Of a stretch of 64,000 bases of DNA, positions 1 to 64,000 are shown in pieces. The stretch comes from Bdellovibrionota bacterium (GTDB lineage Bacteria; Bdellovibrionota_C; UBA2361; OMII01): NCBI GenBank assembly GCA_044345405.1, contig JBIJBE010000006.1, positions 40,682 to 104,681 on the forward strand, in the 5' to 3' direction. The notes below the pieces were generated by a model. The model saw only the letters and a list, made by a program, of their open reading frames with translations, was not told where the DNA came from and made no database searches. The number at the start of each line of letters is the position of its first letter. Within the stretch, counting starts at the first letter, position 1. The translations under genes were made by a program, and so were the position numbers.

Positions 1-480
1 GGGGCCCCAGATCGCTGGCAGATAGCCGAACATCATCAGAGGACCGTACATGAACGCCACGCCAGGAAAACTCGACCAGCGACCGACTTCGGAGGGATAG
101 TACGGATTCTCGTGAAGCACAAAGAAATTGCGTATCGCCATTTCAACCAGAGTGCCGATGTCCAAGACCGCGGGACTGAAGAGGGGACGAGGGAGGTGTG
201 CGACTGAGATCTCTTGGGCGAGAAGTATTAACAGAAGCACTATCGAGATCTCTACACCGAGAGCGACGTTAGAGGGTCTCCCCACCTCACTTCGGTGGGA
301 GAGGCTTACCAAAAGGATAACGATCGTCCAGTATCCGACCAATTTAAGGAGGGGCCAAAAGAAGACCACGGTGGCGAAGGTCTCATACGCGCACCAGACG
401 AGGAGCAGGAGCGAGATGGATGAGATGACCGCGAGAAGGTCAACCTTACTGGGGGTACGCGTACGCTGTTCGCTTGTCAT
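1..480 (-). CDS. Polytopic membrane protein, possibly GT-C/GT87-like glycosyltransferase (runs off window start)
   Basis: Hand translation from ATG at 480 is open to position 1: MTSEQRTRTPSKVDLLAVISSISLLLLVWCAY...VLHENPYYPSEVGRWSSFPGVAFMYGPLMMFGYLP; several TM helices, then NPY...F.Y.P motif; not in ORF track. Confidence 0.55.
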   Translation of the reverse strand, partial: MTSEQRTRTPSKVDLLAVISSISLLLLVWCAYETFATVVFFWPLLKLVGYWTIVILLVSLSHRSEVGRPSNVALGVEISIVLLLILLAQEISVAHLPRPLFSPAVLDIGTLVEMAIRNFFVLHENPYYPSEVGRWSSFPGVAFMYGPLMMFGYLPAIWGP

Positions 481-649
481 AAAACTATTTCACCGAGCGA
501 TCTCCCTCTCGTTCATCACGGAGACGCTTCTCCTCCTTGCTTCCTAGAAACCAATAAGACAGGGAGGTCGTTTGGTCTACAACAAATCTCTCGTTCGAAG
601 CGACTCACCTCCCCGCAACTTTCAACGCCGTGACACGATACAGAGAGCC

Positions 650-1450
650 ATGAAACGGAATTCCCTCGCTTGCTCATGGCTCTCAGGCCCCCTGGAGGTT
701 CTCTTCCCGAGGGAGTGCCTGGTTTGCACCCGTCCGCTGCGGGGAAGTTCGCTCTGTTTCCGCTGCACCCCTTCGCTCATTAATCTGGAAACGCCGCGAT
801 GCGCCCGATGTTTCGGCGCTGTGTGGAATACCCCGGAGCCCCTCTGTCCCGCGTGCGAGACATTCCCCTTGGAATTCAAACGAATTCGGTATTTATGGGA
901 GTACGAAGGGGTCGCCCGCGACTTCATACGAGCTATGAAGTATCAACCGAGTCCGTATCTGGCGTATCGAGCCGGGGAGTTTATGGCTAACCATCTTCCT
1001 AACCTATACGCTGATAACGTGTGGGACCTTATCGTTCCTGTTCCGTCATCTCCGGAGATGCTCAAGAAACGATTATTCCATCCCTGCGCGGAGATGAGTA
1101 AAGCTCTCTCACGGCACCTGGTTCGAGCGTCGATCCGATACGCGCTGGAGCACCGTGGCAACCGCACTCCCCAAGCGCGCCGTTCACACCGCGAACGCCT
1201 GCGAGGATTACGCACTATCTTTCGAGTTCCAAAGAGTGGTCACGTGGCCGGCAAGCGAGTGCTTCTTATTGAAGACGTCATAACCACCGGAGCCACCGTT
1301 GCGGCCGCGTGCCACACCCTGTACGAGGCTGGCGCCCTATCCGTAGACGTTGTCGCGCTGGCCGAGGCTCGGGTATGGAGACGATTTCGGAGCCGAATTT
1401 TCGACCTTTTCAACCCTCCGAGAGAGCGCATCTCCGGTGTACTGGCATAA
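650..1450 (+). CDS. comF: ComF family protein (double zinc ribbon + phosphoribosyltransferase)
   Basis: Repeated CxxC pairs, IVPVP, VLLIEDVITTGAT PRTase motif; ATG 650 preferred to TTG 572. Confidence 0.88.
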   Translation: MKRNSLACSWLSGPLEVLFPRECLVCTRPLRGSSLCFRCTPSLINLETPRCARCFGAVWNTPEPLCPACETFPLEFKRIRYLWEYEGVARDFIRAMKYQPSPYLAYRAGEFMANHLPNLYADNVWDLIVPVPSSPEMLKKRLFHPCAEMSKALSRHLVRASIRYALEHRGNRTPQARRSHRERLRGLRTIFRVPKSGHVAGKRVLLIEDVITTGATVAAACHTLYEAGALSVDVVALAEARVWRRFRSRIFDLFNPPRERISGVLA

Positions 1451-1472
1451 GGTTCGGTGGTAGCGTTGCGGC

Positions 1473-2336
1473 ATGACTACCGCAAACTCTCAAGCACAAG
1501 CAGCCGAATCTCTGTCCAAGTTTCTTGATGTGATCGCGCAACTTCGTAATCCGAATGGCGGGTGCCCGTGGGATCTCAAACAGACCTTCGAGTCGTTGCG
1601 TTCTTGTCTCGTTGAGGAATCGTATGAGGTGCTTGACGCGGTAGAGACGAGCGATGAAGCGGTGCGTGAGGAGCTCGGGGATCTCTTGTCGATCATCGCG
1701 CTCTACGCTCGAATTGCTGAAGAGAAGAACTCCTTTTCATTCGCGTCCGTTGTCGAAGGGATCACCGAGAAACTTGTTCGCCGACATCCACACGTCTTTG
1801 GTGATGTGAAGGTCAGCGGAGAGGCAGAGGTCTTAAAGAACTGGGAAGCTATCAAACAGCAGGAGCGCGCTGCGGACCCGAAGAAGGCAAAGGGTCTGCT
1901 CGACGGGCTACCTCGCTCAATGCCAGCGCTTCAGAAGTGTCACGAGATCGGGGTGCGGTGCGCCCGAGTTGGGTTTGACTGGACAAACGCTGAGGGGGTC
2001 GCGGAAAAGGTACGTGAGGAGCTCGCCGAGTTCTTAGCGGAGCTTCCAAACCCCAAGAACGCAGCTATGAACGCCGGTGGAAAGCCGTTCAACAAGGAGC
2101 TCGTCTATGAGGAGTTCGGGGACCTCCTCTTCACCCTCGCTCAGGAGAGTCGCCATTTAGGGTTTAACGCGGAGGAGGCGCTGGCGGCAGCGAACGCGAA
2201 GTTCATGCGCCGATTCAAAATCCTCGAACAGATCGCGACCGAAGAGACCCCGGAGAAACCTCTTAATACCCGTACGACCGAGGAGCTGGAGGCCCTCTGG
2301 CAACAGGTTAAAAAACGGGCCTCGAACGTTTCTTAA
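1473..2336 (+). CDS. mazG: Nucleoside triphosphate pyrophosphohydrolase MazG
   Basis: GCPWDLKQT, EELGDLL, KLVRRHPHVFG, GFDW, EEFGDLLF: tandem MazG domains. Confidence 0.95.
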   Translation: MTTANSQAQAAESLSKFLDVIAQLRNPNGGCPWDLKQTFESLRSCLVEESYEVLDAVETSDEAVREELGDLLSIIALYARIAEEKNSFSFASVVEGITEKLVRRHPHVFGDVKVSGEAEVLKNWEAIKQQERAADPKKAKGLLDGLPRSMPALQKCHEIGVRCARVGFDWTNAEGVAEKVREELAEFLAELPNPKNAAMNAGGKPFNKELVYEEFGDLLFTLAQESRHLGFNAEEALAAANAKFMRRFKILEQIATEETPEKPLNTRTTEELEALWQQVKKRASNVS

Positions 2337-2485
2337 AGACCTCCACTTAAGGTATCTTTCAGGCCTTCTTACGGCGGAGAAGGGCTTTGAAAGCCAAGGT
2401 TTTCGCTGATTCGGCATGAGTTCGGTGGGTAGTGGATTGCCCGCGATCATGTCGTTTCTAGTTTAGCACCAGAGAGGCTGCACCA

Positions 2486-2662
2486 ATGCTCGTGCTATCC
2501 AGGAGGGTCGGAGATAGGATCCTCATCGGCAAGGACGTTTGGCTAACCGTGGTCCAAATTGCCGGTGACAAAGTTCGGATCGGGATTGAGGCTCCCAAGG
2601 ATGTTCCAATCATCCGACAGGAGATCCTCCCCGACGACAACCGTGACAAGCCATCGAACTAA
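2486..2662 (+). CDS. csrA: Carbon storage regulator CsrA (58 aa, missed by ORF track)
   Basis: Hand translation MLVLSRRVGDRILIGKDVWLTVVQIAGDKVRIGIEAPKDVPIIRQEI; AGAGG RBS-like sequence upstream. Confidence 0.95.
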   Translation: MLVLSRRVGDRILIGKDVWLTVVQIAGDKVRIGIEAPKDVPIIRQEILPDDNRDKPSN

Positions 2663-2974
2663 CGTATTCGATGCTTCGTGAGTCGAGGGATTGGGAATTG
2701 CAAAACGCGCCCAATCCTTCACTCACCTATCAACCGGTTGCTTGAGAGGTTTTCAAACAAAGCCCTTTTCTCCGCAACCTTTCGCGTGCACCTCCGTGCG
2801 TCGCGTAGCCGCATTTTCCCTACAAAAAGATTTATAATTCCAGGGAACTACGACTTTAAGCCACACACCACAAGTTCCGGGGTCCTTTACTTGTCGCAAC
2901 GCACCGCCTGGTATACGATTCCGGGGTCAAAAGCCACCTCACAGCGGGGTGCATGTAACTGATAAAAAACGCGT

Positions 2975-4285
2975 ATGCTACAAGCCATGAAGACAAATTT
3001 CACCGATTACAAGGTCGCGGACATCACCCTCGCTGATTGGGGCCGCAAAGAGATCGTTATCGCCGAGAAGGAGATGCCAGGACTCATGGCTCTTCGTGAA
3101 GAGTACGGCAAGTCGCAGCCTCTCAAGGGCGCTCGCATCGCCGGCTCCCTCCACATGACGATTCAGACAGCTGTTCTGATCGAGACCCTCATCGCCCTTG
3201 GCGCTGAGGTTCGTTGGTCGAGCTGCAACATCTTCTCAACGCAGGACCAAGCTGCAGCGGCCATCGCAGCGGTAGGCATACCGGTATTCGCCTGGAAGGG
3301 TGAGACCCTTGAGGAGTACGACTGGTGCCTTGAGCAGACCGTGAACTTCAACGGCAAGGGACCAAACATGATCCTTGACGACGGTGGAGATCTCACGATG
3401 CTTGTGCACAACAAGTATCCAGAGATGATGAAGGACATCTACGGAATCTCTGAGGAGACAACAACAGGCGTTCACCGTTTGTACGAGATGCTCAAAGCGG
3501 GAACCCTCAAGGCTCCAGCCTTCAACGTTAACGATTCTGTGACGAAGTCGAAGTTCGACAACCTCTACGGATGTCGTGAGTCCCTCGCTGACGGAATCAA
3601 GCGCGCTACTGATGTTATGGTAGCGGGCAAGGTTGTTGTGGTAGCTGGATACGGAGATGTAGGCAAAGGTTCCGCTCACTCGATGAAGACCCTCGGCGCT
3701 CGCGTTCTCATCACTGAGATCGACCCGATCTGCGCTCTTCAAGCGGCGATGGAAGGCTACCAAGTTGTAACGATGGAGACAGCAGCTCCTATCGCTGACA
3801 TCTTCGTAACCGCGACCGGCAACGTAAACATCATCAACGAGAAGCACTTCAAGTTGATGAAGGACGAGGCCATCGTGTGCAACATCGGTCACTTCGATAA
3901 CGAGATCGATATCGCGTGGCTCGAGAAGAACACCACCGAGATGAACATCAAGCCTCAGGTTGATAAGTTCGTTTTCAAGGATGGACGCGCTATCGTCGTG
4001 CTCGCTCGAGGACGTCTTGTGAACCTTGGTTGCGCTACTGGCCACCCAAGCTTCGTAATGTCGACCTCGTTCACGAACCAGACACTCGCTCAGATCGAGC
4101 TTTACACCAAGAAGGGACAATACCCTGTTGGGGTATACGTTCTTCCGAAGTTTCTCGACGAGAAGGTTGCTCGCTTGCACCTCAACAAGCTTGGCGTTCA
4201 GCTCACTGAGCTCACCGACCAACAAGCAGAGTACTTGAGCATGAAGAAGGAAGGTCCTTACAAGCCTGAGAACTATCGGTACTAA
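2975..4285 (+). CDS. ahcY: Adenosylhomocysteinase
   Basis: [45 protein letters not shown]. Confidence 0.98.
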
Positions 4286-4316
4286 TATCCCGACCTCGCA
4301 CGAGGTCGAGATTTAG

Positions 4317-4350
4317 AAACCGCCACGGTGAAAGCCGTGGCGGTTTTTTT
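4317..4350 (+). terminator. Intrinsic terminator after ahcY
   Basis: aaaccgccacgg-tgaaag-ccgtggcggttt followed by T run. Confidence 0.9.
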
Positions 4351-4523
4351 ATTTCCTAAACCTCCCCGCACACCTTCGTCGAAAGTCCCCTGAAAAGAGT
4401 CTCTGAAAAGGGCAGAAACCTCCTCGTTGGCTCTCATCCAAGCAGCCCTATCCGATCCGCTTTGAGCAACATTCTCTGCCCTACCCTTCATAATAGGGAA
4501 AGGCTCCAAAACAGGGATCGTTT

Positions 4524-5492
4524 ATGCGTCAGCTTTTCTTCCTTCTCGCTCTTTGTCCCATCCTTGTAGTGGGCTGCGTCAGGGAATCTGATGATGCAAC
4601 GTCATCTGGAGGGGATGACAACTCATCCAACAATCAGACAACCCCGTCCAATAAGGAGTTGTTCTTATGCGAGACCAAAGACCTCGAACCGGATTCCAGA
4701 GCCCAAATCGCAGACATGTTCACGACACAACGAAGTAGTCTCGCGGCGCTCGCCAACACCACAAGCGCCAAGACCACCTCGCTACCTGTCTATTTCCACG
4801 TTATCGGACGTGCAAGCTCCGAAACGAGCCGGGAAGTACCCGATGAAGCGCTCGTGGAGCAAATTGATGTCCTGAACCGAGCCTACTCGGGTAAAACCGG
4901 CGGAGCTTCCACCCCATTCCGATTTGCGTTGGGAGGAATTAATCACGTGGACAAACCCGAATGGAGAGCTATCTCGCCCGGCTCTGATGAAGAGACCGCC
5001 ATGAAGAAAGCGCTCCGGGTAGGTGGCGTTACGACTTTGAACGTATACATCACGGACATCGTTCCGCCGCCGAATCAAAATGTGAAGGGGAAGATCTTAG
5101 GTTTCGCCACCTTCCCCTTTACCTATCGCATGCAACCAACTATGGACGGAGTGGTTCTCAACTACCGAGTCGTACCGGGAAGTGATGTGGCTAATTACAA
5201 CGTTGGGCACGTACTGGTGCATGAGACTGGGCACTGGCTCGGACTCTTTCACACATTTACCGGTGGCTGTGAAAGTCCGATCAACGACCTGATTACAGAC
5301 ACTCCCCGGGAGGCGTTACCAACCCCAGGTGAGTACTGTCCAACAAAGCGAGACTCCTGCCCACAATCGCAAGGCCTCGACCCGATTCACAATCATATGG
5401 CCTACACCGCGGACCGTTGCCGAACAGAGTTCACCCCAGGACAAGTTGCCTTCATGCGATTTACCATGATGCTCTTTCGAGGGGAGCGCTAA
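4524..5492 (+). CDS. Lipoprotein zinc metalloprotease, M43 (ulilysin/pappalysin-like)
   Basis: Signal peptide with VVGC lipobox; HETGHWLGLFHTF metzincin motif; NHMAY Met-turn. Confidence 0.9.
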   Translation: MRQLFFLLALCPILVVGCVRESDDATSSGGDDNSSNNQTTPSNKELFLCETKDLEPDSRAQIADMFTTQRSSLAALANTTSAKTTSLPVYFHVIGRASSETSREVPDEALVEQIDVLNRAYSGKTGGASTPFRFALGGINHVDKPEWRAISPGSDEETAMKKALRVGGVTTLNVYITDIVPPPNQNVKGKILGFATFPFTYRMQPTMDGVVLNYRVVPGSDVANYNVGHVLVHETGHWLGLFHTFTGGCESPINDLITDTPREALPTPGEYCPTKRDSCPQSQGLDPIHNHMAYTADRCRTEFTPGQVAFMRFTMMLFRGER

Positions 5493-5536
5493 AGGTAGGC
5501 TTGATTTCCTCCATGAGACCATCCTAACCTCCTTAC

Positions 5537-6223
5537 GTGTCCGCTTTTCTCATCCATCAAGAACTCTCCTACCTCGTCCTTCTCGCCGATTCGCTGGGAA
5601 CTAAGACCCATGCAGCCGGGGGCGCTCCGTATCCGGTGACGGCTCCCAAGCTCGTTCATGTCGCGCCAGGCGTATATGCCGCGCACGCCGGGACCCTACA
5701 GCCCGCCATCGACATGCTCTCGGAGCTTGGGGAGACCCTGACAACAGCGACCACCTGGGAGTCCATTACGTCTCGGATGCGTGCTATCGGCGAAAGCGTC
5801 TACGCCCGATACCAAGAACGGTTCAAGTCTGACTCCTTCGATGTCCGAGTGGCTCTCGTATTGACCGGAGAGAGACGACACCCCTCTGACATCGAACACG
5901 ACCGCAGCTCGTCGATCGTAGTGTGGGAGGTCGCGCGAAAGTTTGAGCCTCACCATACCACCGGTCACGTATACTTCGCGGGCAGCGCGCCCCTCTCGGA
6001 GCTCGCCACTAACTTCTTAGCACAACCCCTTCTCGCCGGTATGTTGCGACAAGGGCCCCTTGCGGCTGCTCACGCGCTTGTGGCGACGCACGCCGCGCTC
6101 TCCAAGTTGAGTTCGACCATCTCCCCGGACGCGAATGTGGTGATCATCGGTGATGATGATGAACACACGGTACTTCACGGAACCCTTTTGGAGCTCGCGC
6201 AAGCGGTGCTCATGAAGGGATGA
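5537..6223 (+). CDS. Proteasome beta-subunit-like Ntn-fold protein
   Basis: After Met removal: Ser1, ADS with Asp17, K37...AG51 (same K-to-G spacing as K33/G47), AGS motif. Confidence 0.55.
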   Translation: MSAFLIHQELSYLVLLADSLGTKTHAAGGAPYPVTAPKLVHVAPGVYAAHAGTLQPAIDMLSELGETLTTATTWESITSRMRAIGESVYARYQERFKSDSFDVRVALVLTGERRHPSDIEHDRSSSIVVWEVARKFEPHHTTGHVYFAGSAPLSELATNFLAQPLLAGMLRQGPLAAAHALVATHAALSKLSSTISPDANVVIIGDDDEHTVLHGTLLELAQAVLMKG

Positions 6224-6264
6224 TACTCCTCCTCTAACGGGACGAGCCTACTGGAATCTTCGAT

Positions 6265-7338
6265 ATGAGTTCATCACGGACAAACGGCTCCCGCTTCGAA
6301 CGGCGCCTTTCTCGGACGGTTGCTCTATCGTTTACATGCTGTTCTGTGATCTATGTGGTCCTGTTTCTCGGGAATTACGAAAATAATATCCTCATATTTC
6401 TGGCTAACGTGTTCGCTCCGGCGCTCCTCATCATCGCTGCAGGGGTGACAGTCCTTGCCGAGCTTCTTGCCCTGGCGCGAAAAAAACCGCCACAGTTCCG
6501 AGAACGGGTCGTTCGGACATCGCTTATCGTTTCCTTCCTTATACCCACCGTTGCCGGTGAGATTCGGGCCCATCCCCGACGGAATCTTTCAGGCATCCGG
6601 TCCGATTCTCAATTCACCGTCCTCGACGCGAACCTCTTGGGTCCAGTTGATGTTGATCCTGGCTTTTACGACGAGGTCGCTCGCAGGCGTCCCGATATCA
6701 TTACCCTCCAGGAGTTGAATCCAACCGTAGCGGAGCGATTGAGCGCTCGGCTCGGGGAGGACTATCCATGTAAGGTCGTCGAGGCGAAGCCCGCTGTATT
6801 CGGAATGGGGGTATTCTCTCGATTTCCGTGCGGGGAACGAGACTCCTCCCGCTTCCCCCGCGCGATCGGCGTTCCGCAGATAGTCGACGTTCAACTGCCA
6901 AACAACAAGACAGTCGGGGTGGTCAACGTTCATACGGTGCCACCGCACATCCTCATCAAGGGAAGGCACGACGATAACGATGTGCAGCAGCTCTCAAACG
7001 CGATCATTGAGCGCGAGCTATTCGTCCAAGATATCATCAAGACGTCTCGTCTTATCGACACTGACGCCGCGGTCCTAGCGGGAGATTTTAACGCCACCAC
7101 TCGGAATCGAGTCTATCGCCTCGTTCGTCAGATGGGATTGTTTGACGCGTTCTCCTCGGGAAGTAGAGTGCGCGGAGGGACCTGGCCCGGCCCACAGTTT
7201 CCACTTCCCTCATGGATGATGCGCATAGACTTTATCTTTCACTGCGCGGGGCTGACATCTATCGCGGCGGAAACATTACCCAGCGGATATGGTTCGGATC
7301 ATCGCGGTGTACTCGCGACACTCGCGTTTGTTCAATAG
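6265..7338 (+). CDS. Membrane-anchored endonuclease/exonuclease/phosphatase family protein
   Basis: N-terminal TM helices; DIITLQE, AGDFN, RIDFIF, GSDH. Confidence 0.88.
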   Translation: MSSSRTNGSRFERRLSRTVALSFTCCSVIYVVLFLGNYENNILIFLANVFAPALLIIAAGVTVLAELLALARKKPPQFRERVVRTSLIVSFLIPTVAGEIRAHPRRNLSGIRSDSQFTVLDANLLGPVDVDPGFYDEVARRRPDIITLQELNPTVAERLSARLGEDYPCKVVEAKPAVFGMGVFSRFPCGERDSSRFPRAIGVPQIVDVQLPNNKTVGVVNVHTVPPHILIKGRHDDNDVQQLSNAIIERELFVQDIIKTSRLIDTDAAVLAGDFNATTRNRVYRLVRQMGLFDAFSSGSRVRGGTWPGPQFPLPSWMMRIDFIFHCAGLTSIAAETLPSGYGSDHRGVLATLAFVQ

Positions 7339-7379
7339 AGGTCAAGTAACCCCAGAGCGACGATGCGTCGCACGTCAGA

Positions 7380-7769
7380 TTAATTGAAGAGTGCCGGATA
7401 CAGCAACTTGAATCGCGGTATCTGCACGGTGACAAAATCCGCTTCACCTCTCTTGAAGAGATAGCTACCTTGCATCGCTCCGATCGGATCTTTGATAACG
7501 GTGCTGCTCGTGTACTCAAATCGCTCCCCCGGCCTGAGAACGGGTTGAACGCCAACAACACCGGCGCCATTGACCTCGCCGGTTTGCTCGCCCGCGGATT
7601 CGATGATCCAGTGCCGCTCAAGAAGTTGCACGGTATCGCCGGATTGATTCTCAATCGCCACGTTGTAGGCGAAAACAAAGACGCCCTCAGCGGGGCGGGT
7701 CTCTTCAAAGATAGGTGCCGGCTCAACCGTCACCGTGATGCTTGCGGTTGTCTCAGTGAAGGTGCTCAT
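7380..7769 (-). CDS. apaG: ApaG protein
   Basis: FAYNVAIEN, QLLERHWII, GVVGVQP, FEYTS, MQGSY; ATG at 7769. Confidence 0.93.
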   Translation of the reverse strand: MSTFTETTASITVTVEPAPIFEETRPAEGVFVFAYNVAIENQSGDTVQLLERHWIIESAGEQTGEVNGAGVVGVQPVLRPGERFEYTSSTVIKDPIGAMQGSYLFKRGEADFVTVQIPRFKLLYPALFN

Positions 7770-7844
7770 ACGTTTAATGCTAACTAAGTAACGGTGCGCT
7801 GAAAAGGGTGTCACGTTCTGGATGCTGGATTAAGGCCACGTTCC

Positions 7845-8843
7845 ATGATACCTGACCCTAGGCGCATGAAACTTCCCCTCCACACCACTATTGCCCCCTT
7901 ACGTCCCTATCATGGGGCTGTAAAGGGTCATGAGGTGGTGAACGAGTGCCGGAAGGTGTGGAGCCTTATGATGAGGTCGCCACACTGGAACGGGATCCGA
8001 AAGTCACTTTCGACTCTCCTGAGCGACACAAACCTCTCTGGAACCGACATAAACCTCCATGCCGACGCTATCTCGGCGACGTTACCCCCCGGCCTAGAGT
8101 ACGAGGGACTGAAAGATATCTGTCGGTCCCTCATTTCGTGGCGAACGGGTCCCTATCAGCTAGGGGAGTTCGCGCTCGATACGGAGTGGCGTTCGCACAT
8201 GAAGTGGCGGCGAGTATCCCCTATGATCCCGCAACGCTCGGGGATGCGGATCGCCGATGTCGGATGCAGCAACGGCTACTTTCTCTATAAGCTCTCGACG
8301 TTACATCCAGAGATAGCCATCGGCTTTGATCCGGTCGAGCGCTGTTGGCTCCAATTCGCGTTGCTTCAGTCAATTCTGCGCGTCCCGAACCTGGCGTTCC
8401 TACCGATGGGGATCCTCGGGCTCGACGCTTTCCCGGAATTCTTCGATTTCATCTTGTGCATGGGGGTTATCTATCATCAACGTGATCAAGCGCTCGCAGT
8501 CAGGAAACTCTACGACGCGACACGACCCGGCGGACACGTGCTTCTTGAAAGCCTTGTGGTGCCTGGCGATGAGCCACTCACTATTACGCCACCCGATCGG
8601 TACGCGAAGATGCGCAATGCGTGGACGATGCCCTCAGCCGCGTCACTCAAAACTCTTTTCCTAAACGCTGGATTTCAAGATGTCCGCGTTGAATCGTTCG
8701 GCCCCTTAACCACCTTTGAGCAACGACGTACTGAGCTTGCGCCATTTGAGAGTTTGTCCGACTTCCTTGACCCGAACGATCCTTCACGCACCGTTGAGGG
8801 ACATCCCGCCCCGCATACAGCCGCGGTTATCGGACGAAAGTAG
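7845..8843 (+). CDS. cmoB: tRNA U34 carboxymethyltransferase CmoB
   Basis: WRTGPY, DTEWRS, DVGCSNGY, MGVIYH, RYAKMRN, EQRRT. Confidence 0.9.
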   Translation: MIPDPRRMKLPLHTTIAPLRPYHGAVKGHEVVNECRKVWSLMMRSPHWNGIRKSLSTLLSDTNLSGTDINLHADAISATLPPGLEYEGLKDICRSLISWRTGPYQLGEFALDTEWRSHMKWRRVSPMIPQRSGMRIADVGCSNGYFLYKLSTLHPEIAIGFDPVERCWLQFALLQSILRVPNLAFLPMGILGLDAFPEFFDFILCMGVIYHQRDQALAVRKLYDATRPGGHVLLESLVVPGDEPLTITPPDRYAKMRNAWTMPSAASLKTLFLNAGFQDVRVESFGPLTTFEQRRTELAPFESLSDFLDPNDPSRTVEGHPAPHTAAVIGRK

Positions 8844-8854
8844 GCTCGTAAAAC

Positions 8855-9739
8855 TTAGTACTCAGCGCCGATCAGAAGCTCCTCGATACTCACATCGAGC
8901 GCCTTCGCCAACTTTGAGATCGCGCCGATGCTGATGTTTTGCTTTCCGTGCTCCACCGCGCTGATGTAGGCACGGTCAAGGTCTGAGTTAGTCGCAAGCT
9001 CCTGCTGGCTGAAACCTCGTAGCTTTCGATACTCGTGAACGGAGTGACCGAGCTTTCGCAAGAAGAGTCCGAGCGAGTTCTCAGCGTTTAAGAGACCACA
9101 CACCTGCCGCGCCGAGATCACCGCCGTCTGTGGGTCAGCTGCGAACGCGTCGGCTTTAACCTGTTCGGCGAGGTCGGGATTCATGATAAACGTCGCGCCA
9201 CCAACGATAACTTTCGGAGCCGGATTGAGCTTCTTCAATTCCTGAACTAACTTCGCCGCCACCGGAACGAGTCCGGTCAGGGAGCACGACACACACACAA
9301 GGTGCGCACCGCGAGCTTTCGAAAACGGTACGAGATGATCCGTTGGTACGTCAGCACCGAGGAAGTCGACCTCCCATCCATCCACCGAGAGAAAATCCGC
9401 GACAGCTTGGGCCCCGATAAAATGTTGGTCACCCTCAACGGAGCTAACCACCGCTTTGAGACCGAGCTTTAGCCGGGTCTTTAAGAGACCCTTGAGGCGG
9501 GTCATCTGTCGTAAGGTAATCTGCGTGGCGATGTGTTCTTGCGGTATAGAGATCTCTCCTCTGTGCCAGCGGGCGCCTAGCTCTACCTGCACGGGCATAA
9601 GGACGTCGAGGTACAGCTTTGAGGGAATGACTCCACTGGCGAGGCCCTGGTCCAGAACCTTGTGCGCTTCATCCGCATTACCGTCTAAAACGGCCGTAGC
9701 GTATGCGCTCCTCAGCTTGGTAAGTATGTCTGTGACCAC
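8855..9739 (-). CDS. Cobalamin-binding domain protein with C-terminal XRE helix-turn-helix
   Basis: W-x9-EH (WHRGEISIPQEH), DQHFIG, LGADVP, VIVGG; C-terminal SQQELA...YISAVEHGKQNIS. Confidence 0.85.
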   Translation of the reverse strand: MVTDILTKLRSAYATAVLDGNADEAHKVLDQGLASGVIPSKLYLDVLMPVQVELGARWHRGEISIPQEHIATQITLRQMTRLKGLLKTRLKLGLKAVVSSVEGDQHFIGAQAVADFLSVDGWEVDFLGADVPTDHLVPFSKARGAHLVCVSCSLTGLVPVAAKLVQELKKLNPAPKVIVGGATFIMNPDLAEQVKADAFAADPQTAVISARQVCGLLNAENSLGLFLRKLGHSVHEYRKLRGFSQQELATNSDLDRAYISAVEHGKQNISIGAISKLAKALDVSIEELLIGAEY

Positions 9740-9914
9740 AAAACCACCTCGTGTATTTGTTATATACCAAATTATGGTAGCAGATGCTGAATAAAGACAC
9801 CAGCAGAGGTCGCTGGATTGAGTAAATAGAACAGTTTGTGGTGACGATCAAAAAGCCACGCTGTTTCAATATGTTAAATCACCGAACTCCTGGGACCAGA
9901 CATAACCCTAGGGT

Positions 9915-10892
9915 ATGAGTTCGCTGCGAGACCACTTCCAAACACTGGGGCTAACGGAAAACGCCTCCCTTGATGACGCACTCGCGTCGTACAAGGACCT
10001 CGTGCGGGTGTGGCATCCGGACCGCTTCGGTCACGACGCTCGGTTAAGAAAGAAGGCCGAGGAGCAAACGAGTCGAATCAACGTGGCGATGGCTCAGGTA
10101 CGGGAGTTCTTTAAAAATCCATCTGCGTATCGCCGTCAAAACGAGCCACAAGCGACCCATCGTTCCGCGCCGCCGACCAGCGCCCCTCCCGTAGCACCGT
10201 CGCTTGGAAAGGCGCTCGCTGTTCACCAGCGGAGAGGCGTTTCCTTGGCTCATATCGCGTTCGGCCTCCTCGTTCTTCAGCTCGGATGGTGGATGTCTAT
10301 TGAACACCCTGGAACCGCCGGACAGATTGCGCTCGGCGTGGTGATGTGCGGCTACGGCTTCTCCTCCGCGCTTTTCGCGCTCACAATCCTATGCTTCCGA
10401 AGACCTGTCATTTCCCTGACAAATAGCTCGATCGGGATACTCGGCAGACCAAGGATTCGCATCGACGAGATAGCGGCATCGCACTTGGTGGTTACAACAA
10501 AAGGCTCCGTTTTTACTCTGCAAGCATCACCCCGTTACCTGAAGAGAACCCCGCTTCCGCTCAGATTGTGGCTTCAAGGACTTCTTCTCGCTCGGCGTAG
10601 TCACTACGAGGTGAAAGCGACCGCTCTTGATACGCACCCGGCGGTTATCCTCGACACCTTAGACCTCATAACCGCTCGAGGTGTCGCACCATCGCCAGCC
10701 CCATCTCCGCACGTGGCCGCCTGGGGATACTACGCCTTCGCGTTTTCTATCGTGACCTTGGCAGTGCCGGTCATCCGTCTCTTTATGGAGGGGCCGTTAC
10801 CGCCGACAGCTGTCCTCCCGTACCTGGCCCTCTTTGCCATATTACAGACGAGCTCGGTCATTAAAACGGTCGTTCTAGCGCCAACTCGATAA
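9915..10892 (+). CDS. J-domain membrane protein
   Basis: N-terminal J domain with WHPD; several TM segments. Confidence 0.8.
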   Translation: MSSLRDHFQTLGLTENASLDDALASYKDLVRVWHPDRFGHDARLRKKAEEQTSRINVAMAQVREFFKNPSAYRRQNEPQATHRSAPPTSAPPVAPSLGKALAVHQRRGVSLAHIAFGLLVLQLGWWMSIEHPGTAGQIALGVVMCGYGFSSALFALTILCFRRPVISLTNSSIGILGRPRIRIDEIAASHLVVTTKGSVFTLQASPRYLKRTPLPLRLWLQGLLLARRSHYEVKATALDTHPAVILDTLDLITARGVAPSPAPSPHVAAWGYYAFAFSIVTLAVPVIRLFMEGPLPPTAVLPYLALFAILQTSSVIKTVVLAPTR

Positions 10893-11025
10893 CCCGAGCC
10901 ACCGATTGAAACCTTGGGTAAGACTCGCTATAAATGAGAAAAAGGCACCGTGAGGTGTCTCTTTTGCGGACCGATTCCGGGCTCTCAAGCGTCTAGTAGA
11001 GAGAGACCCAGTTCTTGGTTCTTGG

Positions 11026-11101
11026 GCCGCCCTAGCTCAGTTGGTAGAGCACTTCATTCGTAATGAAGGGGTCGCGTGTTCGATTCACGTGGGCGGCTCC
11101 A
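11026..11101 (+). tRNA. tRNA-Thr(CGT)
   Basis: GCCGCCC/GGGCGGC acceptor stem, D arm AGCTCAGTTGGTAGAGC, anticodon arm CTTCA-TTCGTAA-TGAAG, TTCGA T loop, encoded CCA; 76 nt. Confidence 0.97.
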
Positions 11102-11234
11102 ATCTTCGCTTCCTTCGGAAGCTTCGGCTGGCGGGCCGTCTTCCCTCCTCCACATAGCCTCTCAGGTATCCAACGCTCTCAAATCCCAGACTTCACTAGT
11201 CTCTAATAGTCGTCTTCTAGAGGAATCATTATCA

Positions 11235-12539
11235 ATGGCAACCCCACAGTCATTTGATAAGGGGGCCGAACTTGATACCCTCCATCGGTCTGCTACCAAC
11301 TCTGATGCTACCCATATGAGCCGACTTGCTTCTCCCCCCATCACTTCCCTTGCGACACTGAGTTTCGACGAGCGCGTCGGCAATGCCCTGCAATCACACA
11401 TTCAAGAGGGAGATCCTCTCGGCGGTCGGTACCCTCGTGGTGCGTCCTACCTGCTTCCAAAGTCGGGCGATGGCGGAGAGACGCAAGATTATGGTCGGCA
11501 AGGTCACGAAGGGGGAAAGCACGTTGAAAATGTTTTAAGAGCGGCTGAACTTGGGGAGCATTGCTACGCCTTTTCTGATGGCATGCGCGCAATCGCCGCG
11601 GCTACAACGGCAGCAACTAAGCTGGCAGGAGGTGATCGACCAACCGTGTTGCTTCACCGTTCTGTATATGGAGGAACGCATCGTTTCTTTTCCGAAGAAC
11701 ATCAAGAGAAACACATCTCGTTAGAAAGCATCGACCTTACCGACCCAAACGTTGGTGAAGAGATTCGTCGCAGAAAGCCAACACTAATCGTCGGCGAACC
11801 GGTCACAAATCCCTTGCTTGATGTAGTGGACCTCAAACCAGCTATGGAAGCCGCCCGAGACATCGGCGCGACCATGATCCTCGACAACACCCTCACAACT
11901 GGACGCGCATGTATTCCCCTGCAAATCGCGAGGGAGGTTGGCTTCGACAAACTTTTGAATGTACTGAGCCTCACCAAAGCCTACACAGCGGGCACGCTGA
12001 GCGGCGCGGTTCTCACCGATAATCCAGATCTAGCTAAGCTGCTCTTCGAGGATCGTCGCCGAAAGGGCGGCGCACTTCCGGCAGACAGCGCTGCCTCTGT
12101 TATCGACGGATTCAAGTCCATGGACGTCCGTTTAGAAAGAATGACGCAAACAACGATGGTGGTTCTGGAACACCTTTCAAATAACCCTGTGGATGGTGTC
12201 GAGATATTGCATCCATTTGTGGCGAAAGGGAGGCAACGTGAACTCGCGAATCGTTACCTTGTTGGCTGCCCAGCCGTATTCACTCTCAGGTGTCATCTAC
12301 CCGAGGAACGTTATCAGAACCTACTTGAAGCACTCTCCGGCGTTTTTCTCAGAGCCAATAGTTTCAACGGGCATTATCCGATGATGAGCGAGTCCTCAAC
12401 TCAATCTCATGCGAGCGTGAAGGATGCTCAAGCTAAGAAGGATGCGGGCGTGGAAGCAGGTATCATTCGCCTATCAGGGGGATCGGTCTTCGCTCCACAG
12501 ACGATACTTAACAAGGTAAAGAGCATCTTCCGGGCTTAG
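11235..12539 (+). CDS. Divergent PLP-dependent Cys/Met metabolism (transsulfuration) family enzyme
   Basis: YGR, FSDGMRAI, VYGGT, EPVTNP, LDNT, SLTK (PLP lysine), IRLS; track start 11076 lies inside the tRNA, so ATG 11235 chosen. Confidence 0.8.
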   Translation: MATPQSFDKGAELDTLHRSATNSDATHMSRLASPPITSLATLSFDERVGNALQSHIQEGDPLGGRYPRGASYLLPKSGDGGETQDYGRQGHEGGKHVENVLRAAELGEHCYAFSDGMRAIAAATTAATKLAGGDRPTVLLHRSVYGGTHRFFSEEHQEKHISLESIDLTDPNVGEEIRRRKPTLIVGEPVTNPLLDVVDLKPAMEAARDIGATMILDNTLTTGRACIPLQIAREVGFDKLLNVLSLTKAYTAGTLSGAVLTDNPDLAKLLFEDRRRKGGALPADSAASVIDGFKSMDVRLERMTQTTMVVLEHLSNNPVDGVEILHPFVAKGRQRELANRYLVGCPAVFTLRCHLPEERYQNLLEALSGVFLRANSFNGHYPMMSESSTQSHASVKDAQAKKDAGVEAGIIRLSGGSVFAPQTILNKVKSIFRA

Positions 12540-12660
12540 TAGGGTAGGTTAGAACAGGGAGAGACGGTGTAAACACAGAACCTCACTGCATTCCCCTATA
12601 AAAGCACCCATTCCGCCCCCATCCCTTCAGCCCCCGCGTTGTTCCGCCGACGGACGTCTC

Positions 12661-13767
12661 ATGGAACAGGTACATGCCCCGTCTCGGATCGACGAATCAC
12701 CTCACGCCGAAGCCCCTCAACAGGTAGAGCAGTGCGCCTTCACGGGCACCGGTGATGGATACGCCAAAGTTTTCTTCGCGAACCTTGCGCTTAATTTGAT
12801 CACGTTTGGGTTCTACAGTCCGTGGGCGAAGGTGCGGCGACTGAAATACTTTCATCACAATACGGTGCTCGCTGGGTCATCCTTTGAATACACAGCCAAC
12901 CCGTGGTCGATCTGTAAGGGACGACTCATCGTGCTGGGATTGTTTATTGTCTTTTCCGCGCTCTCCGCGGTTCCGGTTTTGAATATCGTGATGTATGTAG
13001 CGTTCCTGTGCGTCGTTCCACGATTGATCCTGCAAACGTATCGATTTCGAGCTCGTTACTCTGAGTATCGAGGCTTGAAATTTCACTTTAATGGAACCAC
13101 CTGGGATGTGTTCCTGTACTCGATGCTCTATAGATTTTTGGCGATTATCCCCCTTGGGCTTCTCGTTCCGACAGCCCGAGCCGCGGAGCGACGCTACGTT
13201 ATGAGCCAACTCCAATTCGGCACGGCACGGTTCACAGGGAGAACCACCGCTCGGGATTTTTGGGGCGTGTACCTAACCACGGCGGGCGTGGGCCTCCTGG
13301 TCACCCTGCCGGTTATCGCGCTTATCGCCTTCCGGGCTTTTGTCGCTATCTTTTTTTACGCGCCACCCGATCAGGGTGACACCAGCGCCCTCGGCACCTT
13401 CATGCCCGCCTTGATTACAGTCGCTATGAACATCGTGGTTGTTTTGTCGATAGCGCCTCTTTTTCATGCTCTGGTTGGGAGAGCGACGTGGAACGGCGCT
13501 ACCGTGGGTGATGCCACTATTGCCTACGCCCCGAGGGTGAGCTCCCTTCTCAAGCTCGGTGCTCTTAACGCCGTGCTGATCATCTGCACTCTCGGCCTCG
13601 CGTATCCATGGTGCGTCGTTCGCCTTCTTCAGTACAAGATGTCGTGCCTCTCCATAGCAAGCACGGAGGGGGTCCAAAGTTTCGTCGGAACCCAGCAGGT
13701 GGAGGTGCAGGCGCTTGGGGATCAGGCCGCGGAGGTTTTGAACATGGACCTTGATTTTGGATTCTAG
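12661..13767 (+). CDS. YjgN/DUF898 family inner membrane protein
   Basis: FTGTG, ITFGFYSPWAKVR, TLGLAYPW repeats. Confidence 0.9.
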   Translation: MEQVHAPSRIDESPHAEAPQQVEQCAFTGTGDGYAKVFFANLALNLITFGFYSPWAKVRRLKYFHHNTVLAGSSFEYTANPWSICKGRLIVLGLFIVFSALSAVPVLNIVMYVAFLCVVPRLILQTYRFRARYSEYRGLKFHFNGTTWDVFLYSMLYRFLAIIPLGLLVPTARAAERRYVMSQLQFGTARFTGRTTARDFWGVYLTTAGVGLLVTLPVIALIAFRAFVAIFFYAPPDQGDTSALGTFMPALITVAMNIVVVLSIAPLFHALVGRATWNGATVGDATIAYAPRVSSLLKLGALNAVLIICTLGLAYPWCVVRLLQYKMSCLSIASTEGVQSFVGTQQVEVQALGDQAAEVLNMDLDFGF

Positions 13768-13770
13768 GGA

Positions 13771-14835
13771 ATGGCATCACACAAGGTAACCGGGTCTCTG
13801 TTTGATGGATTAAGCGCCAAACCCGAGAGCGTATCGGTAGAGATACACGAGCCTTCCGGCGACATGACGATCTGGCGGGCGAGCGGAGAGCGCAACGAGG
13901 CAACTCGGGGAGACCTCTCCTTTGAACTCTTCGATGATAGTCCCCTTATACCAATCACGGTGCGATCGATCGGTCGAATCGAACTCCCAAACACCCTTGA
14001 GACGCGAGAGGCGCTCGGAAAACATCTCTCGCTGAGCGGGAAGATCCCGGCATGGATGGAGCGATGCGCGTATCGGGCCATCGTGGGAATGGCGGGCGCG
14101 CTCGCTATCATCACGCTCTTTGTGATCTACGCGCCTCCCCTGGTTATTCCACTCATGCGCCCGCTCGTGACCCAGGGAATTCAATCAGCGATCGCAGACC
14201 AATCATTCGCCGTTCTGGATCGGATTATCTTACAACCTTCCTCCCTAGACGAATCAAAGCAACGCGCGGTGGCCGATGACGCTCTAAGATTACAGGAGCG
14301 GTTCTTTCCGGAGCGGCCAATCAAGGTTCTCTTTCGACAGGTGCGTAATCGGCCAACCATGATGAACGCCGCGGCTCTCATTCCAAACAATATGATCATT
14401 ATCGACGCTATCGTGACCGGGCTTACGCATGATGAACTGAAGGCGGTACTGCTCCACGAGCTTGGTCATCTCAAATTTAATCACGGCGTCGATGCGTTGC
14501 TGAGGGCGTCGTTCCTCGGAGTCACCTCACTCATGATCCTCGGTGGCGATCCAGGAACGATGCATGGTATCGCCATCTCCCTTTTGCACGCGCAGTACTC
14601 CCAGGCAAACGAAATGCAGGCTGATCACTTCGCGGCTGAAAGCCTCAAGGCTATGGGGCTCGATCCGATGCTCTTGGCGTCGGCGCTGGATAAACTCGAA
14701 CAAGCCGCGGAGAACTCATCCTCTGACGGCGACAAGGACGCCTCGGATTATTTCGCCTCCCATCCTCGAACGTCTGAACGCAAAGCGGCACTCACAGCGT
14801 TTACGAGTGAACATCCGAATGAGAGGGAGCCTTAA
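13771..14835 (+). CDS. M48 family metallopeptidase
   Basis: NAAAL, HELGH, YSQANEMQAD, SHP; usual partner of YjgN. Confidence 0.9.
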   Translation: MASHKVTGSLFDGLSAKPESVSVEIHEPSGDMTIWRASGERNEATRGDLSFELFDDSPLIPITVRSIGRIELPNTLETREALGKHLSLSGKIPAWMERCAYRAIVGMAGALAIITLFVIYAPPLVIPLMRPLVTQGIQSAIADQSFAVLDRIILQPSSLDESKQRAVADDALRLQERFFPERPIKVLFRQVRNRPTMMNAAALIPNNMIIIDAIVTGLTHDELKAVLLHELGHLKFNHGVDALLRASFLGVTSLMILGGDPGTMHGIAISLLHAQYSQANEMQADHFAAESLKAMGLDPMLLASALDKLEQAAENSSSDGDKDASDYFASHPRTSERKAALTAFTSEHPNEREP

Positions 14836-14856
14836 CACGCTTCTCTCGAAAATAGG

Positions 14857-14892
14857 GAAGCCCCGGGCGCGAACCCGAGGCTTCCAGTTTTT
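14857..14892 (+). terminator. Probable terminator between convergent genes
   Basis: ggaagccccggg-cgcgaa-cccgaggcttcc followed by agttttt. Confidence 0.6.
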
Positions 14893-14927
14893 ATCGCCAC
14901 CACGGCGCTGTAACGAGCGAAACCCTT

Positions 14928-15326
14928 CTACGCTTGGATTCCTACGTCGTTAAAGAATGTTCCTATCAACGACCGCAGAATAAAGGATCCCACGGCGACG
15001 ACGAGGAGGCTTAACGATGCCTTGTACTGACCGAAGGCGGCAGACATGATCGCGCCAACTCCAGCGGCTGCCATGATCAACGCTCCAAACGCCCCCTCGA
15101 GGTAGGTCATAATCGCATTGACCGCGGCATCGATCCTCTCGGCGTTGTACTGAATAGCCGCCCCGGAGCTGACTTGCGCCATGGCGTCATCCACTACGCC
15201 GGCAACAACAATTGCCGTACCCACCGCGAAAAGCGCGAATGAGAACACCGACTCAGCCCGAGGGCCTCCAAACACCGAGCGTCCACGAACGCTCGGCACA
15301 CACGTATCCGTTGTGTCGTTCTTCAT
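14928..15326 (-). CDS. TrbC/VirB2-like pilin
   Basis: Long leader ending AMA-Q, then two hydrophobic helices separated by FGQYK. Confidence 0.55.
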   Translation of the reverse strand: MKNDTTDTCVPSVRGRSVFGGPRAESVFSFALFAVGTAIVVAGVVDDAMAQVSSGAAIQYNAERIDAAVNAIMTYLEGAFGALIMAAAGVGAIMSAAFGQYKASLSLLVVAVGSFILRSLIGTFFNDVGIQA

Positions 15327-15688
15327 ACCGTATCCTTTTTATTTTTATGGTTAGTAACATTGCTTCAATGTAACGACGTGGATTCCACGTCCCAGTTTCA
15401 TAAAGGTTGTGTGCGGGAAGACGAGCGCCGTTTCCTATCGTGACGATCCTTGTTTTACAGGAAGACAGGTTGCGCCTTGCGCGCCATCTCGATCATCGAT
15501 TCGGCACGATCGTACGCGAGTCAGATGGAACCAACGTGAAGAGAATCGTTGATTCCTTAGATGATGTGATGCGGCGCGGTCGCTCGTCGCTGTTCGTTGA
15601 AGCGATTCCGTTCGTGGGGTCGGCTCTTAGAGGCGGAAAAGATAAGAACACGTTTCGTTAGAAAAACCTTGGGCACATCTAAAATCGC

Positions 15689-15716
15689 TCAAGGCAGAGA
15701 GAAAGGTCGCCGATAC
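15689..15716 (+). promoter_or_regulatory. Possible sigma-28 (FliA) promoter
   Basis: TCAAG-N15-GCCGATAC upstream of the 15797 ORF. Confidence 0.35.
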
Positions 15717-15796
15717 ACCCTCTGCGGGGGTTTATGACCGCACCCGCATTCACGGTGGATGTTTGCAAACCATCCCGGACGCAAAAGGAGTTGCGT

Positions 15797-16249
15797 ATGA
15801 GCGTACGAGGACTTAGTGGATATACCCTTTCATGGGTTCAACAACGTGGCGGGGCCCAACCCCAGAAAGCCACCTTCTCCGAGGACAAAGCTCGGAAATC
15901 ATCAAACGAAGCTCGCATAATCGAACAGGAAGGCTCTCAGGAGTTCTCAAAAGATGAACTCAAAAAGATGAGGGAGTTCATGGTCGGGATTGGGGAGCGG
16001 GTCGACTCCATAGATGGAGCCATCAATAACTTCGAGCGGATAGACACCAAGCGAAAGGGGGCGATCACCGCCGAGCAGGTGAAGGCATTCGAAAGCGCCT
16101 CAGCGGAAGGGGTCGTGCCTGCGCAACCTCTTATGCTCGACCCAAACGACGCTACCGCCCCAATGGCAAAGGCCCCGATGGAGAGCTACCTCAATAAATA
16201 CACCGCCAAGACCCAACAGAAGACCTCGACATTCGAGCGAAGCGAGTAG
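15797..16249 (+). CDS. Hypothetical protein with one EF-hand-like loop
   Basis: AAGGAG RBS before ATG 15797; FERIDTKRKGAITAEQV. Confidence 0.6.
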   Translation: MSVRGLSGYTLSWVQQRGGAQPQKATFSEDKARKSSNEARIIEQEGSQEFSKDELKKMREFMVGIGERVDSIDGAINNFERIDTKRKGAITAEQVKAFESASAEGVVPAQPLMLDPNDATAPMAKAPMESYLNKYTAKTQQKTSTFERSE

Positions 16250-16627
16250 CGCGTCCCATGCGGGTCTGAGTGTCCCACTCCCTGACAGACGTCCACGCTT
16301 TCGGGGGCCTGATTCCAGGCTAGAGCCCGGTATTCCCTTACAAAAGTAAGCGCTCAACCCTCAAGCTTAAAAAATCGCTTTATGGATAGGTAATTATCCT
16401 GCTATACTTATCGTATCTGGTGAATTTGTAGGAGGCGTCACGGTCCACCACAGCGAAAACATCAATCGCACCCCTCGACAACAAGCACTCTTCTGCGCGC
16501 TAAAATCCCCTCTTCGCAGTCATCCTCTCAACTCGAACCGTCACATTCTCAACACGATTGGGTATCATTTTATCGTTCCTATAGTTAATCTACGTGTCTA
16601 TTTGCCTAATGGAGGATCCCGCGAACT

Positions 16628-17014
16628 ATGAGAAAAAACCTCGCTGTAGTCGAAGCTACCAAAGATGAGTCTTTGGCCGTATCCAAGCAGATCGTACAGG
16701 CCTGTGAAGAAGTAAAGGCAACCGAGGTCGTAGTTCTTGATGTCGCGTCCGTGTCAGACTTCGCGGACTATTTCATCGTGGCGAGTGGGCGTTCCGATCG
16801 TCAGGTTCAGGGAATCACCAATAGGGTGATCGAAGAATTAGCCAAGGTCGGAGTTCGACCTCTCTCAGTAGAGGGATATGAGGATGGTCAATGGGTCCTC
16901 ATCGACTGCGGCGATGTCGTCGCGCACGTATTCTACGAGCCGGTTCGCTCGGAGTACGACCTTGAGAGCTTGTGGATGCGGGCTCGTAAGCTTGATCTCG
17001 TTAAGGCGGCCTAA
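16628..17014 (+). CDS. rsfS: Ribosome silencing factor RsfS
   Basis: DYFIVASGRSDRQV, WVLIDCGDVVAHVF, YDLESLW. Confidence 0.95.
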   Translation: MRKNLAVVEATKDESLAVSKQIVQACEEVKATEVVVLDVASVSDFADYFIVASGRSDRQVQGITNRVIEELAKVGVRPLSVEGYEDGQWVLIDCGDVVAHVFYEPVRSEYDLESLWMRARKLDLVKAA

Positions 17015-17062
17015 GGGCGACGAAAACAAACTCTGCCGCACTCTCAAAGATGTCTTGCAAAG

Positions 17063-17140
17063 CGATGACGATCACGTCGACGTGGGACGTCCTAGGTAAA
17101 CCGTCGACGGCTCACGGTGTACGTTTTGCGGTCGACGTCA
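17063..17140. repeat. Dispersed GTCGAC-rich intergenic element, copy 1
   Basis: Core GGTAAACCGTCGACGG...CGTTTT shared with 20029-20100 (inverted) and 42923-43020. Confidence 0.65.
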
Positions 17141-17396
17141 GTCATCATAGTGCATCCCTTTGTACACTGCGGATCGCAAGAGGTTCTGGGCAAGGGCAAG
17201 GGAGCCAGGAGGCTAAATACCGTTCTATTTCAACACCCTGTAGTACGACTCAAACCGATGAGCTCTCATACCGGTAATAAAGGTCATGGCCCTTCTCGTG
17301 GTTTTTAGTCACCTAAAAAGGCCTAAGCCTTGTTCTGCCTAGCTCATCATGTCACGATCGAGGCCCGGTTAATTGTATACGTACGCAGAAGGAACC

Positions 17397-18287
17397 ATGT
17401 ACCACGGAGATGTTGAGAATAAGAACGAGCCATTCAGCTTCATGAATATCGTCAAGCAGGGAGTGTTCTGGTCTGTACACCTCGCCTGCCTTGCGGTCAT
17501 CTGGGTTGGTTGGAGCTGGACCGCGGTAACGGTATGTCTCGCCCTCTACGTGATACGTATGTTCGCGATTACGGGCGTTTATCATCGCTACTTCTCGCAC
17601 CGGTCGTACGACACAAGCAGGGTGTTTCAATTTCTCTTGGCGTTACTTGGAACCACAGCGGCTCAGAAGGGACCGATCTGGTGGGCCTCGCACCACCGCC
17701 ATCACCACCGTCACTCAGACACCGAAGAAGATATTCACTCACCGATCGTTCACGGTATCTACTTCTCGCATATCGGTTGGGTGTTGAGCTCTCAGTTCCT
17801 TGAGCCCCGCCTCGACCTCGTCAAGGATCTCACGAAATACAAAGAGCTCACCATTCTTGAGAAGTACAATGTGATTCCGGTGGTCCTTCTCGCGGTGTGC
17901 ACATTCTTCCTTGGAGTGTATCTCCAGAGCGCGCATCCCGAGCTTGGAACAAACGGTTGGCAGATGCTCGTATGGGGCTTCTTCATCAGCACCGTGCTGC
18001 TCTACCACGGCACGTTCTGCATCAACTCATTTACTCACCTGATTGGAAAGCGGCGATTCCCTTCCACCGACCACAGCCGCAACCACTGGTTCTTGGCCCT
18101 GATAACTCTCGGCGAAGGATGGCACAACAATCACCACTACTATCCTGGTTCAGAGCGCCAGGGCTTCTACTGGTGGGAGATCGATGTCTCGCACTACATC
18201 TTAAAGGTGCTCTCATGGTTCGGCTTGGTATGGAATCTTCGCGTTCCTCCACAGCGTGTCTATGAGGCCGCTGGAAAGCTTTCGTAG
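17397..18287 (+). CDS. Acyl-CoA/acyl-lipid delta-9 desaturase
   Basis: His boxes HRYFSH, HRHHH, GEGWHNNHH; AAGGA RBS before ATG 17397. Confidence 0.93.
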   Translation: MYHGDVENKNEPFSFMNIVKQGVFWSVHLACLAVIWVGWSWTAVTVCLALYVIRMFAITGVYHRYFSHRSYDTSRVFQFLLALLGTTAAQKGPIWWASHHRHHHRHSDTEEDIHSPIVHGIYFSHIGWVLSSQFLEPRLDLVKDLTKYKELTILEKYNVIPVVLLAVCTFFLGVYLQSAHPELGTNGWQMLVWGFFISTVLLYHGTFCINSFTHLIGKRRFPSTDHSRNHWFLALITLGEGWHNNHHYYPGSERQGFYWWEIDVSHYILKVLSWFGLVWNLRVPPQRVYEAAGKLS

Positions 18288-18347
18288 TTTGTTTTCACTA
18301 TGAGGCGAGTCATCGCGGCATCTCGCGTCCCGCGGTACCTTCACACT

Positions 18348-18580
18348 CATAAGAACGTAGGGAAGGCCGTTACACAGCTCACCCTGAGTAATGGACGATT
18401 AGATTGCTCCTTCGCTTGTCGAGGGAGATTGGTTCCCCAGTTGGTTTAATCACTAGATTGAGCCGTTCAGTAGAGGGACTAAGCCGGGAATGCCTACGAT
18501 ACTGCTGAGGTAGTAGGTACCGGTGATCTAATGAACTCTGCGCTCGGAACCCGACTATAACTGGTAGTCGGGTTTTTTTT
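18348..18580 (+). ncRNA. Unassigned structured RNA candidate, copy 1 (includes terminator 18548-18580)
   Basis: Multiple helices and two pseudoknots supported by copy-to-copy covariation; 5' end inferred. Confidence 0.7.
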
Positions 18581-18717
18581 ACCTCCATGCCGGACACATG
18601 AGCCAACGTGACCGACGATGAAGCGCACAAGCTATAGGTCGCTGGGTAAATTTCGTAAATTGTTTTCAACCTAATCCCAATCATCGCGGCATCTCGCGTC
18701 CCGCGGTACCTTCACAA

Positions 18718-18949
18718 TCACAGAACGCAGGGAAGGCTGTTACTCAGCTCACCCTGAGTAATGGACGATTAGGTTGCTCCTTCGTTTACCGAGGGAGATT
18801 GGTTCCCCAGTTGGTCTAGCCTAAAAATTAGATCGTTCAGTAGAGGAACTAAGCCGGGGATGCCTGCGATACTACTGAGGTAGTAGGTACCGGTGGTCTA
18901 ATGAACTCTGCGCTCGGAACCCGACTATAACTGGTAGTCGGGTTTTTTT
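18718..18949 (+). ncRNA. Unassigned structured RNA candidate, copy 2 (includes terminator 18918-18949)
   Basis: Same helices with compensatory changes; ends aacccgactat-aact-ggtagtcgggtt plus T run. Confidence 0.7.
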
Positions 18950-18976
18950 ACCTCCATGCCGGACACATGAGGAGCC

Positions 18977-20041
18977 GTGACCGACGATGAAGCGCACAAG
19001 CTATCAATTCGGGAACCGTACCTTCCGTACAGTCAGTCACTAGCGCTAGGACTCACCACTCTGTGGTTTATCTATCTCTGCGCCTCGATCGTTAAGCCGT
19101 TTTTTTCGGTGCTCGCATGGTCACTCGCGCTCGCGGTAGCTTCCTATCCCGTCTCATCGTGGCTTAAACAACGAATTCGCAGTCGTTCGCTCGCCTCATT
19201 TCTCGCGCTTACCCTCGCGACAGTTGTTATCTTTGTTCCGACGCTATGGGTATTGCGGATCCTTATTAACGCCGCGGCTGAGAATATCACGAGCGTCATT
19301 CAACAGTCCGGCCTGCGTGTATGGCTCGATCCTACGACGGCCCCTCCCCGCCTCGCCCCGCTCATGGTGTGGCTTGAGCAATCGCTCCATCTCCAACAGC
19401 TCGTCACTGATTTCGTGGCATCGGTGGGGCAGCGGTTACCTCAACTTATTACGATGTCGCTGATCGGACTTGTTCAGGTTTTGTTGATACTCTTCACCAC
19501 ATTTTTCTTTATGAGAGACGGAGAGCTCTTCTTCTCTTACCTCAAATGGGGAGTCCCGCTCCCTGAACAACAAACGGAGAAGGCGGTGTTTAGGGTGCTC
19601 GATACGGTACACGCCTGTCTCTTTGGGGTTGTCCTGATGGCGGTGCTCCAGGGGGCGCTCGGGAGCGCGATCTTTTGGTGGCTGAGGCTCCCTCAACCGG
19701 CGCTGTGGGGGATCGTGATGGGGCTGCTAGCCATAGTGCCGTACCTAGGCGCGTTTGTGATCTGGATTCCCACCGCTTTCGTCCTCGCTCTGCATGGAAG
19801 ATGGAGCGACGCGGTTGTGCTGGTGATATGGGGAACGATCGTCATAGGACTCGCGGACAACTTTCTCTATCCCGTTCTTGTCGGGAAGCGACTTCACTAC
19901 CACACCCTTCTCATTTTTCTCTTCATATTGGGAGGTGTGTTTGTATTCGGGAGCGCGGGGATCGTGGTGGGGCCGATCGTTCTAAGCGCGACCCACAGTC
20001 TGATCGCGTTGTGGAACGATGGGGAAATCCGTCGACGGTAA
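18977..20041 (+). CDS. AI-2E family transporter
   Basis: FFFMRDG, AIVPYLGAF, ADNFLYPVLVG, GIVVGP; AGGAG RBS before GTG. Confidence 0.92.
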   Translation: MTDDEAHKLSIREPYLPYSQSLALGLTTLWFIYLCASIVKPFFSVLAWSLALAVASYPVSSWLKQRIRSRSLASFLALTLATVVIFVPTLWVLRILINAAAENITSVIQQSGLRVWLDPTTAPPRLAPLMVWLEQSLHLQQLVTDFVASVGQRLPQLITMSLIGLVQVLLILFTTFFFMRDGELFFSYLKWGVPLPEQQTEKAVFRVLDTVHACLFGVVLMAVLQGALGSAIFWWLRLPQPALWGIVMGLLAIVPYLGAFVIWIPTAFVLALHGRWSDAVVLVIWGTIVIGLADNFLYPVLVGKRLHYHTLLIFLFILGGVFVFGSAGIVVGPIVLSATHSLIALWNDGEIRRR

Positions 20042-20100
20042 AACGAAAACCGTCGACGGTTACCGTCAGACGTCCTACGCCGGACGTCTACGTCATCGTT
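20029..20100. repeat. Dispersed GTCGAC-rich element, copy 2
   Basis: ccgtcgacggtaaaacgaaaaccgtcgacggttaccg...; reverse complement aligns to 17063-17140. Confidence 0.65.
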
Positions 20101-20114
20101 TCGCCCTCCGTGCC

Positions 20115-20684
20115 TTAGTGCGCGGATGGTTGCTCAGATGGTGCCTCTCCTCGCCCCTTCCCCGCCGGCTTTTCAAGTTGTCGCGGAGCGCCCGGCTGGA
20201 CCTGAATACGTCGGGCTTGCAGACGGGACTGCTCGGTTTTTGGCAGAGATACGGTGAGCACTCCTCGGTCGAAGTTCGCCTGTATCTGACTCTCCTGGAC
20301 TTCTACCCGAAGGGGGATTCGTCGCTCAAACGCGCCATATCTCCACTCGGAGTAGCGGGCGCCACGGATCTTCGACTCACGTTGCTCCTCCTCTTTCTTT
20401 TCACCTTTAAGAACGAGGTAGCCTGGCTCGAAGGTGACCTCGATATCGCTCTCCTTCATGCCAGGAAGCTCTGCCTGGACTCGGATCTCTCGCTCATCCT
20501 CCGACACGGAGACCTCGGGTTGAAACTCGCGCTGACGAATGGACGAGACTCCGACCGGCTCCCACACGTCCTGAAGCGCGGAGTTAATCGCTCGGCGCAT
20601 CTGACGAATAATCGGGGCGAAATCACTGCCAAAGAACTCTTGTGGAATAAGTGGGTACTCACTGCGTGGCATAGAAACCTCCAT
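20115..20684 (-). CDS. Hsp20/alpha-crystallin small heat shock protein
   Basis: AELPGM, LKGEK, YGAFERRIPL, ANFDRGVLTVSLPK. Confidence 0.93.
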   Translation of the reverse strand: MEVSMPRSEYPLIPQEFFGSDFAPIIRQMRRAINSALQDVWEPVGVSSIRQREFQPEVSVSEDEREIRVQAELPGMKESDIEVTFEPGYLVLKGEKKEEEQRESKIRGARYSEWRYGAFERRIPLRVEVQESQIQANFDRGVLTVSLPKTEQSRLQARRIQVQPGAPRQLEKPAGKGRGEAPSEQPSAH

Positions 20685-20787
20685 AGGTACATAGTTTAGC
20701 TCGGGAACATTCCCGCACTAGGAGGGTACCGTTGAACTTCGACGCCGCTCATGACTGAGGTCATTTGCGGAGGGCGCGCTGAGTTCG

Positions 20788-21171
20788 CTACGCCGCTTGT
20801 GTAAGAGCTATCTGCCGATGACAGGAAGAGCAGTTCTCATAGAACGGATACTGCTCTTGGTTGGTTAAAACGTTAAGTGGCTTATGGCAGGCGGGACAAT
20901 CAACCTTCGCCGAGAGGATCTTGGTTTTTACACGGAAGGTGTAGATAGTCATAATGGGCGTTACCACAAGGAGACCAAGCGGCACCAAGAAGAAGTGCGC
21001 GACAGGAATAAATACGCACAACACAGTGGCCCCAAGACATTTGAGCGCCATCATCCATGCTCGTTTAATACGCCCCTGTTCGCTAAACTCAAGCACCTCC
21101 ATGGTGCCGTACGTTGTTACCTCATTACTTGTCGCGAGTATCTTTCGGGTGTGTTGGGTGGTGTGGTGCAT
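20788..21171 (-). CDS. Small membrane protein with C-terminal zinc ribbon
   Basis: TM hairpin (FIPVAHFFLVP), then CPAC...CSSC. Confidence 0.6.
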   Translation of the reverse strand: MHHTTQHTRKILATSNEVTTYGTMEVLEFSEQGRIKRAWMMALKCLGATVLCVFIPVAHFFLVPLGLLVVTPIMTIYTFRVKTKILSAKVDCPACHKPLNVLTNQEQYPFYENCSSCHRQIALTQAA

Positions 21172-21230
21172 GGTTGGTTTGTAGCACTGGAATCGGAGCG
21201 TTTCCTATAGGGAATTTCCCGTGTCAGTGA

Positions 21231-22718
21231 CTACGGCTCGAGCTCAACCGTCGTTGGAAGAAGGCCGTGAAAGAGATCGTGCTCTAGCTTCTGCCACATC
21301 ATGTATCGTCTCCGTCGTTCAGGATGCTGTGGTTGATAGCTCTTTTTCGGAGGCTCCTTTGTGAACTCACGGGTTGATGGGAGTTTTTCGGCGTAAACCA
21401 GCGCGGCGAGCGCGGCGCCCCGCGCGGTGGCTTCACGGGTTGGCATACGGTGAAGGGTTCTGCCACTCACGTCGGAGATATACTGCAAGAGATAGTCGAG
21501 TTCAGATCCTCCACCGGTTACGACGATCTCGTTATTCTCATCGGGACCAAGGAGCCCCTTATCCTGAAACTCCTCTATCATCCGCACGATTAGATTCCCC
21601 ACGTTCTCAACAATCGCTCGAACTTTATCACTAACAGTTGCGCCAGCCTTACAGAAGAGCGCGTTCGGTGTGCGCTCTGGATGCCACGGTGGAGAAGGGC
21701 GATGATTCACGAAGTACGCGGTCGCTATACCCTCAGGGTGTCGCTCATATGACTCCACGCACATCGTGTGGAGATCGGCGGTATCGTGACACCATCCTCT
21801 GCGGAGGGATTCCATAAGAACCGTCCCCGTTATGGCCGAAGTGATCTCAACCAGATATTCCTTACGAACATCTTTGGTGACCGGGTCCTCTCGTGAAAAG
21901 AGCACACTCGTCATGAGCCCCATCTTTTGCACCCGCCGTTCGCCGGTCTCAACGACAAGCGAGGCGATCGTGCCAAGATTGAGGAGCGCGTATCCGCTCT
22001 CTCCCGGACGACCGAGGACAGCCGCTTGTTGATCGCCGAGAACAGCGACCACAGGGATCTCCTCGAAGGTCGTATGGGCTGCGAACGATGGTCGAATCGG
22101 CGCGAGACGAGCGCGATCAACTTTAAAGTCACGGCACAATTGCTCGCTCCAACCGCCCGTGGCGATCGGATAGAGCATGGTGCGCGCTGCCATGGTCTCT
22201 TCAGTGGCGAAAAGGTGCCGGCCACTTAATCGATACAGGATAAACGACTCTAAGGTACCGACCTTCACCGAGGGCTCAAGGAACTTACGTTGCAGAAGGT
22301 GGATCTTTCCCGCGGCGAAGTTGGGAATCGTAGGAAGACCCGTCAGCTCGGAGATACGCTCACTGTAGCGACCAAAACTTTGAATAATCGGAAAGGTGCG
22401 GGTATCGGCCCACGTAATCATGGGATGCAGGGGCACCCCATCTGAAGATCGCCACGCGAGTACACCCGAACGCTGGACGGCAAGTCCGGCAGCTACGATC
22501 TTTGAGTCGTTCGCGCTCGCCCACTGCCTCGCTTTGAGAAACACCTCTACCACAGAGGAGAGAAGTCCCTCCGCGTCCTGCTCAACCGTTCTCTCAACTT
22601 CTACACGGGGAGGAACCGCGACAGTAAAGTCGGCGACAGATTGCCCGGATGCGTCGAGTAGTACCCCTTTCGTGGAGCTCGAACCCTGGTCGATTCCTAA
22701 GAACATAGAGCCGGTCAT
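21231..22718 (-). CDS. FGGY family carbohydrate kinase (glycerol kinase-like, divergent)
   Basis: GIDQGSSSTK, VEQD, WADTRT, GDQQAA, EATARGAA. Confidence 0.88.
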   Translation of the reverse strand: MTGSMFLGIDQGSSSTKGVLLDASGQSVADFTVAVPPRVEVERTVEQDAEGLLSSVVEVFLKARQWASANDSKIVAAGLAVQRSGVLAWRSSDGVPLHPMITWADTRTFPIIQSFGRYSERISELTGLPTIPNFAAGKIHLLQRKFLEPSVKVGTLESFILYRLSGRHLFATEETMAARTMLYPIATGGWSEQLCRDFKVDRARLAPIRPSFAAHTTFEEIPVVAVLGDQQAAVLGRPGESGYALLNLGTIASLVVETGERRVQKMGLMTSVLFSREDPVTKDVRKEYLVEITSAITGTVLMESLRRGWCHDTADLHTMCVESYERHPEGIATAYFVNHRPSPPWHPERTPNALFCKAGATVSDKVRAIVENVGNLIVRMIEEFQDKGLLGPDENNEIVVTGGGSELDYLLQYISDVSGRTLHRMPTREATARGAALAALVYAEKLPSTREFTKEPPKKSYQPQHPERRRRYMMWQKLEHDLFHGLLPTTVELEP

Positions 22719-22964
22719 GGTATCGTTGGTAAGGATTGCTAACTATTCGCTCTTCGCGTGAAGCTTCTTCTCGCGGCGGGGCACGCAAGGTACCCCTTAG
22801 TGTCCCATGGAGATGGCTGGCCAAGCAATCGAAGTTATTCGGTTATTTTATAATATAGCTAATAGTACCGAGGCTTTACATTTAAGCCGTTTCCCCGAAC
22901 AATAGACCGCCGAAGGAGATCGTAACTTCGGTGGTGTTTTCTCTAGGTATCAGGAGTCGTTCAG

Positions 22965-23942
22965 ATGAGCTCGCATAAAAAACGTTCCCTCACGGGCTTA
23001 AAGCCAACGGGCAACCTCCACCTCGGCAACTACCTCGGGGCGTTAAAACCTGCTCTTGAGCTCTCGAAGAGCTACGACTGTATCTACTTCATCGCGGATC
23101 TCCACTCGCTCACCCAAAACAGAGACGCTGACGCGCTCGCGAGCCAAACGCTCGATCAGGTGGCGACCTGGCTCGCTATCGGTCTCGACACCGATAAACA
23201 CACCCTCTTTAGACAGTCAGATGTACCGAGCGTCACTGAGTTGACGTGGTACTTAAGCTGCGTAACGGGGCACGGACTTCTTGAAAAGGCGCACGCCTTC
23301 AAGGATGCCGCGGCGAAGGGACTTGAGGTGAACATGGGGACCTTCTCGTACCCTGTGCTCATGGCTGCCGACATTCTCCTCTACGACACGGATATCGTGC
23401 CGGTTGGAAAAGACCAAAAACAGCACGTTGAGATGGCGCGTGATATGGCGGGATCGCTCAACGCGACCTACGGCGAACTCCTCAAGCTTCCTGAGCCACT
23501 CATTCAGGAAGAGGTAATGACCATCCCCGGGTTAGATGGGCGGAAGATGTCGAAGTCGTATAACAACGAAGTGCCTCTTTTCTGCGATGAGAAGAGCCTT
23601 CGGAAAAAACTTATGTCCCTCAAGACCGATTCAACAGGCTTAGAGGAACCAAAGACACTCGCCGGCTCGACCGTTGGTGAACTCTTCAGTCTCTTCGCGA
23701 CCAAGGACCAGTACGACGACCTCGCCGCGCGGCTCGCGAAGGGTGGCATGGGATGGGGACACGCAAAAGATGAGCTCTTCGTTGCTATCAACGAGCACGT
23801 CAAAGAGATGCGGGATCGATACAACGAATATCGCAAAGACGAGTCGCTGCTCCGCAAGGAGTTAGCTAAGGGCGCGGAGAAGGCGCAGGCAGTCGCGTCA
23901 AAAACAATCGAACGTGTAAGGCACGCAGTTGGTCTCAGGTAG
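22965..23942 (+). CDS. trpS: Tryptophan--tRNA ligase
   Basis: HLGN, YPVLMAADIL, VPVGKDQKQH, KMSKS. Confidence 0.97.
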   Translation: MSSHKKRSLTGLKPTGNLHLGNYLGALKPALELSKSYDCIYFIADLHSLTQNRDADALASQTLDQVATWLAIGLDTDKHTLFRQSDVPSVTELTWYLSCVTGHGLLEKAHAFKDAAAKGLEVNMGTFSYPVLMAADILLYDTDIVPVGKDQKQHVEMARDMAGSLNATYGELLKLPEPLIQEEVMTIPGLDGRKMSKSYNNEVPLFCDEKSLRKKLMSLKTDSTGLEEPKTLAGSTVGELFSLFATKDQYDDLAARLAKGGMGWGHAKDELFVAINEHVKEMRDRYNEYRKDESLLRKELAKGAEKAQAVASKTIERVRHAVGLR

Positions 23943-24822
23943 TTCCCCGATCACGCTTACGCGCTCTGAATGGGAAGCTCGGCGCGAGGCGCACGTGGAG
24001 CGGGTGGGTGCGTGGGCAGACGCTCGAGTCTCTCGCGCGAGTCGTGACGTCCCAGATCCGGTATACGATTTCCTCTTTAACTACTATCCCTTTCGTCCAT
24101 CCCACCTCAAACGATGGAGCCCTGGAATCGGCGTAACGCTTGAGGGGGCGACAACAGAGGATCTCGATTGGTCTGATGATTTTGCCGTCACCGATGATGG
24201 GGCGACTATCTCTCCACTCTCCTTTCCAGAGCGGAGAAGACCGTTCCTGGAGTGGGCATTGAAATACTTAACCGGCATCGCCAATCGTCCACCACAGTTT
24301 AGCTGCTTCGGGCTTCACGAATGGGCGATGGTGTATCGGAGTGACGCTCCTCGTCACAGCCAGGTCCCTCTTCGACTCCCCACAGATGAGGTAAACGCTA
24401 TCGTTGAAGGCTCTGACCTTAGGTGCACTCACTTTGACGCCTTTCGTTTCTTCACCCCTGATGCAGTGCCCCTCAACAAAAACAAACTCTCGCGAGATGC
24501 TACCACCGACTTTGACCAACGAGCGTGCATCCACGTGACGATGGACCTCTATCGATTCGCTCATAAGATCGCGCCGTGGTGTTCGAGCGAACTTATCGCG
24601 GACACATTCCTTCTCGCAGCCGACGCTCGGCGGATCGATATGCGGGCGAGCCCGTACGATCTTAAGGACCAGGGCTTCGAGCCGATACTGATTGAAACAG
24701 CGACGGGACGTGAGGAGTATATTCAAGAGCAACGACGACTTGCGGAGCTTGCGGTGCCGCTGCGTGCCCGTCTTATCTCGTTCTATGAGCGACTCATTGC
24801 GGCGTACGCGAAGGCGTCCTGA
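23929..24822 (+). CDS. Conserved protein of unknown function (family I recall being labelled '3-methyladenine DNA glycosylase')
   Basis: DFLFNYY, CFGLHEWAMVY, CTHFDAFRFFT, CIHVTMDLY, DMRASPYDL; start uncertain. Confidence 0.7.
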   Translation: MVSGSSPITLTRSEWEARREAHVERVGAWADARVSRASRDVPDPVYDFLFNYYPFRPSHLKRWSPGIGVTLEGATTEDLDWSDDFAVTDDGATISPLSFPERRRPFLEWALKYLTGIANRPPQFSCFGLHEWAMVYRSDAPRHSQVPLRLPTDEVNAIVEGSDLRCTHFDAFRFFTPDAVPLNKNKLSRDATTDFDQRACIHVTMDLYRFAHKIAPWCSSELIADTFLLAADARRIDMRASPYDLKDQGFEPILIETATGREEYIQEQRRLAELAVPLRARLISFYERLIAAYAKAS

Positions 24823-24855
24823 GAGAGAGACTCCTGAAAATACGATTGCTCACAA

Positions 24856-25611
24856 TCAGCCAAGCTTCTTGTGGATCATGCCAAATAAACCGGTCATGAT
24901 CTTTAGCTCCCTTGTCGAGAGTCTCCCACGTCGGGTGATGTTCACGAGGAGCTCCTCAATGTGATTGGGCGAGTTCTCATTTAAAAATCCAACCTGCTCA
25001 GCGGTACGCAGCACCATCTGCGTGAACTGCTCCAATTGTCCACTTGTTGGAAGGTCCTTGATATCATCGCCGATAGCTTCGTGTGAGCGACGCCTGAGCG
25101 CGTACAACGCGAGGATGACTGATTGCGCGAGGTTGTAGGAAGGATTCTCACTCGATGAGGGGATACGGATGAGGTTTTGACAGAGGGGGAAATGCTCTCG
25201 ACGCAAGCCGCGTTCTTCTGATCCGAAGACGAGCGCGACGGTGCGCTCTCCACGCATATCAAGGGTGCCGATCCAATCCTCAAGGATCCGCTGAGACATT
25301 CGATGACTGCTACTATCAGACGCGAATCCTACCACCTCATGCGCGTCTGAGACTGCATCCGCCAAGGTGGCATGAGTCGTAACGGAATCGAGCAGAGACT
25401 CTCCCCAGCACGCGACCCCCTTCGCTACGATCATGTCGAAGGGCTCAGGTTGTACAAGTCTGAGGTCATGCACCTCAAGGTTACTCATCGCGCGAGCGAC
25501 CGCTCCGATGTTACGAGGGTCTTTGGGCTCAACCAACACGACAATAAGTCTCAAGGTAGACGAGGGTGCTGTAAGATCGCCGAGCGCTTTTTTGGGGTTT
25601 TGGTCACTCAT
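24856..25611 (-). CDS. TrmJ/LasT family SPOUT RNA methyltransferase
   Basis: NIGAVARAMSN, LVFGSEERGL, IPSSSENPSYNLAQS. Confidence 0.88.
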   Translation of the reverse strand: MSDQNPKKALGDLTAPSSTLRLIVVLVEPKDPRNIGAVARAMSNLEVHDLRLVQPEPFDMIVAKGVACWGESLLDSVTTHATLADAVSDAHEVVGFASDSSSHRMSQRILEDWIGTLDMRGERTVALVFGSEERGLRREHFPLCQNLIRIPSSSENPSYNLAQSVILALYALRRRSHEAIGDDIKDLPTSGQLEQFTQMVLRTAEQVGFLNENSPNHIEELLVNITRRGRLSTRELKIMTGLFGMIHKKLG

Positions 25612-25768
25612 AGAAAATAGCTCTGCACAGGATATATCCTATTTTCAAAAGCAGGTCTGCTATCGCTCCAACTCCCCGATTTTACGGCCCGTTTCAGGGT
25701 CTCGGGCTCTAGCCTCACCGATCGTATTGAGGCATCATAAGGCCAAGACCTTTTTTGAGGATGATCGT

Positions 25769-26950
25769 ATGGCTCCTTCCGCGAAACTCTCTTGGCCCCT
25801 CCTTGGTAAGATCTCCCAAAAGGAGTTCCTCACCCGCTATTGGCAGAAGAAGCCCCTCTTGATGAAAGGTGCCATTCAGCCCTTCCCTGAGATCATCTCC
25901 CCCGAAGAGCTCGCCGGCATGACCCTCGACAAGCAGGTCGAGTCACGCCTCATCATCCAGGGACCTGGCAAAAACGACTGGCAGCTCAAGCGTGGGCCGT
26001 TCAAGTCATCGACGTTTCAAAAACTCCCCAACAAGAAGTGGACCTTTCTTGTAAATGGTGTGGACCGATTCGTCCCCTCCGTTCACGCGTTTCTTGATGA
26101 GTTCTCGTTCATTCCGTTCTGGCGCATGGACGACATCATGATCAGCTACGCGGTTGACCAAGGAAACGTCGGCGCGCACGTAGACAACTTCGATGTATTC
26201 CTCGTTCAAGCGGCGGGCAAGCGAGAGTGGATGATTGAGGATAAACCGGTCATGAAGGATGACTTTATCCCTGATCTTCCCGTGAGACTTCTCAGGAAAT
26301 TCAAGCCGACCCATCGCTGGGTGCTTGAGCCGGGTGACATCCTTTACCTTCCACCACGATTCCCTCACCACGGCGTTGCGCAGGGCGATCGATGTATGAC
26401 TATATCAGTAGGATGCAGAGCCCCATCGATGAATGAGATCATCAACGGTGTGGTTACCAACGCGCTGATCCAAAGTGATGAGTCCGTTCGATATACCGAT
26501 CCTGATCTGAAGCCCCAAGCACCTGGAGAGATCTCCGCGGACGCTATCGCGAAGATCAAGAATACCCTCGAAAAAGCGCTTCTTTCAGATGAGTTTCTGA
26601 GTGAGTGGCTCGGTCGACATGTGACAGATCCGTACTCCGACGTTGACCTCAAGGGATACGCGGAGAAGGTAACTCCAGCGAAGGTAGCCTCCACGGTGAA
26701 AAAGAGCGTTGCTCTCGTGCGAACCGAAGGGTCCCGCCTTGCGTACGTAAAGGGGAAGAAGGGAGAGATCGCGTTCTATGTAAACGGCGATCGAGAGAAC
26801 CTCTCTGGAAAAGCGGCTGTACTCGCGCAAGAACTGGCGAACCGCATGGTGGTGCCGAGCGAAGTTGTTATGCCCTTCCTGGGGGATAAAAAATGCCTGG
26901 GGCTCTTGGCGTCGCTACTCTCGTCCGGCTCTTTAGTTGTTGAGAGCTAA
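25769..26950 (+). CDS. JmjC/cupin oxygenase, RoxA/YcfD-like
   Basis: YWQKKPLL, WRMDDIMISYA, HVDNFDVFL, PGDILYLPP, HHG; GAGG RBS before ATG 25769. Confidence 0.9.
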   Translation: MAPSAKLSWPLLGKISQKEFLTRYWQKKPLLMKGAIQPFPEIISPEELAGMTLDKQVESRLIIQGPGKNDWQLKRGPFKSSTFQKLPNKKWTFLVNGVDRFVPSVHAFLDEFSFIPFWRMDDIMISYAVDQGNVGAHVDNFDVFLVQAAGKREWMIEDKPVMKDDFIPDLPVRLLRKFKPTHRWVLEPGDILYLPPRFPHHGVAQGDRCMTISVGCRAPSMNEIINGVVTNALIQSDESVRYTDPDLKPQAPGEISADAIAKIKNTLEKALLSDEFLSEWLGRHVTDPYSDVDLKGYAEKVTPAKVASTVKKSVALVRTEGSRLAYVKGKKGEIAFYVNGDRENLSGKAAVLAQELANRMVVPSEVVMPFLGDKKCLGLLASLLSSGSLVVES

Positions 26951-26961
26951 ACACTACGCCG

Positions 26962-27089
26962 ATCTCCTGGTACACCCTACTTTTCACAAGTAGGCGAAGT
27001 TGTTGATATCGAGGGGTAACTGAAACCATTTCTGATATACGCCGCGGCGCTCGGTCGGCTTCGATAAAGTAGGGGGTACCAGAGGATTG
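26962..27089. mobile_element. MITE/REPIN-like element, copy 1
   Basis: 116-bp core 26967-27082 with 17-bp terminal inverted repeats ctggtacaccctacttt / aaagtagggggtaccag (1 mismatch); direct repeat of 30723-30850. Confidence 0.75.
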
Positions 27090-27178
27090 GGCTACGTTTC
27101 ATTCTTCTGTAGCTCGGCAATAGATAAATGCTAGTAGGTGAAGTGTACCGGAGGAAAAACTATACGTTGCGGCTCAGC

Positions 27179-30100
27179 CTAGTGGAGGAAATCCTCGGTT
27201 TGAGTAGGCAGTTCCTGAATCAATCGCTGCGTAAGCGAGAGAACCGGGTCGAGCGCAGCGAAGAGCTGCGTCAGTTCATCAGAAGAAATAGAATGTTCAG
27301 CGATGCCCCGCCAACGTTCCTCGCGCTCTTCAACGATACTCGTGGCAGAGCGAGCGCCGACATCGAGAAGCAAGCCCCTGAGGGAGTGTAGTCCCCTCAA
27401 CGTAGCTCTGTTGTCACCCATCTCAACACTATGCTCCAGAACGGAGCGGATATCTCCGAATGAAATTAAGAATGACTCAAGAATCCTCCGGGTATTTTGA
27501 AGCGACATGCCTGAACGTGCAAGGAGCTCCTCGATATCGATCAGGTGCCCGACATCTTGGTGGTCTACCGACGGCGGGCTATCGTCGAGCGAAAGCTCGG
27601 ATACGAGGCTTCTCAGGGTTTTCCCAATGGAACGATCCGGCTTATAAGCGCCAGCGTGGTGGGAGGATGTCCCCATATAGGCGTGGATAACCCTCTCAAG
27701 GTCTTGCTCGCTTACCGGCTTCGTAAGGACCTCGTCGACTCCCGAGAGCTTAATATGCTCGACTTCGTCAGGTAGTGCTCGAGCCGTAACGGCGATTATC
27801 GGAAGGTGACGCTCTTTGCCGGAACATTCCTCAATGAGCCGTATGCGTTTGGTCGCGACATCTCCATCCATGAGAGGCATTTGTATGTCGGTAATGACGA
27901 GATCAATTGGGGATGTTGCGGAATTACCCGAAGCGACAGGACGGAGGCGATCCAAGAGCTCCAGTCCATTCGTTACCACTTCTACGTGGTGTCCGATATC
28001 CTCTAGAAGTGACCGCAAAATAAATGCGTTGGTGGGTGTATCTTCCGCCAGTAAAACATTAAGGCGCCTGCTTGTAGGAGCCGATGTATCTCTCCGCTCG
28101 GCAAGTCCCGGGGGTAATTCGACCATGAATTTGTCGATTTCGCGAACAATGTCCTCCGCACTCGCTGGCATCGGAATAAATGAACTGACTCCAAGGCTTG
28201 TAAGCTCCTCCCTAACGAGGATATCGGCCGAATCTGCAACTACTATCAACGGGAGTGATACATCTGTGACGACCGACATTATCTGCTTAATGAGGGGAAT
28301 ATCTTTAGAAGCGTCTCCCATAGTCACGACGCCATCCACCCGAGAGAGTTGTTCTTCCCACTTCGGGCTCTCAGAGGGCTCGACGAGTTCCACCGAGTGC
28401 CCGTAGTGAGACAACGAGGCACTCAAGAACCTCCCACTTCTTGAGGCTCCACCAACAAGCGCCAAACGTCGCGTGATAGAGCCCGTCGATTGGCGGGCCT
28501 CATTGAGGAGAGGGCCTCGCTCAAATGGTATGGTAACAGTGAAAGTTGTTCCCTCATCTGGAAGGCTTGAGACAGATATCGTTCCCCCTTGTTGGGTTAC
28601 TATCTGCTGGACGATTGTCAGTCCCAAGCCAGTTCCCGGAAGTGCCGACGAAGCAGCTGCTCGCACTTGATAAAACGGTGTGAAGACATGGGGAAGCTGC
28701 CGAGGAGATATCCCAATTCCAGTATCGCGCACGGTAAAAATTATAGGGATGAGAGCTCCGTTGCTTTCTGATCCTATCGCTACCCGCAGCTCAACTTCGC
28801 CCGCTCGGGTGAATTTGAAGGCATTAGCTAGAAGATTTATGAGCACCTGACTAAGCCTTCTAGAATCTCCCGTCAGCAGGTCCGGCACATTCGGCGCGAT
28901 GTCATACAACAATTCGATCGGTCGAGGCTCGCTGACTCTGCGCGTGTCCGCATTACGCAAACAGCTTCTAAGTACCTGCCGAAGATGAAAGGGACGTTTT
29001 TCCAAGGGCAGCTTTCCCGCCTGGAACTTTGCGAAATCGAGAATTTCATTAATAGTATCATTAAGCCCACGAACTGAGTCGTTTGCCATCTCGATAAAGG
29101 CTAGCTTGCTCTCAGAAACCTCATGTTTCTTGAGTATCCTTAGCATTCCCATAACACTTTGAATTGGTGTGCGAAGCTCGTGGGAAACTAACGCAATGAA
29201 CCTAGACTTTGATTCGTTAGCCTGCTGAGCCACCCTCTTGGCTTCAAAGAGCCTCGAATAAGAAGCATTCAGCGTTTTCAATAACCCGTTAAATACCTTC
29301 GCAAGTCGACCTATCTCGTCGTTGCCCTGAGACTCAACTAAGAGCGTCAGATCGCTTGTCTTCGAAATGGTTTCCATGTTCCGAGTGAGTATCGAGAGAG
29401 GTCTCAAGAGAAATTTATCAAGAAGCAAAAGAACGATCCCATTTGCGACCAGAAGCAAAAATCCCATCATCCAAAGCAATGAAGAGCGCGCCTTCATTGC
29501 TCGGTCAAAGATCTCGCGAGATTGGGAAAACTGTACTGAGAGAACCTGGTTGCCGCCCAGTCCAGGGATACTCCCGACAACAGACATCCCGCCAGATTCT
29601 GCCCGCGAAGTAACCAGCTCGGGACTGCCATTATTCTGCTTCACCGATGAATCCGGCACATTTGTCGCTGTAAACGTCAAAGGCAACTGTGACTGCTTTC
29701 TAATCTGCTCCTGTAATGTCTCAGAGAATGTTTTGGTAAATATAAGATATCCAGAGTGTTTTTTACTTTGGTAATTATCGGTAACTGTCGACACTGCGAC
29801 AAACACCGGCATTCCCGACACAAGAATTAAACCTGCTAAACCCTCGTCAGTAGGATTTCGTAGGAATGACGCGATCTGTTTCTGACGGATTATCTCGTTG
29901 GCCTTCTGTGCCTCAAGAGGAACTATCTTTTTTCTCTCATACGAGAGCTCCCCAGCGTGATGAATTTTCCCATCACCCTTCAGAAATAAGAAATGCTCCG
30001 TTTCAAAGGCCTCCAGTGCGGTGTAGGTGAGGTTCGCCTCAATATAGTCTGCGTTTTTCCCGAGCAGGAAATTCTCTGTTTCGTCCCAGTGTCCCCAATC

Positions 30101-30295
30101 CAGAACCCTATCGAGCGAAGCGCCCTGAATAGCGATAAAGCCTTGATTGACCCGCTCAAGATTCTTTCTTGCTACCTCAATTTCAAATGCCTTGACCTGC
30201 TTGAGGAGGTGCTCTGAAAAGATGACCTGAATGCAGGCAACTATTCCTACAAAGATACTACTAAGAATAGCAATAGTTTTTAGTCTGAGTCCCAT
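27179..30295 (-). CDS. Hybrid sensor histidine kinase (CHASE4-HAMP-HisKA-HATPase-REC-HPt)
   Basis: DWGHWDET (CHASE4), DEIGRL, SHELRTP, NLLANAFKFT, DTGIG, GTGLGL, DIQMP, LHSLRG. Confidence 0.93.
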   Translation of the reverse strand: MGLRLKTIAILSSIFVGIVACIQVIFSEHLLKQVKAFEIEVARKNLERVNQGFIAIQGASLDRVLDWGHWDETENFLLGKNADYIEANLTYTALEAFETEHFLFLKGDGKIHHAGELSYERKKIVPLEAQKANEIIRQKQIASFLRNPTDEGLAGLILVSGMPVFVAVSTVTDNYQSKKHSGYLIFTKTFSETLQEQIRKQSQLPLTFTATNVPDSSVKQNNGSPELVTSRAESGGMSVVGSIPGLGGNQVLSVQFSQSREIFDRAMKARSSLLWMMGFLLLVANGIVLLLLDKFLLRPLSILTRNMETISKTSDLTLLVESQGNDEIGRLAKVFNGLLKTLNASYSRLFEAKRVAQQANESKSRFIALVSHELRTPIQSVMGMLRILKKHEVSESKLAFIEMANDSVRGLNDTINEILDFAKFQAGKLPLEKRPFHLRQVLRSCLRNADTRRVSEPRPIELLYDIAPNVPDLLTGDSRRLSQVLINLLANAFKFTRAGEVELRVAIGSESNGALIPIIFTVRDTGIGISPRQLPHVFTPFYQVRAAASSALPGTGLGLTIVQQIVTQQGGTISVSSLPDEGTTFTVTIPFERGPLLNEARQSTGSITRRLALVGGASRSGRFLSASLSHYGHSVELVEPSESPKWEEQLSRVDGVVTMGDASKDIPLIKQIMSVVTDVSLPLIVVADSADILVREELTSLGVSSFIPMPASAEDIVREIDKFMVELPPGLAERRDTSAPTSRRLNVLLAEDTPTNAFILRSLLEDIGHHVEVVTNGLELLDRLRPVASGNSATSPIDLVITDIQMPLMDGDVATKRIRLIEECSGKERHLPIIAVTARALPDEVEHIKLSGVDEVLTKPVSEQDLERVIHAYMGTSSHHAGAYKPDRSIGKTLRSLVSELSLDDSPPSVDHQDVGHLIDIEELLARSGMSLQNTRRILESFLISFGDIRSVLEHSVEMGDNRATLRGLHSLRGLLLDVGARSATSIVEEREERWRGIAEHSISSDELTQLFAALDPVLSLTQRLIQELPTQTEDFLH

Positions 30296-30441
30296 ACGCC
30301 TCTATATGAGTCGTTCGGCTCATGCTGGTCTTCCCTCAATAAAAAGGCTCTCAATCGGTCGAAGGGTGGTAAGAAGATTGCGCTTTTTTGTAAGTATCTG
30401 AAATAGGAATAAGACTTCCACCTACGCTAAAGCCTCCTAAA

Positions 30442-30458
30442 CTAGTACACCCTACTTT
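30442..30458. repeat. Isolated terminal repeat of the same MITE family
   Basis: ctagtacaccctacttt, 16/17 match to the TIR. Confidence 0.6.
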
Positions 30459-30722
30459 GCAGCGACGTCATTCGCCTCTCAGAGGTGTGTCGGTAGCGGT
30501 AATTATTGCTTTGTAATTGCGGGTATCAACTCGCATCAAAAGCACCACGCACCAGGTAGGCAGCCCTACCAATCGTAGACCCGCGTCTCCTCATGGCACT
30601 CGCAAAATTAGACAATATAACCACAAATTTTGCGAGTATCTCTCAGTGACTGCCACGGGTTTCACTCAAGAGGTGGCACCTGTGCGTATGACATTCTGCG
30701 ATCGAATGAGTGTGTAGCACCT

Positions 30723-30850
30723 ATCTCCTGGTACACCCTACTTTTCAAAAGTAGGCGAAGTTGTTGATATCGCTGGGTAGCTAAAACTATTTCTGATACA
30801 CGCCGCGGCGCTCGGTCGGCTTCGATAAAGTAGGGTGTACCAGAGGATTG
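30723..30850. mobile_element. MITE/REPIN-like element, copy 2
   Basis: 116-bp core 30728-30843 with perfect 17-bp TIR ctggtacaccctacttt / aaagtagggtgtaccag. Confidence 0.75.
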
Positions 30851-31128
30851 CCCGATGATTGGGGGTAGCCTCGCCTGGGCTCCACCCTTGCGGGCTCCGC
30901 TCGGCTCACCGAATGGATAAGTCGACCTCAGGAACTACCGTTGAAATGTCCCTGCTGACCCAAACTACTCAATACCCTTTAGGAATGGGTGGTCGTTTAG
31001 TCATTGAACCCGGCTTAGTGGGTTAGTCACAAGTCAGTGTTCCTCGCAAGGGCGAATACACTTGACTAAGGCGAAAATAGCGTTTTATACTGTAAAGTAT
31101 TGGCAGCATTTAATTAGAGGAGCGATCA

Positions 31129-32067
31129 ATGATAAAAGCAAATACAATTAGGCATTTAGCGCTTTTACTTGTTTTAGTTTCCCCATTGGCAAGCGTTTCC
31201 GAAGCTCAGAATTACGAGAGACAGCGGACCACTGCGATGCGCGAAATTAGACAGTTTTTTAATAAGCAGTTCGTAGTCACAGGTAGTCCGGCTAGGTCTA
31301 TTGGGCCTGAGGCGCTCAACAATGTACCCTGGTTAGATGGCAAAAAAGTGGTTGGATGTCCTTCACAGCCATTGTCTCCAGTGACCGAATCGAAGCAGGT
31401 CATCTTCAGATCGACTCGGCCCACTCAGTGGGCAGGGGGGCTCGATGGCGTTAACGTTCCCACCAAAAATATCGACGGATCAAAAGGGGGTGGATTGGCA
31501 GTTCCTAGGAACTCGACAGCGCGTCTCGATACGCCCCTCAGCTCCCCGGAATTCGAATTCGAATTTAATGGGATTTGGGACCTCAAGCGAGGGTTGGTAG
31601 ATGCGGCCGCGGAGGAATTTGAGCGATGCTTCAACACTCTCCCCGCTGGTGACTACGATGCTGATGAGCTTGCGAGACGGTGCCCTTATCGTGAAGTTAC
31701 CCGCAACCAACAGGGTCAATCCTGCGTTGCTTCAGTCAGCGGAATTATAGGTAAACCGTTGGATGACGGGAGTGGGTATGAGGCGTCTTTCATTGAATAT
31801 ACCTTGTGTGATTTTGTTGGTGTCGAGGGATACAGCGATAACAACCCAGGATTCACCTCATGCTATTTTACTGAATACAAAGGCGTAGCTCAGATGTCCT
31901 CAAACTATTTAGCTCCGACTGAGACTCAAGTTAAGATCAGTGCGGCCAAGAAGCAGCTAGTTTCTCGGTGCGCTCAAGGTCGGGCTAAGGCAAAGCGGCG
32001 GCCAGCTAAGATCAGGTCATGTGTAGCCAGGGGCATGGCAAGAGCGATGGCCGGAGTGCGCCAGTAG
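31129..32067 (+). CDS. Secreted hypothetical protein
   Basis: Signal peptide ending SEA-Q; AGAGGAG RBS; several Cys; basic C-terminus; no family recognised. Confidence 0.7.
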   Translation: MIKANTIRHLALLLVLVSPLASVSEAQNYERQRTTAMREIRQFFNKQFVVTGSPARSIGPEALNNVPWLDGKKVVGCPSQPLSPVTESKQVIFRSTRPTQWAGGLDGVNVPTKNIDGSKGGGLAVPRNSTARLDTPLSSPEFEFEFNGIWDLKRGLVDAAAEEFERCFNTLPAGDYDADELARRCPYREVTRNQQGQSCVASVSGIIGKPLDDGSGYEASFIEYTLCDFVGVEGYSDNNPGFTSCYFTEYKGVAQMSSNYLAPTETQVKISAAKKQLVSRCAQGRAKAKRRPAKIRSCVARGMARAMAGVRQ

Positions 32068-32116
32068 GCTTAGCGGGCGATCCCGTTCCCATCGTATTGA
32101 AGGAAAATCAATAGCG

Positions 32117-32170
32117 AGCTACGGCGGGCAGGCCGCTTGCCTGTCCGCCGAAGCGTTCGCGAAGGTGGAA
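32117..32170. repeat. REP-like palindromic element (CCGAAGC...GCGAAGG type)
   Basis: ggcgggcaggc-cgctt-gcctgtccgccgaagcgttcgcgaaggtgga; related sequences at ~11104-11138, ~30416-30433, 48711-48740. Confidence 0.55.
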
Positions 32171-32320
32171 GCTCGTTAGATCGTAGGTGGAAGTCTTGCA
32201 GGCTTTCGTTTCTCAAGTCCTCGGCTAAAGTCGTTCCTTACTTGAAATTCGCCGATGGCCCCGGAGCTTGTCATATCTCGTTCGAGCGAGTACTCGATGC
32301 TATTATTTCACGGAAGCGGT

Positions 32321-33025
32321 CTACGCCATCATAGCTCGCAGCTGAGCCGCGACTCGCGGAACTCCATCGGTCGCTCGAGCCTCAACAACGTGGAAACTTT
32401 CGTCGGCGAGACCTGATGGCATCGGATCTATGAGAAACTTTGGAATATCGAACGGCACGTGGTCTACCAACGTGGCCGCCGGATACACCTCAAGGGATGT
32501 TCCCACCACGATAAGGATATCGGCTTTCTTTGCCGCGGCGATCGCGGTGTCCATCATCGGTACGGACTCTCCAAACCACACCACGTGGGGCCGCATCTGG
32601 GTGCCATCCTCTGCGCGTTGGCCCATGATGAGGTCATCCGTGCACGGATAGAGCTTCACAGAATCGTGGCATCCCCGAGACTTCAAGATCTCTCCGTGAA
32701 GATGAACGACCGCTGTACTTCCGGCTCGCTCATGTAGATCGTCGATGTTCTGGGTGATGATGGTGACTTTGAAGATATCTTCAAGTTCGCGGAGAGCTTT
32801 GTGCGCGGCGTTGGGTTGAACGGCTTGCACACTCTTGCGACGTTCGTTGTAGAACCTAAGGACGCGAGCTGGGTCACGTTTCCATCCCTCGGGAGTCGCT
32901 ACAAGAGAAACGGGCTCACCCTCCCATAGACCTCCAGGTCCACGAAAGGTATTGAGCCCGCTCTCCGCGCTTATTCCCGCTCCGGAGAATACTACAACGT
33001 GTCTATCTCGCACTAAGTGCCTCAC
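32321..33025 (-). CDS. cobB: NAD-dependent deacylase (sirtuin)
   Basis: GAGISAESG, TQNIDDLHERAG, HLHG, RPHVVWFGE, GTSLEVYPA. Confidence 0.93.
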   Translation of the reverse strand: MRHLVRDRHVVVFSGAGISAESGLNTFRGPGGLWEGEPVSLVATPEGWKRDPARVLRFYNERRKSVQAVQPNAAHKALRELEDIFKVTIITQNIDDLHERAGSTAVVHLHGEILKSRGCHDSVKLYPCTDDLIMGQRAEDGTQMRPHVVWFGESVPMMDTAIAAAKKADILIVVGTSLEVYPAATLVDHVPFDIPKFLIDPMPSGLADESFHVVEARATDGVPRVAAQLRAMMA

Positions 33026-33132
33026 TAGAACGTTCCCGTACCCGATACAGCCGGGTCGAGCATTGCTTGTCGTTCACGTGCACGTTCACGTGCACGTATG
33101 TAGTTTGACGGTGTAGCGCCTGCCAGCCCTGC

Positions 33133-34203
33133 TTATGCAAGGGTCACATCTTTACAGAGGTAGACGTCTTGGATGGCATTGAGAATCGCAACACCTTCCT
33201 TCATCGACTTCTGGAACGCCTTACGTCCAGAGATAAGTCCCATTCCACCAGCGCGTTTGTTGATAACCGCGGTCTTAACAGCATCAGCGAGGTCGTTTGA
33301 ACCCGATCCTCCGCCGGAGCTGATGAGGCCGATACGTCCCATGTAGCAGTTCGCTACCTGGTATCGAGCGAGGTCGATCGCGTGATCACTTGCGAGGTGT
33401 GTGTACATACGCTCATCGAGCTTACCGTATGACGAGCCGCCTGTGTTCAGAGCCTTGAAGCCACCGTTACTCTCTGGAAGCTTTTGTTTGATGATGTCAG
33501 CGTTGATCGTAACACCGAGGTGATTCGCTTGTCCGGTAAGGTCAGCGGAGGTCTCGTGATTCACACCAGCGACCTTGAAACCAGAGTTACGAACGTAGCA
33601 CCACAGGATCGTAGCCATTCCAAGGGAGTGAGCCTCGGAGAACGCGGCCGACACCTCTTGGATCTGACGGCCTGACTGATCCGAACCGAAGTAGATCGTC
33701 GCGCCGATAGCCGCGCATCCTTGGTTCCAGGCGTCACGAACCTTAGCGAACATGATCTCATCGCTCTTGTTCGGGTAGGTAAGCAACTCGTTGTGGTTGA
33801 TCTTCATGATGAGGGGAATCTTGTGCGCGTACTTTCGAGCGATGAGCCCCAATCCACCGAAGGTCGTAGCGACTGCGTTACATCCTCCCTCGATAGCGAG
33901 CTTGACGATGTTCTCCGGGTTGAAATACTCGGTGTTCTTCGCGAACGAAGCGCCAGCTGAGTGCTCGATACCTTGATCAACAGGAAGGATCGAGAGGTAT
34001 CCAGTCCCTTTAAGGCGACCTGTGTCGTACATGAGTTGCAGGGAGCGAAGGGTCTGTACGTTACGGTCTGAATTAATAAACACACGATCAACGTAGGTAG
34101 GCGACGGTGCCTCAAGATCCGCTGCTGGGATCGTAGTGCATTTGTGCTCAAGAAGGCTCTTCGCCTCAGAGCCGAGAAGTTCTGCGATTTGGCTGTAATT
34201 CAT
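33133..34203 (-). CDS. fbaB: Class I fructose-bisphosphate aldolase
   Basis: [41 protein letters not shown]. Confidence 0.96.
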
Positions 34204-34290
34204 AAAATTCTCCCTATAGGATTGGGAAACTATAGGGGTACGGGCTCAGGGGATCAAGAGCGAGACGGGGCTAACTAACTGAAAGGACGA

Positions 34291-35157
34291 CTACACGTCG
34301 TTGAGAAGTTTCAGCGCCAATTCGGGCTGGAAGTTTGAGTTCGCGAGAATAGCGGCTCCCGCCTGCTGAAGTACGTTCAGACGGGCCATCTCAGCGGCCT
34401 CTTGCGCTACGTCCACATCGGTAATCGCGCTCTCCGCGGACTGGAAGCTCTCCCGGGCTGTGGCAAGCTGGCTAATCGTCTTCATCAAACGGCTCTCCGC
34501 TGCACCAAGGACACCCCGACTTCGGCTCACCGAGGTTATCGCTCCTTGGATGGCGTCGAGAGCAATCAGCGCCGCGGAGCGGGATTCGTTATCGGTGGCG
34601 CCGAGAATGGAGAAGGTTGGAATAGAGGAGCCGGTCGGAGCGAGCCCCATCGACGCAAGGGTCGCCTGGATACCCGAGTAGGTGATTCCGGAGAGAGACG
34701 AACCGTCAAAACCAACCTGGAAGGTTAACGCTTGCGTGGAGCTGATCAGCATCAAGCCGTTGAACTCGGTCGTGTGGGCGATGCGCTCTATCTCTTCCAT
34801 GAGCGCGGTGAACTCGGACTGCATCGCCGAGCGTTGGTCATTGCCGTTGACCCCGTTAGCGGATTGTTGCGCGAGCTCCGCGAGGCGGATGAGGACGTCG
34901 TTAATCTGTCCGACCGCTTGGTCCGCGATGCCGATGATAGAGATTCCATCATTCGCGTTTCGCTGATTGACGCTCGCGACCCGAGAGTCGGAGCGAAGCT
35001 TCATAGCAACGGCGAGGCCGGCTGCGTCATCTTTCGAGCGATTGACTCGTAAACCACTTGAGAGTCGCTCGTAAGCCTGATTCAGCCGGCCCGTCGTGAT
35101 GCTGATTTGCCGTTGGGTTCTGAGTGACGCTACGTTAAGCCCCGAACCAAAACCCAT
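34291..35157 (-). CDS. Flagellin (short, 288 aa)
   Basis: LSSGLRVNRSKDDAAGLA, RNANDGIS, DVDVAQE. Confidence 0.93.
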   Translation of the reverse strand: MGFGSGLNVASLRTQRQISITTGRLNQAYERLSSGLRVNRSKDDAAGLAVAMKLRSDSRVASVNQRNANDGISIIGIADQAVGQINDVLIRLAELAQQSANGVNGNDQRSAMQSEFTALMEEIERIAHTTEFNGLMLISSTQALTFQVGFDGSSLSGITYSGIQATLASMGLAPTGSSIPTFSILGATDNESRSAALIALDAIQGAITSVSRSRGVLGAAESRLMKTISQLATARESFQSAESAITDVDVAQEAAEMARLNVLQQAGAAILANSNFQPELALKLLNDV

Positions 35158-35176
35158 GGCGTATCAACCCTTTTTA

Positions 35177-36040
35177 TTATCGACCTAACAACTGGAGCGC
35201 TAACTGTGGAACCTGGTTAGCCTGAGCCAACACTGCGGCACCCGCCTGTTGCAAGATGTTGAGTCGTGTCAACTCGGCGGCCTCAGTCGCTACATCCACG
35301 TCGCGGATGCGGCTCTCTGCTGCCTTGAAGTTCTCACGAGCAACTTGAAGGTTGTTAATCGTTACCTCAAGTCGGTTCTCAAGAGCTCCAAGACCACCTC
35401 GCTTTTGGTTAACCGAGGTAAGAGCTACCTGAATCGCGTCAAGAGCTGAACGAGCGGCACCTTGAGCGTCAATTTCGTTGTTACCGATAATCGAGAACGT
35501 AGCTGATGAGGACCCCGTTTGAGCAAGGCCCATTCCCGCGAGTCGAACGTCCACCGAGCCGTAGGTCAGTTGCGAGGTCGAAGCACCATCGAAACCGATC
35601 TGGAAGCTGATGTCCTTCTGTCCGTCAAGGAGAGCAAGACCGTTGAACTTCGTGGTCACCGCGATACGCTCAATTTCAGACGCGAGCGCTGTGAACTCGT
35701 TCTGGAGAGCGGAACGCTGGGTGTTATCAATCACTCCGTTAGAGCTCTGCGTAGCAAGCTCAGCCATACGATTGAGTACGTTCGAGATCTGGTTTACGGC
35801 TTGGTCAGCGATAGTAATAACGGAGATACCGTCATTCGCGTTTCGCATCGCGACCGTAGCTGTCGAAGATCCCGCTTTGAGGTTCTCGGCGATCGCCAAA
35901 CCTGCTGCGTCATCACTCGCACGGTTAATTCTGAGACCGCTGCTCAATCGCTGATACGACGTGCTCAGCTTATTGGACGAGCTCTCGAGGTTACGTTGTG
36001 CCGATAAGGCCGGTAGGTTGGTTCTAATATTAATCGCCAT
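35177..36040 (-). CDS. fliC: Flagellin (short, 287 aa)
   Basis: MAINIRTN, LSSGLRINRASDDAAGLAI, SRIRDVDVATE, VLAQANQ. Confidence 0.95.
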   Translation of the reverse strand: MAINIRTNLPALSAQRNLESSSNKLSTSYQRLSSGLRINRASDDAAGLAIAENLKAGSSTATVAMRNANDGISVITIADQAVNQISNVLNRMAELATQSSNGVIDNTQRSALQNEFTALASEIERIAVTTKFNGLALLDGQKDISFQIGFDGASTSQLTYGSVDVRLAGMGLAQTGSSSATFSIIGNNEIDAQGAARSALDAIQVALTSVNQKRGGLGALENRLEVTINNLQVARENFKAAESRIRDVDVATEAAELTRLNILQQAGAAVLAQANQVPQLALQLLGR

Positions 36041-36174
36041 CGTTTATTCTCCTTGGCAGGATCATCCACACTGCGTGCGGAATAATCTGTTACTCTCCCT
36101 TAGACATTCGATCTCAGTTTTTAAAAATACGCCTCGGCAAGCTTTGCCGTTGCGCACGTTCTTCCCCAACATGA

Positions 36175-36190
36175 GCAAGAGGCTTGCCAA
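36175..36190 (-). promoter_or_regulatory. Sigma-54 promoter of the flagellin pair
   Basis: Minus strand TTGGCAAGCCTCTTGC = GG-N10-GC. Confidence 0.65.
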
Positions 36191-36303
36191 CTGGGTTGGC
36201 TCGCCGTCTCACGAGGAATAACTTCCTCGTTTCCTGATATATTTCGGGAACAACATCCCCCTTTAACCTTACGCGCTACGTCTGAGCCCATAGCGCCAAC
36301 CGG

Positions 36304-37356
36304 CTAAAAAAGCCTCTTCCCTCCCACTACGCGGGCAACATATTCACGAGTAGAGCGAGGAAGAAATGGGGCTACGTTGTCGTAGTGGGCAGGATCTTTC
36401 CCTGCCTGTTCAGTGCGGTGCTGCGCCGAGGCGACACGTCCTTCACCGGCGTTGAAAGCGGCTACAGCTAGTTGTTCCAACGATTTGTCGTCGGCCGCTG
36501 ACTTTGTGGTTCGCGCGTTAGGCAATTGTGTCGGTGTTCGGAAGATATCGTGAAGGTAGCGTAGGTAAGATGTGCCTAGTTGAATGTTGAGATCAGGATC
36601 AAAAGGGTCATAGTCCTGTTCTGTCGGCGACTCCGCCCGAGAGAGGAGGTGTTTTCCGGTTGTATCTAATAATTGGAAGAGCCCCTTGGAGTAGTGTCCA
36701 TCGGCGCTCACGGCTCTAACGTTAAATCCGGACTCCGCCTTCACCACCGCCATCGCGAGAGAGGGGTCGAGTCCTACCTTTTGGCTAGCGACGGAGAGCC
36801 GTGAGAGGATCTCCTTCTCTCCCAACTGTGGCGGCATCACCTTTGGAGCGGTTCGCTCCGCAACCTTACTTACCTCTATCTTCGATGGGGTCGGTGGCTG
36901 AAGTAAGGATACCGGGGCGGCGGTCAATTCACTGTTGGGTGAAAGAAGGCTCTGGAGGGCCATCGGCTGTCCCGGTAATAAGGACATCATCTTCGGAGGC
37001 TCAAGGGTCACGCGCCGAGCCTCTAAAAGTGTCGGAGTTTTGACACTCACGCCACCATTTTCCGACGGTATCGCCTGCGTTTCTTGAGGGCTGAGGGGAT
37101 CGAGATCCGGCATCATGAGGCCGGGATTGTCGAAGCGATAGCTCGCCTTCACCTCTTCCATAGGGGATTTCGGTAAAGCGGGCGGAGTCGCGTTAGTTTG
37201 GGCCTCTGAATTTTTCTTCGAAGATTCAACAGGTTGCGACAAGAGAGAGCCTAGACTCTTCTCAAAGCCAGCGTCATCGACCTTAGAGGTCGGCTTGAGA
37301 GACGCCTTGAGAAGCTGGTCAACTTCCTTGTATGTCGATCCAAAGTTAATTTTCAT
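36304..37356 (-). CDS. Lytic transglycosylase (SLT domain) with low-complexity N-terminus
   Basis: AVVKAESGFN, GLFQL, AAFNAGEG, STREYV; real start MKINFG at 37356 (the track's extension is translated repeat). Confidence 0.88.
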   Translation of the reverse strand: MKINFGSTYKEVDQLLKASLKPTSKVDDAGFEKSLGSLLSQPVESSKKNSEAQTNATPPALPKSPMEEVKASYRFDNPGLMMPDLDPLSPQETQAIPSENGGVSVKTPTLLEARRVTLEPPKMMSLLPGQPMALQSLLSPNSELTAAPVSLLQPPTPSKIEVSKVAERTAPKVMPPQLGEKEILSRLSVASQKVGLDPSLAMAVVKAESGFNVRAVSADGHYSKGLFQLLDTTGKHLLSRAESPTEQDYDPFDPDLNIQLGTSYLRYLHDIFRTPTQLPNARTTKSAADDKSLEQLAVAAFNAGEGRVASAQHRTEQAGKDPAHYDNVAPFLPRSTREYVARVVGGKRLF

Positions 37357-37389
37357 GAGCGGGTATCCTTTCCCTTGCTCATGGGTAAT

Positions 37390-37405
37390 GCAGCCTTTGT
37401 GCCAA
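37390..37405 (-). promoter_or_regulatory. Sigma-54 promoter of the SLT gene
   Basis: Minus strand TTGGCACAAAGGCTGC, 34 bp upstream of ATG 37356. Confidence 0.65.
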
Positions 37406-37432
37406 GGGGGGGGCGGTGGGAGGGCACGCGTT

Positions 37433-38050
37433 CCAATTATGCGACCCGTGCCCTCGGAGGGCGCGCATTCCTGCGCGCCACCTCGCTGGGTAAAGCGAAT
37501 ATCGTTCGCCAGGCGAAATATTCCGGCGGCCAGGAATGGCCGCCCTCCGATTGTGCGACCCGTGACCTCGGAGGGCGCGCATTCCTGCGCGCCACTTCGC
37601 TGAGTAGGGCGAATATCGTTCGCCATACGAAATATTCCGGCGGCCAGGAATGGCCGCCCTCCAATTATGCGACCCGTGCCCTCGGAGGGCGCGCATTCCT
37701 GCGCGCCACCTCGCTGGGTAAAGGGAATATCGTTCGCCAGGCGAAATATTCCGGCGGCCAGGAATGGCCGCCCTCCGATTATGCGACCCGTGCCCTCGGA
37801 GGGCGCGCATTCCTGCGCGCCACCTCGCTGAGTAGGGCGAATATCGTTCGCCAGGCGAAATATTCCGGCGGCCAGGAATGGCCGCCCTCCGATTGTGCGA
37901 CCCGTGCCCTCGGAGGGCGCGCATTCCTGCGCGCCACTTCGCTGAGTAGGGCGAATATCGTTCGCCAGGCGAAATATTCCGGCGGCCAGGAATGGCCGCC
38001 CTCCGATTGTGCGACCCGTGCCCTCGGAGGGCGCGCATTCCTGCGCGCCA
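37433..38050. repeat. BIME/REP-doublet tandem array, 114-bp unit x ~5.4
   Basis: gcgaccc at 37441, 37555, 37669, 37783, 37897, 38011; each unit holds GGAGGGCGCGCATTCCTGCGCGCC and inverted GGCGGCCAGGAATGGCCGCCCTCC. Confidence 0.92.
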
Positions 38051-38103
38051 TGTTACTCAGGTAAAAACGTTCGAGGTCAGCGGGGTTTCAGTGTCAGGGT
38101 CCC

Positions 38104-38817
38104 CTACCCCACCGTCGACAACCGCCAATCAATCGGCGTGACATGATGCCGCGCGAGATACGCGTTCGCTTGCGAGAAATGCTTACACCCGAGAAATCCC
38201 CGATGCGCGGAGAGGGGCGACGGATGCGGCGCGGTAAGCACGAGATGTTTCGTACGATCCACAAACTCAGCTTTCTTTTGCGCGTACGCTCCCCATAAGA
38301 GAAATACAAGGTGCTCTTTGCGAGTATTTAATTCCTCGATCACCTTCGAGGTAAACCGCTCCCACCCCTTGTTGGCGTGAGACCCCGGCTTTCCCTCTTC
38401 AACGGTGAGGACCGCGTTCAATAACAATACCCCTTGGCGAGCCCACGATTCGAGGTTTCCGTGATTGGGGCGCTCAATACCAAGATCGCTCTTCAACTCA
38501 AGAAAAATGTTCACGAGAGAGGGGGGAGGTGGCGTCGGTGGCTTAACCGAGAAACACAATCCGTGAGCCTGATTGGGACCGTGATAGGGATCCTGCCCGA
38601 TGATAACTACTTTGACCTCGGAGAAGGGCGTATACGCGAGGGCATTGAAAACATCGGTCTTCGCGGGATAGATCGTTTTCCCCGCGGCTCTCTCTCCCTC
38701 AACAAAAGCCAAGACCTGCTTGAAATAGGGCTGCTGCTTTTCAGCCGCGAGCACATCACTCCATGAGAGGTCGCCCACGCTAGCACTATCCGTATTGGGG
38801 TGTTGCCCTGTATCCAT
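38104..38817 (-). CDS. ung: Uracil-DNA glycosylase
   Basis: GQDPYH, PPSLVNI, GVLLLN, HPSPLS. Confidence 0.97.
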
Positions 38818-38848
38818 CCTTTAATCCACGACTCAAAGCGCCAAGAAG

Positions 38849-39790
38849 CTAGTACTCCCTGGCCTCTTCAATTTCATCTAAAATCTGAAGATACGAGTTG
38901 TACCGCCATGGAGCGATATCTCCACGCTCAACCGCGTCACGCACCGCGCAACTAGGTTCTTGCAAGTGACGACAGTTAAGGAACCGACACTGTTGTCCGT
39001 ATTCGACGAATTCATCAAAAGCCGCGGCGACCCTCTCTTTCTCAAGGTGCGAGAGTCCAAAGAAACCGACTCCTGGAAAATCGATTATGATACGTCGACA
39101 GGAATCAGGGCCGTTGTAGAGGAACCCTCTCGGTTGGGAGGTGGTCTGTCGGCCCTGCCCGGTGCGCTCGCTAACCTCGCCCGTACGAGCCGCCGCCCCT
39201 GGAACTAATCGGTTTAAGATTGTGCTCTTTCCAACGCCGGAAACTCCACACAACGCCACCACATTCACATCGGGTGAGTGAATCAGGTTTTCAACGTTGG
39301 CGAAGTCCTGCCCAAATTTGGCGCTGCAGTGGACTACAGAGATCCCGATCTTGCGATAGACCTCGAGGAAGTCCGCGCTTTCGCCCCGCTCAAGATCCCA
39401 CTTATTTACCACAAGCACCGCGGGGATTTTTTGTACCCGTGCGGCGATCAGCATGCGATCGATCGTGACTGGATTTAATGTTGGGCCAACCGCCGTGATA
39501 ACGAGCAGGAGATCGATATTCGCTCCCATTCTCTTGAGCTTACCTTGGTACGAGCGGGACAACGTCTGGGTGGAGGGAACCACATCTGTGACAAACACCT
39601 TTCCGTCACGCTTCTCATACGCGACTCGATCACCGGTCACCACATCCAACGCGCGGGATGCTATGGTGCCAGAGATAATTCCTTCCGTAGTCAACAACGA
39701 AACATGTCGTCGTGAGACATCAAGGATCTGCCCGGTGGTGCCGGTATGGTGCGGTTCGGGTGATTTGGCCACAGAGGGAGGATACATCAT
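38849..39790 (-). CDS. rsgA: Ribosome small subunit-dependent GTPase A
   Basis: NKWD, GVSGVGKS, GRQTT, DFPG, CRFLNCRHLQEPSC. Confidence 0.93.
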   Translation of the reverse strand: MMYPPSVAKSPEPHHTGTTGQILDVSRRHVSLLTTEGIISGTIASRALDVVTGDRVAYEKRDGKVFVTDVVPSTQTLSRSYQGKLKRMGANIDLLLVITAVGPTLNPVTIDRMLIAARVQKIPAVLVVNKWDLERGESADFLEVYRKIGISVVHCSAKFGQDFANVENLIHSPDVNVVALCGVSGVGKSTILNRLVPGAAARTGEVSERTGQGRQTTSQPRGFLYNGPDSCRRIIIDFPGVGFFGLSHLEKERVAAAFDEFVEYGQQCRFLNCRHLQEPSCAVRDAVERGDIAPWRYNSYLQILDEIEEAREY

Positions 39791-39955
39791 GGGCGGCGGG
39801 TGTGGATACTCCTGCCTCTGATTTCACATGTGAGAACCGCCCCTAAGGGCCCACCACGATTCAGATAGTTGAGGGCTTTGCGCTTTCCTCAAAAATTTCG
39901 CTCGTAAACTCCTCTCACCGTGGTTAACTGACAGGAGGTGGAGTAAAGTACATCT

Positions 39956-40294
39956 ATGCAACGCAACATGAATCAATGGAAACATCTTTCAGGGACGAAG
40001 GTCATTACGATCAGTCCGCGTGGCGTCCCCTTTATGCCAGGAGTAGGTTTAATCCTTCTTGGCGCTATAATTTTCCTCGCCCCTAAATTCTTTCTAGCGG
40101 CGGTCGGCACGTTTTTTCTCCTGCTCGGCGTAGTGGCGTGTTACATCGCCTGGAAGTTTATCTCATTCAAGCGACAGGTGACGAAGCTAGCTGAGGAGTT
40201 TCAAAACTCCGTGGATATCCGAGCCTTTCAGGTTCAGAATAGCGATGACATCGATATTACTGAGACTGATAGCAAGAAGATCTACTATCACTAA
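39956..40294 (+). CDS. Small membrane hypothetical protein
   Basis: AGGAGG/GGAG upstream; two TM helices. Confidence 0.6.
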   Translation: MQRNMNQWKHLSGTKVITISPRGVPFMPGVGLILLGAIIFLAPKFFLAAVGTFFLLLGVVACYIAWKFISFKRQVTKLAEEFQNSVDIRAFQVQNSDDIDITETDSKKIYYH

Positions 40295-40311
40295 TCTGAT
40301 GAGCGTGTGGT

Positions 40312-41310
40312 TTAGACGAGCTGTTCGCCACCACTGCTAATGAATATCTTACCCTCAGCCTCAAGACGTCGAACGATGTCGACGATGCTCTGCTGTGCTT
40401 TCTCAACGTCTTTAAGTTTAACAGGGCCAAGCGCGTCAAGGTCCTCCTTGATCATCTCGGCGGCGCGTTGAGACACGTTACGGAAGATGAGATCTTTCAA
40501 CTCAGGGCTTGCTGTCTTAAGCGCAAGCACCAACTGCTCTCGAGGCACATCTTTGAGTACCGTCTGAACGCCCTTGTCGTCTATCTTCTTGATATCTTCG
40601 AAGGTGAACATGAGGGCGCGAATCCGCTCCGCGATATCGGGGAAGGTTTCCTCGATCTCGGTAATGATACGCTCTTCGCTGTTTCGGTCGATAAAGTTGA
40701 GAATATCAGCGGCGGACTTCGGTCCTCCGATCTCTTCCTCTTGAAGCTCGCCACCGCGGATTTGCCCGCGTAAGACCTCTCGGACCTCATCAACAACCGC
40801 GGCGCTGACGTTGGTGAGATTGGAGATCCGGATGAGAATGTCGGTCTGCATCTCCGGCTGCATCTGCCTGAGAACGACGGCCGATTGATCAGGGTTCATC
40901 ATGGTCATGAGGAACGCGATCGTTTGAGGGTGCTCCGATGTGATGAACTGGTAGAGAAGCTTTTCCGGCACATCGGCGATGATCGAACCGATAGGCTGTT
41001 TCTTGGCGCCAGCGATGTACTCAAGGAGCGACTCACTCTGATTCTCCCCGAACGCGGACGCGATAACGCTCTTGGCGAACTCACGACCATCAACCACCAT
41101 TCGCTCACCCGCTTTGAGCATGCGGAGGAAATCGACGGAGGTATGGAATTGAGTCTCGCGGTCCACTTCGGACACGGAAAGGAAGGCACGGCTGATCTTC
41201 TTGACCTCGTGCTCGCTGAGGTGCTGCATCACTTGGGCGGCGACCTCTTTGCCAAGACCCAAGAGGGTCAAGGCAGCTTTTTCTGGATTTGATAACTCCC
41301 TACTCGTCAT
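40312..41310 (-). CDS. fliG: Flagellar motor switch protein FliG
   Basis: EKAALTLL, EHPQTIA, MFTFED, NVSQRAAEMIKEDL, GPVKLKDVEKAQ; ATG at 41310. Confidence 0.95.
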   Translation of the reverse strand: MTSRELSNPEKAALTLLGLGKEVAAQVMQHLSEHEVKKISRAFLSVSEVDRETQFHTSVDFLRMLKAGERMVVDGREFAKSVIASAFGENQSESLLEYIAGAKKQPIGSIIADVPEKLLYQFITSEHPQTIAFLMTMMNPDQSAVVLRQMQPEMQTDILIRISNLTNVSAAVVDEVREVLRGQIRGGELQEEEIGGPKSAADILNFIDRNSEERIITEIEETFPDIAERIRALMFTFEDIKKIDDKGVQTVLKDVPREQLVLALKTASPELKDLIFRNVSQRAAEMIKEDLDALGPVKLKDVEKAQQSIVDIVRRLEAEGKIFISSGGEQLV

Positions 41311-41414
41311 GGAGACTCCCCTTAGGTTCAGTCGGTTAAGATGATGATCCCCACCATAAGGGCTCACTACAGTTGTCTTGTATTCCTCGCGTCCGCCCCT
41401 TACACTTAAGGTCT

Positions 41415-42434
41415 ATGGTTCAACTGCCTGACGAAAGCCTCCTAGCTACGTGTTTTCAAGAGGTTACAGGCACCGCTCCCGCTTCTATCGCCCCTCTTCG
41501 CCCTCACGCCTCCGAACGCCGAATCTATCGCCTGACCCAAGGAGCGACCACGTTAGTGGGGGTCGTAAATCCCTCTCGGGCCGAGAACGATGCCTTCGTG
41601 GCCCTGGCTCGACACTTTAAGTCGAAGGGCCTCCCGGTTCCGACCATTCATGCCTACAAGCCTGAAGAGGGTGTGTACCTAGAGGATGACCTGGGGGAGG
41701 TGACGTTGTTGGACTTCCTCCTGTCAGAACGGGCCAAGACCGGCGAAGCGTTTCCACCGTCGGTTGAGGCGATGTACAAACGAGTTCTCTCCTTCCTGCC
41801 TCGATTTCAGATCGAAGCGGCGGCCTCACTCGACTTCTCCCTCTGTTTGGCTTCGGACAACTTCTTCTCTGAGACCTTACGAAAGGACATGAACTCGTTC
41901 TGCTCAGAACTCGTCGCTCGCCTCCTTCCCTCATTCGACACAAGGGAGCTTGAACCGGAATTCTCAACCCTCATCTCCTACCTGGAGCAAGCGAAGAGCG
42001 ACTTCTTCCTCTATCGTGACTTCCAATCACGCAACATCATGCTCGTGAACAACGAGCCATTCTTCATCGACTTTCAATCCGGACTCAAAGGCCCCCTTCA
42101 ATACGACGTCATATCCCTTCTCTTCCAGTCGAGCGCGCAAATTCCCGACACGAACCGAGAGGAGCTGGTGCGGACCTACCTTGAGAGCGTCTCCGAATAC
42201 CACGCATGCGACCGCGAGGATTTCTTCCGCTACTATCCGGCGTTTATTATCAGTCGAATGTTGCAGGTACTTGGTGTCTATGGACGGCAAGGGCTCGGGG
42301 CTCAAAAGGAGTACTTCGCGAAGAGCATTCCTGGGGCGCTCGCCACGCTCAACAGCCAGCTCCGTTCTCCACACCTCACGATAAAGCTCGATCGCCTACT
42401 TGCGTGCTCTGAAGCTTTGCTGAAGAGTGCGTAG
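41415..42434 (+). CDS. amgK: Anomeric MurNAc/GlcNAc kinase AmgK-like (APH family)
   Basis: ASERRIYR, EDDLG, YRDFQSRNIM, IDFQ, GPLQYD, LQVLGVYG; upstream of murU-like gene. Confidence 0.8.
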   Translation: MVQLPDESLLATCFQEVTGTAPASIAPLRPHASERRIYRLTQGATTLVGVVNPSRAENDAFVALARHFKSKGLPVPTIHAYKPEEGVYLEDDLGEVTLLDFLLSERAKTGEAFPPSVEAMYKRVLSFLPRFQIEAAASLDFSLCLASDNFFSETLRKDMNSFCSELVARLLPSFDTRELEPEFSTLISYLEQAKSDFFLYRDFQSRNIMLVNNEPFFIDFQSGLKGPLQYDVISLLFQSSAQIPDTNREELVRTYLESVSEYHACDREDFFRYYPAFIISRMLQVLGVYGRQGLGAQKEYFAKSIPGALATLNSQLRSPHLTIKLDRLLACSEALLKSA

Positions 42435-42457
42435 AACAGGATCACCAAACGTTACCT

Positions 42458-42907
42458 ATGAACCAACCTACCGACTCAAACCTCATCGTTGAGATTACAA
42501 GCTTCTCCTTTAAAGCTGCCCTCCCACCTCATATGTTTTCGCTTGAGGGCGAGCGACACGGTGGTGGGTTCGTCTTCGATTGTCGTTCCCTTCCTAATCC
42601 CGGTCGCGAGGAGCGATTCAAGAGCAAGACGGGCCTCGACGCCGATGTCTGCGCCTACCTTGAGGCGGCTGGCGAGATCGTCTCGTTCCGCGAACATACC
42701 TTTGGTCTCGTAGACGCTGCGGTGCGAAACTTCCTCGCACGTGGGTTCTCGTTTATGAACGTGAGCTTCGGATGTACCGGTGGCCAACATCGGTCGGTAT
42801 TTTTTACGGAGCAGTTGGCGCAGCATGTGGCAGCGAACTTCTCCCCTCGCGTTACGCCGAAAGTAATTCACTACAATCTGATCCAGAAGGGGTTTATTAA
42901 GGGGTAG
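42458..42907 (+). CDS. Stand-alone RapZ C-terminal domain protein
   Basis: SFSFK, GGGFVFDCRSLPNPGR, FGCTGGQHRS. Confidence 0.85.
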   Translation: MNQPTDSNLIVEITSFSFKAALPPHMFSLEGERHGGGFVFDCRSLPNPGREERFKSKTGLDADVCAYLEAAGEIVSFREHTFGLVDAAVRNFLARGFSFMNVSFGCTGGQHRSVFFTEQLAQHVAANFSPRVTPKVIHYNLIQKGFIKG

Positions 42908-42922
42908 GTCCACTCTTGTCTC

Positions 42923-43020
42923 GTTGACGGTGACAAAACACCTCGACGTTCAACGTAACCCGGTAAACGTCGACGGTTATCGTTTTACGGCAGTCGTCAA
43001 CGACATCGGCATCGTCAACG
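42923..43020. repeat. Dispersed GTCGAC-rich element, copy 3
   Basis: cggtaaacgtcgacggttatcgttttacgg matches the core of copies 1 and 2. Confidence 0.6.
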
Positions 43021-43113
43021 ATTCAGCTTCCTTTGCGTGGGTTAGGCATCATTCTCTCTGTCCCTGCCCTGCTCAATGCTTTACGGTAAGGATACAGGGA
43101 GACGTAACGTACG

Positions 43114-43815
43114 ATGAAGGCGATGATATTCGCCGCGGGTGTTGGCTCACGACTCAAAGAGCTTACTCGCGCGACACCTAAATGTTTGATGGAGGTCGGC
43201 GGCAAGACCATGCTTGAGCGCGTGGTAGACCGACTGAAAGCGGTCGGCGTAACCGCAATAGCCATCAACGCCCATCATCATGCGGAGCAAGTAAGCGATT
43301 TCATCAAGGCGAAGAGCTATTTCGGACTTGAAGTCCTCATCTCCCACGAACCTACCTTGCTCGACACCGGTGGAGGACTTCGAAAGGTCGCCGCCTTCTT
43401 CGCTGGCGAAGAGGCTTTTCTCATTCACAATGCCGACATCTATAGCGAGATCGACCTTTCTCTCCTCGTCGAGGAACACCGGTCAAAGAACGCCATCGGC
43501 ACCGTCGCCGTTATGGACCGCCCCTCCAAGCGCGGTCTCTACTTCGATTCAGGTAATCACCTTGTCGGCTGGACGCAAGAGGAGCGAGCCGTTCCCAAAG
43601 GAGCCCACCTCTCTAGTTTCTGTGGCATTAGTGTCGCCTCTCACGAGATCTTCTCCCATATGCCCGACGATGGGGCGTTCTCCATCATCTCGTCATACCT
43701 CGCGGCAGCCCGCCAGACGGACCGGGTATACGGTAAGCTCTTCGCCAACGTCGAGTGGACCGACATCGGAACCCCTGAGCAGTTAGAGGCGTTGCGCGCT
43801 CGCGTTAAAGTCTGA
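43114..43815 (+). CDS. murU: MurU-like nucleotidyltransferase
   Basis: MKAMIFAAGVGSRL, TPKCL, LLDTGGG, NADI, WTDIGTPE. Confidence 0.82.
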   Translation: MKAMIFAAGVGSRLKELTRATPKCLMEVGGKTMLERVVDRLKAVGVTAIAINAHHHAEQVSDFIKAKSYFGLEVLISHEPTLLDTGGGLRKVAAFFAGEEAFLIHNADIYSEIDLSLLVEEHRSKNAIGTVAVMDRPSKRGLYFDSGNHLVGWTQEERAVPKGAHLSSFCGISVASHEIFSHMPDDGAFSIISSYLAAARQTDRVYGKLFANVEWTDIGTPEQLEALRARVKV

Positions 43816-43830
43816 CACCATCGGAGCTCT

Positions 43831-44868
43831 ATGCGAAATGTTCGTGCCCTCTCTCTCGTCGTCGCCTCCCTCCTAGCCGGAGCGTCCTCGTACGCCCAGA
43901 CCCCACAGACAGGTACTCCCTACACCGGGAGCTCAACGATTGCAGGGGAGCCCCTCGACGCCGCCCGCGCAAAGACGATGATGGAGTTCAACAAGCTCGC
44001 CCCGAAAAAACAGAACCGGTCGGCGCTGACCGGTGGTTTTTGCAACCCTGTTCTTACACAACCAACCCCTTCTGCCGATCAGGTACAGCTCGCGCTTGCG
44101 CTTGTCGAGAGTGAGATCGCTCCCATCCTTTCATTCGCCAAGGAGGGTGGCGCCACGGAGGGAGGAGCATCGGAGGACGGCGCAGCGGTCAACTACTCCA
44201 TCGACTTCGATCTTGATCATGTTGTGCTCCGTTCATCGAATCCACGATATGGGAGCCAAGCAAACGGTCTGAAGATCTCGTATCCACATGAAACATCCTC
44301 TCACGTGTGGTTCGAAGCTAAGGGAAGCGGAAGCGTGCTCTTCATCTTTCCGCCGGTGCGAGGTTGTAGCGTTCAATTCATCGTCGCGTGTCCGAGGACT
44401 TACTCCAATGCACGAACCTTGGATGAATCAAAGCTGACAGTGACGGGTGTGCGGTACGCCATCTCCTCGAAATCGGATGGTCTCTTCCAAGCGCCGACGG
44501 GAGAAGAGGCAAAGGTTGTCGCGAGCACGCTCGCCTCCAGTCGTGTGGAGCTTCCCCAAGCGTGGTCCTCAGAGAACATCAGCAAGGGGACCCCGAGCGC
44601 CTCTGTTAAGATTCAAAAACCCCTTGATCCGCTCGGCGCGCCCGGAAAAATGTCATCAGTGAGCGCGCCGTTTCAAGACGCCGTAGAGGCACATCTTGAG
44701 TTCGGTACGACGACAGAGGTTAAACGAACGGTACGCTCTCGTTCCACCGTTGAGGTATCACCGTTCTCTCTTGAGGTTGCGCAACCCGTGCGAATTGAGC
44801 GGTCCGACGTACCGCTCAACCCAGGCTCGTGTTTTGTCATAAGTCGTCGGAAGGAAACTCACTACTGA
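43831..44868 (+). CDS. Secreted hypothetical protein
   Basis: Signal peptide ending SYA-Q; GGAG RBS; no family recognised. Confidence 0.7.
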   Translation: MRNVRALSLVVASLLAGASSYAQTPQTGTPYTGSSTIAGEPLDAARAKTMMEFNKLAPKKQNRSALTGGFCNPVLTQPTPSADQVQLALALVESEIAPILSFAKEGGATEGGASEDGAAVNYSIDFDLDHVVLRSSNPRYGSQANGLKISYPHETSSHVWFEAKGSGSVLFIFPPVRGCSVQFIVACPRTYSNARTLDESKLTVTGVRYAISSKSDGLFQAPTGEEAKVVASTLASSRVELPQAWSSENISKGTPSASVKIQKPLDPLGAPGKMSSVSAPFQDAVEAHLEFGTTTEVKRTVRSRSTVEVSPFSLEVAQPVRIERSDVPLNPGSCFVISRRKETHY

Positions 44869-45187
44869 TCTTGCGGTCAGTTCTCGACTTCACATGATGT
44901 TGCACGTTGCTCCATAAGAGCCTCGTTCTCAACATCATGAAGATCATAGCCTTCACGACGATATGCTACGCCACAGGTTTCCTTACCGATGCGAGTCTTG
45001 TCATAAGTAGACAGCCATCCGACATTCCGGTCGTCACGGAGAGGTCGCGTGAAGCGCTTCGTGAGGGCCGTCCGTAGGAATGTTGCCATGAAAAAATGCC
45101 CAGGTGAGTTCGAAGTGGATCGATCCATGCCTAACCCGCTCTAACGCTCCTCTTCGCTCACGCCCCAAGGTTGTATAAGCTTGGCGC

Positions 45188-45733
45188 ATGTCTTCCTTTG
45201 GAGCAGCGCACTCGCAACCGACCAACCAACAACCAGGTATTACCTACCTGAACCCCACACCTGTGGTCGTAGCTGTCGTGCCCGTGCGCGCGATCAATCC
45301 CGCATCAGGGGTTGTTGAGACCGGACTTCTAACGATTGAGCGTGGCATCGAACCTCAACTCGGACACCTCGCACTTCCGGGAGGCTATCTTGAATACGAG
45401 GATTGGCGGGATGGCCTGCTACGAGAGCTCTTCGAGGAAACCAGCATCAAGATCGAAGACATGTCGTGCGTGACCCTTCAAGCGGCGCGCTCGATCGATC
45501 AGAACCGAAAGATCGTACTCTTTGGGAGCGTTCCTCCTGTCGAATACTCCGCGCTCGCTAACTTCGTCGCGAACCGCGAGTGCCCTCGTTTCGAGGTCAT
45601 CTTTGAGGCACGCGAATTAGCGTTCGCGACGCACACGGAGATGGCGCTGCTGTTCTTCGAGTCGCGACAAGCTGGGCAAGATAGTGGTGGTCTCTCTCAG
45701 TTACGGCTGCCTCAACGGCCGCCTGGGTCATAA
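45188..45733 (+). CDS. NUDIX hydrolase
   Basis: NPTPVVV, ALPGGYLEYEDWRDGLLRELFEET Nudix box, LAFATH. Confidence 0.88.
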   Translation: MSSFGAAHSQPTNQQPGITYLNPTPVVVAVVPVRAINPASGVVETGLLTIERGIEPQLGHLALPGGYLEYEDWRDGLLRELFEETSIKIEDMSCVTLQAARSIDQNRKIVLFGSVPPVEYSALANFVANRECPRFEVIFEARELAFATHTEMALLFFESRQAGQDSGGLSQLRLPQRPPGS

Positions 45734-45782
45734 AAAGCATATGTAATTGGGCTTTACCTTTCCAATCATGGTTCCGTGCACC

Positions 45783-46060
45783 GGGAGAGCGACCGTCCCC
45801 GGTCCCCGAGATGTCACATATCCCAAATGACCCTCGCCTTCCGCAACACGGCGGTCAGGAATGACGGCCCTCCCACATCACGGGGCGCACAACGGGAGGG
45901 CGACGATTCCTCGTCGCCGAAATGTCACGCATCCCAAAGGACCTTCTCCTCGCGCAACACGGCGGTCAGGAATGACCGCCCTCCCACATCACGGGGCGCA
46001 CAACGGGAGGGCGACGATTCCTCGTCGCCGAAATGTCACGCATCCCAAAGGACCTTCTCC
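45783..46060. repeat. REP-doublet tandem array, 111-bp unit x ~2.5
   Basis: GGGAGGGCGACGATTCCTCGTCGCC and inverted GGCGGTCAGGAATGACCGCCCTCCC; cgcaacac at 45842 and 45953. Confidence 0.85.
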
Positions 46061-46130
46061 TGATTGCGACATCCCTACTTTCACAGCATCATATCCAGAC
46101 CGTTGTGACGGAGAGATCTAGGAGAAGCCC

Positions 46131-46913
46131 GTGGCGTTAGTTTTGCAGACCATCGATTCAGACGGAATCGCGACCCTCACCCTCAATGATGAGGCCAACC
46201 TAAACGCGATGAGTGACGAGATGGCGACGGAGTTCGCCGCCGCCGTTCAATCCCTTAAGGGACATAAAGGACTTCGGGCGGTCATTTTGACCGGCGCTGG
46301 AAAGGCGTTTTCGGCGGGTGGTCACCTCTCCATGCTTGAGGCGAAGCGAGCTAAAACCGCCGAGGAAAATCGGCAAGGAATGCTTTCCTTCTATAACTCG
46401 TTCCTGTGCATCCGCGATCTCGGTGTCCCGTTAATCGCCGCATTGAACGGCGCCGCTGTCGGTGCTGGGTTGTGCGTAGCCTGTGCTTGCGATTTTCGGG
46501 TTGCCTCTGATAGCACCAAACTCGGATTTACCTTCTTAAAGCTGGGTCTTCACCCCGGCATGGGCGCTACCTATTTCGTGCCTCGCATCGTTGGCGCAAG
46601 CATGGCTACCGAGCTGCTCGTGACGGGTCGAGTGATTTCCGCTCAAGAGGCGCTGCGAATTGGTGTCGTTTCTCGCGTTTGCGATGCGGCCGATGTGATA
46701 AAAGAGGCGCGCGCAATCGCGACCGAAATACTAAGCTGTGGTCCTGACGCCACCGCGCAATTACTGGAAACTATGAGAGGCGATCCAGCGCTCCTCACAG
46801 CAGCTCTTGAGCGTGAGGCGTCATGTCAGAGCGTGAACTACGCCAGCGCTGAGTTCGCGGAGGGGGTCGCGGCGGTACGAGAGAAGCGATCAGCGTGCTT
46901 CACGAAGCGCTAG
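46131..46913 (+). CDS. Enoyl-CoA hydratase/isomerase
   Basis: AFSAGG, LNGAAVGAG, LGLHPGMG. Confidence 0.92.
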   Translation: MALVLQTIDSDGIATLTLNDEANLNAMSDEMATEFAAAVQSLKGHKGLRAVILTGAGKAFSAGGHLSMLEAKRAKTAEENRQGMLSFYNSFLCIRDLGVPLIAALNGAAVGAGLCVACACDFRVASDSTKLGFTFLKLGLHPGMGATYFVPRIVGASMATELLVTGRVISAQEALRIGVVSRVCDAADVIKEARAIATEILSCGPDATAQLLETMRGDPALLTAALEREASCQSVNYASAEFAEGVAAVREKRSACFTKR

Positions 46914-47087
46914 CCATGCGCCGAGCCCAACGATCACGACGTGCGCGAAACTAAACCAAAAGCCTCGCCAGTTGTTGATTTCGTAGGCTTGAAAGAAGAG
47001 CGCGTAGGCGCACAATCCAACGACCGCGATGGTAACGAGCGTTACTTGTGAGATAGAGCTTCGTGGCGGTGTGTTGTCCATGGGCAT
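46890..47087 (-). CDS. Small two-TM hypothetical protein
   Basis: Two hydrophobic segments; GAGG upstream; short overlap with the convergent gene. Confidence 0.45.
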   Translation of the reverse strand: MPMDNTPPRSSISQVTLVTIAVVGLCAYALFFQAYEINNWRGFWFSFAHVVIVGLGAWLALREAR

Positions 47088-47233
47088 CTTGTACCTCGAC
47101 TAGGCTGGCGAGGCAAAATAGATCCCTTTCGCTCGACCGATGCGTGGCGATCTAACCGCAATAAAAAAGCCAAGCCGTACCTTGTCGTACGGCTTGGCTT
47201 TTCGTTCCTCGCGAGCTTTTCACTCACACGGAA

Positions 47234-47548
47234 TTAGCGAAGCAAGCTCAAACGCTCCTGAATAGCCTCTGGATTTCCTTCGTACTGACGAAGGCTCTCT
47301 TGCAGGGAGATCGGATCGAGATCGAGGTGAAGCGCTACCCACGCGAAGCTAAATGGTCGCTTCGGCGTAATCTTTCCAAACAACCACTGACGAGCGCTTC
47401 GAACAACGTGACGCTCGCAATGGGCTGTCCCAAAAGCGTCGCAAATGGCTCGTGCCAAAACCGCTGCCAGAAGATTTCTTTCAGGTTTTACCGGGGAGGA
47501 TGCTTCGGTATCGTCTTCGGGCAAAAACTTGTTAGCAGAATTGCTCAT
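47234..47548 (-). CDS. Conserved-looking hypothetical protein
   Basis: PERNLLAAVLARAICD...ARQWLF...FSFAWVALHLDLDP resembles a small helical family I recall from deltaproteobacteria and phages. Confidence 0.6.
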   Translation of the reverse strand: MSNSANKFLPEDDTEASSPVKPERNLLAAVLARAICDAFGTAHCERHVVRSARQWLFGKITPKRPFSFAWVALHLDLDPISLQESLRQYEGNPEAIQERLSLLR

Positions 47549-47969
47549 AGGCTACTCAAATCTCCAATGATTTACGATTCTTATGGAATGAGAGGATTTG
47601 GAAAAGAATGACTCGATAAGGAATTATTCTTTGAGAAAGTAGGAACGGAAAGAACAAGCTTAGAAGTACTAGTGCGTCTTCGAACCTGAATGCCGGACAT
47701 CAAGTAGGCCCCCCAGTCGTACAGCCCGCATCGGGAAAACCCGATTGCAGCCTTTTTGGACGTCTTATCCAGAAGGCCGCAAGTAGTTGCGCTCGCTCAC
47801 GATTCCTGGGTAAACGTTGTACTCTGGTTAAGATTGGGCGTCAATAGTATTTTTAAGTAACTTTAAGTTACAACAATGTTTGAATAGGTTCATGTTGCGG
47901 TGGTGCTTTGTTTGACTTTTATCACCCCTAATATTACCTTCTCCCCCTCTAAGAGTTCTAGGAGTATGC

Positions 47970-48536
47970 ATGAATTCCCCTGTTACCAAAAAGAAGCTTT
48001 TCATCAGCAACCTTGATTTCGAAGTGACCAGCGAGCAACTCTCGCAGCTCTTCGAAGAGATCGGCGCAACGGTTAGCGTTGTGGTCGCTTCGGATCGTGA
48101 GACCAAGCGTTCAAAGGGTTTCGCGTTCGTTGAAATGGAGCGTGAAGAGGATGCTCGTACTGCAATCGAGACCCTCAACAACCGCGCTGTTAACGGCCGT
48201 CCAATGAAGGTGTGTGAAGACCGCGGTAAGAACGCTGGTCCAGCATCATCTGAGGGCGGTTCAAGCGAGGGTGGCCGTAAGTTTGAGCCACTTCCTTCGA
48301 TCCAGAGAATGCAACTCTTCAAGCGTCGTCGTAAGCTTGATCCCTTCACTGAGGATCCTCGCAAGTCGATCGACTACAAGGACGTCGCAATGCTCTCGAA
48401 GTTCGTCAGCGAGCGTGGTCGTATCCTCTCTCGTCGTTTGACCGGACTTACCGCGTACAATCAGCGGAAGGTTTCTAAGGCTATCAAGCGCGCTCAGAGC
48501 CTTGGTCTTATGGCCTTCACGTCGATCCAAGAGTAG
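47970..48536 (+). CDS. rpsR: RRM domain fused to 30S ribosomal protein S18
   Basis: RNP2 LFISNL, RNP1 KGFAFVEM; C-terminal IDYKDVAMLSKFVSERGRILSRRLTG...QRKVSKAIKRAQSLGLM. Confidence 0.92.
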   Translation: MNSPVTKKKLFISNLDFEVTSEQLSQLFEEIGATVSVVVASDRETKRSKGFAFVEMEREEDARTAIETLNNRAVNGRPMKVCEDRGKNAGPASSEGGSSEGGRKFEPLPSIQRMQLFKRRRKLDPFTEDPRKSIDYKDVAMLSKFVSERGRILSRRLTGLTAYNQRKVSKAIKRAQSLGLMAFTSIQE

Positions 48537-48560
48537 TTGGACGACAGAACTCTTAGACAG

Positions 48561-48621
48561 AAAAAGCCGGCCACTGTGCCGGCTTTTTTATGGGCCGGCT
48601 TTTTTATGGGCCGGCTTTTTT
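48561..48621 (+). terminator. Intrinsic terminator with triplicated 3' arm
   Basis: aaaaagccggc-cactgt-gccggctttttt, then atgggccggctttttt twice more. Confidence 0.85.
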
Positions 48622-49023
48622 GTTGCGCGTGTGCTGCTCCGTGGTGACCCGCGAAGCGTAATCGAAGCGGGACCACATACTAACCCTGTACCGAGGTGAT
48701 ACCTGAGGGTCCCGTCCCCCGAAGCTTCAGCGCAGGGGGAAACTTTAATCTATTTTCAAACTTTCTCACAAACGCCCCTGAATGCGCGCAAAACTACGCA
48801 GCGAATGAACACCCGGGGAAACAGCTTTCCCTACCCTTCCTTAACGCTCTGGCCTGTCTCACACCGTAACCTGCGAGTTTTGCGGCTTTAAAACCCCCCG
48901 GTACAACAAGTTATTTCTCAGCATCCGCGGTGGCACATCCTTTGCTGATGTCCCATCAAGAGATAACGCCGAACGTTGGTCCCTACACAGACCTCGGAGT
49001 CGGTTGGCATAGGAAGCCTCGTT

Positions 49024-49422
49024 ATGAAAACCACACACCACTCATCACAATCTGGAAGCGTCTTCGTCGAAGCCGCCGTTGTCACCCCGATGCTCATGAT
49101 GCTCATCGTATCGATGATGCAGTTCGGATACATCTACGGCGTGTTAACCAATCTGCGAGGGGCCTCTGCCGTGGCCGCTCGTATGGCGGTTTTGGGGACG
49201 GCGAGCTCGCAGGTGGATGTCTGCCAAGCCGCGAAAAACGCCGTGACATCGATGGTTGATTCCTCGCAGCTTGCATGCGAAACGAGCCCATCGGTACTAC
49301 CCGCTCCAGTGAATTCTCCGGTCACTATCACACTAAGCTACCCTGTGCCGCTCCTCGCCTCGAATTCGGGCGTGTTGAAGGGACCAACCTTCACGGTAAG
49401 CGCTCGCACAACGATGCAGTAA
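49024..49422 (+). CDS. TadE-like pseudopilin
   Basis: QSG-SVFVEAAVVTP prepilin motif, AAR, VTITLSYP. Confidence 0.85.
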   Translation: MKTTHHSSQSGSVFVEAAVVTPMLMMLIVSMMQFGYIYGVLTNLRGASAVAARMAVLGTASSQVDVCQAAKNAVTSMVDSSQLACETSPSVLPAPVNSPVTITLSYPVPLLASNSGVLKGPTFTVSARTTMQ

Positions 49423-49432
49423 GGAGGGTGAC

Positions 49433-50377
49433 ATGAAATCCGCTGCGAAGAGACCGTGTCAGGAGGATTCGGGGTTCGTGCTCTTTATGTTCATGGTGAT
49501 CACGGCCGTACTCCTCACATCGGTCGCGTTCACCGTCGACATGGGACGAGCGTACGATGAACAGCGGCAGCTCCAGATAGTCGCCGACTCCGCGGCGCTC
49601 GCCGCAGTGAGTGCCCTAGGATCCGGCACAAGCTACACGAGGATTCTGTCGATTGTCGCGGCGATCGCGGAAGCGAATGGAGCGACCATCGACGAGATAA
49701 TGGAAAATGAACCTCTGTGTGGTACCTGGGAGGAAGGGGAGTTCATCCAGAGCAACGGTCGATCGTGTCCCTCATCGGCGAACGCTGTTGAGGTGAATAT
49801 CAAGCGAACTGTTCCGACTCGTTTCGCTCAACTCATGAATCAACATTCCATGACGTTACGGGCGAGCGCTGTGGCGTACCTTCCCCCACCGGAGGGCGGA
49901 AATTGTATTCGGCCATTCGGTATTGAGGAATCCCACCTTGAGGCATTGAACGTGTCTGAGGGAGACACCTTTTCGGTGAGTGGCTCGCAGGGCATGGGGA
50001 ATTGGGGAAAGATCGATCTCGGCGGCAACGCGTCGTCGGGCGAGGAGTATACTCAGCTCATGCTCACTAACCTGTGCGACGAGGCTATCGCCCCGGGTAA
50101 CTTCGTCTCGAGCGGAACGGGTAACGCGCAGATCAATCAGGTATTCCAGGCCCTCCTCGAGGATACAACCCCTCCCCTCGCCGCGAGCAACATGGTCTTC
50201 GCCGTAACCTCCGATTTCGGGAGCGGAAATTCACAGGTGCAGATTCAACGGTTCGTTAAGGTTAATCTTCTCTCTCAAGAGGGTTCGGGCTCGAAGTGGC
50301 GGGCGAACTTTCAGGTTGTAGAATGGGACACCCAACCCGACCCTCCGGTCAGCCCATCGAGACGATTAATGAGATAG
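49433..50377 (+). CDS. TadG-like pilus assembly protein
   Basis: DSG + TM, VDMGRAY, QLQIVADSAALAA. Confidence 0.85.
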   Translation: MKSAAKRPCQEDSGFVLFMFMVITAVLLTSVAFTVDMGRAYDEQRQLQIVADSAALAAVSALGSGTSYTRILSIVAAIAEANGATIDEIMENEPLCGTWEEGEFIQSNGRSCPSSANAVEVNIKRTVPTRFAQLMNQHSMTLRASAVAYLPPPEGGNCIRPFGIEESHLEALNVSEGDTFSVSGSQGMGNWGKIDLGGNASSGEEYTQLMLTNLCDEAIAPGNFVSSGTGNAQINQVFQALLEDTTPPLAASNMVFAVTSDFGSGNSQVQIQRFVKVNLLSQEGSGSKWRANFQVVEWDTQPDPPVSPSRRLMR

Positions 50378-50394
50378 GTCCACCCATCCCCCGC

Positions 50395-52167
50395 TCATCC
50401 CACCGCTTGGCGTATCGTATAGTGATGATAGAGCCCCCCGGCGCGCTTTAGTTCTTCATGGCTACCTTGCTCGACAACCCTCCCTTCATTAATCAGGAAT
50501 ACGGTATCCGCGCCGCGCACGCTGGAGAGTCTGTGGGATACGATAACAATCGTGGCCTTCGGGAGGGCTGTCCTCATCGCGGACAAAACATGATCCTCAA
50601 GCTCGCTATCAAGTCCCGATGTCGCTTCATCAAGGAGTAGCAATCGTGGTTCACGGAGCAGGGCCCTGGCTATCGCCACCCGCTGTCGTTGGCCGCCACT
50701 GAGTTGAGCTCCGTGCTCCCCAAGCACGGTAGAGAGGCCTTGCGGGAGAGCCCACACAAAATCAAGGAACCCCCACCCCCGAATCCTTTGCTCCACGTAT
50801 TCAGGAGATCGATCCGGTCCACCGAGGGTGAGGTTATCAAGGATGGAGGTACCAAAGAGGAGCGGGTCCTGAGGAACCCACGCGACCTTAGCGCGAAGCT
50901 CCGCGTCACTGATCTCTCGCAGCGAATGTCCGTTCAGGGTAATCGTCCCGGTTGAGTAGTGATAAAATTTGAGCAAGAGCTGCACGATCGAACTCTTTCC
51001 GGCGCCCGATGGACCCATGATCCCTGCGACCGTTCCCCCCGGTATCGACAGACTTAATCCGTCGAGCACTACGCTATCAGGACGAGTTGGGTAGGCGAAG
51101 GTCACATCCGAACAGGAGAGAGCTAGGCCACTTTCGCCAAGTAATTCCGTCATCACCGCGGCTTCAATGTGTCTCTCCTCCCAGAGTTCAAATACCCGCT
51201 CGAGTCCTCCAAGACTTTGAACAATCTCCGCATACGCGCTCACGAGGAAGGCGAACGACACAGCGACGATCGAGCCATAGAGAGCGAATGCCGCGAGGTC
51301 ACTGAGAGGAAGTTTCTCGTTGAGAACAAGAGAAACTCCGTACCATACAACCCCAAGAAGCAGCACGTTCAGAAGAAGGCTTGCTCCCGATGAGAAGGCG
51401 GCGCTGATTCGCACCCTACCCTGCCCCGCCTCTAATACCTCAGCGCTCCGCGCGAAAAATGACGAGTTTGCCTGGGATTCGGCCCCTAGCGCGCGCACTA
51501 TCTTGGCGCCACCGAAACTCTCCGCCGCGAAGGCGGTTAACGCCGCCAGTGAGGTTTGAAAGCGACGCGATGCCGCGCGAAGATTTCGAACGAATATGCC
51601 GGAAACAACAACCATGCAGAGAACGCTCGCCACGATAGCGAACGTCATTCGCCAGGACATCCACGCCATCAGGCAGGTTCCAAATAACACCTGAACTCCG
51701 TATCGCAAGATGACGGAGAGCTTCACGGACACGACATCTTGAATAAGCGCGGCGTCGGAGTTGAGTCGCGCGGCGAGATCCGCCGACCTGTTGCGATCAA
51801 AGAATTCTATCTCCTTTGAGATGACGGACTCGTAGAGGCGCCGGCGCACATCATCGTAGACCTGCTGACCTAAAAGACCGAACCACAGGGAGCGCAGAAA
51901 AAACGCTCCTCCCTGCACCACAAACAGGGCGGCGAGGAGTCCAAAAAAGAGAGGAAGTCTTTCCAAAATGAGATCGAAGGTCTCTGGTCGCAACGCTCGG
52001 CGAATAACCTCCGGGAAGATGAGGTTAATTGCGCTTCCTATAAAGAGGGCGACCAACGCTGACGCGATACGACCGTGGTAGGGTCGAACGAGGGTCACTA
52101 CGTGCCCAAAGGTCCGTACGGCCTGCGAGCTAGAGAGTGTGGGGCGTTTGGAGGTTTTCATAATCAC
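50395..52167 (-). CDS. ABC exporter, fused TMD-ATPase (ABCB/MsbA-like)
   Basis: GPSGAGKS, LSGGQRQRVAIARA, LLLDEATSGLD; N-terminal TMD. Confidence 0.93.
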   Translation of the reverse strand: MIMKTSKRPTLSSSQAVRTFGHVVTLVRPYHGRIASALVALFIGSAINLIFPEVIRRALRPETFDLILERLPLFFGLLAALFVVQGGAFFLRSLWFGLLGQQVYDDVRRRLYESVISKEIEFFDRNRSADLAARLNSDAALIQDVVSVKLSVILRYGVQVLFGTCLMAWMSWRMTFAIVASVLCMVVVSGIFVRNLRAASRRFQTSLAALTAFAAESFGGAKIVRALGAESQANSSFFARSAEVLEAGQGRVRISAAFSSGASLLLNVLLLGVVWYGVSLVLNEKLPLSDLAAFALYGSIVAVSFAFLVSAYAEIVQSLGGLERVFELWEERHIEAAVMTELLGESGLALSCSDVTFAYPTRPDSVVLDGLSLSIPGGTVAGIMGPSGAGKSSIVQLLLKFYHYSTGTITLNGHSLREISDAELRAKVAWVPQDPLLFGTSILDNLTLGGPDRSPEYVEQRIRGWGFLDFVWALPQGLSTVLGEHGAQLSGGQRQRVAIARALLREPRLLLLDEATSGLDSELEDHVLSAMRTALPKATIVIVSHRLSSVRGADTVFLINEGRVVEQGSHEELKRAGGLYHHYTIRQAVG

Positions 52168-52346
52168 AGCATCGAGAGGCTATACACCATTAAATTCGGC
52201 ACGTTAACTTTTATTAACGATTCCGAGGCCACCAAGGGTGTTGCGGGTTGGTTTTTAAAGCCCTCCGAGGTGATTAAGCTATTGCGTAGGTTGTGACGAT
52301 ACCCTACACGACGAACAGGGGTCAAAATCTCTGCCAAAAGAACATT

Positions 52347-52976
52347 ATGGATGAGGAAGCGATACGACAAACTCAGGCGACTCTTCGAAAGCATCCGATC
52401 GTCGGGACTGCGCTTGATCTTCTTGCCCGTCAGTTACCTGGCTCGTTGTTATATCACGCCCTCTCTCACACAGAGGATGTGCTCGACGAGGCTATACGGT
52501 TCGGCGCAATCGACCAGCTCTCACCTCGGGAGCTTGAACTTCTAGCTATAGCCGCCGCTTGTCATGACGTTGGTTTCGTTTCGACCCCGATTGCAAATGA
52601 GCCCCTGGGCGCGGCGTTCGCGCGAGAACGAATGGAGGAAGATGGAGGCTACTCCCCTCAAGAGATCGAACTCGTTGAGCGGATGGTCCTCGATACCGCC
52701 CTCGTTATGACCGACGGTCAGTTGCATCAGTCCCCATCAACAAAACTATCGGGGTATCTTTTGGACGCTGACTTGAGCAATTTGGGGCGTGAGGACTTCT
52801 TTGATAAATGCGACCTACTACGTCGAGAGGTTGGCCAAGAGAAGGACCTGTTTGAGAGAAACACCCTCGCGTTACTGACCGCTCACCGGTGGCACACCGA
52901 CGCGGGACGGGCGCTGAGACAGGCGAGAAAGGATCTTAATACGCAAACACTTCAATCGATGATTCGTTCGAAATAG
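52347..52976 (+). CDS. HD-domain metal-dependent phosphohydrolase
   Basis: YHALSHT, CHDVG, DADLSNLG, LRRE. Confidence 0.85.
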   Translation: MDEEAIRQTQATLRKHPIVGTALDLLARQLPGSLLYHALSHTEDVLDEAIRFGAIDQLSPRELELLAIAAACHDVGFVSTPIANEPLGAAFARERMEEDGGYSPQEIELVERMVLDTALVMTDGQLHQSPSTKLSGYLLDADLSNLGREDFFDKCDLLRREVGQEKDLFERNTLALLTAHRWHTDAGRALRQARKDLNTQTLQSMIRSK

Positions 52977-52993
52977 TCGCGCGGTCCCCTACC

Positions 52994-54610
52994 CTACTTC
53001 TGCCCGTTCGATTTGCACCACTTGTCGAAATCAGGGAAACCTCGATGCTCAAGGAGCCGTTGCTCAACACCGTGCTCAACCGCCTCTATGAATCTCTGTG
53101 GAGATATATGCGCCTTGAGTTTAGCGAGCGCGGCCTCGACATCAGAGCGCAATCCAGCCACCTCTTCCTCAGCGACCTCGGTCTTTAGCTTGTCCAGCGC
53201 CGCTTTTCTCTCAAGAAGATAACTGACCTCAGCGTCGATCTGCGAGCCTTTGCTCTTTATAACGCGCTGTGGAGCGTCTCCGTTGCGAGGCCCAAGGTTG
53301 AGCTCGTTCTGCGCTCGAGACCCGACAGCGACCTTGTCATTCGGCAGCACGAACTCAAAGGGCCTCTCAACGGCGCGATACAGAAATCCCTGCGGATTAC
53401 GACTGACCAGATGACTCCCACCACTCACCAGCTTGTCGAAATGCGCCACAATCGCCTCAATACGCTCAAGGGCCTCTATTCCCCTACCCTCTACCAAACG
53501 TCGAGCCTGCTTATCGGCGATTCCACGTTGTATGAGGAGGCGTTCCAGCGAGTCCTCTTTAGAATCCCCGTGGCCTTGCGCGGTCGCTTGAGCGGCCGCG
53601 ATACGGGGCCCTGCGGGCTCCTGCGCGAGAGATTGAGTACCGGTTGACGGCGGTGGGTCAACCGCTACCTTTCGCGGCGCGTGAGCGGCGACGAGAACAA
53701 CATCAGTTGCCTTGCCCTTTCCGACAAATTCGAACTCACTCAGCAGCCCTTTGTCTCGCAACTCCTCAAGGGCTGGCTCTAGTTGTTGCCGAAGGGAGCT
53801 CGCGTACACGTAGTTGCGGGAGATACCGATCTTTTCGTGGGCAAGCACGAAGAGATTGACCTGCATGCGGGAGCGATACCAAAAGTGCTTATCGAGATAG
53901 CGGTAGAGTCGCTTTGAGACCGCGCTCTGAAGGTCAAGGTAGAATTCGAGGTCCAGTTTTTTGATGAAACCAACTTGGAACGATTTGAAGAGTACCTCAC
54001 TCCACGTAAAGAAGCTCGGTCTCGTATCTCGACCATCGTTGATCTCATAGGCATCAAGGATTCCGAAGTTGCGCGTGCTGTGCAGTTTCGACTCGTTGTC
54101 GTAAAAGGCGTTCGTGGCTTTGATTCGCACGCCGCTCAAACGATCGAGGGCGTTCTGAAGCCGAACGTAGCTTCGTCCCTCTGTGGTCCACCGCAAAATG
54201 CGCAAGAGTTCATACCTGGTGAAGTGAACTTTGGGGCTTCGGAGTCCGTCGTCCGCAGTGAGCTTGAGAAGTCCCAACAAAACCTCATCATCAGACGAGG
54301 TCGGAAGACCGAACTTGTCCGCCCCGGTGATGATCCACTTCCGATTGATGACGTCGCCATTCTTGCCTTTGACGGTGTCACTAAATTCGAGTGTTTTGAT
54401 CGAGGGATCGGCCCGTTTCGAGAGAACTGTGAGCGGGAACTCGGCGAGATTCATCTCGTCCCGTGATATCTTCACCGGCAAGGGCCGCACCGGCGTCGCG
54501 ACATTTGGCGAAACAGGAACCGCTGAGGATTCAGCGTCAGAGAGATCGTGGGCCACGATCTCGTCGAGTGCTGTCGTTGATGTCAATGCTGAGGAATCAG
54601 TCATGCTCAC
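52994..54610 (-). CDS. repA: Plasmid-type replication initiator protein (RPA/RepA family)
   Basis: SRDEMNLAEFP, GLPT, FTRYELLRILRW, YVRLQNALDRL, KRLYRYLDKHF; divergent from parAB. Confidence 0.8.
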   Translation of the reverse strand: MSMTDSSALTSTTALDEIVAHDLSDAESSAVPVSPNVATPVRPLPVKISRDEMNLAEFPLTVLSKRADPSIKTLEFSDTVKGKNGDVINRKWIITGADKFGLPTSSDDEVLLGLLKLTADDGLRSPKVHFTRYELLRILRWTTEGRSYVRLQNALDRLSGVRIKATNAFYDNESKLHSTRNFGILDAYEINDGRDTRPSFFTWSEVLFKSFQVGFIKKLDLEFYLDLQSAVSKRLYRYLDKHFWYRSRMQVNLFVLAHEKIGISRNYVYASSLRQQLEPALEELRDKGLLSEFEFVGKGKATDVVLVAAHAPRKVAVDPPPSTGTQSLAQEPAGPRIAAAQATAQGHGDSKEDSLERLLIQRGIADKQARRLVEGRGIEALERIEAIVAHFDKLVSGGSHLVSRNPQGFLYRAVERPFEFVLPNDKVAVGSRAQNELNLGPRNGDAPQRVIKSKGSQIDAEVSYLLERKAALDKLKTEVAEEEVAGLRSDVEAALAKLKAHISPQRFIEAVEHGVEQRLLEHRGFPDFDKWCKSNGQK

Positions 54611-54779
54611 TTGGGTAGTCGGTATGCGCTATTCGCGCTCGTTCTCGTTTGCGTTCGTGCTTCGTATCAATGGAGCTATCGTACGTGTGTTCCCTGATAG
54701 TTCCAAAGAGTTTTTACGGGAATACGCTGCGCCGCTTCAGCAAAGAGTCCCTGAAAAACTGCGTGAAGACATACCAGAA

Positions 54780-55065
54780 AAAAATCCAAACACCAAAGCT
54801 TAGTTTTAGTTAGTTAAACAATCGTTAGTACGGAACATGTTATTAGATGAGCGGCGTAAAAATACAGGAAGTACGATAGATTAGCTTGTCTTTTTTATCT
54901 CCACGCACGATGCTTTAATGGTCAATTCCCGATACTCATTTATCTAGTTTCCCGATCACTTTTCTTTCGTTTCACGACGCTTTTGTGTCCGAGTCACGAA
55001 CCTCTTGTGTTCAAGTCACGAGCAACCTATCTCAGTTCACGATTGTCCTTACGTGAGATCACGAA
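54780..55065. other. Putative iteron-type replication origin
   Basis: AT-rich tract ~54780-54900, then C(A/C)CGA cores at 54906, 54928, 54951, 54973, 54995, 55017, 55038, 55060 (21-23 bp spacing). Confidence 0.7.
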
Positions 55066-55082
55066 TGGAGGGAGCCTCGCCT

Positions 55083-55123
55083 CCGTGGAACACCGTGGAA
55101 CGGTGTGGAACATCGTGGAACAC
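55083..55123. repeat. Four tandem 10-bp repeats containing GTGGAAC
   Basis: ccgtggaaca ccgtggaacg gtgtggaaca tcgtggaaca. Confidence 0.8.
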
Positions 55124-55150
55124 TCCTAGGGCTCGTGTGTTGAGGTAAAT

Positions 55151-55313
55151 ATCGTGAATCGAGATCTAAAAACCGATCCCATTTCTTACTTCGATTCACG
55201 AAACACGACGTCTCAAGGAGCCCGGAGATTTCCCCAGATTTCTTCATCGTGAATTGACTTAAGTATGGATTTTATGAGCGATCTTTGCCAGATTCCTTAT
55301 GTCGATTCACGAA
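55151..55313. promoter_or_regulatory. Four TCRATTCACGAW motifs in alternating orientation upstream of parA
   Basis: 55151-55162 (rc), 55191-55202, 55246-55257 (rc), 55302-55313. Confidence 0.65.
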
Positions 55314-55327
55314 TGTGGAGGTAGCCT

Positions 55328-56122
55328 GTGGCGATCGCAATTAGCGTAGTAAACCAGAAGGGTGGCGTTGGAAAAACGACCACGACCGTTAACCTTGGAG
55401 CTGCGTTAGCGGCTAAGGGAAAGCGGGTTTTATTGATAGATATTGATGCTCAGAGCAATCTTACAACTCACCTTGGATTAGGTGTAAAGGAAGATGTTGA
55501 GGACCTTAATGAGATAGCTCAGGGACCTGAGTGGACGATCTACGATGTTCTTAAGGGGACGAAGAAGATTCATGACGTTATTATTAAGCGCTCAGAGAAT
55601 CTTGCGGTGGTGCCGTCGAGCCTTCTTTTGAGTGCCGCGGATCTTGAGTTGGGAGGTGTCGTTGGACGAGAGCTCCTTCTCAAGCGAGCTATCGAGAAGG
55701 TCCGTTCAGAGTATGACGTGATTCTGATCGATTGTCCTCCAACGCTCGGACTTCTCTCTTTGAACGCGTTGGCCGCTGTCGATAAGGTGATCGTTCCGGT
55801 TCAAAGTGAGTACCTCGCGCTTCATGGAGTTCGTCAGCTGCTTGATACCATCGACCAAGTTCGTAATGTGTACAATCCGAACCTCGTCGTAGGAGGGGTT
55901 CTTATTTGTCTTCACGATAGCCGGAAGAAATTGGCGCGGGCCGTTGCTGAGACGATACGCGCGTATTTTGGACAGCTCGTGTTCACAACCATTATTCGTG
56001 AAAACGTTGCTCTCGCTGAGGCACCTGCAAAGGGTCAGACGATCCTTGAGTACATGCCTAAGTCGTCGGGAGCCGAGGATTATATTGCGTTAGCTGAGGA
56101 GGTTCTTAATGTCAAAGCGTAG
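55328..56122 (+). CDS. parA: ParA/Soj partition ATPase
   Basis: NQKGGVGKTTT, DIDAQSN, IDCPPTLG, EAP; GGAGG RBS. Confidence 0.96.
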   Translation: MAIAISVVNQKGGVGKTTTTVNLGAALAAKGKRVLLIDIDAQSNLTTHLGLGVKEDVEDLNEIAQGPEWTIYDVLKGTKKIHDVIIKRSENLAVVPSSLLLSAADLELGGVVGRELLLKRAIEKVRSEYDVILIDCPPTLGLLSLNALAAVDKVIVPVQSEYLALHGVRQLLDTIDQVRNVYNPNLVVGGVLICLHDSRKKLARAVAETIRAYFGQLVFTTIIRENVALAEAPAKGQTILEYMPKSSGAEDYIALAEEVLNVKA

Positions 56123-56981
56123 TTTTTCGTTTGCTAATAATCCATTGATGGCAGGACCAGCTCTTGAGGAGCGGTCGAGAGGAGGGATTCCTTACCGAGA
56201 GATTCCCGTCTCCGCCATTGAGGCAGATCCAAATCAGCCGCGACGGACCTTTGATGAGGAGAAGCTCCAGGAGCTTGCCGAGTCGATTAAGCTCTATGGT
56301 ATCTTGAGCCCAATCCTCGTGAGAGCCGGTGCTCTTCCTGGTCGATACACGATCATCTCCGGCGAGCGGCGCTATCGAGCTTCACAGATCGCTGGACTGG
56401 CTGCGATTCCAGCCATCGTGAGCCAGGGAGAAGGGGAGGATAGTCGGACTCTCGCGATTCAGCTCGTAGAGAACCTTCAGCGTGATGACCTCTCCTCCCT
56501 TGAGCGTGCGCAAGCTATCGGTGCTCTTCGGGATGGCCATAATCTCTCTATTCGAGATATCGCCGAGAAGCTGAGTATCTCTAAGAGTGCCGTACAGCGT
56601 AGTCTTGAGATCCTTTCGCTTCCAGATGACCTTCTGAACGCTCTTAGAGAGGGTGCTTCGGAGTCGAAGGTTCTTTTGGTTGCTAAGATAGAGGACCCGG
56701 CGGTTCGCGCTACCTATCTCAAGGACATCGACGTTCTTACTCGGGCGCAGATCGGTCAAAGCGTGGAGCAAAAACGTTCGGCTCCATCCCACGACACCGC
56801 TGAGTCAAAGGTAATCAATGCAGAGGACCAACGGATCGCTGAAGAGATTCAACGAGCGCTTGGAATGAAGGTTCGGATGGTTCGTTCAGGTCCTAATGCT
56901 GAAGGTGGGCGATTGACCATCGACTTTTACGGGGAAGGGGACCTTCAGATCCTCTTCCGTAAGCTTGTCTCGGAAGGGTAG
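56109..56981 (+). CDS. parB: ParB/Spo0J partition protein
   Basis: PNQPRRTF, GERRYRA, LVENLQRDDL, HTH. Confidence 0.96.
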   Translation: MSKRSFSFANNPLMAGPALEERSRGGIPYREIPVSAIEADPNQPRRTFDEEKLQELAESIKLYGILSPILVRAGALPGRYTIISGERRYRASQIAGLAAIPAIVSQGEGEDSRTLAIQLVENLQRDDLSSLERAQAIGALRDGHNLSIRDIAEKLSISKSAVQRSLEILSLPDDLLNALREGASESKVLLVAKIEDPAVRATYLKDIDVLTRAQIGQSVEQKRSAPSHDTAESKVINAEDQRIAEEIQRALGMKVRMVRSGPNAEGGRLTIDFYGEGDLQILFRKLVSEG

Positions 56982-56984
56982 CCT

Positions 56985-57066
56985 TGTCCCACCGTGGGAC
57001 AGTTCTTCTAATATCGTGATTTGACCATAAATAGGGGTGCGATTAGAAGCGTCCCACGGTGGGACA
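56985..57066. promoter_or_regulatory. Two parS-like palindromes
   Basis: TGTCCCAC-C-GTGGGACA at 56985-57001 and its reverse complement GTCCCAC-G-GTGGGACA at 57051-57066. Confidence 0.6.
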
Positions 57067-57067
57067 G

Positions 57068-58395
57068 TGAACAAGGCTCAGACCGGATTACATTACCTTA
57101 ATACGCTAACCCCCTGGAACGGCAGGGGGGGCTTCGCCCTCGAAGGCATCATCAAAGTTCTCAAGCGCCTCGGGCAGCCCCAAGATAGTTATCCAACAGT
57201 TCATATCGCAGGAACGAACGGAAAAGGCTCCGTTTCTTCTGCTGTGTCTTCAATCCTTGGGGCCGCGGGCTACAAGGTGGGATTGAACACCTCTCCACAT
57301 CTCCAAGTTCTCAATGAACGTATCGTTATTGATGGACTCCCTATAGAGGACCAACCGTTGGGCGAGTTTTGCTATGACGTTCGCGGTGCTGCCGCAAAGG
57401 AAATGGTTGAGTTGTCCTTTCACGAGGCTATTACCGCAGTAACCTTTCTCGCTTTGCGTGAGATGGCGGTAGATTGGGGGGTTATTGAGGTGGGTTTAGG
57501 AGGGCGGCTCGACGCCTCTAATGTCATTTCACGACCCGCAGCTACCGCTATCGTTACGATCGATTACGACCATCAAGCTATTCTTGGTAATACGTTGGGT
57601 GAGATAGCTGGGGAGAAAGCCGGTATTATTAAGCAGGGAAGCCCACTCATATCGGGGCTTTTGCCACCTGAGGCGGAAAAAGTGGTGAATGCGAAGGCTC
57701 GAGTAACGAAGCACTATCGATACATGACGGATTATGGAGTTTCCCCTGTACCGTCAGGAACCCAGAACACATTCGGGTATTGGGGTAAGGATTTCCCAAT
57801 TACACCTATGCTCTCCTTCGATTTCACCTCGCCACTGCCGGGTATACATCAGGGACACAACCTCAGTGTGGCAGCCACAATCGGTCTTGCTATCGGAATG
57901 AGCCCTGATGTTGTGAAGACCGGAATAGAAGGGGTGTATTGGCCAGCTCGTTTGGAGAGCCTCTCCGTCGATGGGTGTTCACTACTTATGGATTGCGCCC
58001 ATAACCAAGCGGGGATACGAGCGTTTATTGATTATCTCGTGCGCCGCCAGATTGGTTTGATAGACCTGACGTTTGGTGTTTTGGATACCAAGAACTGGCG
58101 AGAGATGATCGGTATGCTCGCACCACATGTGGGTCACTGGAGATTGATAAAGCCGGACTCAGAGCGGGCGCTTCCTCTTGAGCAGGTTCAAGCGGAGATT
58201 AGAGTATCGGGTAATGACGTAAGAATATCTTCCTACGGCAGTGACTACGAGGAGCTCGTCAGGGAGATGATACGGTCATCTGAAGGGGAGATTCGATACG
58301 TCACCGGCTCGATGTACATGATTGGAAAATTGCGGAGCGTCCTAGGGGTCCCAATTAAACCCATATGGAACGCTGGTAATAAAACGCCGGTTTGA
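57068..58395 (+). CDS. folC: Dihydrofolate/folylpolyglutamate synthase (start approximate)
   Basis: HIAGTNGKGS, TSPHL, EVGLGGRLDASN, EKAGIIK, WPARLE, DCAHN. Confidence 0.93.
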
Positions 58396-58563
58396 GAGAG
58401 TTGTATTGCCGGCACCCACGATCCTAATGGTTCGTGCCGCAGTTTGCGCACTGTTTTTCCATGAATCGACTTTGCATGGCGGGGATGATCAACTAGCCTT
58501 CGGACGGCGGTCAGGGTTACTTTTCCTGCCACTGGCGTTCTATCACTAGTAACTGCGAGCTTT

Positions 58564-59382
58564 TTGATGTCGAACTCTGTAGCTGTAGCGACGGTACTCA
58601 CCGAGTGGCGGGAGCTCGTGTACCGCGAACTGGTCTCGCTCGGAGAGAGTTCGGCCGGTGATAGTAAGAACCTTCAAGCGGCGACGACCTATGTCCTCCA
58701 GGGACAGGGAAAACGGCTTCGAGCACTGCTGCCCATGGCGCTCAGTCGTGACCTTGGCGTGGAATCGTTGGCCTCGACTCCCCCAGCGTTGCGTCCAGGA
58801 ATCGCGCTTGAAATGCTGCACGCCGCGTCCCTTGTTCATGACGATCTACCCGCGTTGGATAACGATGACATGAGACGTGGTCGACCCTCGTGTCACCGAC
58901 AATTCAATGAAGCCACCGCGATCCTTACCGGAGATTTCCTAGTGGGGCGGGCATTCTGTGTTGTTGCGGATGGAGCGCTTCCGCCGACGCAGCGATTGCG
59001 AGTACTTGGGGTGTTAGCGCGCGCGTGGAGTGACCTCTGTATCGGGCAGCAGGTTGATATCGATCGTCCCACACAGCCGAGGGACATTCACCGCTTGATG
59101 GAGCTTAAAACAGGAGCGCTTTTTGGCGCCGCAGCCGCTTGTGGCGCCATTTGCGCAGATCGTGACGACGCGATGACCGATCGATTTTACGCCTGGGGCA
59201 TGAAAGTAGGCGTTCTTTTCCAGAGACTTGATGATCTCGCCGATGGAGATGGAGCCGCTGGAGTTGTGTGGGACAAGGAGCGCGAGATACGCGATCTACT
59301 TGTGGAGCTGCGCTCCCTCGACCTTCGTTCTCTTCCGCACGCGGAGGGGGTGTATCGTATGATTGTTGGTGAGCAAGTGTAA
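58564..59382 (+). CDS. ispA: Polyprenyl diphosphate synthase (IspA-like)
   Basis: GKRLR, SLVHDDLPALDNDDMRRG, KTGALF, FQRLDD. Confidence 0.88.
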   Translation: MMSNSVAVATVLTEWRELVYRELVSLGESSAGDSKNLQAATTYVLQGQGKRLRALLPMALSRDLGVESLASTPPALRPGIALEMLHAASLVHDDLPALDNDDMRRGRPSCHRQFNEATAILTGDFLVGRAFCVVADGALPPTQRLRVLGVLARAWSDLCIGQQVDIDRPTQPRDIHRLMELKTGALFGAAAACGAICADRDDAMTDRFYAWGMKVGVLFQRLDDLADGDGAAGVVWDKEREIRDLLVELRSLDLRSLPHAEGVYRMIVGEQV

Positions 59383-59384
59383 TT

Positions 59385-60167
59385 GTGATGACGCACGTTG
59401 AAGATCCTCGTTTCGCGCAGCTTGTCGACTCGGTTAAGGAGGCTGGCTCTCTGCTTATGTCGATGTGGCCGGGAAGAAAAGGTCAAACGGAGATACTCTC
59501 GATTTCGCAGAAAAAAGACGGCTCGCTTGTTTCCGCGGCTGACATGGCATCAAACGAGGCGCTCACGAAAGCGCTTCGTTCCTTATACCCTGATGACTTT
59601 ATCTTCTCTGAGGAGGTCGCGAGTGACGCCGCGACCGTTTTCGCTTCGCGTCGCACCTGGATTATAGACCCACTCGATGGGACCTCGGCTTTTCTTGAAG
59701 GTCGCGATGACTTTTCGGTGCTCGTTGGGCTCAGCGTTGATCATGCGGCGAACGCCGGAATCCTCTTTCTTCCGGCCCGTGATGAGATGTTCATCGCTCA
59801 GGTAGGGAAGGGGGCTTATCGGAACGAGACCCCGATTCGGGTTTCTGACGGGATGAAAGCTCGCGATGGACATGTGTATGTTCGGCGCTTTTCATCAAAG
59901 GCGCCAAACCTTGAGAGCCCTATGATGGATTCTGGCCTCGCGCTCGCTAAGGTCGCGTGTGGGGAGCTCGATGGAGCGATTATCAAAATGACAACCCACC
60001 GTGAGTGGGACATTGCGGCACCGATGGCGATCTTACGGGAGGCTGGTGCCACGGTTACTGATGAACGTGGGAGACAGATCCCCGTTGGAACAGGGGGGAT
60101 CGCCTTCGAATATTTCGTGGCCTCAAATGGGCGCACCCATGAAGAGCTTTTAACCATCATACCCTAG
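59385..60167 (+). CDS. Inositol monophosphatase/CysQ family
   Basis: SEE, WIIDPLDGT, WDIAA. Confidence 0.9.
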   Translation: MMTHVEDPRFAQLVDSVKEAGSLLMSMWPGRKGQTEILSISQKKDGSLVSAADMASNEALTKALRSLYPDDFIFSEEVASDAATVFASRRTWIIDPLDGTSAFLEGRDDFSVLVGLSVDHAANAGILFLPARDEMFIAQVGKGAYRNETPIRVSDGMKARDGHVYVRRFSSKAPNLESPMMDSGLALAKVACGELDGAIIKMTTHREWDIAAPMAILREAGATVTDERGRQIPVGTGGIAFEYFVASNGRTHEELLTIIP

Positions 60168-60334
60168 GGCGCTCCAGCTTCCTTTAGGGAGGCTCGTGCC
60201 CTTGTACCAGTAACGCTTCCAGCTAGTTAGCGGGGGCTGCTGTCTTCTCGTACTATTTTTCGCTCATGCACCGGAAGGGAACGGTCGATGTGTCCTTATG
60301 TAAGGCAGTTCTGTCTAAACATCCGGAAAACTGT

Positions 60335-61246
60335 ATGGGAATTAGATATACGGAAGATCAAAAGTGTTTGATAACCGCGGCTCGAGAGGGACAGCTCGAG
60401 GTGGTGAGAGACATGATTACGAGTGGCGTCGATATCGACTGCGAACTCAAGTATGGCAGCAGCGCTCTCATGATTGCGGCTTCTCGCGGACATGACGAAA
60501 TCGTTCGTCTTATGGCGTCGTCGGGGGCGAAAGTTAATCGTAGGAACAAGTTTGGAATCAGTCCGCTCTCAGAGGCAGCGGAGCGAGGACACCATAAGGT
60601 GCTCCGTACGCTCGTTGAGTTTGGGGCAGACGTTAACATGCTCCACAATAACGGTGGGACAGCGATATTGGCCGCCGCGGTTCGTCGAGACCTCAAAACT
60701 TTGAGAGTTCTCCTTGAGCTAGGGGCGAATGTAGAGATCGAAAATTTCGACGGATGGAGCGCTCGCAAATGGGTGCTCTCTGAATCTGATCCCGCCTTCC
60801 TTGAAGCGCTGGGGATAACGAAACATGAACACCATGAGGTAGGAATGAAAGTAGAGGGAAGTGTAGTTAAAGATGAAGCTAAAGAGACTCGGGTCATGGT
60901 AAGCCCGGTCGGCCAGGCCTTCTGGACCGTTTTCATGCGGGCCGCGGCTTCTGGCGACATTGAGACCGTGCGTCGACTGATCGACGACGGCGTTGAGATT
61001 AACGGTCAAAGTCCGAATGGGACAACCGCTCTTATGGCGGCTATTAAGAATGGACGCGCAGAGATAGCGTGTGAGCTTATTGAGTTGGGAGCTGACCTCT
61101 CGATTTGCGACCAAGATGGCCTGAGCGCAATTCAATGGGCTCAAAAAAAGGAGCTGACTCCTTTTCTTTCGGTGCTCAAGGAGCGCGACCTCCTAGGTGA
61201 GGTTGCCGGAGAGGGAGAGGTGGATCCGGCCCACGCCCTACAATAG
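60335..61246 (+). CDS. Ankyrin repeat protein
   Basis: Repeated GxxAL/PL..AA..G units (GSSALMIAA, GISPLSEAA, GTTALMAA). Confidence 0.9.
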   Translation: MGIRYTEDQKCLITAAREGQLEVVRDMITSGVDIDCELKYGSSALMIAASRGHDEIVRLMASSGAKVNRRNKFGISPLSEAAERGHHKVLRTLVEFGADVNMLHNNGGTAILAAAVRRDLKTLRVLLELGANVEIENFDGWSARKWVLSESDPAFLEALGITKHEHHEVGMKVEGSVVKDEAKETRVMVSPVGQAFWTVFMRAAASGDIETVRRLIDDGVEINGQSPNGTTALMAAIKNGRAEIACELIELGADLSICDQDGLSAIQWAQKKELTPFLSVLKERDLLGEVAGEGEVDPAHALQ

Positions 61247-61425
61247 GTTTTAGAAGCCATACGATATCGCCGCTGCTCTCGAGGCGCCGTCACCCCTGAA
61301 TACCGGTAGCCATGCCGCGCGGCGTATGCGCGACTCAGAGGGTAAGCGTCTGGTACGAAACGGGTCGCCCACAGCCCCCATTTATGCGAGACTACCCCCG
61401 GCTTTGCCGTTGCACAGGGGTATTC

Positions 61426-62106
61426 ATGGAACTTATCACCGAACTCTTTAACTTCATCCTTCACATAGACGTTCGTCTGGCGGAGCTCGCTCGAGATTAT
61501 GGTGTCTGGGTCTACGGCATTCTTTTCCTGATCGTTTTCTGTGAAACGGGTCTCGTGGTTACCCCGTTCCTTCCGGGAGACTCCCTCTTATTCGCCGCGG
61601 GCGCTTTGGCTGGCGGAGCGCTCTCTGTCGACGGAGTAAGCACGGCGGGTATGTACAACGTTCATCTCTTGGCGCTCCTGCTCTTCATCGCCGCGGTTGT
61701 GGGGGATGCCGTCAACTACATGGTGGGACGAAAGATAGGACCTGCTGTTTTTGAGAAGAAGGATTCCCGTATCTTTAAGCCGCAGTACCTCGATCGAACG
61801 CAGAAGTTCTTCGAGAAGTACGGCTCGAAGACTATCGTGTTCGCTCGATTCGTCCCGATAGTCCGAACGTTCGCCCCATTCCTTGCCGGCGTGGGCACGA
61901 TGTCCTATCCAAAGTTCGCCTTCTACAACGTCACGGGGGCTCTCGTTTGGGTGGCTTCCTTCACCTATGCTGGCTATTTCTTTGGATCTACCCCTATAGT
62001 TCAGAAAAACTTCAAACTTGTTATTCTCGCCATCATCATAATCTCTATTATGCCGGCGGTTATTGAAGTGATGAAAGCTCGTCGAGAGGCTCGCTCTAAC
62101 GCCTAA
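61426..62106 (+). CDS. dedA: DedA family membrane protein
   Basis: [35 protein letters not shown]. Confidence 0.94.
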
Positions 62107-62186
62107 GCTCGGGTTGTGGCGCCCAAGCTAGGGTTGGGGTTGGTTGCGTCGTCGAGGGCTACGGTATACTGAAGAGGGGTCGCCGT

Positions 62187-63761
62187 GTGCCGGTCTACAA
62201 AGGGGATAGCGAGCGCGTGGTTCAAAGAAGATACATAACCGGTGTCCTTCTCGCGCTCGCTCTGTGGGCTGGCGACCCTTCCGGTGCCTTCGGTGATGAA
62301 AGCGGCCGCTACATCGTTCGGTTTAAGAAAACCTCCTCCGCCCCTGTCACCGCGAAGTCTTTCTCTCGACAGCCCTCATTCTCTCTCTCAAGAGCCGAAC
62401 GGGTTCTTCCCCTCGACAACTCGGTAGTTGTAACGCTCACTCCCGCGCAGCGAGCTCAAGTCCAGTCGCGTCCTGATGTCGAATCGATCGAGGTCGACGG
62501 CAAGATTACGGCGTTCTTTGTACCAAACGATACCTCCTATCCTCAACAGTACGCTCTCTCTGGCGCGTATGGTATTCAAGCGCCACGTGCGTGGGACATT
62601 ACCCGTGGCAGCACAACTAAACTTGTCGCGGTTATCGACTCCGGTATCGACTTCACTCATGAGGATCTTCAAGAAAATATTTGGAATAACCCGGCGGAAC
62701 TCGCTGCCAACGGCGTAGACGATGACGGTAACGGGTATGTGGATGATATCCGTGGATACGATTTCGGCTCAGATGTTGGTGATAGTGATCCGACAGATGA
62801 AAATGGGCACGGAACGCATGTCGCCGGGATTATCGCCGCCACCGGCAACAACGCGCTTGGCGTTATAGGGGTTGCGTGGAATACCGCGATCATCCCAGTG
62901 AAGTGTCTCGACGATCAAGGTAATGGATATATCTCCTATTTAGTAAACGCGCTCGATTACGTGGCAACCCTCAAAGACCAAGGATATCCGATTGCGGTAG
63001 TGAATATGTCGCTCGGAACAAGCGAGACATCTGACGCGTTGAACCGAGCGGTAGCGCGTGTGGCCGCCAGGGGAATTATGCTTGTAGCGGCCGCGGGGAA
63101 TAGCTACGGACAAAATAACGACGAGATACCAAGTTTCCCCGCCAACTCAGATAGCCCCAACGTGATTGCGGTAGCGGCGACCACCTCATCGGGAGCGCTT
63201 GCGGGATTTTCTAACTATGGGCCGACAACGGTTGACCTTGGAGCCCCGGGCTCGGACATCCTTAGCACCGTTCCACCACTCATCCGAGGAGCTCCCTACG
63301 AATACATCGATGGCACGTCGATGGCGGCGCCGGTTGTCTCGGGGGTAGTCGCGCTCATCGCGGCGGCTAATCCAGCAGCGACCCCGATGCTCATTCGTGA
63401 CATCCTTCTCTCCACCGTGACGCCGCTCAGTTCGCTCAAAGGTAAGGTAGTATCGGGTGGGCTCGCCGACGCGTACAGCGCCGCCGCGGTTGCTGCCGCT
63501 TCAACCAAACGGTTTCGTGTGTCGGGCACCGTCAAGCGGCGTAGGCGAGGGGTTGGAAATGTGACGATAACGCTCCGGCTCGCCACCGGTCCAACCTATC
63601 GCAAGACGGTCGTGACATCCTCGACCGGTCGCTTCGTTTTCAAGGAGATTCCCCCTGGAACGTATACGGTAAAAGCCGCTCGTCATGGACTAAAGTTTAG
63701 TTCGAGTTTACGGCGCATAGTGGTCGCGAGCGCCAAAACAGTGAACTTTACCGTTCCCTAA
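62187..63761 (+). CDS. Secreted S8 subtilisin-like protease with C-terminal beta-sandwich domain
   Basis: VIDSG, HGTHVAG, AAAGN, GTSMAAP. Confidence 0.94.
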   Translation: MPVYKGDSERVVQRRYITGVLLALALWAGDPSGAFGDESGRYIVRFKKTSSAPVTAKSFSRQPSFSLSRAERVLPLDNSVVVTLTPAQRAQVQSRPDVESIEVDGKITAFFVPNDTSYPQQYALSGAYGIQAPRAWDITRGSTTKLVAVIDSGIDFTHEDLQENIWNNPAELAANGVDDDGNGYVDDIRGYDFGSDVGDSDPTDENGHGTHVAGIIAATGNNALGVIGVAWNTAIIPVKCLDDQGNGYISYLVNALDYVATLKDQGYPIAVVNMSLGTSETSDALNRAVARVAARGIMLVAAAGNSYGQNNDEIPSFPANSDSPNVIAVAATTSSGALAGFSNYGPTTVDLGAPGSDILSTVPPLIRGAPYEYIDGTSMAAPVVSGVVALIAAANPAATPMLIRDILLSTVTPLSSLKGKVVSGGLADAYSAAAVAAASTKRFRVSGTVKRRRRGVGNVTITLRLATGPTYRKTVVTSSTGRFVFKEIPPGTYTVKAARHGLKFSSSLRRIVVASAKTVNFTVP

Positions 63762-63785
63762 TCTCCTATGAGAAGGGTCGAAGAA

Positions 63786-64000
63786 TTATTCGAGGTCAGG
63801 AGCGTCGAGATTACCACGTTCGTCCGAGCTCGATGATGGAGCCTCACCCGTGATGACTGGCGTTGCCTCGTGCGTAACCTCATAGATGGAGATGAAGGGC
63901 ACTCCCTTTGCCTGCGCAACGTAGACCGGCTGTTTAGTCAGGTGTCTCTCAAAGCGCACGTCCGTGACTTTTAGATTCCCTTGCACGAGAACGTAATCGG
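63786..64000 (-). CDS. 3' end of a hypothetical protein running in from the window end
   Basis: Open frame ending ...GNLDAPDLE*; function not assignable. Confidence 0.4.
   Translation of the reverse strand, partial: DYVLVQGNLKVTDVRFERHLTKQPVYVAQAKGVPFISIYEVTHEATPVITGEAPSSSSDERGNLDAPDLE

Follow-up and report, generated by a model that had tools for sequence, protein, structure and literature searches.

The window analysed here, a 64,000-nt stretch of Bdellovibrionota DNA, contains a head-to-tail duplication located between a fatty acid desaturase gene and a gene for an AI-2E family transporter (Table 1). Each of the two units carries a small structured RNA gene, which is composed of a promoter-like region, a multi-helix RNA of approximately 190 nt and an intrinsic terminator. 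The transporter gene starts 27 nt past the second terminator, and no promoter-like site was found between both elements in a sequence scan. Further downstream lies a convergent Hsp20 gene; 'orf226' (20019-20699, + strand) gave no family match and was discarded as a shadow of Hsp20 on the opposite strand.

Table 1. Features of the duplicated RNA locus and its neighbourhood, in positions of the window.
Feature	Position	Strand	Remarks
Fatty acid desaturase gene	17373-18287	+	Usual upstream neighbour
Repeat unit 1	18265-18635	+	Last 23 nt of desaturase, promoter-like region, RNA copy 1, terminator, AI-2E stub
Dyad, copy 1	18301-18313	+	TGA-N6-TCAT
−10-like box, copy 1	18336-18341	+	TACCTT
Predicted transcription start, copy 1	near 18345-18349	+	
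RNA core, copy 1	18353-18545	+	
P1, copy 1	18353-18362/18536-18545	+	gaacgtaggg/ctctgcgctc; 99.3% paired
P2, copy 1	18367-18377/18384-18394	+	ccgttacacag/ctgagtaatgg
P3, copy 1	18398-18405/18525-18532	+	attagatt/gatctaat
P4, copy 1	18407-18414/18420-18427	+	ctccttcg/cgagggag
P5, copy 1	18429-18436/18475-18482	+	ttggttcc/gggactaa
P5a, copy 1	18442-18451/18456-18465	+	tggtttaa/ttgagccg
P6, copy 1	18483-18487/18520-18524	+	
P6a, copy 1	18492-18497/18513-18518	+	gcctac/gtaggt; 100% paired, double changes in 5/6 pairs
Pseudoknot, copy 1	18466-18473/18502-18509	+	ttcagtag/ctgctgag (P6a loop)
Intrinsic terminator, copy 1	18546-18580	+	13-pair hairpin, then T8; 18546-18576 in terminator scan
AI-2E start stub in unit 1	GTG at 18607	+	9 codons, then TAG
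Repeat unit 2	18636-19004	+	Content as unit 1; continues into the true AI-2E gene
Dyad, copy 2	18672-18684	+	TAA-N6-TCAT
−10-like box, copy 2	18707-18712	+	TACCTT
Predicted transcription start, copy 2	near 18716-18720	+	
RNA core, copy 2	18723-18915	+	Helices as copy 1, coordinates plus 370
Intrinsic terminator, copy 2	18916-18950	+	Same hairpin, T7
AI-2E family transporter gene	18977-20041	+	GTG start at 18977
Hsp20 gene (small heat-shock)	20115-20684	−	Convergent
Hsp20 promoter-like region	20721-20764	−	ATGA-N6-TCAT, 22 nt, then TACCCT

The tandem pair described in an earlier note on this DNA proved to be real. By repeat search and MAFFT alignment, the units are spaced by 369–371 nt and share 90% identity over the 228-nt RNA part and 92% over their whole length. 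Tandem Repeats Finder reported nothing for the pair, since at 90% identity it falls short of two complete additional copies. A search of the genome recovered these two copies only, both in tandem, and no match to the RNA was obtained in phage and plasmid collections; with no dispersed copies and a position that is syntenic across the genus, the locus does not correspond to the insertion-sequence end that the earlier note had contemplated. Both RNA copies also occur in a contig from a metagenome that shares 89% identity with the window. Same-position copies were 97.0% (copy 1) and 93.9% (copy 2) identical between window and contig, whereas paralogues shared 84–87%, so the duplication appears to be old, with both copies retained.

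With regard to distribution, strong matches were confined to metagenome-assembled genomes of one genus of Bdellovibrionota among 124 genomes, representing 64 genera of the phylum. Other species of this genus harbor divergent RNA classes at the same locus, which differ in the inner core; classes C, D and E were assigned by synteny and by reading by eye, with model R2 matching the terminator part only. In the sister genus and in two other families, the RNA was not found after the best desaturase match. Of 30 loci inspected, 26 showed synteny with the desaturase. In G024, 3.5 kb and a divergent gene separate the RNA from the desaturase gene, and in G026 both are on different contigs. AI-2E follows the RNA in most loci, and it is missing after the RNA in five genomes: in four of them (G003, G029, G032 and G034) RNA and terminator are directly followed by convergent Hsp20, and in G026 a 475-nt spacer precedes this gene. 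In two class F genomes devoid of AI-2E, 6 of 55 pairs were still compensatory.

In an alignment of 15 distinct homologues, 96.7% of the 1258 pair cells were paired and 37 of the 85 pairs showed double-sided changes, a value matched by none of 500 shuffles, while slid controls were only 32–43% paired (an earlier alignment version of this test comprised 11 sequences). The two copies gave folding z-scores of −4.4 and −3.6, respectively, and abundant G-U pairs set the RNA on the + strand, in line with the polarity proposed previously. In the fold shown by this covariation, the outer helix P1 closes off the P2 hairpin and P3, and P3 surrounds P4, P5/P5a and P6/P6a. A single pseudoknot connects the strand 3' of P5a with the P6a loop (94.2% paired, with double changes in three of its eight pairs); as read from the alignment, its last two pairs in G024 and G026 fit after a shift of two columns. 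In the class A alignment, junction and loop bases are kept and the stems covary, a pattern that is compatible also with an aptamer.

The earlier note had presented the locus as a structured RNA that is unrecognised and shows covariation, and this held with the 15 distinct sequences, as did its helices corresponding to P2, P3, P4, P5 and P5a and its long-range pairing ttcagtag/ctgctgag. Its closing helix cgtagg/cctacg fared worse. Even though compatible in 93.3% of cells, it gained little support: double changes occurred in just two of six pairs and were equalled by 171 of 500 shuffles, the helix is broken or weakened in G030, M038 and G014, and it is mutually exclusive with P6a and the outer P1, which are both better supported. 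Once P1 takes the closing position, attagatt/gatctaat (P3) becomes nested, so the fold formerly described as doubly pseudoknotted contains one pseudoknot and not two. The strong terminator, a G+C-rich hairpin with a T run, was recovered by the terminator scan for copy 1; the hairpin of copy 2 is the same, and a T run shorter by one base kept it off the scan list. This hairpin is 97.3% paired across homologues, and its stems covary across classes.

A standard sigma-70 promoter scan of positions 18200-19100 returned no sites. Of the promoter suggested in the earlier note (TCGCGG-N17-TACCTT), TACCTT stood as a conserved −10-like box, but TCGCGG was not conserved as a −35 element; the upstream element actually conserved is a dyad, TGA-N6-TCAT. 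Specifically, TCAT is placed 26 nt ahead of a −10-like (TAYNNT) box in 25 of the 26 RNA promoters listed, and the upstream TGA is retained in 15 of 24. Transcription would start a few bases past the TACCTT box in the absence of a −35 element, with the dyad centre approximately 41 bases before this predicted start. Class II promoters activated by dimeric regulators of the CRP/FNR type carry a TGA-N6-TCA dyad near −41.5 and a −10 box but lack a −35 element, an arrangement that the RNA promoters would share with the start at its assumed position.

The promoter-like region of Hsp20 has the same dyad and spacing as those of the RNA. When the whole genome was scanned with a matrix of the RNA sites, the Hsp20 promoter ranked third, directly after the two RNA copies. 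A strict pattern of this short motif gave 12 genome matches, nine of which fall within ORFs; the three intergenic ones correspond to RNA copy 1, Hsp20 and an ORF for a 77-aa Cys-rich protein. The same dyad was also present in 10 of 12 Hsp20 upstream regions of other genomes. A scan of 10 ORFs in the neighbourhood brought up no regulator gene.

Transcription of the RNA takes place in lakes and rivers. Contigs from four metatranscriptome runs, belonging to four studies, cover positions 18366-18543 and 18735-18912 with 0–1 mismatches, begin at 18366-18378 and reach word depths of up to 57 and 100; contigs of this kind do not fix the strand, the precise ends or the real abundance. Within these runs, both RNA cores are covered at 99–100% identity and the flanking genes are not, a gap that serves as a contrast and does not prove absence. 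For the desaturase and AI-2E genes, they contained only 32–36-nt pieces, all of which continue into unlike sequence (for the desaturase, 17500-17533 and 17958-17993 with three mismatches each, and 18106-18137 with none). In line with the earlier proposal that each copy is a separate gene, a promoter-like region and a terminator accompany each of them, and both are covered by RNA contigs. One RNA contig (18418-18604, depth 2.5) spans terminator 1, which is compatible with regulated read-through.

The RNA was not recognised by Rfam, in keeping with the earlier note, which had called it unrecognised. A search of the window with Rfam 15 (4227 models) yielded a single match, a tRNA at 11026-11098, and the RNA itself matched no family at E≤10; the best score in its region was that of NsiR1 (22.9 bits, gathering score 39), which covered the terminator only. 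Likewise, 17 related loci gave no Rfam matches at E≤0.5, and ARAGORN found no tRNA or tmRNA genes in 18200-19100. No description of such an RNA was encountered in the literature on AI-2E transporter riboswitches or on Bdellovibrionota noncoding RNAs and metatranscriptomes, supplements aside.

Comparison with known systems revealed partial likenesses. 6S RNA folds into an extended rod interrupted by a central bubble, and it was rejected as a candidate on the basis of no RF00013 match in the region and a multi-branched fold with a pseudoknot instead of a rod, even though both RNAs share a similar size, abundance, their own gene and fast sequence evolution. RF00013 was also missing from the genome itself and from 91 genomes of the order, a blank for the whole order which is uninformative on this RNA. 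The raiA motif RNA, of approximately 200 nt, has a complex pseudoknotted fold, links to stress and stationary-phase genes and a biochemical function that is unknown. The RNA described here is similar in size, complexity of the pseudoknotted fold and stress-gene link, but differs in phylum, architecture and gene neighbours, and had no match at E≤10 in an Rfam library that should contain raiA. FnrS and CyaR of E. coli are short, Hfq-dependent pairing RNAs transcribed from regulator-activated genes; they have in common with the present case an sRNA gene with promoter and terminator, in which a TGA-N6-TCA-type dyad replaces the −35 box, whereas the RNA here is large and tightly folded, with a predicted start and a putative regulator. 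merRNA of Bdellovibrio bacteriovorus is a 445-nt RNA of narrow conservation that contains a known c-di-GMP riboswitch, lacks a dependable downstream gene, is expressed more like a structural RNA than like a leader and has been proposed to be a sponge (PMC3627812). Both are structured RNAs of Bdellovibrio-type bacteria with narrow conservation and no dependable downstream gene; in contrast to merRNA, no known aptamer was matched by the present RNA, and its abundance is taken from contig depth only. No c-di-GMP-I match was found in the genome, a result that is uninformative, as the control matched no genome either.

Several explanations compete for this locus. A cis-acting leader, in which an aptamer and a terminator platform would gate AI-2E and the tandem copies would sharpen the response, would account for the terminator directly after the fold, for the kept junction and loop bases with covarying stems, and for the conserved AI-2E start region that lies approximately 27 nt past the terminator, with no promoter-like site, in nine class A loci. 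All of these recall terminator-platform riboswitches; the contig across terminator 1 and an alternative helix (columns 13–18/154–159, 93.3% paired), which could be a second conformer, would fit as well. However, RNA and terminator are kept in the five genomes without AI-2E after the RNA, so that no consistent function lies downstream, and the contigs cover the core and not the transporter gene. Moreover, the 3' strand of P1 does not overlap the stem of the terminator, which begins after a gap of 1 nt; no conserved, mutually exclusive terminator/antiterminator pairing was seen when the alignment was read by eye, and the sole antiterminator-like pairing, ggttcc/ggaacc, is lost in G014 and G024. 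Unlike riboswitches with cores conserved in distant taxa, this RNA is restricted to one genus, within which the inner core already varies. The AI-2E riboswitch role raised in the earlier note is thereby weakened, and we regard it as unlikely. Even less probable is a regulatory RNA that would pair with target mRNAs through a conserved loop: the promoter-like region and terminator of its own, the retention without neighbours and the P2 loop GCUCACC, invariant in 13 of the 15 class A sequences (GCUUACC in G014 and in copy 2 of L037), speak for it, but approximately 80% of the core is held in helices, and the P2 loop varies between classes and thus offers no common seed.

The RNA might also belong to the desaturase mRNA as a 3' untranslated element, involved in its stability or processing and devoid of own transcription, given that the dyad follows the desaturase stop after only 13 nt, with no terminator in between, and that synteny is widespread. 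This we consider very improbable, since the RNA is separated from the desaturase gene in G024 and G026, the dyad and the −10 box are conserved, the RNA contigs do not reach into the desaturase gene, and the contig depth of copy 2, behind terminator 1, is equal or higher. As to a self-cleaving or self-processing RNA with its 3' end just past P1, contigs of three studies end at 18542/18543, and in run X16 adapter letters directly follow 18542 and 18912. This common stop is a weak hint, which may be explained by inefficient priming of cDNA synthesis within the terminator hairpin, a very stable one; one contig extends to 18604, and no Rfam ribozyme family matched. The ribozyme role is thus left without support, and we give it hardly any credence.

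Taken together, our preferred reading, to which we assign a probability of roughly 0.6, is that of a stand-alone, abundant, stress-linked structured RNA, distinct from a classical riboswitch; among the three roles suggested in the earlier note, that of an RNA with a trans-acting function is the best fit. Each repeat unit would be a separate gene for a structured RNA of approximately 190–200 nt, transcription of which would end at the strong intrinsic terminator and which would belong to a small stress regulon together with the neighbouring Hsp20 gene. Its retention without AI-2E in five genomes, and apart from the desaturase in G024 and G026, argues for independence from its neighbours. Free and abundant, the RNA would act through its fold, and it would probably bind a protein or small ligand, for which it would provide a platform or sponge. 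With a start 27 nt past the terminator, AI-2E would here and in close relatives probably be transcribed by read-through only. A bolder version, which we put forward tentatively and hold to be doubtful, is a new class of abundant, fast-evolving RNAs with a fixed P1-P2-P3 frame and a swapped inner domain, for which a single stress regulator might control activation jointly with that of Hsp20 and of a BON-domain protein, and which might globally sequester a protein or second messenger, as a counterpart in function to 6S RNA or merRNA in a phylum of predatory bacteria that has been little studied.

Few bacterial RNAs of this size without a family combine a complex covarying fold, a pseudoknot and evidence of environmental transcription. 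The present RNA, the reach of which is limited to a single uncultured genus, lends itself to testing through its retained tandem duplicate and through the dyad common to the RNA and Hsp20 promoters, which provides a regulatory handle. Furthermore, the differing inner cores in the same frame within one genus, along with the loss of the downstream gene in five genomes, constitute a natural experiment. On these grounds, it could be tested directly how rapid evolution of a structured RNA is reconciled with a kept function, and whether abundant orphan RNAs serve Bdellovibrionota as regulators of stress or of their life cycle.

The tandem pair reported in the earlier note proved to be real, with 92% identity between whole units (MAFFT) and 90% over the 228-nt RNA part. 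Each unit runs from the 3' bases of the desaturase gene through a promoter-like stretch, the structured segment and a strong hairpin followed by a T run to the first 9–10 AI-2E codons, and in the own genome, 3.59 Mb at 99.4% completeness, these two are the only copies. A metagenome contig, L037, with 89% identity to the window, also contains both copies, and the RNA cores were better conserved than the DNA around them. Orthologous copies were 97.0% and 93.9% identical, paralogues 84–87%; the duplication is therefore older than the split between L037 and this genome, and both copies have been retained.

The duplicated segment is a structured RNA. The two copies, each folded as a single sequence, scored z = -4.4 and -3.6. 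By BLAST, 8 of the 34 other genomes in the genus contained relatives, and covariance model R1 returned 11 strong matches, spread over 10 genomes, two of which are the divergent G024 and G026. With L037, L038 and L039, added by one pattern scan each of GTDB contigs and metagenome contigs, the covariation set comprised 15 distinct sequences, in which standard pairs occupied 96.7% of 1258 pair cells and 37 of 85 pairs changed on both sides. None of 500 shuffles reached any of the five covariation measures, and pairing fell to 32–43% once the 3' partners were slid. Fitting the alignment to the model biases the result in its favour, yet double changes were still numerous in G014, G024, G026 and L039. 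The + strand previously proposed was supported by the frequent G-U pairs, which fix it. Position 18861 lies between P6 and P6a in copy 2; three river metatranscriptomes gave contigs with C, not T, there, the letter that G020 and G030 also have at the matching position. This is probably a strain variant.

Apart from the closing helix, six of the seven pairings put forward in the earlier note were correct by the same covariation. Its closing helix cgtagg/cctacg was compatible in 93.3% of cells, yet only one column pair truly covaried; it had C·A in G030 and in the homologue M038, was weak in G014, and excludes P1 as well as P6a, the latter 100% paired with double changes at five of six pairs. 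Taking P1 as the closing helix leaves one pseudoknot rather than the two suggested. The cgtagg/cctacg helix is possibly an alternative pairing or a folding intermediate.

Features of the tandem locus and helices of the RNA (window coordinates)
Feature	Position	Strand	Remark
Desaturase gene	17373-18287	+	last bases inside unit 1
Repeat unit 1	18265-18635	+	perfect head-to-tail duplication with unit 2
Repeat unit 2	18636-19004	+	perfect head-to-tail duplication with unit 1
AI-2E transporter gene	18977-20041	+	real gene reached from unit 2 only
P1			outer helix
P2			hairpin; loop GCUCACC in 13/15 sequences, GCUUACC in G014 and copy 2 of L037
P3			encloses P4, P5/P5a, P6/P6a
Pseudoknot			strand 3' of P5a with P6a loop; double changes at 3/8 pairs
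Terminator	18546-18580, 18916-18950		directly 3' of P1

Transcription was indicated by six metatranscriptome runs, in which 35–43% of sampled words of a 721-nt query were present. Four of these, from four studies, were mapped as contigs, which yield neither strand nor exact ends, onto 17300-20100. RNA contigs spanned 18366-18543 or 18418-18604, plus 18735-18912, with 0–1 mismatches and maximum word depths of 56.7 (copy 1) and 99.6 (copy 2). The desaturase gene was represented solely by 32–36-nt pieces running on into unrelated sequence, three of four distinct placements having 3 mismatches, and the AI-2E gene had no coverage from these contigs. Carried-over DNA would have covered the flanks to the same extent; both copies of the RNA core are therefore transcribed well above their neighbours. 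In three studies the contigs end at 18542/18543, and one run shows adapter letters directly after 18542 and 18912. This hints weakly at an RNA 3' end upstream of the terminator hairpin, although a hairpin that primes cDNA synthesis poorly could give the same contig stop.

In keeping with the earlier note, which called the RNA unrecognised, no Rfam family was recovered: the RNA region gave only terminator look-alikes (Rfam 15, E<=10), and 17 related loci gave zero matches at E<=0.5. ARAGORN found no gene in the region, and phage and plasmid collections held no match. This is a real, transcribed, structured RNA family absent from catalogues so far, and membership in any known family cannot be claimed. 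The 6S RNA model RF00013 had no matches in 91 genomes of the order, although it did match in four control genomes; the lineage's 6S RNA may be too divergent for it.

Scans of 91 genomes of the order and of 124 genomes (64 genera) of the phylum gave strong matches in one genus only, in MAGs titled Bdellovibrionota, 'delta proteobacterium' or Pseudomonadota, with sample names indicating lakes and rivers. A ~200-nt structured element with terminator lay 3' of the desaturase orthologue in 26 of 30 genomes of that genus examined, many unlike the window RNA (class A) in appearance; in a sister genus and two other families, nothing comparable followed the best desaturase match. Class B (six genomes) has the class A helix order, double changes at 14 of 69 pairs and a full-length match to covariance model R2 (23–36 bits); class G scored 27–31 bits and class F 15–17, while classes C, D and E matched in the terminator part only and are linked by synteny, a promoter-like region in common and, as judged by eye, a resemblance of their 5' and 3' frames. 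From this comparison, a P1-P2-P3 frame and terminator appear to persist across the family around a fast-changing inner domain.

Two spacers were also recorded. G014 (L046) is ~150 bases longer from the desaturase stop to the promoter-like region, and G026 has (L021/L033 1234-1707) a 475-nt non-coding spacer where AI-2E is expected, with a short imperfect tandem repeat ttcagtgctccgcacta.gtatc.

The promoter-like region carries TCAT at a fixed 26 nt upstream of a TAYNNT box in 25 of 26 listed loci, a TG extended -10 in 15 of 26, and an upstream TGA in 15 of 24, giving the dyad TGA-N6-TCAT. If transcription starts ~7 nt past the box, the dyad would be centred near -41.5, the geometry of CRP/FNR-type activated promoters. 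When a matrix of these sites was run over the whole own genome, the best match after the two RNA copies was 20721-20764 (-), 38 nt upstream of the convergent Hsp20 start; the strict pattern occurred 12 times, of which only three were between genes: before RNA copy 1, before Hsp20 and before a 77-aa Cys-rich ORF. The dyad recurred at the same spacing upstream of Hsp20 in 10 of 12 other-genome regions. We infer from these motifs that the RNA and Hsp20 share their regulation within a small stress regulon; ten neighbouring ORFs scanned included no candidate regulator gene.

The motif also lies upstream of a secreted BON-domain protein and the 77-aa protein, a weak metallothionein match (E 0.005), at C45:1398-1441 (-) and C83:46963-47003 (+) of the own genome (G000). 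Within 20700-20764 (-), where the Hsp20 promoter-like region with its dyad lies, the Hsp20 5' untranslated region contains a conserved perfect palindrome, CGGGAATGTTCCCG. Slightly altered forms of it persist in 9 of 12 genomes, and it may act as an operator or form an RNA hairpin. A 226-aa ORF without family (20019-20699, +) was rejected as an opposite-strand shadow of Hsp20 (20115-20684, -).

The stretch past each terminator (18581-18635, 18951-19004; gccggacacatgag..., into the first AI-2E codons) is near-invariant in nine class A loci and better conserved than the encoded protein (72–82% identity). By eye, ccuccaug and caugagg form a candidate pairing that could mask a weak ribosome-binding site.

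Among the roles the earlier note had offered, that of a classical riboswitch controlling the AI-2E transporter competes most with a stand-alone RNA. In class A the transporter starts ~27 nt past the T run and no promoter-like site was found in that gap; its expression probably relies on read-through, and terminator 1 is crossed by one RNA contig of low depth, all of which fit such a switch. Against it, five genomes (G003 and G029, class C; G032 and G034, class F; G026, class A) hold RNA and terminator followed by a convergent Hsp20 gene, without AI-2E, and we regard the riboswitch as unlikely. Compensatory changes were present in the two class F genomes lacking AI-2E, and the RNA of G024 and G026 is separated from the desaturase. 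As neither neighbour gene is required, a stand-alone RNA gene, the trans-acting option, is the better reading. The closest analogue is merRNA of Bdellovibrio, an orphan RNA (PMC3627812), and the likeness is functional only. We put at roughly 0.6 the probability that this is a stand-alone, stress-linked RNA acting through its fold.

Follow-up and report, generated by a model that had tools for sequence, protein, structure and literature searches.

The locus described here most probably contains the origin (ori2) and the partition genes of a second chromosome, or chromid, that depends on Rep, coexists with a DnaA-oriC chromosome and has been vertically inherited throughout its lineage. Its interest would lie in the depth of conservation and the size of this second chromosome; the kind of replicon is itself already known.

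Organization of the rep-parAB2 locus

The window, by which we mean the whole 64,000 nt stretch of DNA that was analysed, lies on contig C45 of a genome assembled in 85 contigs (G000). The features of the locus, in window coordinates, are as follows.

52994..54610, - strand: rep, replication initiator of 538 aa (Pfam RPA, PF10134)
54611..54789: rep leader and presumed rep promoter region, in which no element was identified
54790..54893: AT-rich block, presumed DNA-unwinding element, GC 0.32-0.42, with a conserved 12-mer
54894..55064, + strand: eight direct iterons, 17-bp bipartite units at a phase of 21-23 bp
55084..55123, + strand: four direct (C/T)GTGGAAC repeats at an exact 10-bp spacing, each a half-parS
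55140..55327: parA promoter region with four iteron-like sites of the TCGATTCACGA type in alternating orientation, at 55152(-), 55196(+), 55247(-) and 55307(+)
55328..56122, + strand: parA2, Walker-type partition ATPase of 264 aa (Pfam AAA_31, E 3.5e-60, and CbiA; NCBIfam ParA_partition)
56109..56981, + strand: parB2, chromosomal-type ParB of 290 aa (Pfam ParB_N, E 4e-29, and HTH_ParB)
57037..58395, + strand: folC (NCBIfam folC, 307 bits), directly after parB2
58564..59382, + strand: ispA-like polyprenyl/FPP synthase (NCBIfam FPPsyn), after folC

Much of this arrangement had been proposed in an earlier sequence-only reading, which described an RPA-family rep gene divergent from parA-parB, an AT-rich tract and eight C(A/C)CGA-core motifs phased at 21-23 bp between them, and parAB running straight into folC-ispA. 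Pfam and NCBIfam matches, strands and mapped positions bear out each of these statements. The core-type genes that it listed were likewise found in the window (trpS, ung, rsgA, ahcY, rpsR as an S18 domain, and tRNA-Thr), and a scan of 62 window ORFs also revealed rsfS, fliG, flagellins and a class I aldolase. As that reading had stated, no integrase, conjugation gene, dnaA or dnaN was detected among these 62 ORFs (E <= 1e-8). Two features go beyond it, namely the four extra iteron-like sites and the four GTGGAAC repeats spaced by 10 bp.

The rep-parA2 spacer is 717 bp long and holds the AT-rich block, the iterons, the half-parS repeats and the iteron-like sites. A simple consensus scan of this spacer gave no sigma-70-like promoter, and no canonical DnaA box with one mismatch or fewer is present in it.

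Rep is a plasmid-type initiator with two winged-helix domains

Rep belongs to the RPA family, matching PF10134 with 60.4 bits (cut-off 27) over residues 50-259, and it also has a weak match to Pfam TrfA that exceeds the cut-off (24.9 bits against 22). A search of the whole genome with the RPA family returned rep as a single copy. In an AF2 model built from 26 sequences (mean pLDDT 71), residues ~69-312 form two winged-helix domains, and an invariant SRDEMNLAEFPL motif occupies residues 49-60. Towards the C-terminus lie two conserved helical domains (350-427 and 454-535), for which comparison of the model with known structures gave no recognised fold.

The top Foldseek matches of the model were RctB domains 2-3 (E 6.4e-7), pi-iteron, RepE and TrfA, with pPS10 RepA complexes also among the matches, and VIA-align gave Z scores of 10.5 for RctB (225 residues), 9.8 for pi and 9.2 for RepE, every other chain scoring 7.1 or less. 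The model thus has the tandem winged-helix (WH1-WH2) arrangement expected of an initiator at an iteron-type origin. By sequence, no PDB entry matched Rep at E <= 0.01. Classification of Rep as an RctB-type initiator was considered and rejected, because only domains 2-3 align structurally (13-14% identity) and Pfam assigns the protein to RPA/TrfA. Rep works like RctB in outline, yet it lies outside the RctB family.

Phased iterons adjoin a conserved AT-rich block

The eight iteron cores begin on the + strand at 54905, 54927, 54950, 54972, 54994, 55016, 55037 and 55059, giving successive spacings of 22, 23, 22, 22, 22, 21 and 22 bp. Each 17 bp unit joins a T-rich 5' block to a (T/G)C(A/C)CGA core. 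Exact TCACGA occurs nine times within the 341 bp from 54972 to 55312, compared with 64 times in the other ~63.7 kb (both strands), and the window total of 73 exceeds that of all 100 shuffles (mean 46.6). In a logo of 150 sites from 24 genus spacers, two blocks separated by about one helical turn are conserved; the spacing pattern 22, 23, 22, 22, 22 is repeated throughout the genus. Among 73 related spacers, phased chains of at least three cores were found in 49 and of at least four in 33; chains in shuffled spacers never exceeded two cores. An iteron-type origin calls for at least three direct, helically phased repeats of 17-22 bp adjoining rep, and this locus has eight.

GC content over 54760-54970 is 0.32-0.42, against ~0.54 for the contig, so that an AT-rich region flanks the iterons as at iteron-type origins; its role in unwinding is presumed. 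Within the block are TTAGTT-type repeats and, at 54808-54819, the conserved 12-mer AGTTAGTTAAAC, which recurs with two or fewer mismatches in 59 of the 73 related spacers. In most of these it precedes the first iteron core by 97-98 bp.

This geometry suggests how ori2 may operate. Rep monomers, each with two winged helices, would occupy the eight 17-bp iterons from the same side of the helix, the 22-bp phase being equal to two helical turns. The resulting nucleoprotein complex may melt the conserved AT-rich block 97 bp away, where the host helicase would be loaded. Replication would then proceed bidirectionally and so produce the skew switch seen at the locus. Through the four additional iteron-like sites at the parA promoter, par expression may be linked to the initiator or to ParB2, and probably copy control as well. 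ParA2 together with ParB2 would segregate the replicon.

Partition genes and candidate ParB2 sites

Pfam recovers both protein components of a ParABS system, a Walker-type ParA2 and a ParB2 with ParB_N and HTH domains. ParB2 is 34% identical to the other ParB of the genome, which is encoded on contig C3. The four GTGGAAC repeats fall within 55085-55121, and the 40 bp of 55084-55123 thereby hold 4 of the 11 GTGGAAC sites in the window. Each repeat is identical to a half of the parS palindrome of this genome, TGTTCCACGTGGAACA, all six full copies of which lie on C3 beside parAB1. Among 23 genus loci, the half-parS array occurs in just 5, those of the closest relatives.

These observations bear on a second reading of the phased repeats, in which they would be wholly or also the ParAB2 centromere, with ParB2, instead of or besides Rep, binding the TTCACGA-type sites for segregation and par autoregulation. 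We consider this doubtful as an account of the array, although the two roles are not mutually exclusive. The sole multi-copy 14-16-bp palindrome of the parS kind in the genome is the one on C3, and no second family of parS-like palindromes was found there, which leaves the ParB2 site unaccounted for; the iteron-like sites and the four half-parS repeats are candidates. The four iteron-like sites overlapping the parA promoter region are the best-conserved ones, those at 55247(-) and 55307(+) being near-invariant, with their flanks, across the genus spacers compared. A TTCACG hexamer, which we take to be common to the iteron core and the canonical parS half-site, also speaks for ParB2. Furthermore, 18-bp repeats upstream of parAB in Deinococcus radiodurans bound the cognate ParB (PMC7671480). 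However, a 17-bp two-block unit at a 22-bp phase suits winged-helix initiators on iterons, the fold class of Rep, and does not resemble the 8-bp half-site that an HTH ParB recognises. The fixed distance from the array to the AT-rich block likewise suits origin opening.

GC skew points to separate origins at rep and dnaA

The sequence-only reading had offered two alternatives, a chromid rich in essential genes or a main chromosome started by a domesticated plasmid initiator, and had proposed cumulative GC skew and the location of dnaA and DnaA-box clusters as checks. On C45, the cumulative skew minimum lies at 94,448 (window 53,767), so that the change from negative to positive skew falls no more than about 1.5 kb from the iterons (mean (G-C) per base, -0.017 left of the minimum and +0.036 right of it). 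The dnaA gene is on a different contig, C5, with the densest and strongest DnaA-box cluster of the genome 2 kb from it. Together with parAB1 and the six parS sites on C3, this leaves no support for a main chromosome on which Rep has replaced DnaA-oriC, and of the two alternatives it is the chromid that is supported. Elsewhere in G000, five contigs contain terminus-like skew switches (C12, C20, C25, C51 and C85) and two contain odd origin-like switches (C52 and C81), too many for skew to serve to count replicons.

In the best-assembled relatives, Rep lies on a large contig distinct from that of dnaA. In G041 (3 contigs), Rep lies at 587 kb on C2, which is 1,866,914 bp long. Sampling of 27 x 20 kb (540 kb of 1,867 kb) showed C2 skew to be negative at 93-550 kb, positive at 620-1,514 kb and negative again from 1,541 kb, which puts the terminus ~0.93 Mb from Rep, half of the circle if C2 is circular. 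No overlap was found between the first and last 20 kb of C2, a result that is neutral on circular closure. The other large contig, C1 (3,256,849 bp), switches skew at dnaA (2.067 Mb). In G037 (5 contigs), a switch lies no more than 2 kb from Rep at C3:692 kb, and a separate one is found at dnaA on C2. By extension from these genomes, the Rep locus of G000 would also reside on a replicon of its own.

An alternative is that the Rep-iteron-parAB2 locus of G000, left by a fused plasmid or chromid, gives the dnaA-oriC chromosome a second origin, whether active or silent. The 85-contig state of G000 leaves room for such an arrangement, and replicon fusions are known in multipartite bacteria. Moreover, the G031 copies of rep, parA and parB2 have decayed to short frames while the skew switch persists, the trace expected of a recent fusion; Rep can apparently be lost. 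In G000, however, rep, parA and parB2 are intact and highly conserved, and none of 89 genomes, among them assemblies of 3 to 20 contigs, has Rep and DnaA on the same contig. Furthermore, each of the two large G041 contigs has one skew origin, one terminus and like-signed ends, so that joining them would require extra origins. We therefore disfavour a shared chromosome and judge it improbable.

The locus is conserved across a phylum-rank lineage

The lineage is uncultured and of freshwater origin; NCBI labels it Bdellovibrionota, and it forms its own phylum in the genome library. Rep was detected in 92 of the 96 genomes of the whole GTDB phylum and in all 73 of high quality, the four genomes with no match being 85-87% complete, and DnaA was detected in 91 of 96. 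Bit scores of Rep and DnaA correlate (Spearman 0.84), that is, the two proteins have diverged in step.

Absence of the cassette from close relatives had been named beforehand as grounds for abandoning the proposal, and Rep is present in 40 of 41 relatives. The repA-parAB-folC synteny is also kept: folC immediately follows parB in 49 of 56 related loci, and ispA comes after in 52 of 56. All 70 related loci with enough flank have the divergent rep-parA arrangement. A ParB gene adjoins rep in each of ten genomes checked (the G031 copy being a 55-aa remnant), and the other ParB is on the dnaA contig in six genomes, those in which both lie on one contig.

This record contradicts the view that the cassette was left by a plasmid or mobile element that integrated recently, with a skew turn that merely follows local gene orientation. 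Genes do change strand at rep/parA2, and the closest plasmid-borne Reps in PLSDB, on planctomycete (Isosphaeraceae) plasmids, are 32-38% identical to Rep (Deinococcus plasmid Reps just 22-25%), so that the initiator descends ultimately from plasmids. Rep-bearing genomes nevertheless cover at least 35 families with the same neighbour genes, and a recent arrival is also at odds with the parallel divergence of Rep and DnaA, the host-like GC content and the lack of integrase or conjugation genes among the 62 ORFs. In G037 and G041, skew polarity extends hundreds of kb on either side of Rep. Recent integration is thus extremely improbable.

Composition and core genes

The chromid criteria used here, reportedly those of Harrison et al. 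in 2010, are plasmid-type replication and partition genes, chromosome-like composition, core genes and physical separation from the DnaA chromosome. The first correspond to the RPA-type Rep, ParA and ParB. Composition is chromosome-like, with a GC content of 0.543 for C45, 0.533 for C5 (dnaA) and 0.52-0.57 for most contigs; sampled values in G041 are 0.54-0.57 for C2 and 0.54-0.58 for C1. The only trpS of G000 and its only folC above cut-off are both on C45. In G037 and G041 trpS is on the dnaA contig, as is folC in G041, indicating that the gene content of the two replicons is not fixed. The chromid proposal is thus supported by these sole copies, the skew switch, the synteny and iterons kept across the lineage, and, in G041 and G037, the placement of Rep and dnaA on different large contigs that each have a skew origin and terminus.

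Comparison with known replicons

The cis elements of D. radiodurans chromosome II and megaplasmid (cisII and cisMP) have 11 and 8 direct repeats of 18 bp just upstream of parAB, which bound cognate ParB and combine ori with parS-like function (PMC7671480). Thus, both systems place direct-repeat arrays just upstream of parAB on secondary replicons, and a control search found RPA family matches in the D. radiodurans genome as well. The repeat sequences, however, are unrelated, and a conserved rep gene adjoins the repeats here, whereas that paper names DnaA and ParB as binders and reports no initiator gene.

The "Replication initiator protein A" of Isosphaeraceae (Planctomycetota) matches Rep residues ~50-415, which span the winged-helix half and the first C-terminal domain, but the match ends before the last ~120 residues. 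These proteins are encoded on 25-130-kb plasmids rather than on a Mb-sized replicon with core genes.

Like the Rep locus, the oriV of RK2/RP4 has an AT-rich region with adjacent 17-bp iterons spaced by about 22 bp, and TrfA resembles Rep through the Pfam match and a TrfA-DNA structure among the fold matches (22% identity). In contrast, RK2 is a small broad-host-range conjugative plasmid whose origin contains the DnaA boxes that the Rep spacer lacks, and Rep is twice as long as TrfA, with its conserved C-terminal domains.

Vibrio cholerae chromosome 2 is likewise a large, essential, lineage-wide second chromosome, with a plasmid-derived initiator (RctB) acting on phased repeats and its own parAB (parAB2) adjoining the origin. 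RctB provides the best structural match to the Rep model and, like Rep, has extra domains beyond the two winged helices. The two proteins have no sequence relationship, however, and RctB repeats are shorter and methylated, compared with 17-bp iterons at a 22-bp phase here. Chromosome 2 is conserved at the level of a family, whereas the Rep locus is conserved across a group of phylum rank.

A probable plasmid-type origin and partition locus among core genes

The genome from which the window was taken, G000, is assembled as 3.59 Mb in 85 contigs, and the window covers 40682-104681 of contig C45. Related records are labelled metagenome-assembled 'Bdellovibrionota', 'Oligoflexia' or 'Deltaproteobacteria', and their source is mostly lakes and rivers. 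The spacer between the divergent rep and parA genes is 717 bp long and comprises four parts, which are listed here with the flanking genes.

Features of the rep-parAB locus (window positions)
52994-54610 (-): rep, a 538-aa ORF; Pfam RPA 60.4 bits (cut-off 27), TrfA 24.9 bits
54760-54970: AT-rich block, GC 0.32-0.42
cores at 54905, 54927, 54950, 54972, 54994, 55016, 55037 and 55059: eight direct repeats (iterons)
55085-55121: four GTGGAAC repeats, spaced exactly 10 bp
55152, 55196, 55247 and 55307: four extra iteron-like sites of alternating orientation
55328-56122: parA, divergent from rep
56109-56981: parB, divergent from rep
immediately after parB: folC and an FPP-synthase gene

The hexamer TCACGA occurs in exact form nine times within 341 bp of the spacer versus 64 times across the remaining window, and the window total of 73 is greater than that in every one of 100 shuffles. 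A promoter scan of the spacer revealed no consensus sigma-70 promoter. The Rfam scan of the window matched a tRNA alone, and thus there is no known regulatory RNA at this locus.

The sequence-only reading described the cassette as embedded among core chromosomal genes, and the others that it named (trpS, an S18 domain, ung, rsgA, ahcY and tRNA-Thr) were all found in the window. It also saw no integrase, conjugation or dnaA/dnaN genes, and none was present among the 62 ORFs scanned in the window. The S18 domain (residues 117-184) shares one 188-aa frame at 47970-48536 (+) with an RRM-like RNA-binding domain (residues 10-85); either the two domains are fused or the ORF caller has run two genes together.

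Rep resembles iteron-binding initiators in predicted structure

Rep was modelled with AlphaFold2 on 26 aligned homologues (mean pLDDT 71), and residues 69-312 of the model adopt a confident fold. Foldseek placed RctB domains 2-3 first (E = 6.4e-7), followed by pi with iteron DNA, RepE, pPS10 RepA complexes and TrfA. A structure search independent of Foldseek scored RctB at Z 10.5 over 225 aligned residues, pi at 9.8 and RepE at 9.2; no other chain exceeded 7.1. Because RctB, pi and RepE are the top structural matches in both searches, Rep is predicted to have the two-winged-helix fold of iteron-binding initiators. At the sequence level, the Rep profile had no match in the PDB at E ≤ 0.01.

Residues 1-65 are poorly predicted, yet hold an invariant SRDEMNLAEFPL motif (residues 49-60; window 54433-54466). 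The C-terminal half carries two confident, conserved helical domains at residues 350-427 and 454-535 (residues 350-538 correspond to window 52997-53563). No informative structural match emerged for the C-terminal 190 residues, where the hits (Z about 6-7) were limited to helical designs and to helical domains of viral proteins. The motif and the two C-terminal domains are candidates for binding of a partner (helicase, chaperone or clamp) or for copy control. The nearest plasmid Reps in PLSDB come from plasmids of Isosphaeraceae and share 32-38% identity with Rep across residues ~50-415, and those of Deinococcus and Thermus megaplasmids in the same database are 22-25% identical to Rep.

Origin geometry is conserved among relatives

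We collected rep-parA spacers from 79 related loci, of which 73 were usable, with Rep identity extending down to 44%. In most of the 24 spacers of the genus, the window's own included, TCACGA is the most frequent hexamer. The majority also share one arrangement of the cores, a chain of 6-8 sites spaced 22, 23, 22, 22, 22. A logo built from 150 sites reveals a 17-bp bipartite unit, composed of a T-rich block and a CACGA core with approximately one helical turn between them. Such a geometry would fit one winged-helix pair per repeat. Among all 73 spacers, phased chains of at least three cores occur in 49 and of at least four in 33; shuffled spacers reach two at most.

Furthermore, the 12-mer AGTTAGTTAAAC (window 54808-54819) is present with no more than two mismatches in 59 of the 73 spacers, mostly 97-98 bp upstream of the first iteron core. 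The divergent arrangement of rep and parA is kept in all 70 loci with enough flanking sequence. The run from parAB straight into folC and ispA, pointed out in the sequence-only reading, also extends to relatives, with folC directly 3′ of parB at 49 of the 56 loci compared and ispA next at 52 of them. Judged from these sequence comparisons, ori2, the proposed origin in the rep-parA spacer, is under strong constraint.

G000 also carries a DnaA-driven chromosome

The dnaA gene of G000 lies at C5:2959-4575, 2 kb from the densest DnaA-box cluster of the genome, in which eight sites fall within ~240 bp (C5:6425-6700). The second partition pair of this genome, parAB1, is on contig C3, flanked by all six copies of a 16-bp parS palindrome, TGTTCCACGTGGAACA and one-mismatch variants. 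From the presence of these elements we conclude that one chromosome of the organism is of the ordinary DnaA-oriC-ParABS type. The proposal that Rep serves instead of DnaA-oriC therefore fails. The DnaA-box cluster is not directly upstream of dnaA, being located beyond two genes that resemble ATP synthase F0 subunits (sequence judged by eye), and the dnaA-dnaN spacer has a few further DnaA boxes.

The cumulative GC-skew minimum of C45 falls at 94,448 (window 53,767), near the origin locus, in agreement with the origin proposed there from sequence. On the left of this minimum (G-C) per base averages -0.017, and on its right +0.036. Elsewhere, the short contigs of G000 contain too many terminus-like skew switches for replicons to be counted from skew. 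To look for a dif-like site common to the candidate termini, G000 was searched with the E. coli dif consensus (≤ 8 mismatches), which gave one poor match, and short-word BLAST among the four terminus-like regions of the genome returned 14-20-bp chance matches and nothing more.

Three G000 contigs, C16, C42 and C81, are odd in composition, with GC of 0.59-0.62 and skews of +0.27, -0.23 and -0.17, respectively; values elsewhere are about 0.55 and +/-0.07. These contigs could hold giant genes rich in repeats or foreign DNA, or could have been binned wrongly.

Half-parS repeats at the proposed Rep origin

The four direct (C/T)GTGGAAC repeats between the iterons and parA (55084-55123) are each identical to a half of the parS palindrome of G000. 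This array is confined to the closest relatives (five of 23 genus loci). We considered DnaA boxes as an identity for these repeats, but just one copy is within two mismatches of a box and the parS half matches all four better; no DnaA box with one mismatch or fewer occurs in the spacer. The array may be a contact point for the ParB of chromosome 1 at ori2, or part of the site for ParB2, the ParB encoded beside rep. No second palindromic parS family was found in the G000 genome, so the phased repeats may double as a centromere, like cisII and cisMP of D. radiodurans, to which one report assigns such a role (PMC7671480).

The Rep replicon appears separate in relatives and carries core genes

Two relatives with few contigs were informative with regard to replicon structure. 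G041 consists of three contigs, and contig 2 (1,866,914 bp) carries Rep at 587 kb. Across 27 samples of 20 kb, skew on this contig is negative between 93 and 550 kb, positive between 620 and 1,514 kb and negative once more from 1,541 kb onwards, and these sign changes place the terminus half a circle from Rep. No end-to-end overlap was found for this contig, a neutral result. On contig 1 (3,256,849 bp) the skew switches at dnaA (2.067 Mb), and the terminus lies between 0.42 and 0.80 Mb. The Rep replicon accounts for 36% of the G041 genome.

G037, a relative of the same taxonomic order, is assembled in five contigs. Rep, at C3:692 kb, lies within 2 kb of a skew flip, and a terminus-like flip occurs near 36-45 kb. 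On contig 2 (1,252,138 bp), where dnaA is at 599 kb, skew is negative between 40 and 600 kb and then positive from ~606 kb up to the contig end. Polarity is uniform within each of the other contigs. If the three leftover contigs are assigned to the Rep replicon, G037 fits two replicons of ~1.25 and 1.39 Mb, of which the Rep replicon would apparently be the larger, possibly exceeding half of the genome. For G000 itself, we infer that the Rep replicon is likewise separate.

The trpS gene is single-copy in all five genomes tested; it shares its contig with Rep in G000 and the relative G032, but with dnaA in G037 and G041. Similarly, the sole folC above cut-off adjoins parAB2 in G000, G037 and G032 and is on contig 1 in G041. 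Since the only trpS and folC genes of G000 sit on its Rep contig, the replicon is indispensable in this organism. The different locations among lineages imply that essential genes have moved between replicons over lineage history.

Distribution and inheritance of the two replicons

Rep is present in 40 of 41 drawn relatives. For the entire phylum as it is defined there, the genome library supplied 96 genomes (≥ 85% complete, all of one class). Rep occurs in 92 of them, including all 73 of high quality; the four misses are 85-87% complete. DnaA occurs in 91 of the 96, and in none of the 89 genomes having both do Rep and DnaA share a contig. Bit scores of the two proteins to G000 queries are correlated (Spearman 0.84, n = 89), a value that is descriptive only given that related genomes are non-independent. 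In ten of ten genomes checked, one ParB adjoins Rep, as a mere remnant in G031, and the other shares a contig with dnaA in six genomes. Together, the distribution of Rep and DnaA, their contig separation, the bit-score correlation and the two ParBs indicate that the two-replicon genome is inherited vertically.

In the reduced relative G031 (1.9 Mb, 30% GC), rep, parA and parB2 survive as broken frames, none longer than 174 aa (locus L190, G031:C17:340001-360000, about 7750-11600). The nearby ispA is intact and aligns in one piece, and the GC skew still flips there. This state suggests recent loss, perhaps after replicon fusion; a local assembly error could be an alternative cause.

Discussion

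These findings are consistent with a mechanism wherein Rep monomers, the presumed binder, would load onto the eight phased iterons, and the resulting complex would open the conserved AT-rich block, the putative melting site. The host helicase and replisome would then begin bidirectional synthesis, and ParA2 and ParB2 would segregate the copies. The promoter-proximal sites would tie par expression, and probably copy control too, to the same binder. In this species group, the half-sites may let the ParB of chromosome 1 touch the chromosome 2 origin, linking the cycles of both replicons.

We give an even chance to a broader reading: that a whole lineage, ranked as a phylum in the genome library (at least 35 families), has been two-chromosome since its common ancestor. 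DnaA would start one chromosome and an RPA/TrfA-like Rep the other, both initiators evolving at about the same slow rate. Origin geometry (unwinding block, 97-bp gap and 22-bp-phased iterons) would be fixed, and, given the replicon sizes in G037, the bipartite genome would be the deepest-rooted and most evenly split known in bacteria, with the half-parS link to ParB1 as a bolder rider.

Multipartite genomes are found in about a tenth of sequenced bacteria, and nearly all studied cases are from Pseudomonadota, Deinococcus, Leptospira and a few Bacteroidota, with conservation reaching from genus to family depth. Our search of the available literature for a chromid, second chromosome or multipartite genome in Bdellovibrionota or Oligoflexia found no relevant work. 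A 2026 survey of large extrachromosomal replicons left out metagenome-assembled genomes, and the available portion of its text does not mention these groups (PMC13342612). From our data, a second chromosome driven by Rep seems to be a universal trait of a deep, uncultured lineage that metagenomes alone have documented. The chromid solution would thereby gain a wider phylogenetic range and greater age, and studies of plasmid-initiator domestication an initiator-iteron pair that is both new and highly conserved, its initiator being of the RPA/TrfA class and bearing two additional domains without recognised fold. A warning also follows, as binning and completeness estimates of these genomes count two replicons as one.

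In its working, this system would be like Vibrio chromosome 2 and other chromids. However, Rep is not a member of the RctB family; by sequence it is an RPA/TrfA-class initiator, unlike the RctB of Vibrio chromosome 2. What sets the system apart is how deeply it is conserved, how large the replicon is and how fixed the geometry of its origin has stayed.
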